Of a stretch of DNA of 29,108 bases, positions 1 to 29,108 are shown in pieces (position 1 is the stretch's first letter; each line of letters begins with the position of its first letter). Source of the DNA: Candidatus Limnocylindrales bacterium. Its GTDB lineage: Bacteria > Chloroflexota > Limnocylindria > Limnocylindrales > CSP1-4. A program made the translations under genes and the position numbers. Under the pieces are notes generated by a model. It ran no database searches. It worked only from the letters and a program-made list of their open reading frames with translations, and was not told the DNA's origin. The DNA is taken from the NCBI GenBank assembly GCA_044449605.1, contig JBIOIE010000001.1, forward strand, positions 1-29,108. Direction: 5' to 3'.

Positions 1-1
1 C

Positions 2-625
2 CTGCTGGCGCCCGGCGCGGACATCCCGGACCTGCGTGCCGCCGGGGAGGTGGACCTGGTCCCCCCCGAGGCGCCCTGGAGGGTCGCCCATCTCGGCCCG
101 GGCGAGCTGAGCGTGCAATGCGCAGCCGGTCGGCTCGGGATGTTCCGGCGGCTGCGCTGCGGTGGTCCACGGGGACGGCCGTGGCTCGAAGTCCAGGCGA
201 GCGTGACCAACCGCGGCGACGAGACGTTCAGGGCGGACCTGACCCTCGAGTGGGGCATCTGCCTCAGCGGCGGCGGCGGCAACCCGGCCGCCTGGTACGA
301 GGTCCTCGGCACCGCCGGCGGCGCGTTGGCGCGCAGCCCGCACGACGGCGAGGGCGACCACCCGGCGCTGGCGCGGCTGGCCTTCGGCAACGACCACGAA
401 GGCGTGCGCGTGGACGTCGTCGCCTCGCCGCCCGCGCGAGCGACCTGGTTCCCGATCGAGACCGTGGCCAACTCCGAGGCCGGCTTCGAGCGCGTCTACC
501 AGGGCAGCGCCCTGCTCTTCCGCTGGCCGGTCGCCCTGGCGCCCGGGGGCTCGGCCCGGGTGCGGCTCCGCCTCGCCGTCAGCGAGGCGCGGGACCGGAC
601 CGCCGAGGAGGCGGCGGCCGCGTGA
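2..625 (+). CDS. GH57 alpha-amylase/4-alpha-glucanotransferase, C-terminal DUF1926-like domain (5'-truncated by window edge)
   Basis: Frame is open from base 2 to TGA at 623-625. The C-terminal motif WFPIETVANSEAGFERVYQGSALLFRWP resembles the conserved end of the DUF1926 domain. The stop overlaps the GTG of the next GH57 gene. Confidence 0.8.
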   Translation: MLAPGADIPDLRAAGEVDLVPPEAPWRVAHLGPGELSVQCAAGRLGMFRRLRCGGPRGRPWLEVQASVTNRGDETFRADLTLEWGICLSGGGGNPAAWYEVLGTAGGALARSPHDGEGDHPALARLAFGNDHEGVRVDVVASPPARATWFPIETVANSEAGFERVYQGSALLFRWPVALAPGGSARVRLRLAVSEARDRTAEEAAAA

Positions 626-2079
626 TCCCCGGCCAGCTGGCCATCCACGGCCACTTCTACCAGCCCGCCCGCGAGGACCCCTTCAGCGGCGCGGTGCCGC
701 CCGACCCGACGGCCGCCCCCCACCCGGACTGGAACGGCCGCATCGCGGCCGAGTGCTACGGGCCGAACGCCGCCGCCGGCAATTTCGGCCGCATCAGCTT
801 CGACCTGGGGCCCACGCTGGCCACCTGGCTGCGCCGCGAACGGCCCGAGACGCACGACGCGATCGTGGCCCAGGCAGCCCACGGCAACGTCCTGGCCCAG
901 GCCTTCCACCACACGATCCTGCCGCTGGCCACCCCGCGCGATCGGCGGACGGAGATCCGCTGGGGCCTGCGCGATGCCGAGCTGCGCTTCGGCCGGCGTC
1001 CGACCGGCCTCTGGCTGCCCGAGACGGCGGTGGATCTGCTGACCCTGCGCATCGCCGCCGAGGAGGGCGTGACCTGGACGATCCTGGCCCCCTGGCAGGC
1101 GGCCGCCACGAAGATCGAGACGCGTCGGCCGTACCGGGTCGAGGTCGGGGGTGGGCGCCACATCGTCGTCCTCTTCTACGACGGCTCCCTCTCGGCCGCT
1201 GTCAGCTTCGAGGCCGCCGCCACCAGCGATGCCCGGGAGTTCGCCGCCGGCTGGGTCGGCCCGCGGCTGGCCGCGCCCGTCGCCGAGGGCCTCAAGCCCC
1301 TCGTCCTGGTCGCCACCGACGGGGAGCTGTACGGCCACCACCTGCCCTTCCGCGAACTGTTCCTCGAGGCCCTGACTGAAGCGCCGGCCGCCGAGCGCGG
1401 CTTCGCCTTCGCCCGGCCCGGCCGACTGCCCGGCGGCGCGTCCGTCCGGGCCCTGCCCGCGATGGCCATCCGCGACCAGACGAGCTGGTCGTGCCACCAC
1501 GGCGTCCTGCGCTGGAGCGGCGCCTGCGCGGACGCCCGCGATGGCCGCTGGAAGCAGCCGCTGAGAGCCGCCTTCGACCGCCTGGCCGCGGCCGTCGACG
1601 CCGTCTCTGAACGGGAGACGGCGTCGCTCGGCATCGACGCCTGGGCCGCTCGCGACGCCTGGGTGGACGTCGCCGGCGAGCACGCCGGCGCGACGGAGGT
1701 GCTGACCCGCATCATCACCGACGCGCGGGGCCCCGCGGCCGCGGTCGCGGCGACCGATCCTGCGGCGGCCAGGCGGCTGGAGACCGTCATGCAGGCGCAG
1801 CGCTCCCGCCTGGCCATGTTCGCCTCGGACGGCTGGTTCTGGGAGGACCCGGCCGGGGTCGAGACGGCCCAGGCGCTCCGTCTCGCGGCTCATGCCGCCC
1901 GCACCATCGACGGACTGGCCTGTACGCGCCTCGAGGCCGCCCTCGTCGCCGACCTCGGGCCGGTCCGCTCGCCGGCCACCGGTCAGGATGGCCCGGCGCT
2001 CTACACGGCTGCCCTCGAGGCGGTCGGTCAGCAGCCGATCGGGCTGGCCTCGCCGGCCGGGACCGGGGGCCGCGCCTAG
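622..2079 (+). CDS. DUF3536-type glycoside hydrolase family 57 protein
   Basis: GTG at 622 overlaps the upstream TGA (GTGA). Motifs: IHGHFYQPAREDP, WNGRIAAECY, ISFDLGPTL, QAFHHTILPLA, GLWLPETAVD (nucleophile Glu), ATDGELYGHH (acid/base Asp), WSCHHGVLRW, MFASDGWFWED. Confidence 0.85.
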   Translation: MIPGQLAIHGHFYQPAREDPFSGAVPPDPTAAPHPDWNGRIAAECYGPNAAAGNFGRISFDLGPTLATWLRRERPETHDAIVAQAAHGNVLAQAFHHTILPLATPRDRRTEIRWGLRDAELRFGRRPTGLWLPETAVDLLTLRIAAEEGVTWTILAPWQAAATKIETRRPYRVEVGGGRHIVVLFYDGSLSAAVSFEAAATSDAREFAAGWVGPRLAAPVAEGLKPLVLVATDGELYGHHLPFRELFLEALTEAPAAERGFAFARPGRLPGGASVRALPAMAIRDQTSWSCHHGVLRWSGACADARDGRWKQPLRAAFDRLAAAVDAVSERETASLGIDAWAARDAWVDVAGEHAGATEVLTRIITDARGPAAAVAATDPAAARRLETVMQAQRSRLAMFASDGWFWEDPAGVETAQALRLAAHAARTIDGLACTRLEAALVADLGPVRSPATGQDGPALYTAALEAVGQQPIGLASPAGTGGRA

Positions 2080-2933
2080 GCCAGACCGATCAGCCGTCGC
2101 CGCCGCAGGGCGAGGCGATAGTCGAGGCCCTCGTAGAGCGCCAGCGCCGGGTCGTTGGCCGGATCCACGGCGAGCCAGACGAGCGACGCGCCGAGGGCCA
2201 GCCCCGCCCGGGTGACGATCGTGGTCAGGTAGCGGCCGATCCCCTGGCGCCGCCGGCCATCGACGACGCCCAGGCCGTGGATCACCCCCAGGCCGCCCTC
2301 CGTGAGCAGGCGCGCCGTGGCCACGGCCTCGCCGCCGACGCGCACGAGATAGGCGCGCACGAGGCCCGCCGCCAGGCCCCGGCGCAGGGCCGCCCGCCGG
2401 TCGTCCCGCTCGCTCGGCAGCACCCCGAAGATGGCCCGCTCCACGCTCTCGTACTCGTCCGCCCCGCGGGCCGTGACCGCCTCGAGCCGAAGCTCGAGGT
2501 CGAGATGCGGCACCGCTCTGGCGCGGCGTGTCCAGAGCAGCAGCTCGCCGCCCACCTCCGCCCAGCCCGCGCCGGCCAGAAGCAAGGCCAGATCGGGCGG
2601 CTCGGTGAGCCCCTCCAGGACGTCGACGACCGGAAGCTCGGCCAGCGCCCGGAGACGGGCGGCCACCCGCTCCGAGCGCTCCGGCCACTCGGCCATCGAC
2701 CAGCGCACGCGGGTCACGTGGTTGAAGGCCGGACCCCGACCCCGCCAGGTCAGGAGCGTCGCTCCGAGCGCCGGGTCCTCGGCCCGGGTCGCGCCGGCCA
2801 GCTCGACGAGGCGGATCGCGCCCTCCTCGATGCCGGCCAGTTCGGCCGCGTCGGGCGCGGCCGGCACCTCGGCCGCGGCATCTCGGCGAGGGCGAGCGGT
2901 GACGGGGCGGACGATGCGCGGCGGCTCGCTCAC
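2076..2933 (-). CDS. GNAT family N-acetyltransferase
   Basis: GTG start overlaps the stop of the ADH gene. C-terminal GNAT motif A (LGVVDGRRRQGIGRYLT) and motif B (WLAVDPANDPALALYEGLDY). Confidence 0.8.
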   Translation of the reverse strand: MSEPPRIVRPVTARPRRDAAAEVPAAPDAAELAGIEEGAIRLVELAGATRAEDPALGATLLTWRGRGPAFNHVTRVRWSMAEWPERSERVAARLRALAELPVVDVLEGLTEPPDLALLLAGAGWAEVGGELLLWTRRARAVPHLDLELRLEAVTARGADEYESVERAIFGVLPSERDDRRAALRRGLAAGLVRAYLVRVGGEAVATARLLTEGGLGVIHGLGVVDGRRRQGIGRYLTTIVTRAGLALGASLVWLAVDPANDPALALYEGLDYRLALRRRRLIGLA

Positions 2934-4072
2934 GGGTAGAGGATGACCCGGCGGGCCCCATCGCCGCGGCGCATCGCGTCGAGGGCCGCCTCGAGGTCGT
3001 CGAGCCCGATGCGCTCGCTGATGAGCCGCTCGACCGGCAGACGGCCTTCGAGGTGCAGCCGGGCCAGGCGCGGGAAGGCGACGGCGGGGATGGACGAGCC
3101 GTAGTTCGAGCCCAGCAGCCGGCGGCCCTCCTCCACGAAGCGATAGACGTCGAGTCCGGCGCGCTGGCCTTGCGCGGTCATGCCGACAAGGGTCGTCGTG
3201 CCGCCCGGGCGGGTCAGGGCGATGGCCAGCTCGACCGTCGTGGGCAGGCCGATGCACTCGAACGCATGGTCCGCGCCGTCGCCGAGGCCCGCCCTCGCGA
3301 GCGCGTCTCGCGCCGCGGCCAACGAACCGGCGGGATCCGCCGGCAGGGCCGCGACCCCGAGCGTGGCGCCGAGCGACGCGGCGAGGGCCAGCTTCTCCGG
3401 CCGCGCGTCGAGGACGACGATCGGGGCGGCCTCCGCGAGCACGGCCCCCAGCAGCGCCGAGAGGCCGACCCCGCCCAGGCCGACGATGACGACCGACTCG
3501 CCGGCCCCGACCCGGGCGGTCTCGAGGACGGCTCCGACCCCCGTCGTCACGGCGCAGCCGATCAGCGCCGCGACCTCGAGGGGGGTGCGCGGATCGACGG
3601 GGATGGCAGCCTCGGCGGCGACGACCTGGGCCGAGCCGAAGGTGCCGATGCCGCTGTACGTGCCCAGCGCTGAGCCGTCGGCGCGGTGGACGCGCACAAG
3701 GTCCGGGCGCAAGCGGTGGCCGCTGCCGATCGGGTTCGAGCACTGCCAGTCCTGGCCCCGAGCGCAGGCCGGGCACGTTCCGCAGGGCGCCGTCCAGGCG
3801 AGGACGACGAGGGCACCCGGCCGGAGCCCCGGGAAGCGCTCGGCGACGCCCTCGCCGACGGCCTCCACGACGGCGGCACCCTCGTGGCCGAGGACCACGC
3901 CGGCCGGCCGGGCCCAGTCGCCGTCGACGACGTGGAGGTCCGAGTGACAGACGCCGCTGGCAGCCATGCGCACGGCAACCTCGCCGGGGCCCGGCGGGTC
4001 GAGGACGAGCGTCTCGATGCGCAGGGGCTGCCCCGGCCCCACGAAGACGGCGCCGCGCAGCTCGCGGCCCAC
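2930..4072 (-). CDS. Zn-dependent medium-chain alcohol dehydrogenase (class III/aryl-alcohol DH-like)
   Basis: GVCHSDLH and GHEGA catalytic Zn motifs, CGTCPAC...QC structural Zn motif, GCAVTTG, Rossmann GLGGVG. GTG start at 4072 chosen, 5 nt after the DUF885 stop. Confidence 0.9.
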   Translation of the reverse strand: MGRELRGAVFVGPGQPLRIETLVLDPPGPGEVAVRMAASGVCHSDLHVVDGDWARPAGVVLGHEGAAVVEAVGEGVAERFPGLRPGALVVLAWTAPCGTCPACARGQDWQCSNPIGSGHRLRPDLVRVHRADGSALGTYSGIGTFGSAQVVAAEAAIPVDPRTPLEVAALIGCAVTTGVGAVLETARVGAGESVVIVGLGGVGLSALLGAVLAEAAPIVVLDARPEKLALAASLGATLGVAALPADPAGSLAAARDALARAGLGDGADHAFECIGLPTTVELAIALTRPGGTTTLVGMTAQGQRAGLDVYRFVEEGRRLLGSNYGSSIPAVAFPRLARLHLEGRLPVERLISERIGLDDLEAALDAMRRGDGARRVILYP

Positions 4073-4076
4073 GCCG

Positions 4077-5882
4077 CTAGCCCTCGAGGAGGATGCGCCG
4101 GAGCCAGCGCACCGGGGGCGTGCCGTGGGCGATGACCGACTCGAGGTAGGCGCGCAGGTCGAAGCCCGGCGGCGCCGACGGGACACGTAGGATGTCCGGC
4201 TCGCCGGCGGTCTCGGCGCTCGCCCCGGCGGCCACGGCCGCCCGCCGGCGAACTTCGTACTCGAGGTCCCACAGCTCGACCGAGCCGACGTAGTACGTGG
4301 CCAGCTGGGTCGAGCTGAGGCGGGCCCGCAGGTACTTGGCAGTCGCCTCCTGCTGCTCCTGGAAGGCGCCCTCGACCATCAGCCGGAGGGCGGCCTCTTC
4401 GCTCATCCCGTCGACGTGGATGCCGATGTCGAGGAGGGTGTTGACGACGCCGCGCAGCTCGTACTTCCAGTGGCTGAGCATGAGCGCCGGGTCGTCGGCC
4501 CGGTAGCCGGCATTCATCATCACCTGCTCGATGTAGACGGCCCAGCCTTCGGCGAAGACACCGCTCGAGAAGACGGCGCGGGCCAGCGACGACGAGGTGT
4601 TCGAGGCCGCCAGCTGGACGTAGTGGCCGGGCACGGCCTCGTGGATGCAGAGGAGGTCGAGCATGTGCCCGTTCTGCTCGCGCAGGTAGGACTCCAGGCG
4701 CTCGGGCGGCCAGGAGGGATCCGGCGGAGTGACCCAGAATTCGCTCAGGAGGCCCTTGTCGAGCGGACCGGGCGGGCTCAGGAAGGCGCCACCGTAGGGC
4801 CGCAGGAAGGGCGGCGTCCAGGTCACGGTGAGCGGGGCGTCGGGCAGGCTGATGACGCCCCGCTCGCGCACGAACGCCTCGATGTCGGCGACCTTCGAGC
4901 GGCAGAAGTCGAGCAACTCGTCGGCGGCGGGGTGGTCGCGGGCGATGACATCGAGGACGCCGCCCACGATCGCGTCGTCGCCGTCTGGCAATGGCTCGTC
5001 CGGCCGGGAAGTCGGCCACATCCGGCGCGCCAGGCGGACCATCTCGCCCCGGACGGCCTCGTAGTCGGCCTGAGCGCGGGCACGCAGCGCACTGGGCCCG
5101 TCGTCGCTCCCGAGGGTATGGCGCAGCTTCTCGGCGAACAGCTCGGCGCCGAGCCGGCCCTCGCCCTGGGCGTGGGGCAGGACGACGGTCTCGAGGTGGC
5201 GGGTGAACGCCTCGATGGCCGAGGAGGCCTCCAGGCTGGCCGTGCGCAGGCCGGCCAGGATGGCCATCGCCTCGCCACCCTCGTGCCGTTCGCCTTCCTC
5301 GATGCCCTCTGCGACGAGATCGTCGAGACCGGGCAGCTGGGCCAGGGCGGTCTCGACGTGGAGCCGTGAGACCGGCCGGCCCGGCAGGCCGACGAGTGAA
5401 TCGGCGGCGGCCCGGAAGACCTCGCCGATGCGCTGGGCGCGCCAGGCGAAGGCCGTGCCCCGGTGCGACCAGGGCGCGTACTCGCGGGCCAGCAGCTCGT
5501 GCAGGCCGGAGCCCACGGTGGCCACGTAACCGAGTGCATCCCAGGCGTTCTCGCGCAGGACCTCGTCCTCGAAGGTCAAGCTGTCGAGGGCGTCGAGGAC
5601 GATGCCGCGGTCGATCCGCTCGTCGGCCGAAAGCTCGCCCTCGGACAGCGCAGCGAGGGCAGCCCGATGGCGGGCGTAGAGGGCCAGGCGGGCCAGGCGG
5701 CCGGCCTCGCTCAGGTCCGGCCAGCGATCGTCGTAGGCATGGAAGCCGATGGCGGTCGCCCAGACCGGCAGGGCCGCGAAGAGGTCGTCGAGGAGGGCCT
5801 TGAAGGCCCGGTCGAACGCCGTGCGCGGGGCCGGGCGGGCGTCGGCGACCTGGGACTGGAAGGCCGGGAGGGCGGCGGTCAT
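4077..5882 (-). CDS. DUF885 family protein (putative metallopeptidase-like)
   Basis: Motifs IHEAVPGHYVQL, FAEGWAVYIEQVM, RGVVNTLLDIGIH, QLATYYVG. ATG 5882 is preceded by GGAG and by a TACGAT -10 candidate further upstream. Confidence 0.85.
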   Translation of the reverse strand: MTAALPAFQSQVADARPAPRTAFDRAFKALLDDLFAALPVWATAIGFHAYDDRWPDLSEAGRLARLALYARHRAALAALSEGELSADERIDRGIVLDALDSLTFEDEVLRENAWDALGYVATVGSGLHELLAREYAPWSHRGTAFAWRAQRIGEVFRAAADSLVGLPGRPVSRLHVETALAQLPGLDDLVAEGIEEGERHEGGEAMAILAGLRTASLEASSAIEAFTRHLETVVLPHAQGEGRLGAELFAEKLRHTLGSDDGPSALRARAQADYEAVRGEMVRLARRMWPTSRPDEPLPDGDDAIVGGVLDVIARDHPAADELLDFCRSKVADIEAFVRERGVISLPDAPLTVTWTPPFLRPYGGAFLSPPGPLDKGLLSEFWVTPPDPSWPPERLESYLREQNGHMLDLLCIHEAVPGHYVQLAASNTSSSLARAVFSSGVFAEGWAVYIEQVMMNAGYRADDPALMLSHWKYELRGVVNTLLDIGIHVDGMSEEAALRLMVEGAFQEQQEATAKYLRARLSSTQLATYYVGSVELWDLEYEVRRRAAVAAGASAETAGEPDILRVPSAPPGFDLRAYLESVIAHGTPPVRWLRRILLEG

Positions 5883-5954
5883 GCGATGCTCCGGCTTGCG
5901 TTCGATGGCAGCGCGGCCCATCGTAACCGTCGCGGGGCCATGTAGGATGGCGCC

Positions 5955-6344
5955 GTGAAACAGGTCGCCCGCCTCATCGTCAACGCCGTGGCGCTGTGGG
6001 TCACCGTCGCGATGGTGCCCCGCCTGGAGTGGGCCGACGAGAAGAATCTCGTCAACATCCTGATCCTGGCCCTCATCTTCGGGGTCATCAACACCTATCT
6101 GAAGCCGATCCTCAAGCTGCTCAGCCTGCCCCTTCGCCTGTTCACCTTCGGTCTCTTCGGCATCGTCCTCAACGCGGCCCTGTTCCTCCTCCTGGCCTGG
6201 GTGGGTGAACAGTTCGGGCTCGGCTTCAGCGTCGCCGGCTGGCCAGCCGGCGCCTTCTCGCTGGACGTCCTCGTGGCCGCGATCGAGGGGGCGATCGTCC
6301 TGAGCGTCGTCTCGACGCTCCTCGCCTTCGTCGTTCGCGACTGA
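5955..6344 (+). CDS. 4-TMS phage-holin-like (YvlD/Mycobacterial holin family) membrane protein
   Basis: 129 aa, four hydrophobic segments, signature GVINTYLKPILKLLSLPLRLFTFGLFGIVLNAALF. No phage genes nearby, so probably a cellular homologue. Confidence 0.85.
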   Translation: MKQVARLIVNAVALWVTVAMVPRLEWADEKNLVNILILALIFGVINTYLKPILKLLSLPLRLFTFGLFGIVLNAALFLLLAWVGEQFGLGFSVAGWPAGAFSLDVLVAAIEGAIVLSVVSTLLAFVVRD

Positions 6345-6381
6345 CCGTCCTACCGGCGTTGATCGCCGCGAGCTTGATCCC

Positions 6382-8034
6382 GTGAAGCGCTCGGTTGCGG
6401 CGCCCGCGATCATCGCCGCGCTCGGCGTGCTCGTGCTGCTGGCTGGGCCGGCTACCGCCGCCGGACCGCCCTTCCCGGCCCCTGTCAGCGGCCAGGTCAT
6501 CTACGACGAGGCTGGCATCTTCAGCCCGGGGACGATCGAGGAGGCCAGCGGGATCATCGCCGGCATCGAGACGCGCACCGGCGCCCAGGTCGTCGTCTAC
6601 ACGCAGGTGAAGCCCGGCGTCTCCGACGCGGAGGCGGCCGCCGACGCCCAGGCGCTCGGCAACCAGTGGGGCGTCGGCCGGGCCGGCTTCGACGACGGCC
6701 TGGTCATCCTCTTCGACATGGAGGGCAACCTCGCTCACGGCGCGGTGCAGCTCCAGGCGGGCTCCGGCTACAAGGCCGCCTACCTCTCCGACGACGAGCG
6801 CCAGGCGATCTTCAGCGACACGATGCTGCCGCTGCTCGAGGAGGGCCGCATCGACGCGGCGCTCCTGGCGGGCCTCCAGGCCGTCGACGCCAACGCCACG
6901 CCCGAGCATGCCGCCGCCCTGGACCGGGCCCGAACCCTGAACGCCATCGTCGGTCTCGTCGTCGCGCCCGGCCTGCTCATCGTGCTCGTCGGCATCTTCG
7001 GCTGGCGCTGGTACCGGGTCGGCCGCGATCCGGTCTACCTCGACGACGCCTCGATCCACATGCCCGCCCCGCCGCCGGGCCTGACCCCGGCCGTGGCGGC
7101 CCTGCTCATGGACGACCGCTCCTCGACCCACACCTTCACGACGGCCCTGGTCGCTCTGGCCAGTGGCGGCGCCATCGCCTTCGACCCCGACAAGGGCCTG
7201 CTCAGCTCGAAGGTCTCGATCGTCCTCGGCGACGCCAGCGCGACCACCGCCCTCGGGGCGCCCGAAGACGGGTTGCTGCGCAGCCTGCGCCGCGAGGCGG
7301 TCGACGGCCGGATCGAGCATGACGACCTGCTCACGCTCAAGAGCGCGGTCGAAGCGTTCGACACGGCCCTGGAGCGAAGCGCGACGAGCGCCGGCTGGTT
7401 CCGCGAGCCGCCCAAGGCCGCCGTGACCCGCTGGGCAGTCATCGCTGTGCTCGAGCTCGGCGCGGGGTTCGTGGCCTTCTGGGCGGGCGGGTTCTTCACC
7501 ATCAGCGGGCTGTTCCTGCTCGGCATCTCGTTCGCCGCTGCAGGCATCCTGACCCTGGTGCTGAGTCGCTTCATGTCGGCCCGGACGGTGGAAGGGGCCC
7601 GCCTCTACGCCTGGCTGTCGGCCTACCGACGCACGCTCCAGAAGACGATGGCCATGGCCGGGACGATGACCGAGGTCGCCAGCAGTGGCGCCCTGCCCTG
7701 GGTCAAGACACCCGACGAAGCGACCCTCTGGGGCGTCGCCCTGGGCCTCCACCGGGAAGTCGAAGCGGTCCTCCAGCGGAGCACCGAGCCGGCCGCCGTC
7801 TCCTCCGGGGCGGCCTGGTTCCCGGCCTGGTACGGCCTCTCGGCCGCCGGGGGCCCTGGCGGTGGACACGGGCCCAGCCTCTTCTCGGCCTCGGCCGTGC
7901 CCGACTTCGGGGGCATGTTCGCGGCCCTCGGTTCGATCCGCGGATCCGCCCTGGCGACCAAGTCGAGCGGTGCTGGCGGCGGCTTCGGGGGCGGCGGCGG
8001 CTTCGGCGGAGGCAGCGTCGGGGGCCACTTCTAG
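6382..8034 (+). CDS. TPM-domain + DUF2207-like membrane protein with Gly-rich C-terminal tail
   Basis: Signal peptide, TPM-like region (IYDEAGIFS...QVVVYT...QWGVGRAGFDDGLVILF), TM helix, PPPGLTPAVAALL and DUF2207-like region, two more TMs, GGGFGGGGGFGGGSVGG tail. Confidence 0.75.
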   Translation: MKRSVAAPAIIAALGVLVLLAGPATAAGPPFPAPVSGQVIYDEAGIFSPGTIEEASGIIAGIETRTGAQVVVYTQVKPGVSDAEAAADAQALGNQWGVGRAGFDDGLVILFDMEGNLAHGAVQLQAGSGYKAAYLSDDERQAIFSDTMLPLLEEGRIDAALLAGLQAVDANATPEHAAALDRARTLNAIVGLVVAPGLLIVLVGIFGWRWYRVGRDPVYLDDASIHMPAPPPGLTPAVAALLMDDRSSTHTFTTALVALASGGAIAFDPDKGLLSSKVSIVLGDASATTALGAPEDGLLRSLRREAVDGRIEHDDLLTLKSAVEAFDTALERSATSAGWFREPPKAAVTRWAVIAVLELGAGFVAFWAGGFFTISGLFLLGISFAAAGILTLVLSRFMSARTVEGARLYAWLSAYRRTLQKTMAMAGTMTEVASSGALPWVKTPDEATLWGVALGLHREVEAVLQRSTEPAAVSSGAAWFPAWYGLSAAGGPGGGHGPSLFSASAVPDFGGMFAALGSIRGSALATKSSGAGGGFGGGGGFGGGSVGGHF

Positions 8035-8074
8035 GCCCGCCGGGCAGGAGCGGCGCTTCGGCTAGACTGGGCCC

Positions 8075-8407
8075 ATGGGTGCCGTCGAGACCATGGAGCT
8101 GTTCTTCGAACGCCTCAACGCGGACGACCGCGAGGGGGCCGTCGCGCTCATGGACGAGAACACCGAGATGATCATCCACGTCGGCGACAGCGCCCAGAAG
8201 CTGCGCGGCGTCGAGCGCGTCGGGGGCTGGTTCCTGCGTGCCGACCGGGGCCTGAAGATGCTCCCCGGCGACGTCCGGGACACGGGCACGACCTACGAGG
8301 CGGACGTCCTCGTGATCCGGCCGGGCGTCCAGAGCCAGCACATCGACGCGACCTTCCGGGTCGAGGCCGGCAAGATCACGGCCATCAACTTCGCCCCCCG
8401 GCGCTGA
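8075..8407 (+). CDS. Small hypothetical protein, probable NTF2/SnoaL-like fold
   Basis: 110 aa with biased codon usage. N-terminal helix FFERLNADDREGAVALMDEN and C-terminal strands FRVEAGKITAI resemble SnoaL-like proteins. TAGACT -10 lies 6 nt before the ATG. Confidence 0.65.
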   Translation: MGAVETMELFFERLNADDREGAVALMDENTEMIIHVGDSAQKLRGVERVGGWFLRADRGLKMLPGDVRDTGTTYEADVLVIRPGVQSQHIDATFRVEAGKITAINFAPRR

Positions 8408-8410
8408 GCC

Positions 8411-9655
8411 TCAGGGGCTCGCCGAGGTGCTCTCGCCGGGCAGCGGCTGGGGCGTGGCCGGCGGTGGGATGTTGATGACGTCGCCGACCTGGATCGCGTT
8501 CGGGTCCTGGATCTGGGGGTTGGCCGCCAGGAGGTCCGCAACGAGCAGGCCGAACTTCCCGGCGATCTTGTTGATCGTGTCGCTGGGCTGGACGGTGTAG
8601 GTCTGGAAGGTGGGCCCGGGTTGGCCCGACGGCCCCAGGCTGGCGGTGGGCAGTCCCGTCTCGCCGGGCACGCTGGAGGAGGGACTCGGCGAGCCTGACC
8701 CGGTCGGCGTCGTCGAGGGGGTGTTGATCCAGCTCAGCAGCAGCACGAAGACGATGATCGCGGCCGTGGCGGCCATCACCGTGAGCAGGATGATCTGGGG
8801 GCTCAGGCGTCGGCGGCGGGAGCGGATCGTGGGATAGGCCTCGAAATGGCGGGGCGTCTCCCAGGGCGGCACCTCGGGTTCCGGGCGCGCCGTGCGGCGC
8901 AGCGACAGCCCGGCCGGGTGAGCCTGGCTGACCGACCGGGCCGCCGGCGCGTGGACTGGCGGCCGCCGCGTCGGGCGCGGTCCCGTGGGCCGGCTGCGTC
9001 CAGCCAGGAACCCGGGCAGCTCGCCCTCCTCCGTCTCGGGCGGGACGGCGCGAGGAGCGTCACGCCGGACGAGCGCCGCCAGCTCCGGATCGCCGACAGG
9101 AGCCGCGCGGCCGCCGGCCGGGGAGGGCCCGCGGCCGAGAGGGTTGGCGCGGCCGCCGGCCGGGCCAACCGGGATGATCGGCGGCGCTGGGACCTCGGCT
9201 TCGTCTGCCGCCGATGAGGCGTCTTCAGCGCCGACGGCGGTGAGCTGGTCTGGATCCGGCGGGGGGCGACGGTCGGCCAGCCAGGGCGGTGGGGCCGCCC
9301 AGTCGTACGGCCGACGCCCGGCGGCCGCGCCCGGCCGGGCCGGCCGCTCGCCGGATGCCGCGTCGCCGGACCCCGGGTCGTCGTGTCCCGCGTCGCGGCG
9401 CTCGACCGCGGCCAGCTCGGCCCTCACCTGCCGGGCGGCCTGGCCGCGCGCCCACTCCTGGAAGGTCGGACAGTCGGCGAAATCGGCGCTCAGACAGTAG
9501 GTCTGCTGGAAGGACACCGAGCGCGGCGCGGGCGGCTTCTCCGCATAGCAACGATGGCGCTGGTCGGGCTCGGGTGAATGTCGCTGCCGGTCGTCCTCGA
9601 AGGCGACGAAGGGGCAGACCGGCGCCTCGAGCTCGGCCCGCGGGGGCTCGTTCAT
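8411..9655 (-). CDS. Bitopic membrane protein: N-terminal Cys/His-rich domain, Pro/Arg-rich linker, TM helix, C-terminal LysM
   Basis: LysM YTVQPSDTINKIAGKFGLLVADLLAANPQIQDPNAIQVGDVINIP; TM IILLTVMAATAAIIVFVLLLSWI; N-terminal CPF...HRC...YC...DCP. ATG 9655 is 7 nt after a TATCAT -10. Confidence 0.85.
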   Translation of the reverse strand: MNEPPRAELEAPVCPFVAFEDDRQRHSPEPDQRHRCYAEKPPAPRSVSFQQTYCLSADFADCPTFQEWARGQAARQVRAELAAVERRDAGHDDPGSGDAASGERPARPGAAAGRRPYDWAAPPPWLADRRPPPDPDQLTAVGAEDASSAADEAEVPAPPIIPVGPAGGRANPLGRGPSPAGGRAAPVGDPELAALVRRDAPRAVPPETEEGELPGFLAGRSRPTGPRPTRRPPVHAPAARSVSQAHPAGLSLRRTARPEPEVPPWETPRHFEAYPTIRSRRRRLSPQIILLTVMAATAAIIVFVLLLSWINTPSTTPTGSGSPSPSSSVPGETGLPTASLGPSGQPGPTFQTYTVQPSDTINKIAGKFGLLVADLLAANPQIQDPNAIQVGDVINIPPPATPQPLPGESTSASP

Positions 9656-9754
9656 CGGGCCGATGATAACGGGGCCCAGCGCCACTGCGGGGGTGGGGCC
9701 TTCGTGGCACGATTGCGGCCGCTCCTAAGGCGTCCGGCAACGATGAGGTGAGAC

Positions 9755-10189
9755 ATGCTTCGTGATCGCGTCCTGGCCGCACTGGCCCCCACCCGCACCG
9801 TCCACGCCCACTGCGACATCCCCTGCGGCATCTACGACCCGCACGGCGCCGAGATCGCCGCGAAGACGGTCGCCAAGATGGTCGCCCTCATCACCGAGAC
9901 CGGCGCCGGCGGCGACCTCGCAGCGCAGAACAAGCTCATCCGCTGCGTCAAGGTCAAGGAGGAGCACGCCGAGCTGTGCAAGCACGAGCTGCAGGTGCTC
10001 TGGAGCGACTACTTCAAGCCCGAGCACCTCGAGAAGTACCCGGACCTCCACGACCGTTTCTGGAAGGCCCTCAAGCAGGCCGGCAAGTGCAAGCAGTCCG
10101 TCGACGCCGCCGCAGCCGCGGAACTCGAGGCCCAGGTCGGCGCGATCGCCGACATCTTCTGGGCGACCAAGGGCGGCCGCCCCTCCTGA
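9755..10189 (+). CDS. sodN: Nickel superoxide dismutase precursor
   Basis: Nickel-hook HCDIPCGIYDP after an 18-aa leader; also VKVKEEHAELCKHEL and LWSDYFKPEH. GAGGTG RBS upstream. Confidence 0.97.
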   Translation: MLRDRVLAALAPTRTVHAHCDIPCGIYDPHGAEIAAKTVAKMVALITETGAGGDLAAQNKLIRCVKVKEEHAELCKHELQVLWSDYFKPEHLEKYPDLHDRFWKALKQAGKCKQSVDAAAAAELEAQVGAIADIFWATKGGRPS

Positions 10190-10602
10190 GCGCCTTCGGA
10201 GCCGGCCTGCGGACCGGTCTCCTGCTGGGCGGCATCGGCCTCGCGCTGGTACCCGGCGGGCGACGTCTCGCGCGATCCTGGCGAGCCCGCGTGGCCGTGA
10301 CCGGCACGAGCATGCGCCCGACCCTCGAGCCCGGCGACTGGCTGCTGGTCGACCCGGATGCCTACCGGCACCGGCCGCCCCGGCCGGGCGAACTCGTCGT
10401 CGCCCCCGACCCGCGCCGGGCCGAGCGCCTGCTCGTGAAACGCGTGGCCGCCCTCGACATCGACGGCCGGGTGCTCATCGCCGGAGATGCCCGCGACGCG
10501 TCCACCGACTCGCGCACCTTCGGGGCCATCGACCCGGCCACGCTGGCGGGACGGGCCTGGTTCCGGATCTGGCCCCGGGAACGCTTCGGGGCCCTGCACT
10601 GA
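10186..10602 (+). CDS. sodX: Nickel-type SOD maturation protease (S26 family); start codon uncertain (CTG 10186 or GTG 10291)
   Basis: VTGTSMRPTLEPGDWLLV (catalytic Ser), LLVKRV (catalytic Lys), GDARDASTDSRTFG. Lies directly downstream of sodN. Confidence 0.9.
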   Translation: MSAFGAGLRTGLLLGGIGLALVPGGRRLARSWRARVAVTGTSMRPTLEPGDWLLVDPDAYRHRPPRPGELVVAPDPRRAERLLVKRVAALDIDGRVLIAGDARDASTDSRTFGAIDPATLAGRAWFRIWPRERFGALH

Positions 10603-10608
10603 GCCGGA

Positions 10609-11577
10609 CTAGAGGCCGGCCCCGCCCGGGAGCACGCGCTCACCCAGCAGCCGGATCATGGCCAGGTCGCGGGGCACGAAGTCCTGCAGGGCGATGCGCT
10701 CCACGCCGACCTTGGCGAACTCGGCGATGCGCTCGAGGGCCTGTTCGGGCGTGCCCATGATCCAGCGCTCTCTGCGCGCGGCCAACCAGGCCTCGGCCTC
10801 CGGCGCGGCCAGGCCCAGCGCCGCCAGCAGGGCGGCCACACGGTCGCGCACGTCGCCCTCGGATGCGCCGACGAGCACGCCGACCATGGCCGAGAAGACG
10901 ATGCTGGCCGGATCGCGGCCCGCGGCGACACAGGCCGCTCGGAGCTCGGCCAGCGCCGCGCTGGCGACCTCGGTGCGGGCGGACTCGAGGTTGTACTCGT
11001 CGGCGAAGCGGGCCGCCAGGCGGAGCCCGCGCGGCTTGCCCTCGCCGCCCACGATGAGATGGGGATGACGGCGGCCCTCGCTCGTCGGACGCGGCCCGAA
11101 GCGGGCCTCGTGGACCTGCCAGTAGCGGCCCTCGAAGGACCAGCCGTCGGGTTCGGTCCACAGCCCGTGGACGATCGTCAGAGCCTCCTCGAGGCGGTCC
11201 ATCCGTTCGCCCAGCGGCGGGAAAGGGATGCCCAGGCGCTCGTGCTCGGGCGCGTTCCAGCCGGCGCCCATGCCGACCTCGACGCGCCCGCCGCTCATCT
11301 CGTCGACGGTGGCCACGACCTTGGCAAAGGACCCCGGCATGCGGAACGTGACCGGCGAGACGAGGGTGCCGAGGCGCAGGTGGGTCGTCTCGCGGGCGAC
11401 CCCGGCGAGCACCGCCCAGGCGTCCGTTGTGTGCAGCCCCGAGCCGCCCGGGAAACTCGCGTAGTGATCGGAGCGCAGGAGGGCCTCGAAGCCGGCCTCC
11501 TCGGCCGTTCGGGCGACGGCCAGCTGCTCGACATAGGTCAGGCCTTGCTGGGGCTCGATCATCAGCGCGAAGCGCAT
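10609..11577 (-). CDS. LLM-class, probably F420-dependent oxidoreductase (Rv1855c-like)
   Basis: MRFALMIEPQQG start, RSDHY, TDAWAVLAGVARET, LGTLVSPVTFR, MSGGRVEVGMGAGW, LIVGGEGKPRGLRLAARFADEYN. Confidence 0.88.
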   Translation of the reverse strand: MRFALMIEPQQGLTYVEQLAVARTAEEAGFEALLRSDHYASFPGGSGLHTTDAWAVLAGVARETTHLRLGTLVSPVTFRMPGSFAKVVATVDEMSGGRVEVGMGAGWNAPEHERLGIPFPPLGERMDRLEEALTIVHGLWTEPDGWSFEGRYWQVHEARFGPRPTSEGRRHPHLIVGGEGKPRGLRLAARFADEYNLESARTEVASAALAELRAACVAAGRDPASIVFSAMVGVLVGASEGDVRDRVAALLAALGLAAPEAEAWLAARRERWIMGTPEQALERIAEFAKVGVERIALQDFVPRDLAMIRLLGERVLPGGAGL

Positions 11578-11691
11578 CGCTGGCCTCCCTGGGCGTTTGA
11601 CGAGATCGACGTGCAGCCGATACTACTCAACGTCCTACGAACCATCCATCGCACGTGGGCTCCCAACCTGGCCTACCCGGCCGAGTAAGGA

Positions 11692-11719
11692 CCGGCCCGG
11701 TCTGTGCAGACCGGGCCGG
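11692..11719. terminator. Perfect GC-rich inverted repeat, probable terminator/stabilising hairpin
   Basis: CCGGCCCGGTCTG-TG-CAGACCGGGCCGG (13-nt perfect arms), 20 nt past the stop of the DUF4349-like gene. No clear U-tract on either strand. Confidence 0.6.
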
Positions 11720-11739
11720 CTCGGAGGGGTAGAGCGGGG

Positions 11740-12687
11740 TCAGACCGCGGCGGCCCCCGTGTCGGGGCCCAGGGGGGCGCGCCGCCGGCGGCCGAGCCAG
11801 CGGGCGATGAGGAAGAGGACACCCAGGACGAGCAGCCCGCCGATGAGCACCGGCAAGCCGACGATCGCCAGCCAGATGCCTGCGGTCAGGAGACCCTGGC
11901 CGAGCTGGACGAGCTGGGCGACGGCCGAGTCGACGATCTTGGCGGGGTCGAAGCCCTGCTGGGCGACCGTCACGGCGGCCACGACCGGCACGCTCCAGCC
12001 GACCGTCAGCGTCCCGTAGGCAGCCTGATCCTTCAGGCCGTCGCGCTCTGCGACGAGCTGCTCGATGTCGCCGCGCACCGTCGTCAGCTGACCCTGGACG
12101 TCGAGGATGTCGCTGATCTTGACGGCCTTGGACATGATCGTCAGGAGCTGCTGTTCGGTGGCTTGCAAGTTGGCGATGTGGGCCTCGAGGTCGACCACGG
12201 ACTTCGTCACCTCGACAGCCTGGGACTGCTCGGATACGACCTTGCTGGAGAGCGCCTTGAGGGCCGCCACCGCGTCGTCCCAGCGGGCGACGGGCACGCG
12301 GTAGGTGACCGAGCCGTAGGGCTGGTCGCCCTTGAGCGCCATCTGCGACTGGCCGATGTAGCCGCCCATGCCGACGATGGCCGTGCGGGCCTTGGCCAGG
12401 GCGGTGTCGAAGTCCTTGACCTCGAGGTCGAGGGAGCCGGTGCGCACGATCAGCGCGGAGTCCGCGGACTGGCCGACCGACTGGTCGGGGGGCTGGCCAG
12501 CCGATGCGGCGGGGGCGGATTCGGCCCCACCGGGCCCCGACACCCCCGAGCCGGCATCGACCCGCATACCCGCCACCCGCAGGCCCCTGGCGCGCGCGCA
12601 GGCCGCCGCGAGGACCGAGGCGACCGCGATCAGCGCAAGGACGAGGTAGAACGGCCGGTGGGGACGCCTGGCGGTGGACCTGATCAT
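11740..12687 (-). CDS. DUF4349-like lipoprotein
   Basis: Lipobox-like VLAAAC after a hydrophobic signal; LIVRTGSLDLEVKDF, GGYIGQSQ, YRVP, V-T-V-DLEA-I-NL, coiled region, C-terminal TM. Confidence 0.8.
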   Translation of the reverse strand: MIRSTARRPHRPFYLVLALIAVASVLAAACARARGLRVAGMRVDAGSGVSGPGGAESAPAASAGQPPDQSVGQSADSALIVRTGSLDLEVKDFDTALAKARTAIVGMGGYIGQSQMALKGDQPYGSVTYRVPVARWDDAVAALKALSSKVVSEQSQAVEVTKSVVDLEAHIANLQATEQQLLTIMSKAVKISDILDVQGQLTTVRGDIEQLVAERDGLKDQAAYGTLTVGWSVPVVAAVTVAQQGFDPAKIVDSAVAQLVQLGQGLLTAGIWLAIVGLPVLIGGLLVLGVLFLIARWLGRRRRAPLGPDTGAAAV

Positions 12688-12799
12688 GGCTCGGCCTCCT
12701 GGGGCACGGCAGCGGACCTGCCCATCCGGGCTGCTCCGCGCCACGCTGACGCGGATCGGCCGGGCGGGGTTCCCTGCGCCCGGCGCTACCATCGCCGCG

Positions 12800-13288
12800 A
12801 TGCCCGTTCGAGCTGCCGTCCTGCCCATCCCGCCCGGCCTGCAGGCCACAGGCACGGAGGGAGCGGCCTTCGCGGCCGTGGCCCGGCTGACGGAGGTGCC
12901 GGCCGGCGCGCTCCTGCGCGTGACCCGGGGCGACCTCGACATCCTCATCGCCCACACGGCGGCCGGACTGGCTGCCATCGACGACCGCTGCCCCCACATG
13001 TCGGCGCCGCTCTCGCTCGGCGCCATGGACGGCTGCGTCGTGGACTGCCCGCTCCACAGCGGCCGCTTCGATCTCGCCTCCGGTGGCACGGTTCGCTTCC
13101 CGACCACCGGCGGCCTGGATGCCGACGGCCTGTACCACCCGCCCTGGCAGCCTCCGGACAACCCGCCGCGGGTGGAGCCGACCGACGCGAAGGCACGGGC
13201 GCGGGCCGCGACGCGGGTGCGCCGGCTGCGCTACTACCCGCTCCGGATCCGCGCCGGCCGCATCGAGATCGCCCTGCCTCGGCCCTGA
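12800..13288 (+). CDS. Rieske [2Fe-2S] ferredoxin-like protein
   Basis: CPHMSAPL and CPLHSGRFD Rieske boxes. ATG is 7 nt after a TACCAT -10. Confidence 0.88.
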   Translation: MPVRAAVLPIPPGLQATGTEGAAFAAVARLTEVPAGALLRVTRGDLDILIAHTAAGLAAIDDRCPHMSAPLSLGAMDGCVVDCPLHSGRFDLASGGTVRFPTTGGLDADGLYHPPWQPPDNPPRVEPTDAKARARAATRVRRLRYYPLRIRAGRIEIALPRP

Positions 13289-13311
13289 CCGCCCCGGGAC
13301 CTCCGACGGCG

Positions 13312-13340
13312 TTGCGCGGCAGCACCGCAGGTGCTAGCGT
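13312..13340 (+). promoter_or_regulatory. Putative housekeeping-sigma promoter for the LysM-SpoIID gene
   Basis: TTGCGC (13312-13317), 17-nt spacer, TAGCGT (13335-13340). A small palindrome AGCACC-GCA-GGTGCT lies in the spacer. Confidence 0.4.
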
Positions 13341-13514
13341 TCGACCTGGACGACAGGCACCCGCCAGAGGTCATCGGAGGGCCGGCGGAGGGCCGAACGG
13401 GCAGCGTGCGAGGCCCGGTCTCGATCCAGCGCCACCGGGACCGCCGGTCCCCGGACCTCGCGTCGTCGTGCAGCGCGTGCCGGCGCGGCATGCGACCAGA
13501 CCGAGGAGACCGTA

Positions 13515-14882
13515 TTGCAGGAAGCGGCGGTCACCATGCGCCAGGCTCCGTCGCGCGCCGCGCGCGGGGCCTCCCTCGCGGCGCGAGGGGCCGCCCTCGA
13601 TGGCGGGCGCAGCGCGCCGCTGCTCGTCGTCGCCCTGGTCCTGCTGTCTTGCCTCGTGGCCCAGCCAGCGGGGAGCGGGACCGCCGCAGGCGCAGCGCCG
13701 GAAGGCCAGGGCCAGGTCGTCGCGCGCATCGCGGCGCTGGCCGGGGGACCGGCCGGGGCTGACTCGCCGATCGCCCCCGGCGACGAGCGCCCCTTCCAAC
13801 CGTTCGATCTGGCGCTCGTCCCGCCGGCCTCCACGGCCCCGGCCGGGAGCGCCGCGTACGCACCCGATGGCACGTTCCGCAAGCCGTTCGCGGTGCTGCC
13901 TTCGCCCGCCCGCCTCGCCGACCAGGTGGTCACCTACCGCGTTCGGGCCGGCGACACGCTCGCGAAGATCGCGGCCCGGTTCGGGCTCAAGATGTCGTCG
14001 CTCTACTGGGCCAACGACCTGACCGACAAGGACACCATCCAGATCGGCGACGTGCTGGCCATCCCGCCCATCGACGGTGTGCTCTATACGGTCAAGGAAG
14101 GCGACACGATCGAGTCCATCGCCGCGGCCTTCCATGCCGACGCGGCCCTCGTCGTCGCCTACAACGGGCTGGCCGGTGACGTCGTCGTCATCGGCCAGAC
14201 GATCATGGTCCCCGACGGCCGGGGCCGGCCGATCCTCTCGGCGGCGGTGGCCTCGACCGGCGGACCAGGGCCCACGATCATGACCTCCACGAAGCCCCCG
14301 ACGCCGGCCAGCGGTTCGCGGCCCAGTTCGTGCACGGGCTGGAAGGACCTCATGGCCCCGCCCAACGCGATCCGCGTCCTGCGCACGTCTGGCCCGGCCA
14401 GCGGCAGCGTCCAGATCGTCGACTTCCAGACCTACGTCGGCGACGTGATGGCCATGGAGTGGCCGGTCTACTACCCGGCGGCCGCGCTCCAGGCGGGCGC
14501 CATCGCCGTCAAGCAGTACGGCTGGTACTACACGATGCACTACCGGGGCGGCGTCTCGGCCCGCGGCGCCTGCTACGACGTCGTCGACAACGCGAACGAC
14601 CAGCTCTTCCGGCCCGAGGCCCGCTCGGCCTACGCCGTCCACAAGGCCGCCATCGCCGCGACCTGGACGATGAGCGTCCGGCGCTCACTCTCGGGCGTGC
14701 CCGGGCAGTTCATCCTGACCGGCTACCGGCCGGGCACGGTGGCCACGTGCGGGGCCGAGCAGGACGGGTTCCACCTCTACGAGCTGGGCGTCTTCGACTG
14801 CGCCCGCCAGGGCCGGACGCTCGAGGAGATCGAGGGCATCTACTACGGGCCGACCCTCCAACTCGTGATCGGGAAGCCCTAG
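13515..14882 (+). CDS. Secreted/membrane protein with 2x LysM + C-terminal SpoIID/LytB-like domain
   Basis: GAGGAG RBS before TTG 13515 (alternative ATG 13536). Hydrophobic segment; LysM repeats YRVRAGDTLAKIAARF and YTVKEGDTIESIAAAF; SpoIID-like YVGDVMAMEW...ALQAGAIAVKQY...YDVVDNANDQ. Confidence 0.75.
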   Translation: MQEAAVTMRQAPSRAARGASLAARGAALDGGRSAPLLVVALVLLSCLVAQPAGSGTAAGAAPEGQGQVVARIAALAGGPAGADSPIAPGDERPFQPFDLALVPPASTAPAGSAAYAPDGTFRKPFAVLPSPARLADQVVTYRVRAGDTLAKIAARFGLKMSSLYWANDLTDKDTIQIGDVLAIPPIDGVLYTVKEGDTIESIAAAFHADAALVVAYNGLAGDVVVIGQTIMVPDGRGRPILSAAVASTGGPGPTIMTSTKPPTPASGSRPSSCTGWKDLMAPPNAIRVLRTSGPASGSVQIVDFQTYVGDVMAMEWPVYYPAAALQAGAIAVKQYGWYYTMHYRGGVSARGACYDVVDNANDQLFRPEARSAYAVHKAAIAATWTMSVRRSLSGVPGQFILTGYRPGTVATCGAEQDGFHLYELGVFDCARQGRTLEEIEGIYYGPTLQLVIGKP

Positions 14883-14968
14883 TCCGAGCCCGTCGAACGG
14901 CCCCGACTCGTGCTCGCCGGGGCGGCGGCGTTTGACCGAATGCCATCTGGGTACCAGAATGCCCGGCC

Positions 14969-16618
14969 ATGCACCGCCGACTGGCGGTCGGGGCCCTGTG
15001 CCTGGTCCTGATCGCGACTGCGACGGTTCTTCCCCCACTTGCGTCCCGCGCACTGGCCGCGACCTCGTGTACCGGGTGGAAGAGCTCGTATACGCCGCCC
15101 ACGACCATCCGCGTGCTGCGCAGCTATGGGTCCGCCAGCGGCACGGTCCAGACGGTCGACTTCACGGCCTACGTCCAGAACGTCATGGCCTGGGAGTGGC
15201 CGTCCACGTGGCCGACGTCGACCCTCCGGGCGGCCGCCATCGCCGTCAAGCAGTACGCCTGGTATTACACGATGCATTACCGCGGCGGGACCTCCGCGGG
15301 CGGCGCCTGCTACGACGTGAAGGACACCACCGCCGACCAGATCTACCGGCCCGAGACCCGCTCGGCCGCGGCCTCGCACAAGGACGCCGTCGCCGCGACG
15401 TGGCCCATGAGCATCCGCCGGACGAAGAGCGGCGTGGCCGGGACGTTCATCCTGACCGGCTACCGATCGGGCTCCAGCACGGCCTGCGGTGCCGACGCGG
15501 ATGGGTTCCTGCTCTACGGGAAGAGCCTCTACGACTGCGGCAAGAAGGGCAAGACGCTCGAGGAGATCGAGCGCATCTACTACGGCTCGACGCTCCAACC
15601 GACGACCCCCGGCGCCCATCAGATCGCCGATACGCCCTTCGGTGACGCGGGTGCCGTGGTGCCCGCCGCAAGCGGCGTCGACGCGTACGTGCGGACCTCC
15701 ACGGGCGCGGCGTTCGCCGCCACGCTGAGCCCGACCCATGTCGCCATCGACGACGGCGCGACCCTCGGCCGCGTCTCGGCCGACGTCAACGGCGACGGGC
15801 GCGACGAGCTCGTCATCCTCGTCAACGACGGAGCGACGGCCCAGCACGTCGCGGTCCTGACCCCGAACGGCTCGGGCTACGCGGCCCCCGTCACCTGGTG
15901 GGACTCGAAGATCGCGGGCACGTCGTTCCCGTCGCTGATCGCTGGCGCACCGGCCATCCAGCTCCTGGCCGGCGACTTCGACGGCGACGGCACGACCGAC
16001 ATCGCCCTCGTCGTACTGGGGACCGACCCGACCACCGCCACGATCTACCGCTTGCGCTCCACGAAGAGCGGGTTCGAAGCGCTCGTGCCGCTCTACACGG
16101 GCGCGCTCAACCCCACGCTGTCGCGCTTCTACGCTGCCGATACCACCGGTGATGGACGCGCCGACGTCGTGGTCGAGACCGACCTCGGGGTCCTCGGGCT
16201 CAGCTACCAGGTCCTGCCCTCCGGTCCGACCGGGCTGCTCGGCGCGCCGCTGCCCTGGTATTCGGCGGTGGACCTCCTGCGCACCACGACCCAGACGATC
16301 GTGACCGACTTCGATCGCGACGGCCGGGACGATCTCGTCCTGGCGGTCAAGACGGCTACCGGCTTCGCGCTCCTCGGGCTGCCCGCCGGCGCCAGCGCGC
16401 CAGTGACCCTGGCCGCGTCGACCGTGGCCTACGAGCGCATCAAGGTCGGGGCGGGCGACTTCGATGGCGACGGCCGGGGCGACGTCCTCGTCTACACCCG
16501 ACTCGACGGCACGACCGGCACGCGCTTGACCGTCTATGCCTCGACCGGGAGCCTGTTCACCGCGGCGAACTGGCTCGACGACACGAAGCTGACCTGGGCC
16601 ACGCTCGAACCCTACTGA
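14969..16618 (+). CDS. Secreted protein with SpoIID/LytB-like domain + five FG-GAP/VCBS-type repeats
   Basis: Signal peptide; SpoIID-like YVQNVMAWEW...LRAAAIAVKQY...YDVKDTTADQIY; repeats ADVNGDGRDEL, GDFDGDGTTDI, ADTTGDGRADV, TDFDRDGRDDL, GDFDGDGRGDV. Confidence 0.78.
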   Translation: MHRRLAVGALCLVLIATATVLPPLASRALAATSCTGWKSSYTPPTTIRVLRSYGSASGTVQTVDFTAYVQNVMAWEWPSTWPTSTLRAAAIAVKQYAWYYTMHYRGGTSAGGACYDVKDTTADQIYRPETRSAAASHKDAVAATWPMSIRRTKSGVAGTFILTGYRSGSSTACGADADGFLLYGKSLYDCGKKGKTLEEIERIYYGSTLQPTTPGAHQIADTPFGDAGAVVPAASGVDAYVRTSTGAAFAATLSPTHVAIDDGATLGRVSADVNGDGRDELVILVNDGATAQHVAVLTPNGSGYAAPVTWWDSKIAGTSFPSLIAGAPAIQLLAGDFDGDGTTDIALVVLGTDPTTATIYRLRSTKSGFEALVPLYTGALNPTLSRFYAADTTGDGRADVVVETDLGVLGLSYQVLPSGPTGLLGAPLPWYSAVDLLRTTTQTIVTDFDRDGRDDLVLAVKTATGFALLGLPAGASAPVTLAASTVAYERIKVGAGDFDGDGRGDVLVYTRLDGTTGTRLTVYASTGSLFTAANWLDDTKLTWATLEPY

Positions 16619-16986
16619 TCCGCACGATCCTCCAGAAGGGCCCGCCAAGCGGCCTCGTCCGGGCCCGCGACGAAGGCGCGGCCACGGCGGACCAGGGGCA
16701 GGCGCAACAGGCCCGGCTCGGCCAGCAGCCGGGTCAGCCACTCGTCCTCGTCGAGCTTCAGCCAGGCCAGTCCCAGCTCCTGGTAGCGGCGGCCCTCGCG
16801 ATCGACCAGCGCCTCCGCCCCCAGCCGCTCGGCGAACCGGCGCAGCTCGGTCGGAGCCATCGGCCGGCTGGCCAGGTCCACGAAGGCGACCGGGATGCGC
16901 CGCTCCAGGAAGAAGCGCCGGGCGCGCTGGGTGTCGCGGGAGTCCTTGCGCCCGAAGACCTGGACGGATTGCGGGCCGGCGGTCAC
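16612..16986 (-). CDS. ArsC/Spx/MgsR-like family protein
   Basis: VQVFGRKDSRDTQRARRFFLERRI...TELRRF...LLRLPLVR. GTG overlaps the stop of the PTE-like gene. Confidence 0.75.
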   Translation of the reverse strand: MTAGPQSVQVFGRKDSRDTQRARRFFLERRIPVAFVDLASRPMAPTELRRFAERLGAEALVDREGRRYQELGLAWLKLDEDEWLTRLLAEPGLLRLPLVRRGRAFVAGPDEAAWRALLEDRADQ

Positions 16987-17933
16987 GCGTCCGGGGCGGC
17001 AAGGGCGAGCAGGCGGCGTGGGTTCTCGACCGTCATCGTCCGGATGGCTGCCTCGTCCACGCCGGCGGCACGCAGGCGGGGCAGGAACGCCTCGGCGAGG
17101 TAGACGTAGCCGTTGCCCTCGTAGGCCTTCAGCTGCGCGTCGTGGCAGACGTCCTGGCTGAGCAGGATCCGGCCGGCGTAGCCGCGCTCCAGCAGCTCGA
17201 GCAGGAGCCGGACGAGGCGCGGCTCGCCGTGCCGCTCGGTGGGCGTGAAGGCCATGCCCAGGAAGTCGAACTCGACGTTGGCGCCCCGCTCGAGGATGCC
17301 CAGCTGGTATTCGAGGCGCGGGTTGGAGTCTGCGTGGCCGATGACGACGCGCCCGGGGTCGAGACCCTCCTCCTCGAAGACCCGCAGCTGGGCCAGGCCG
17401 ACGTCGGACATCACGGCGTGGGTGGTGACGGCCATGCCCGTCGTCCGGGCAGCCCGGGCGGCGGCCCGATGAACGCGCTCCTCCTCGCCCGTGAGCCAGG
17501 GCTTGTCGGTGCCGATCTCGCCGATGATCCCGGGGCGGATGGCGGTCCCCTCCGCCCCCTCCTCGAACTCGCGGACCAGTTCCGCGGCAAGATCGTCGGC
17601 GCTGCGCCGGCCGATACGGGCCTCGGCCGGGTAATAGGCCTGGCGGTACCAGCCGCAGCCCATCACGAGATGCAGGCCGGTGGCCTCGGCCAACCGTCGC
17701 AGGCGGCCCGGATCGCGGCCGATGCTCTGGAGCGTGACGTCGACCAGGCACGTTCCAGCGAGGTCGCGGAAGCGGCCCAGCTCGGAGGCGATGAGGTCCT
17801 CCTCACCGGTCAGCTGCCAGTAGTCCCAGCGCGCCTCGACCTGCCAGAGCACGCAGCGGGTGTGCTCGTGGGGCAGGGTGAAGCCGATCGACTCGGCCGG
17901 GATGCGGCCGAGGACGGTCTGGATCTCGCTCAA
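16983..17933 (-). CDS. Phosphotriesterase homology protein (PTE/PHP family)
   Basis: IQTVLG, TLPHEH, VDVT, GIIGEIG, TTHA, IGHAD, LLSQD, TVENPRRLL. TTG start overlaps the upstream TGA. Confidence 0.9.
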   Translation of the reverse strand: MSEIQTVLGRIPAESIGFTLPHEHTRCVLWQVEARWDYWQLTGEEDLIASELGRFRDLAGTCLVDVTLQSIGRDPGRLRRLAEATGLHLVMGCGWYRQAYYPAEARIGRRSADDLAAELVREFEEGAEGTAIRPGIIGEIGTDKPWLTGEEERVHRAAARAARTTGMAVTTHAVMSDVGLAQLRVFEEEGLDPGRVVIGHADSNPRLEYQLGILERGANVEFDFLGMAFTPTERHGEPRLVRLLLELLERGYAGRILLSQDVCHDAQLKAYEGNGYVYLAEAFLPRLRAAGVDEAAIRTMTVENPRRLLALAAPDA

Positions 17934-19135
17934 GTCAGCCCGCCGGAAACGAGGCGGCCGTCCTGCCAGACCGCCCGGACGCGGTCGCCGAGGTCGCCGT
18001 AGTCGAAGGGGTCGCCGTCGACGACGACGAGGTCGGCCCGCTTGCCGACCTCGAGCGAACCCAACTCGGCCTCGACCCCGATCAGCTCCGCGGCGTTGCG
18101 GGTCGTGGCCAGCATCGCGTCCAGCGGCGTCATCCCCGCGTCGACCATGAGCTGCAGTTCGCGCAGGTTCCGGCCATGGGGCATCACCCCCGAATCGGTG
18201 CCCATGGCGATCTTGACCCCGGCGGCGATGGCCCGCCTGACGGCCTCGCGATGGACATCGATGAGCTCGCGCGCCTTGCGCAAGCTGGCCTCCGGGATCG
18301 CTGCCCCTGCGGCGGCCATGTCCAGCACACCCTGGGGCGCCATCAGCGTGGGCACGAGCCAGGTGCCCCGCTCCAGCATCAACACGATGGCCTCGTCGTC
18401 CAGGAAGATGCCGTGCTCGATCGAGCGGATCCCTGCCCGCACGGCGGCCTTGATGCCCGGTGCGCCCTGGGCGTGGGCCATCACGTAGAGTCCGGCGGCT
18501 TCCGCCTCCTCCATCAGCACGGCCAGCTCGGCGTCGCGGAAGTGGCCGTGGCGCGGGTCGTCGCGCGGCGAGAGCACGCCGCCGGAGGTGAAGACCTTGA
18601 TGTGGTCCGCCCCGGCTCGGACGATCTCCCGAACTTTGCGGCGCATCTCGTCCGGGCCGTCCACCTTGCCGGAGGGGCTGCCCGGGTAGATGGGCGGGGT
18701 GATGTCGACCCCCGACGCCATCCAGCCGTCGCCGTGGCCCCCGGTCTGGGTGAGCGGCGTGATGGCGATGCGCAAGCGCGGACCGGCGATCAACCCGTCG
18801 GCGACCGCTCGCTTCATGCCCTCATCCGCGCCCGAGGCGTCGCGCACGGTGGTGATGCCGATGGCCAGGGTGCGACGCATGTTCTCGATGGCCAGGTAGA
18901 ACCAGTACGAGAACGGCAGCTCGAGCTTGCGCAGGAGGTTGGCGCCGTCGAAAACGACATGGGTGTGGCAGTCGAAGAGACCCGGCAGGACGGCTCGTCC
19001 GTCAAGCTCCACGCTTTCATCACCGTCCAGGCCGGGCCCGACGGCGACGATCCGCTCGCCCTCGACGGCGATGTCGGCCGGCGCCAGGTCGGCCGTGCCG
19101 TCGAACAGGCGTCCGCCCTTGAAGACCGTGCGCAT
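17930..19135 (-). CDS. Amidohydrolase family protein (metal-dependent hydrolase, Xaa-Pro dipeptidase-like)
   Basis: PGLFDCHTH, TTVRDASG, IKVFTSGG, MAHA, SIEHG, GTDSG, GSLEVGKRADLVVVDGDP. AGGAGG RBS. Confidence 0.9.
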   Translation of the reverse strand: MRTVFKGGRLFDGTADLAPADIAVEGERIVAVGPGLDGDESVELDGRAVLPGLFDCHTHVVFDGANLLRKLELPFSYWFYLAIENMRRTLAIGITTVRDASGADEGMKRAVADGLIAGPRLRIAITPLTQTGGHGDGWMASGVDITPPIYPGSPSGKVDGPDEMRRKVREIVRAGADHIKVFTSGGVLSPRDDPRHGHFRDAELAVLMEEAEAAGLYVMAHAQGAPGIKAAVRAGIRSIEHGIFLDDEAIVLMLERGTWLVPTLMAPQGVLDMAAAGAAIPEASLRKARELIDVHREAVRRAIAAGVKIAMGTDSGVMPHGRNLRELQLMVDAGMTPLDAMLATTRNAAELIGVEAELGSLEVGKRADLVVVDGDPFDYGDLGDRVRAVWQDGRLVSGGLT

Positions 19136-19186
19136 GCGTCCCTCCTGTGTGTGGGGCCATCTTCCCCCACCGGGCGTCGGCGTGTC

Positions 19187-19218
19187 GTGTGCTATAGGAT
19201 GCGCATGGCTTTACACAC
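19187..19218 (+). promoter_or_regulatory. Candidate vapBC promoter/operator palindrome
   Basis: GTGTG-N7-ATGC|GCAT-N7-CACAC imperfect palindrome overlapping a TAGGAT -10 (19195-19200), upstream of the GGAAGGAG RBS of the antitoxin. Confidence 0.55.
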
Positions 19219-19238
19219 TATCGGAAGGAGCGACGGTC

Positions 19239-19508
19239 ATGGCCCTCGCCCGGACGAATCTGACCCTGCCCATCGAACTGATCCGCGAGGTCGACGAGTT
19301 GGCCGGTCCGCGCGGCCGGTCCGCATACGTCGCGGAAGCCGTGCGACTCCGCCTCAAGCGCGATCACCTTCGGCGAACGCTCGATGAGACGTACGGCGCG
19401 GCGAGGGGCAAGTCCGCCTGGCGGGACGCCGACGAAGCGTACCGGTGGCTGCGTTCGCTGCGCGAGGACTCCTCACGCGACGATCGGCTCGGGGGCCTCG
19501 ATCAGTGA
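19239..19508 (+). CDS. Ribbon-helix-helix (CopG/VapB-like) antitoxin
   Basis: 89 aa; RTNLTLPIELIREVDELAGPRGRSAYVAEAVR is an RHH pattern. Strong RBS; stop overlaps the GTG of the PIN gene. Confidence 0.8.
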   Translation: MALARTNLTLPIELIREVDELAGPRGRSAYVAEAVRLRLKRDHLRRTLDETYGAARGKSAWRDADEAYRWLRSLREDSSRDDRLGGLDQ

Positions 19509-19897
19509 GCTACCTCTTCGACACAACGGTCGTGATCGACTGGTCGCTGGCCCGGCCAGGGATCCAGGCCGTCGTCGAGGCATGCATGGCCGAGACGGAC
19601 CTCCTCTACACGTGCGACGTGGTGACCTCTGAAGCGCTCTCAGGTGGCAGTGACGCTGAGCGCGTGATCGTGAAGCACTTCCTCGATGCCCTCGAATTCG
19701 TGGCCCTCGATCCCGACGGTGCAGCGGAGGCGGGTGAGCTTCGGCGCCGGGCCGGACGTACGAGTGGTCGCAGCTTGGGCCACGTCCTCATCGCGGCGCT
19801 CGCCTTACGCCTCGGGGCGACGATCGTCACCCGGAACGAGGCCGACTACACAGGTCTCGGCGTAGCCGTGCTGAGCTACGGGGCTTCAGCCACCTAG
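19505..19897 (+). CDS. PIN-domain (VapC-like) toxin
   Basis: YLFDTTVVID, VTSEAL, LIAALA...TIVTRNEADY; 130 aa, coupled to an RHH gene. Confidence 0.85.
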   Translation: MSYLFDTTVVIDWSLARPGIQAVVEACMAETDLLYTCDVVTSEALSGGSDAERVIVKHFLDALEFVALDPDGAAEAGELRRRAGRTSGRSLGHVLIAALALRLGATIVTRNEADYTGLGVAVLSYGASAT

Positions 19898-20482
19898 ATC
19901 CTCCGGCCGATCGATGTCGCGGCGCCAGGCGCCGACCGGATCGACCGGCCGCCATGCGGCCTCGGGCACGATCACCGGATCGAGCCCGAGGATGACCCCA
20001 AGCAGCGAGCGGTCGTGCGAGCCCAGCGCCGTCCGCGCCGCGGCGAGCGCCGGCGAGCGGCGCAGCGCTGTGGGCAGCGAACGCGGCTCCTCCCCGTCGG
20101 CGAGCACGGCCGCGGAAGCGGTCCCCAGGGCCGAAACCAGCAGCATCAGGAGGGCCGGCCGGAGATCCGGCTGATCGCCGCCGGCGACGAGGACGAGCGG
20201 CGTTTCGGCCGCCTCCAGCCCGGCCAGGAGGCCGGCCACGGGTCCCGCGTCGGGAACCGCATCGCGGACCACCCGCACGGGCACGCCGGCGTCCCAGGGC
20301 AGCGGGGGCTCGGCGCCGGTGGCGGATACGGCGACGATGATGCGGTCGCAGCAGGCCGCGAGGGCCAGGATCGGGTGCTGGAGGAGCGGCCGGCCACGCA
20401 CCTCGGCCGCCAGCTTGTCGCTCCCGAAGCGCTGCGAGCGTCCGCCCGCCAGCACGATGCCGGTGACCCGCGGCTCGTTCAC
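19886..20482 (-). CDS. mobA: Molybdenum cofactor guanylyltransferase
   Basis: GIVLAGGRSQRFGSDKLA, DAVPDAGPVAGLLAGL, LVAGGDQP, DIDRPEDL. Last gene of the FDH operon. Confidence 0.9.
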   Translation of the reverse strand: MNEPRVTGIVLAGGRSQRFGSDKLAAEVRGRPLLQHPILALAACCDRIIVAVSATGAEPPLPWDAGVPVRVVRDAVPDAGPVAGLLAGLEAAETPLVLVAGGDQPDLRPALLMLLVSALGTASAAVLADGEEPRSLPTALRRSPALAAARTALGSHDRSLLGVILGLDPVIVPEAAWRPVDPVGAWRRDIDRPEDLGG

Positions 20483-21468
20483 TCGGGCGCGGGGCGCTCC
20501 TGGACGTACTGCCAGCCGAAGCGTCCCTTGATACAGAGGTGGCCGTTCGTGACCTGCTGGTCGAGCGGCGAGGTGACCTTCACGATGTCGTTGTCCTGGA
20601 CGTGCAGGGTCAGCGTGCAACCGACGCCGCAGTAGGGGCAGATCGTGTCGGTCTGCGACTGGGCCGCCTCAGCCCACGTGCCGGCCGCGCGCATCTCATG
20701 CTCGCTCCGGAACATCAGCGCCCCGGTCGGGCAGACGCCGATGCAGTTGCCGCAGTAGACGCAGGCGGAGTCGGGCAGGCCGACGTTCCACTCGGTCGAG
20801 ATGCGGGCATCGAAACCGCGCCCGGCGACGCCGATGGCGAACGTGTTCTGGGCGTCGACGCCGCAGGCCTCGACGCACTTGTAGCAGAGGATGCACTTGG
20901 CGTAGTCGCGCACGTAGAGCTGGTTGTCGACCTTGACCGGTTGGGCCACCCGGGCCGAAACGGTCCCGTCGGCGGCGATGTGCTCACCGGGCCGGTGTGT
21001 GTCCCGCTCCCCCGCCTGGGCCGGCTCTGCCGGCGGCCCGAATCGGCCGGGGTCGGCGCCGTAGCGCTCCATGTAGGCGGCGACGTCGGGCGCGGTCGAG
21101 AGGTCGACCGACGAACCCAGCAGCTCGAGCACGAGCTTGCGGCTGGTGCGCACCCGGTCGGAGTCGGTCTTGACCTTCATGCCCGCCTCGACCTTGCGCG
21201 AGCAGGCCGGTGCGAGCACCCGGGCGCCCTCGAGCTCGACCACGCAGACGCGGCAGACGTTGACCGGGGTCAGGTTCTCGAGGAAGCAGAGGGTGGGCGT
21301 CTCGATGCCCTCGGCCCGGCAGGCCTCGAGGATCGTCGAGCCCGCCGGCGCCGTGACGGGCTTGCCGTCGATCTCCAGGTCCACCTCGGGCACGGCCGGG
21401 CGCTCGGGAGCGACGGGGATGTGCGTCGACGGCGGCGCCGGCCGGAACCAGATGGGATCCGCGGTCAT
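20479..21468 (-). CDS. FDH alpha N-terminal Fe-S module as a separate protein ([2Fe-2S], 2x[4Fe-4S], Molybdop_Fe4S4)
   Basis: PTLC...CRVCVV...PAC (2Fe-2S); CILCYKCVEAC and CVYCGNCIGVCPTGAL; TICPYCGVGC...HLCIKGRFG. Confidence 0.9.
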   Translation of the reverse strand: MTADPIWFRPAPPSTHIPVAPERPAVPEVDLEIDGKPVTAPAGSTILEACRAEGIETPTLCFLENLTPVNVCRVCVVELEGARVLAPACSRKVEAGMKVKTDSDRVRTSRKLVLELLGSSVDLSTAPDVAAYMERYGADPGRFGPPAEPAQAGERDTHRPGEHIAADGTVSARVAQPVKVDNQLYVRDYAKCILCYKCVEACGVDAQNTFAIGVAGRGFDARISTEWNVGLPDSACVYCGNCIGVCPTGALMFRSEHEMRAAGTWAEAAQSQTDTICPYCGVGCTLTLHVQDNDIVKVTSPLDQQVTNGHLCIKGRFGWQYVQERPAPE

Positions 21469-23297
21469 GCCAGTCCTCCGTGGAGCGCCGAGCCGATAGC
21501 CGCAGCCGCGGTCTGGCCGAGACCGCAGATCGAGGCGTCGCGCATGGCCTGGGCGATCTCGTCGAAGAGGCGCAGCTCGGCCTCCCGCGAGCCGCGCGGC
21601 CGCCCGTCGGCGAGGCGGGCGAGAAGCTCCTCCTGGCGCACGGTGCCGACCCGACAGGGCACGCACTGGCCGCACGACTCGTCGCGGAAGAAGGCCGCGA
21701 TGCGGCGCAGGATGGCGCGCAGGTCGATGGTCTCGTCGAAGACCATGATCACGCCGGAGCCGAGGCTGGCTCCGGCGGCCCTGGTGCCCTCGAAGGTCAG
21801 GGGCATCGCCAGCTGGCCGTCGCCGACGAACGTGCCGGCCGCGCCGCCGAGGAGGATGGCCTGCAGCGTCCGGCCCCCGGCGACGCCACCGGCCATTTGG
21901 AGCAGCTCGCCGAGGGTCGCCCCGAAGGGCACCTCGTAGAGCCCGGGCCTGGCGACGTTGCCGGAGAGGCAGAAGAGCTTCGGGCCGGTCGAGGCTTCGG
22001 TGCCGATCCGCGCGAAAGCCTCGCCGCCGCCGATGACGATGTGGGGCACGTTGGCCAGCGTCTCGATGTTGTTGACGACGGTCGGCTTGCCGAAGAGCCC
22101 GGCCTGCACGGGGAAGGGCGGCTTGTTGCGCGGCTCGCCGCGCCTGCCCTCGATCGAGTTGAAGAGGGCCGTCTCCTCGCCGCAGATGTAGGCGCCGGCG
22201 CCGCGCCGCAGCTCGATGTCGAAGGCCATCCCCTTGCCCATGACATCCGGGCCGAGGAGGCCGGCGGCTCGCGCCGCTTCGATCGCGTTGGCCAGCCGCT
22301 CCCCGGCGAGGGGGTACTCGCCGCGCAGGTAGAGATAGCCGCGCTCGCAGCCCGCGCTGATGCCGGCGATCGTCATCGCCTCGACGATCGTGAAGGGGTC
22401 CTCCTCCATGAGCACCCGGTCCTTGAACGTGCCCGGCTCGGACTCGTCGGCGTTGCAGACGAGGTAGTGCGGGCTGCCCGGGGCGTTGGCCACCGCCTCC
22501 CACTTGCGCCCGGCCGGGAAGGCGGCCCCGCCCCGGCCGACCAGCTTCGAGGCGTTCATTTCGCGGATGACGCCCTGCGGTCCCAGCTCGAAGGCCTTGG
22601 CCAGCGCGTCGTACCCGCCGCTCGCCTGATAGGCATCGAGGCTCGTCGGATCGACCCGGCCGACGCGGGCCAGGAGGCGCAGCCCGGGCTCGCCGGCCTG
22701 GGGCACGATGCGGCGCAGGTCGGCGGTCGCGGTGGCAGGCGCCCGGTCGTGGGCCGCCTCCTCCAGCGCCCCCCGGATCGCAGCGGCATCGGCGGGGGCC
22801 ACGAGGCCCTCGGCCGGCCGCTCCCCGGCGATGGTGACCATGGCCGCCGGGGCCCGCTCGCAGAGGCCGAGGCAGGGGCTGCGCAGCCACGTCGGGGCAG
22901 CATCGGCTCCCGCTCCAGCAGGGCCAGCGGTCCGCTCCAGGTCCGCGCACAGCCGGTCCGCCCCGTTGGCCAGGCAGGCGATGTCGTCGCAGACGTGGAC
23001 GACCGCCCGAGGTCGCGGCGCCAGCGAGAAGAGGGCGTAGAAGCTGGCCACGCCGTAGGCCTCGGCGGGCGGCACGGTCAGCCGCCGGCAGATCTCGTTG
23101 AGTGCCGGCTGGCTGATCCAGCCGACGCGCGATTGGACGGCATGGAGGGCGGGCAGGAGGAGGTGGCGCCGGTCCCTCGCGGCATGGCCGCCGCGCGCGG
23201 CATGGGGTCCATCGCCGGCCGCGCGCGGGCCGACGACCGACTCGATGGCGGCGCGCTCCGCGGGGCTGGGCAGCGGGCCGACGACGTGGAGGTCCAT
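21465..23297 (-). CDS. Fused NuoE/NuoF-like (FDH gamma-beta) diaphorase subunit
   Basis: NuoE part: LLPALHAVQ, VASFY, CDDIAC, CLGLC. NuoF part: GRGGAAFP, NADESEPGTFKDR, GAGAYICGEETAL, ESCGQCVPCR, SICGLG. Confidence 0.92.
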   Translation of the reverse strand: MDLHVVGPLPSPAERAAIESVVGPRAAGDGPHAARGGHAARDRRHLLLPALHAVQSRVGWISQPALNEICRRLTVPPAEAYGVASFYALFSLAPRPRAVVHVCDDIACLANGADRLCADLERTAGPAGAGADAAPTWLRSPCLGLCERAPAAMVTIAGERPAEGLVAPADAAAIRGALEEAAHDRAPATATADLRRIVPQAGEPGLRLLARVGRVDPTSLDAYQASGGYDALAKAFELGPQGVIREMNASKLVGRGGAAFPAGRKWEAVANAPGSPHYLVCNADESEPGTFKDRVLMEEDPFTIVEAMTIAGISAGCERGYLYLRGEYPLAGERLANAIEAARAAGLLGPDVMGKGMAFDIELRRGAGAYICGEETALFNSIEGRRGEPRNKPPFPVQAGLFGKPTVVNNIETLANVPHIVIGGGEAFARIGTEASTGPKLFCLSGNVARPGLYEVPFGATLGELLQMAGGVAGGRTLQAILLGGAAGTFVGDGQLAMPLTFEGTRAAGASLGSGVIMVFDETIDLRAILRRIAAFFRDESCGQCVPCRVGTVRQEELLARLADGRPRGSREAELRLFDEIAQAMRDASICGLGQTAAAAIGSALHGGLA

Positions 23298-25213
23298 CAG
23301 GCGACCGGGGCGGCGAGCTTCTCGACGCGCACGGCCGCGGCCTTGAACTCGGCCGTGCCCGAGCGGGGGTCGGTGGCGTTGATCGTCAGCAGGTTCGTGG
23401 CCACGTCGTCCGGGAAGTGGAGGGTCATGAAGGCCAGCCCCGGCCGCAGTTCGGGATCGACCCGCGCCTCGACCTCGACCTCGCCGCGTCGGGAGCGGAC
23501 ACGCACCCGCTCGCCCTGGGCGAGCCCCAGGCCGGCCATGTCCTCGGGCGACAGCTCGACGGCCTCGCCCCGGCGCAGAGGCGAGGTATAGCCGCCGGTC
23601 TGGACGCCCGTATTGAACGAATCGAGCCGCCGCCCCGTGGTCAGACGGATCGGATACTCGTCGTCGAGCGCGTCGACGGGCGGCTCCTGGTCGACCAGGC
23701 TGAAGGGTGCCCGGGGGCCGACGACGGGGTCTTCCCACAGCCGGCTGTGCAGGAACAGTTCGCCCGGGTGCTGCTCGTCGTAGCACGGCCACTGGATGCC
23801 GCCCAGGGCCTCGAGCCGGGCGTAGCTCATGCCCCGATGGACGGGCGAGAGCGAGCGGACCTCGTTCCAGACCTCCTCGGCCGTCGGGTGGCCCCAGTCG
23901 TGGCCCATCCGCCGGGCCAGCTCGACGACGATGTCGAGGTCGTCGCGGGCCTGGCCGGGCAGCTCCAGGGCCTTGTGGACGCGCTGCACGCGCCGCTCCG
24001 AGGAGGTGACCGTGCCCTCGCTCTCGGCCCACATGGCGCTGGCCGGGAAGACGACGTCGGCGATCTGGGCGGTCTTGGTCAGGAACATGTCCTGGACCAC
24101 GAGGAGGTCGAGGCCCTCGAGGAGGTGGCGCGCCTCGTTCTGATCCGCCTCGGACTGGACGGGGTTCTCGCCGACGACGTAGAGCGCGGTCAGCTCGCCG
24201 CGATCCATGGCCTCGAACATGCCCGACAGGTGCCAGCCGCGCCTGGGCGGAACTTTCGCGCCCCAGGCCGCATCGAACTTCGCGCGCAGCTCGTCGTTCT
24301 CGACGTGCTGGAAGCCAGGCAGCCGGTCGGGCAGGGCGCCCATGTCGCCGCCGCCCTGGACGTTGTTCTGGCCGCGCAAGGGGTTGAGGCCGCTGCCGTA
24401 CTTGCCGACGTGGCCGGTGAGTAGGGCGAGGTTGATGAGGGCGACGACGTTGTCGACGGCGTTGTGGTGCTCGGTGATGCCCAGCGTCCAGCAGATCATG
24501 GCCCGGTCGGCCTGGGCGTAGGCGCGGGCGACCTCGGCGATCAGGGCACCGGGGACGCCGGTCTCGCGCTCGGCGTACTCGAGCGTGAAGGGCTCGACGT
24601 GGGCCTTGAAGGCCTCGAAGTCGGTCGTGGCCCGCTCGATGAACTCGCGATGCTCCAGCCCCGCGGCGATGATCTCGCGGGCCATCGCGTTGGCCAGGGC
24701 GATGTCGGAGCCGACGTCCAGGCCGAGCCAGGCATCGGCCCACTGCGCGGAGGTCGTCCGGCGCGGGTCGACGGCGTAGAGGCGCGCCCCGCGATTGACG
24801 CCCTTGAGCAGGTGGTGGAAGAAGATCGGGTGGGTCTCACGGGCATTGGAGCCCCAGAGGAGGACGAGATCCGTCTCCTCGATCTCCTGGTATGAGTTGG
24901 TGCCGCCCCCGGCCCCGAAGATGGTCGCCAGACCGACGACGCTCGGGGCGTGTCAGGTCCGGTTACAGCTGTCGATGTTGTTGCTGCCGATGACCGTCCG
25001 GGCGAACTTCTGGGTCATGAAGTTCAGCTCGTTGGTCGCCTTCGAGCAGCTGAACAGCCCGAAGGTCGTCGGACCGTGGGCATCGACCGCCTTGCGGAAC
25101 CCGTCGGCGGCCCGGTCGAGGGCCTCGTCCCAGGTGGCGGGACGGAGGACGCCGGTGTGCCGGTCGCCGTCACGGACGAGGGGCTGGGTGAGCCGGACGT
25201 ACGGTTTCGCCAT
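23297..25213 (-). CDS. Selenocysteine-containing formate dehydrogenase catalytic (Mo/W-bisPGD) subunit; Sec at UGA 24955-24953
   Basis: ORFs 24953..25213 and 23297..24685 join in frame across one TGA, giving NNIDSCNRT-U-HAPSV (FdhF-type Sec-His). Also LRGQNNVQGGGDMG (active-site Arg), LTTGRR and AEFKAAAVRV. AAGGAG RBS; SECIS and the Sec machinery are adjacent. Confidence 0.95.
24912..24949 (-). promoter_or_regulatory. Bacterial SECIS element
   Basis: 3' of the UGA: lower stem GCCCCGAG/UUCGGGGC (+4..+11/+34..+41), upper stem GUCGUC/GGCGAC (+13..+18/+24..+29), apical loop GGUCU, resembling the E. coli fdhF SECIS loop. Confidence 0.88.
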
Positions 25214-25246
25214 GGGCGCTCCTTGTCTGTAGGGGAGGCTGGACCG

Positions 25247-25252
25247 AGTGTA
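25247..25252 (-). promoter_or_regulatory. Putative -10 element (TACACT) for the FDH operon
   Basis: TACACT on the minus strand, 33 nt upstream of ATG 25213, followed by an AAGGAG RBS. Confidence 0.45.
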
Positions 25253-25269
25253 ACCCGGGCGGGGACGAC

Positions 25270-26133
25270 CTAGTCGGCGCCGATCCGCTGGCCGCCGGTG
25301 TAGACGTTGAAGCGGTCGCCACGGAGGAAGCCGACGAGGGTCAGGCCGAAGGTGTGGGCGACGTGGATGGCCAGGCTCGACGGCGCCGAGACCGCGGCCA
25401 GGAGTGGGACGCCGGCGGCCACGGCCTTCTGGGCCAGCTCGAACGAGGTCCGGCCGCTGACCATCACGGCCCGGTCGTGGAGCGGCAGCTCCCCAGCGAG
25501 CATGGCTGCGCCGACCAGCTTGTCGACGGCGTTATGGCGCCCGACGTCCTCGCGCAGGCGGACGAGGACGCCGTCCGGCGTGAAGAGCCCCGCCGCATGG
25601 AGGCCACCGGTCAGCTCGAAGGTCGCCTGGGCCTCGCGCAGCGTCTGCGGGAACGCGGTGAGGGTGCGCCAGGAGAAGGTGGGCCCGGCGGGGAGCGGGT
25701 CGAGGTCGACGCGCAGGGCGTCGAGGGCGGCCGCGCCGCAGATCCCGCACGCGGACGCCGCGACGAGGTTGCGCTGCCAGCCGACCGGCTCGGCGTCAGG
25801 ACGGGGCCGGGCGAGGCGCAGGTCGACGAGGTTCTCGGCCTCGGCGATCGCGCTCAAGGGGAGGTCGATCGTCCCCTCCGGGATGCCCGAGGCGGCGAGG
25901 GCCGCACCGGCCAGGTCGTCGAGGCCCAAGATGAGGCCCTCCGCGAAGAGCAGGCCGAGGACCAACTCGAGGTCGTGGCCCGGTGTGCGCATGACGACGG
26001 CGAAGGGCTCGCCGTCGAGGACGATCTGGAGGGGTTCCTCGGCGGCAACGACATCGTCGGCCGGCTCGTGCGCTCCCGCTGACCAGCGTTCGATGTGGGC
26101 GGGCCGATCCGGCCCGGGGCCGCGGTCGGTCAT
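25270..26133 (-). CDS. fdhD: Formate dehydrogenase accessory sulfurtransferase
   Basis: VAAEEPLQI, VMRTPGHDLELVLGLLFAEG, SACGICG, FELTGGLHAAGLF, REDVGRHNAVDKLVG, VSGRTSFELAQKA, AVSAPSSLA. Confidence 0.95.
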   Translation of the reverse strand: MTDRGPGPDRPAHIERWSAGAHEPADDVVAAEEPLQIVLDGEPFAVVMRTPGHDLELVLGLLFAEGLILGLDDLAGAALAASGIPEGTIDLPLSAIAEAENLVDLRLARPRPDAEPVGWQRNLVAASACGICGAAALDALRVDLDPLPAGPTFSWRTLTAFPQTLREAQATFELTGGLHAAGLFTPDGVLVRLREDVGRHNAVDKLVGAAMLAGELPLHDRAVMVSGRTSFELAQKAVAAGVPLLAAVSAPSSLAIHVAHTFGLTLVGFLRGDRFNVYTGGQRIGAD

Positions 26134-26141
26134 GGGCAGGC

Positions 26142-27215
26142 TCAGGCGGTGAGCCGGACGCCCTCGCCCGACTCCACGCGCCCGATCCGCCGGGCGCCGA
26201 TGCCCGCGGCGCTGAGGCCGGCCAGGACGCCGGCCACGTGCTCGTCCGATACCGCGGCGAGCAGACCGCCCGAGGTCTGCGGGTCGAAGGCGAGGACCAC
26301 GCGGGCGGGCTCGACGTCCGCGTCGAGCGCGAGGGTGGGGGCGGCAAAGCGCCGGTTGTGGGCGGCGCCATCCGTCTCGACCCCGGCGGCTGCAAGCTCG
26401 AGCGCACCATCCAGTGCGGGGAGGGACCCTGCCTCGATGACGAAGCGGGTGCCGGACGCTCGAGCCATCTCGGTCGCATGGCCGAGCAGGCCGAAGCCGG
26501 TGACGTCGGTCGCGGCACGGACGCCCGCTTCGACGAGCACCTCCGAGGCCGCCCGGTTGAGCGACCGCATCGAGGCGATCGCCCCTTCGAGGTCGGTCGG
26601 TGCGGTGCGGCCCTGGCGGCGGCCGCTGACGAGCAGACCGGTGCCGAGGGGCTTGGTGAGCAGGAGCGTTTCGCCCGGTCGGGCTCCGCCCTTGCGCAGG
26701 ATCCGGTCCGGCCGCACTGCCCCGATGACCGCGAGGCCGTACTTCGGCTCCGGGTCGCGGATGGTGTGGCCGCCGGCGAGCACGCCACCCGCTTCGCGCA
26801 CGGTGGCCTGGGCGCCTCGGAAGATGGCCGCCATCGCCTCGCGCGGCAGGTCCTCGGGAAAGGCGGCGATGCTCAGCGCGAAGAGGACCCGGCCGCCCAT
26901 CGCGAACACGTCGCTGACGGCGTTCGCGGCGGCGATCGCCCCATATGTCTCGGGGTCGTCGACGAGCGGGGGGAAGAAGTCGAGCGTGCCAACGATGGCG
27001 AGATCGTCCGACACGCGGTAGACGGCGGCGTCGTCCGGGGCATCGAGCCCGACCAGGAGGGCCTCCGGCGAGGCGTCCGCGCCGAGGCCCGCGAGCGCCT
27101 CGGCCAGGAGGTCCGCACCGAGCTTGGCGGCGCAACCGCCGCACGAGGTCAGGCTGGTCAGGGCGGTCGACGGGCGAAGGGTCGGCGGCGGCGCGGAGGG
27201 GACGCGGGCCGGCAT
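26142..27215 (-). CDS. selD: Selenide, water dikinase (Cys form)
   Basis: LTSCGGCAAKLG, DDAAVY, TLDFFPPLVDDP, AAANAVSDVFAMGG, GGHTI, ATDVTGFGLLGH, DPQTSGGLL. Confidence 0.96.
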   Translation of the reverse strand: MPARVPSAPPPTLRPSTALTSLTSCGGCAAKLGADLLAEALAGLGADASPEALLVGLDAPDDAAVYRVSDDLAIVGTLDFFPPLVDDPETYGAIAAANAVSDVFAMGGRVLFALSIAAFPEDLPREAMAAIFRGAQATVREAGGVLAGGHTIRDPEPKYGLAVIGAVRPDRILRKGGARPGETLLLTKPLGTGLLVSGRRQGRTAPTDLEGAIASMRSLNRAASEVLVEAGVRAATDVTGFGLLGHATEMARASGTRFVIEAGSLPALDGALELAAAGVETDGAAHNRRFAAPTLALDADVEPARVVLAFDPQTSGGLLAAVSDEHVAGVLAGLSAAGIGARRIGRVESGEGVRLTA

Positions 27216-27256
27216 GGGTCGATGATACGTCCGGGTCGCGGCGCTACCATCGCGCC
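27216..27256. promoter_or_regulatory. 41-bp divergent promoter between selD and selC
   Basis: Minus strand: TATCAT (27227-27222), 6 nt before the selD ATG. Plus strand: TACCAT (27245-27250), 6 nt before tRNA G1. Confidence 0.6.
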
Positions 27257-27354
27257 GGGAGCGGAGGGGTTCCGGTGGGCTCCCCGGTCTTCAAAACCGG
27301 TGGCGCCGCGCTTCGACGTGGCACGGTGGGTTCGACTCCCATGCGCTCCCGCCA
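27257..27354 (+). tRNA. selC: tRNA-Sec (anticodon UCA)
   Basis: Acceptor GGGAGCG/CGCUCCC; 6-bp D stem GGGUUC/GGGCUC with CGGU loop; anticodon stem CCGGU/ACCGG with loop CU-UCA-AA (TCA 27291-27293); long variable arm; T arm GUGGG-UUCGACU-CCCAU; ends in encoded GCCA. Lies between selD and selA. Confidence 0.97.
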
Positions 27355-27371
27355 CACCGTCCGGAGGGCGG

Positions 27372-28745
27372 ATGACCCGACCCGAATCCGACCGACCGCC
27401 CAGCCGACCACCCAGCGTCGAGCGGCTCCTCGCCACCGCGGCCCCCCGCCTCGGCGAACGGGAGCACGCCGCCGTGCTTGCCGCCGCGCGCGAGGTCGTC
27501 GCGGAGGAGCGGCTGGACACCCGGGCCGGGGCGGCCCCGCGGACCGTCGCCGACCTCGCCGACGCGCTGGTCGAGCGCCTTGGGGCGCTTGCCGACGGGG
27601 GCCTCGTGCCGGCCATCAACGCGACCGGCGTCATCCTGCACACGAATCTCGGCCGCGCGCCCTGGTCCGAGGCGGCCATCCGGGCCGCCGGCCAGGCCGC
27701 GGCCGGCGCCTCGCTCCTGGAGATGGATGGGGCAACCGGCCGGCGTGGTGCGCGCTTCCGGGCGGCGGAGGACCACCTCGTGGCCCTCACCGGCGCCGGG
27801 GATGCCCTGGTCGTCAACAACAACGCCGCGGCGGTGGCCCTGGCCGTGGGCCTCGCCGGCCGCGGTCGGGGGGTGGCCATCGCCCGCGGGGAGCTGGTCG
27901 AGATCGGCGGGGGTGTCCGTATCCCCGAGATCATCCGTCGGGCCGGCCTGCGCCTCGTCGAGGTCGGCACCACGAACCGGACGCGGCTGGCCGACTATCG
28001 CGAGGTGGCGGCGGCTGGCCAGGCGGCCCTGATCCTGCGCGTCCACGCCTCGAATTTTCGGATGGAAGGGTACGTCGAGAGCCCGGACGCGGGCGAGCTG
28101 GCCGCCCTCGCCCACGAGTTCGGCCTTCCGCTCGTCGACGACCTGGGCAGCGGTGCGCTGCTCGACACGGCGGTCTTCGGCCTGGCCCATGAGCCGACCC
28201 CGGCCGAGGTCCTGGCCGCCGGCGCGGACCTGGTGACCTTCAGCGGCGACAAGCTCGTCGGCGGGCCGCAGGCCGGCCTCATCACCGGGCGGGCCGATCT
28301 CATCGCCCGTTTGCGCCGTGACCCGCTGGTCCGCGCGATGCGGGCTGACAAGGTCACGCTCGCCGCACTTGCGGCGACGCTGGCGCTCTACCGTGCCGGC
28401 CGGGCGCTCGCCGAGATCCCGGTGTGGCGGATCATCGCCGCGCCACCGGAAGGGCTCGAGGCGCGTGCCCGGGCACTGGCGAGCGACCGTCCGGAAGCGC
28501 GCGTGGTGCCACTCCTGGCCACCGTCGGGGGCGGTTCGCTGCCGGGCGAGACGCTGCCCTCCTGGGGCCTCTCCCTCGCCGCGCGGTCGGCGGAGCGCCT
28601 TCTCGCCCGCCTGCGAAGCGGCCGGCCCGCCGTCGTCGGCCGGATCGGCGCTGGCGCCGTGCTGCTCGACCTGCGCACCGTGGCCCCGGCGGACGACGCC
28701 CTGCTTGCCGCCGCGCTGGCGACCGCCCTCGCCGCCGAGCCGTGA
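27372..28745 (+). CDS. selA: L-seryl-tRNA(Sec) selenium transferase
   Basis: [61 protein letters not shown] (PLP Lys). GGAGG RBS. Confidence 0.97.
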
Positions 28746-29108
28746 CCGTCGTCGTCGGTACGGCCGGCCACGTCGACCACGGCAAGACCGCCCTCCTCCA
28801 GGCGCTGACCGGCATCGACGCCGACCGCCTGCCCGAAGAGCGCCGGCGGGGCATGACCGTCGACCTCGGCTACGCCCACATGACCCTGGCCAGCGGGAGC
28901 GTGCTGGACTTCGTCGACGTCCCGGGCCACGACCGGCTGGTCGGCAACATGCTTGTCGGCGCGGGCGAGATCGATGCCGCCCTGCTCGTCGTGGCCGCCG
29001 ATGAGGGCATCGGCGCCCAGACCCGCGAGCATCTCGGCCTGCTCGACGCCCTCGGCATCGAAGACGGCCTGATCGCCCTGACCAAGCTCGACCTCCTCGC
29101 CCCGGACG
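28742..29108 (+). CDS. selB: Selenocysteine-specific elongation factor (3'-truncated by window edge)
   Basis: [64 protein letters not shown] overlaps the selA stop. Confidence 0.96.

Follow-up and report, generated by a model that had tools for sequence, protein, structure and literature searches.

A putative NAD-linked selenocysteine formate dehydrogenase of Chloroflexota with its proximal [4Fe-4S] domain on a separate subunit

The 29,108-nt stretch of DNA analysed here (the window) carries three genes, fdhA, fdhB and fdhC, which form an intact, translationally coupled operon. Their products very probably constitute a metal-dependent formate dehydrogenase (FDH) of the NAD-linked FdsABG/FDH1 kind, which would be cytoplasmic and heterotrimeric (or of higher order). 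The alpha chain is cut after its proximal [4Fe-4S] domain (FS0), and the two pieces are encoded in swapped order on either side of a NuoE-NuoF fusion (Table 1). As the initial annotation had proposed, the catalytic selenocysteine (Sec) subunit is devoid of Fe-S clusters and the conserved Lys that follows FS0 belongs to another polypeptide. The layout is not new in kind, as it was already known in print from FDH3 of Actinomycetospora chiangmaiensis (PMC7176365). No enzyme of the FDH3-type layout is known to have been purified or solved.

The fdh genes lie inside a selD-fdhD-...-mobA cluster, with tRNA-Sec, selA and selB diverging on the opposite strand. Their reading frames are intact, and coupling is apparent from the overlaps of stop and start codons: 1 nt between fdhA and fdhB (TGATG) and 4 nt between fdhB and fdhC (ATGA). 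The fdhC stop also overlaps the probable mobA start (GTGA). A ribosome-binding site graded strong (AAGGAG) precedes fdhA, and fdhD starts with an ATG at 26133, 8 nt past the end of the selD stop codon (last base 26142). No spare ORF was found within the fdh operon.

Table 1. Features of the fdh locus and its flanks (window coordinates).
Feature	Coordinates	Strand	Description and evidence
mobA, molybdenum cofactor guanylyltransferase	19886..20482	minus	probable GTG start
fdhC (P0005)	20479..21468	minus	329-aa Fe-S subunit, C-terminal FS0
FS0 domain (Molybdop_Fe4S4) of fdhC	20482-20676	minus	PF04879 match 20500..20652, residues 273-323
fdhB (P0004)	21465..23297	minus	610-aa NuoE-NuoF fusion; domain and motif content
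fdhA (P0003)	23297..25213	minus	638-aa predicted Mo/W-bisPGD catalytic selenoprotein; PF00384 + PF01568, TIGR01591
SECIS apical hairpin in fdhA	24924..24940	minus	comparative pairing
Sec codon, in-frame TGA of fdhA	24953..24955	minus	Mo/W ligand position
fdhD	25270..26133	minus	sulfurtransferase/maturation factor for bis-MGD; PF02634, E 6e-63
selD, selenophosphate synthetase	26142..27215	minus	first gene of operon; AIRS + AIRS_C domains
tRNA-Sec (selC)	27257..27354	plus	ARAGORN, anticodon tca; Rfam RF01852, 69.9 bits
selA, selenocysteine synthase	27411..28721	plus	TIGR00474, 459 bits, above cut-off
selB, Sec-specific elongation factor	28742..29108	plus	GTP_EFTU; 5' part only, runs off contig

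The two pieces of the alpha chain are contiguous against every reference tried. Positions 1-51 of the TIGR01591 profile correspond to residues 275-325 of FdhC and positions 53-672 to residues 7-630 of FdhA. The alignment to FdsA suggested with the initial annotation gave the same picture: residues 17-304 of the Rhodobacter capsulatus protein (6tg9_A) match FdhC 20-323 and residues 308-933 match FdhA 7-632. Likewise, residues 10-279 of the fused database relative P0273 match FdhC and residues 283-896 match FdhA. The cut falls between the C-terminus of FdhC (...NGHLCIKGRFGWQYVQERPAPE-stop) and the N-terminus of FdhA (MAKPYVRLTQPLVR...ATWDEAL). When a representative library was searched with FdhC, fragments from metagenomes and long-read calls with frameshifts made up most of the top matches, and the fused relatives P0273, P0266 and P0139 were recovered.

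FdhA carries Sec at residue 87, within CNRT-U-HAPS, followed by His88, and Arg280 within RGQNNVQG. The Sec/Cys-His and Arg signature is kept in 56 of the 57 orthologues read. Apart from Sec, the chain contains four cysteines and no cluster motif. The proximal cluster domain (CxxCxxxC...CxKG), which is N-terminal on the catalytic chain of other formate dehydrogenases, is missing from FdhA, FS0 being encoded 1.8 kb downstream. FdhA scores 639.8 bits against TIGR01591, below the cut-off of 666.25, and the shortfall matches the absent profile positions 1-52, for which FdhC adds 53.5 bits. FdhA also matches the NasC/NasA and NapA models. Its highest-scoring solved relatives are of the FdhF/HDCR type (505 bits, compared to 420 bits for FdsA). 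No Tat motif was found, which places the enzyme in the cytoplasm, in keeping with the solubility first proposed.

The locus holds a full set for Sec decoding: an in-frame UGA, a downstream hairpin, tRNA-Sec, SelA, SelB and SelD. TGA occupies the Mo-ligand position in all 57 readable orthologous loci. The hairpin begins 13 nt past the UGA and consists of a 6-bp stem (GUCGUC/GGCGAC) with a GGUCU loop. Folding of this region as a single sequence gave no significance (z = -0.44), and a comparative test was used instead. Across 36 sequences, 99.5% of the cells are paired, compared with 15-83% in slid controls, and compensatory changes occur at two of the pairs. A search of the window with Rfam returned tRNA-Sec only and no SECIS match.

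Within the single 610-aa FdhB chain, both the NuoE-like [2Fe-2S] module and the NuoF-like FMN/NADH/[4Fe-4S] module are intact. The [2Fe-2S] ligands are C103, C108, C142 and C146, the FMN motif is GRGGAAFPAGRK, the NADH motif is GAGAYICGEE, and the [4Fe-4S] ligands are C542, C545, C548 and C591. FdhB has no C-terminal ferredoxin (Fer4) domain and ends at the NADH_4Fe-4S domain, at residue 606 of 610. Its best PDB matches include HydB of bifurcating hydrogenases and NfnB/StnB, and FdsB and NuoF score nearly equally. FdhC provides ligands for a [2Fe-2S] cluster (C61, C72, C75, C89), for two [4Fe-4S] clusters (C192-202 and C236-246) and for the FS0 [4Fe-4S] cluster (C277, C280, C284, C312), the last followed by K314 in C-I-K-G. 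FS0 occurs as a single copy in the window. FdhC obtains its best score with FdsA and also resembles HydA N-termini. The fused relatives P0273 and P0394 contain the site of a His-ligated cluster of the NuoG-N5 type (His-x3-C-x2-C-x5-C). FdhC has no such site and so lacks the His-ligated [4Fe-4S] cluster of FdsA, and the wire differs from that of the solved enzymes. Public annotation describes this subunit only as '2Fe-2S iron-sulfur cluster-binding protein' or 'YjgC/HndD'.

The catalytic-flavoprotein-Fe-S gene order is found in 80 of 80 related genome loci with enough flank, which rules out chance or misassembly. These loci are 60-79% identical and fall under at least seven phylum labels. Carriers include Chloroflexota, Acidobacteriota, Planctomycetota and Actinomycetota, among others, and belong mostly to aerobic soil heterotroph lineages; the actinobacterial occurrence mentioned in the initial annotation is borne out, since Actinobacteria carry the same operon. 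In the host phylum, 32 of 401 sampled genomes have it. A tree of concatenated FdhB and FdhC groups the rows largely by phylum, with 8 label changes for a minimum of 6. With few cross-phylum placements in this tree, recent horizontal spread was rejected as the main pattern. Word-index searches for a cultured carrier gave only MAG or metagenomic proteins; in the one that started from an actinobacterial orthologue, these were metagenomic and 310-344 aa long. Among the public sequencing runs listed as sharing words with the locus, none was an RNA run and none contained more than 8% of the words sampled, which speaks neither for nor against expression. Aerobic soil and freshwater lineages that are seldom cultured commonly have this design.

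A soluble three-subunit Sec-FDH, probably NAD-linked, is the best reading of these data; we infer complex formation, the electron path, the NAD(H) partner and the metal from the sequences. The site of formate oxidation would be a Mo- or W-bis-MGD centre that has Sec87 of FdhA as its ligand and His88 and Arg280 as the usual catalytic partners. Electrons would exit by way of FS0 and the neighbouring Lys, which are provided in trans within the last 55 residues of FdhC, and travel on over the two ferredoxin-type [4Fe-4S] clusters of that subunit and probably also its [2Fe-2S] cluster. FdhB would receive them at its NuoF-type [4Fe-4S] cluster and FMN, and NAD+ would be reduced there. The neighbouring genes would supply the rest: selD, tRNA-Sec, selA and selB for Sec insertion, fdhD and mobA for the sulfurated bis-MGD. 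The physiological direction is most likely that of formate oxidation, in soil bacteria with an aerobic or facultative lifestyle.

The domain and alignment data fix no direction, and the same complex could act physiologically as an NADH-driven CO2 reductase feeding formate into assimilation, for example by the reductive glycine route. NAD-linked Mo/W FDHs such as FdsABG of R. capsulatus and Cupriavidus necator are reversible in vitro, and Sec enzymes are typically fast both ways. We consider this role unlikely: the window contains no C1-assimilation genes, the carriers are mostly aerobic soil heterotrophs, and the A. chiangmaiensis operon is induced when formate arises and needs removal (PMC7176365). 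The resemblance of FdhB to HydB and NfnB/StnB, and of FdhC to HydA N-termini, could point instead to an enzyme that bifurcates or confurcates electrons between NADH and ferredoxin, like HylABC-FdhF2 or the HydABC type. FdhB, however, stops after the NuoF [4Fe-4S] domain, without the C-terminal 2x[4Fe-4S] module of HydB/HylB; there is no separate HylC/HydC, NuoE being fused at the FdhB N-terminus; and FdsB and NuoF score nearly as high. As the hosts are largely aerobes, in which ferredoxin-coupled bifurcation is unusual, such coupling appears quite improbable.

An alternative to formate as the substrate of FdhA, for instance nitrate or another oxyanion reduced at the expense of NADH, might be argued from the NasC/NasA and NapA matches of FdhA and its TIGR01591 score below cut-off. 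The missing 52 profile positions, which FdhC provides, account for that score, the Sec-His pair and the Arg of RGQNNVQG are formate dehydrogenase signatures, fdhD adjoins, and the top PDB matches are FDH structures; another substrate is very improbable. Finally, the split might reflect damage, either an error of assembly or the breakage by rearrangement of a gene in decay, given that the host genome is 61% complete in 295 contigs and some related long-read loci are frameshifted. Against this, the frames are intact, the starts coupled and all motifs kept, the 80 loci sharing the layout come from independent assemblies across many phyla, and the proteins were detected in a cultured carrier (PMC7176365). 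The conservation data refute damage, which retains a negligible probability.

Simple fission of an FdsA ancestor is not established by the comparisons, because the catalytic piece favours the FdhF/HDCR type and the Fe-S piece favours FdsA. For the swapped order, a plausible conjecture is that an alpha-beta operon was duplicated in tandem and the two copies then underwent complementary deletions, (FeS|Mo)-EF-(FeS|Mo)-EF giving Mo-EF-FeS. A doubtful but more far-reaching idea is that placing FS0 on the wire subunit is a functional design and not neutral fission. The cluster-free selenoprotein would be matured alone, first by Sec insertion and then by an FdhD-dependent step in which sulfurated bis-MGD enters at the face normally capped by FS0, before docking on a pre-assembled Fe-S/flavin module. 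If true, this would make it an oxygen-tolerant, modular NAD-linked Sec-FDH and the main cytoplasmic route of formate oxidation for aerobic soil bacteria in several phyla.

To our knowledge, all solved or purified NAD-linked metal-dependent FDHs carry the Mo/W centre on the same polypeptide as the proximal [4Fe-4S] cluster, with a Cys ligand. Here the ligand is Sec, and the first electron-transfer step, from the pterin through the Lys to FS0, has to take place between two subunits. A purified FdhABC would reveal how FS0 works in trans, and could serve as a catalyst for CO2/formate conversion that is fast and possibly oxygen-tolerant. Gene callers truncate the catalytic gene at its UGA codon. 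Together with the vague annotation of the Fe-S piece, this means that metagenomic surveys of formate use may miss the design.

Among solved enzymes, Escherichia coli FDH-H (1AA6) and FdhF of the Thermoanaerobacter kivui HDCR (7QV7) score highest with the catalytic piece, at 505 and 457 bits. The Sec-His motif is common to them and FdhA, and the GGUCU loop of the SECIS arises from the same Gly-Leu codons. In these enzymes, however, FS0 is on the same chain, FdhA starting at their residue ~61-63, and they couple to hydrogenase modules in place of a NuoEF flavoprotein. No split entry occurs among the PDB matches of FdhA, FdhB and FdhC.

FdsGBA(D) of R. capsulatus and C. necator (PDB 6TG9, 6TGA, 6VW7) has the same module set as FdhABC: NuoE-like [2Fe-2S], NuoF-like FMN/[4Fe-4S], NuoG-like Fe-S wire and bis-MGD catalytic domain. 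FdsB aligns to FdhB 102-605. The FdsGBA alpha subunit is one chain with a [2Fe-2S] cluster, a His-ligated [4Fe-4S] cluster, 2x[4Fe-4S], FS0 and bis-MGD, whereas here the chain is split after FS0. Its ligand is Cys and not Sec, its gamma and beta subunits are separate and not fused, and its gene order is G-B-A. FdsD belongs to the FdsGBA complex; no PF11390 match was found in the 61%-complete host genome, nor in the control genomes. The fused diaphorase noted initially is present but is no novelty, as the beta subunit of the tungsten FDH1 of Methylorubrum extorquens AM1 (Fdh1A/Fdh1B; PDB 7E5Z, 7VW6, 7XQW, 8J83) is already a NuoE-NuoF fusion, 35% identical to FdhB3 over 93% coverage (PMC7176365). 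FDH1 is also NAD-linked and cytoplasmic, but has two subunits, an unsplit 989-aa alpha chain, a Cys ligand and tungsten.

The closest known system is FDH3 (FdhA3-FdhB3-FdhC3; WP_084681743.1, WP_018332443.1, WP_018332444.1) of A. chiangmaiensis DSM 45062, with 640, 614 and 316 aa in the order A-B-C (Rohwerder et al. 2020, Front Microbiol 11:691, PMC7176365, Suppl. Fig. S4). There, FdhA3 is a Sec catalytic subunit whose homology to FdsA/Fdh1A is confined to their C-terminal metallopterin part, FdhB3 is a NuoE and NuoF fusion, and FdhC3 is a separate Fe-S protein in place of the alpha N-terminus; the complex is predicted to be cytoplasmic and NAD+-reducing (PMC7176365). All three proteins were detected and were 2.2-3.1-fold up on a formate-yielding substrate, and formate removal required selenite, tungstate being without effect (PMC7176365). 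The membrane-bound FDH1 of that organism could be an alternative source of the selenium dependence. The initial view of the layout as uncharacterised therefore holds for purification and structure only, since FDH3 was published with proteomic and selenium-dependence data. The text of that paper, as searched, contains no enzymology and does not remark on the FS0 domain, the Lys or the absence of the His-ligated cluster. In the literature searched, no further description of the layout was found: a one-line remark concerns the synteny of Sulfobacillus Sec-FDHs with NuoEFG-like genes, and papers on R. equi, Nitrospira marina and deep-sea Chloroflexi were set aside as dealing with other FDH types. 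The Chloroflexota operon (638/610/329 aa) has the same order and domain description as FDH3, the match being one of lengths, order and description. The hosts differ, Actinomycetota for FDH3 and a Limnocylindria-like Chloroflexota MAG here. Furthermore, the operon described here is flanked by the complete set of Sec and cofactor maturation genes, whereas selA and selB sit with FDH1 in A. chiangmaiensis.

The catalytic subunit FdhA (P0003, 638 aa) has Molybdopterin and Molydop_binding as its only domains. The proximal [4Fe-4S] domain (Molybdop_Fe4S4; FS0), normally the N-terminus of the catalytic chain, is found at the C-terminus of the Fe-S subunit FdhC (P0005, 329 aa), which carries four cluster sites, and no second FS0 domain is present in the whole window. 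FdhA is unable to bind a cluster because it contains just four cysteines (C56, C83, C241 and C477) plus the UGA-encoded residue 87. Positions 1-51 of TIGR01591 match FdhC 275-325 and positions 53-672 match FdhA 7-630. Residues 17-304 of R. capsulatus FdsA match FdhC 20-323, and residues 308-933 match FdhA 7-632. The two split proteins are also covered end to end by residues 10-279 and 283-896 of a fused 901-aa database relative. FdhC and FdhA together cover the unsplit chain but for three residues at most, the new termini being short tails (QERPAPE ending FdhC, MAKPYV opening FdhA). The initial annotation had described two halves that join contiguously onto unsplit enzymes, encoded in reverse order around a NuoE-NuoF fusion, with a Sec subunit devoid of its own cluster and the conserved cluster-adjacent Lys on another polypeptide, where we find it as K314 of FdhC. 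This description of the split operon is correct in all details, and the structural interpretation given with it is supported.

The His/Cys [4Fe-4S] site of NuoG and FdsA (H-x3-C-x2-C-x5-C) is absent from FdhC, where a Cys-free stretch is found instead. The site is kept in FdsA and in fused relatives (P0273, SEHQTDCLTCDSSSEC; P0394, GTHDCLTCEATGRC). Compared with the solved enzymes, the wire of FdhC therefore has one cluster fewer. FdhB (P0004, 610 aa) joins NuoE and NuoF domains in a single chain. The domain search detected no C-terminal 2x[4Fe-4S] domain in FdhB, which argues against a bifurcating enzyme of the HydABC/HylABC type.

Genes of the formate/selenium island and cofactor sites of FdhB and FdhC.
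Feature	Window position	Strand	Residues or remarks
selD	27215-26142	minus	
fdhD	26133-25270	minus	
fdhA	25213-23297	minus	
fdhB	23297-21465	minus	
fdhC	21468-20479	minus	
mobA	20482-19886	minus	
tRNA-Sec (selC)	27257-27354	plus	divergent from selD
selA	27411-28721	plus	divergent from selD
selB	28742 to contig end	plus	5' start only; divergent from selD
FdhB NuoE part			ligands C103/108/142/146
FdhB NuoF part			motifs GRGGAAFPAGRK and GAGAYICGEE; ligands C542/545/548/591
FdhC [2Fe-2S] site			C61/72/75/89
FdhC Cys-free replacement stretch	21070-21130		residues ~113-133
FdhC ferredoxin-type [4Fe-4S] sites (two)			C192-202 and C236-246
FdhC Molybdop_Fe4S4 (FS0)			C277/280/284/312, then I313-K314-G315; extreme C-terminal end

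The contig has a G+C content of about 73% and belongs to a metagenome-assembled genome of 1.7 Mb, 61% complete. Six genes, from selD to mobA, follow one another on the minus strand, either overlapping or separated by short gaps. fdhA, fdhB and fdhC overlap mutually (TGATG, ATGA), and an AAGGAG ribosome-binding site precedes fdhA. The remaining genes of the window are unrelated (among them GH57, ADH, DUF885, LysM/SpoIID proteins, luciferase-like oxidoreductase, phosphotriesterase, amidohydrolase and PIN toxin). The PIN-domain toxin gene (19445-19897, plus strand) and a small upstream ORF (19384-19632, plus strand), a possible antitoxin, lie at the margin of the formate/selenium island, directly downstream of mobA; in the related locus L084 a PhdYeFM/PIN pair likewise adjoins the split operon. 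In many Chloroflexota relatives (L006, L008, L010, L015, L021, L047 and others) fdhA and fdhB are 1-2 kb apart, and in L006 (2001-3914, minus strand) this space is occupied by an oppositely oriented subtilase (Peptidase_S8) gene, which the window lacks. Another contig of the host MAG (G000 contig C27, L085:1-8200) carries a second, diverged version of the island, with selA on one strand and selD, fdhA, fdhB and fdhC on the other. Its amino-acid identity to the window genes is 63-78%, its DNA identity over fdhA is 81%, and no fdhD match was found between its selD and fdhA. This copy represents a true paralogous operon, or else the contig of a co-binned relative.

FdhA has a UGA at the metal-ligand position (motif CNRT-U-HAPS) and the FDH-typical Arg of RGQNNVQG. 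The codon is TGA in all 57 related loci with a readable site. A 6-bp hairpin with a GGUCU loop lies 13 nt downstream of the UGA. Across 36 distinct sequences 99.5% of its cells are paired, compared with 15-83% in slid controls, and in two pairs both bases have changed (C:G to G:C; C:G to U:A). Wobble positions are conserved within the hairpin and adjacent codons vary freely. Together with the adjoining selC, selA, selB and selD, these sequence features make decoding of the fdhA UGA as Sec well supported. Standard ORF calling cuts fdhA at the UGA into pieces of 86 aa (24953-25213) and 462 aa (23297-24685). Truncated calls of 85-87 aa are found in public gene sets as well, so FdhA is systematically mis-called. 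One Chloroflexota genome encodes, within a few kb of its split operon, another molybdoenzyme (L082, about 9900-10900) whose ENQARI-*-HS motif, the signature of periplasmic FdnG-like Sec-FDH, contains an in-frame stop.

The host is not an actinobacterium: among the matches listed, the closest relatives of FdhC, with identities of up to 89%, carry the labels Candidatus Limnocylindrales or Limnocylindria (Chloroflexota). When one genome was scanned per species, at least 551 stretches encoding a relative of FdhC were confirmed. The best 80 of these loci come from Chloroflexota, Acidobacteriota, Planctomycetota, Actinomycetota, Verrucomicrobiota, Rokuibacteriota, Vulcanimicrobiota and Thermomicrobia, and all those with a long enough flank show the order fdhA, fdhB, fdhC on a single strand. 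The distribution is patchy, since 32 of the 401 sampled genomes of the host phylum carry the split operon (14 of 23 in the host family). In a tree of concatenated FdhB and FdhC, rows cluster mainly by phylum (8 label changes versus a minimum of 6), with a few placements across phyla, for example a Chloroflexota clade within Acidobacteriota. The window falls within a starred 27-row set (20 Chloroflexota, 5 Planctomycetota, 1 Rokuibacteriota). It sits at an unresolved fork outside the starred clade of 20 rows made up of Chloroflexota alone, although all the rows nearest to it are from Chloroflexota. The split layout is old, with occasional transfer, and is no local accident.

Two origins may be considered from the scores, either the cutting of an FdsA-like alpha subunit or the joining of parts of differing ancestry. 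FdhC scores best with FdsA (156 bits). The best scores of FdhA are with FdhF/HDCR-type and archaeal FDHs (505-457 bits), those with Fdh1A/FdsA being lower (423-420 bits). The choice between fission and a mosaic is left even, because the two proteins score best with different enzyme types. If fission occurred, we conjecture that tandem duplication of an alpha-beta operon and complementary deletions would give the exact order Mo, EF, FeS. On a Limnocylindrales contig (L012:10177-12939, minus strand), a conventional unsplit Sec FdsA-type alpha subunit is encoded directly beside the split operon and is followed by a NuoF-like gene. Its FS0-Mo junction is contiguous (...CLKGRFAYDFPSSPERLTTPLMR...), the His-ligated cluster site is present, and identity to the window's proteins is 45% in the catalytic part and 34% in the Fe-S part. 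Split and unsplit forms thus coexist in one lineage, and this locus offers a natural within-genome comparison of the two designs.

With no twin-arginine signal on FdhA, the enzyme is taken to be cytoplasmic. Formate would be oxidised at the Sec-ligated Mo or W of FdhA. Electrons would then cross the FdhA-FdhC interface to FS0, K314 playing the role of the cluster-adjacent Lys in FdhF, and pass through both ferredoxin-type [4Fe-4S] clusters of FdhC, and probably its [2Fe-2S] cluster as well, to the [4Fe-4S] and FMN of FdhB, where NAD+ would be reduced. In E. coli FDH-H (PDB 1AA6), the first ~60 residues and later chain segments form one structural domain. The in-trans FS0 of FdhC should therefore pack intimately on FdhA and not behave as a loose module.

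No structure with this split is found among the solved structures matched by FdhA, FdhB and FdhC. According to Rohwerder et al. 2020 (PMC7176365), three Sec-FDH systems were deduced in Actinomycetospora chiangmaiensis, one of which, FDH3, is set against the M. extorquens and C. necator enzymes in Supplementary Figure S4. FdhA3 (640 aa, Sec) shows homology solely to the C-terminal metallopterin part of those alpha subunits, and FdhB3 (614 aa) has NuoE- and NuoF-like domains as in the AM1 beta subunit. FdhC3 (316 aa) is a separate Fe-S protein that takes the place of the alpha N-terminus. FdhA3, FdhB3 and FdhC3 were all detected, with levels 2.2-3.1-fold higher during growth on 2-hydroxyisobutyrate; formate built up when selenite was left out, tungstate was without effect, and the enzyme was not purified. 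In the text searched, nothing was found on FS0, its Lys, the cluster that is missing or how widely the layout occurs. A 2014 Sulfobacillus paper mentions in passing that cytoplasmic Sec-FDH genes are syntenic with genes resembling NuoEFG. The window operon is a complete, well-equipped example, from a Chloroflexota MAG, of an FDH layout with a single published description and no biochemical characterisation. Its main use would be to draw attention to an abundant, mis-annotated class of enzymes that merit purification. Its module set (bis-MGD catalytic domain, NuoG-like Fe-S wire and NuoE/NuoF diaphorase) is the same as that of the soluble, NAD-linked FdsGBA of R. capsulatus and C. necator and FDH1 of M. 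extorquens. The fused diaphorase is not new, since FDH1 has one too; what sets the layout apart is that FS0 is supplied in trans, selenocysteine is invariable and the His-ligated cluster has been lost.
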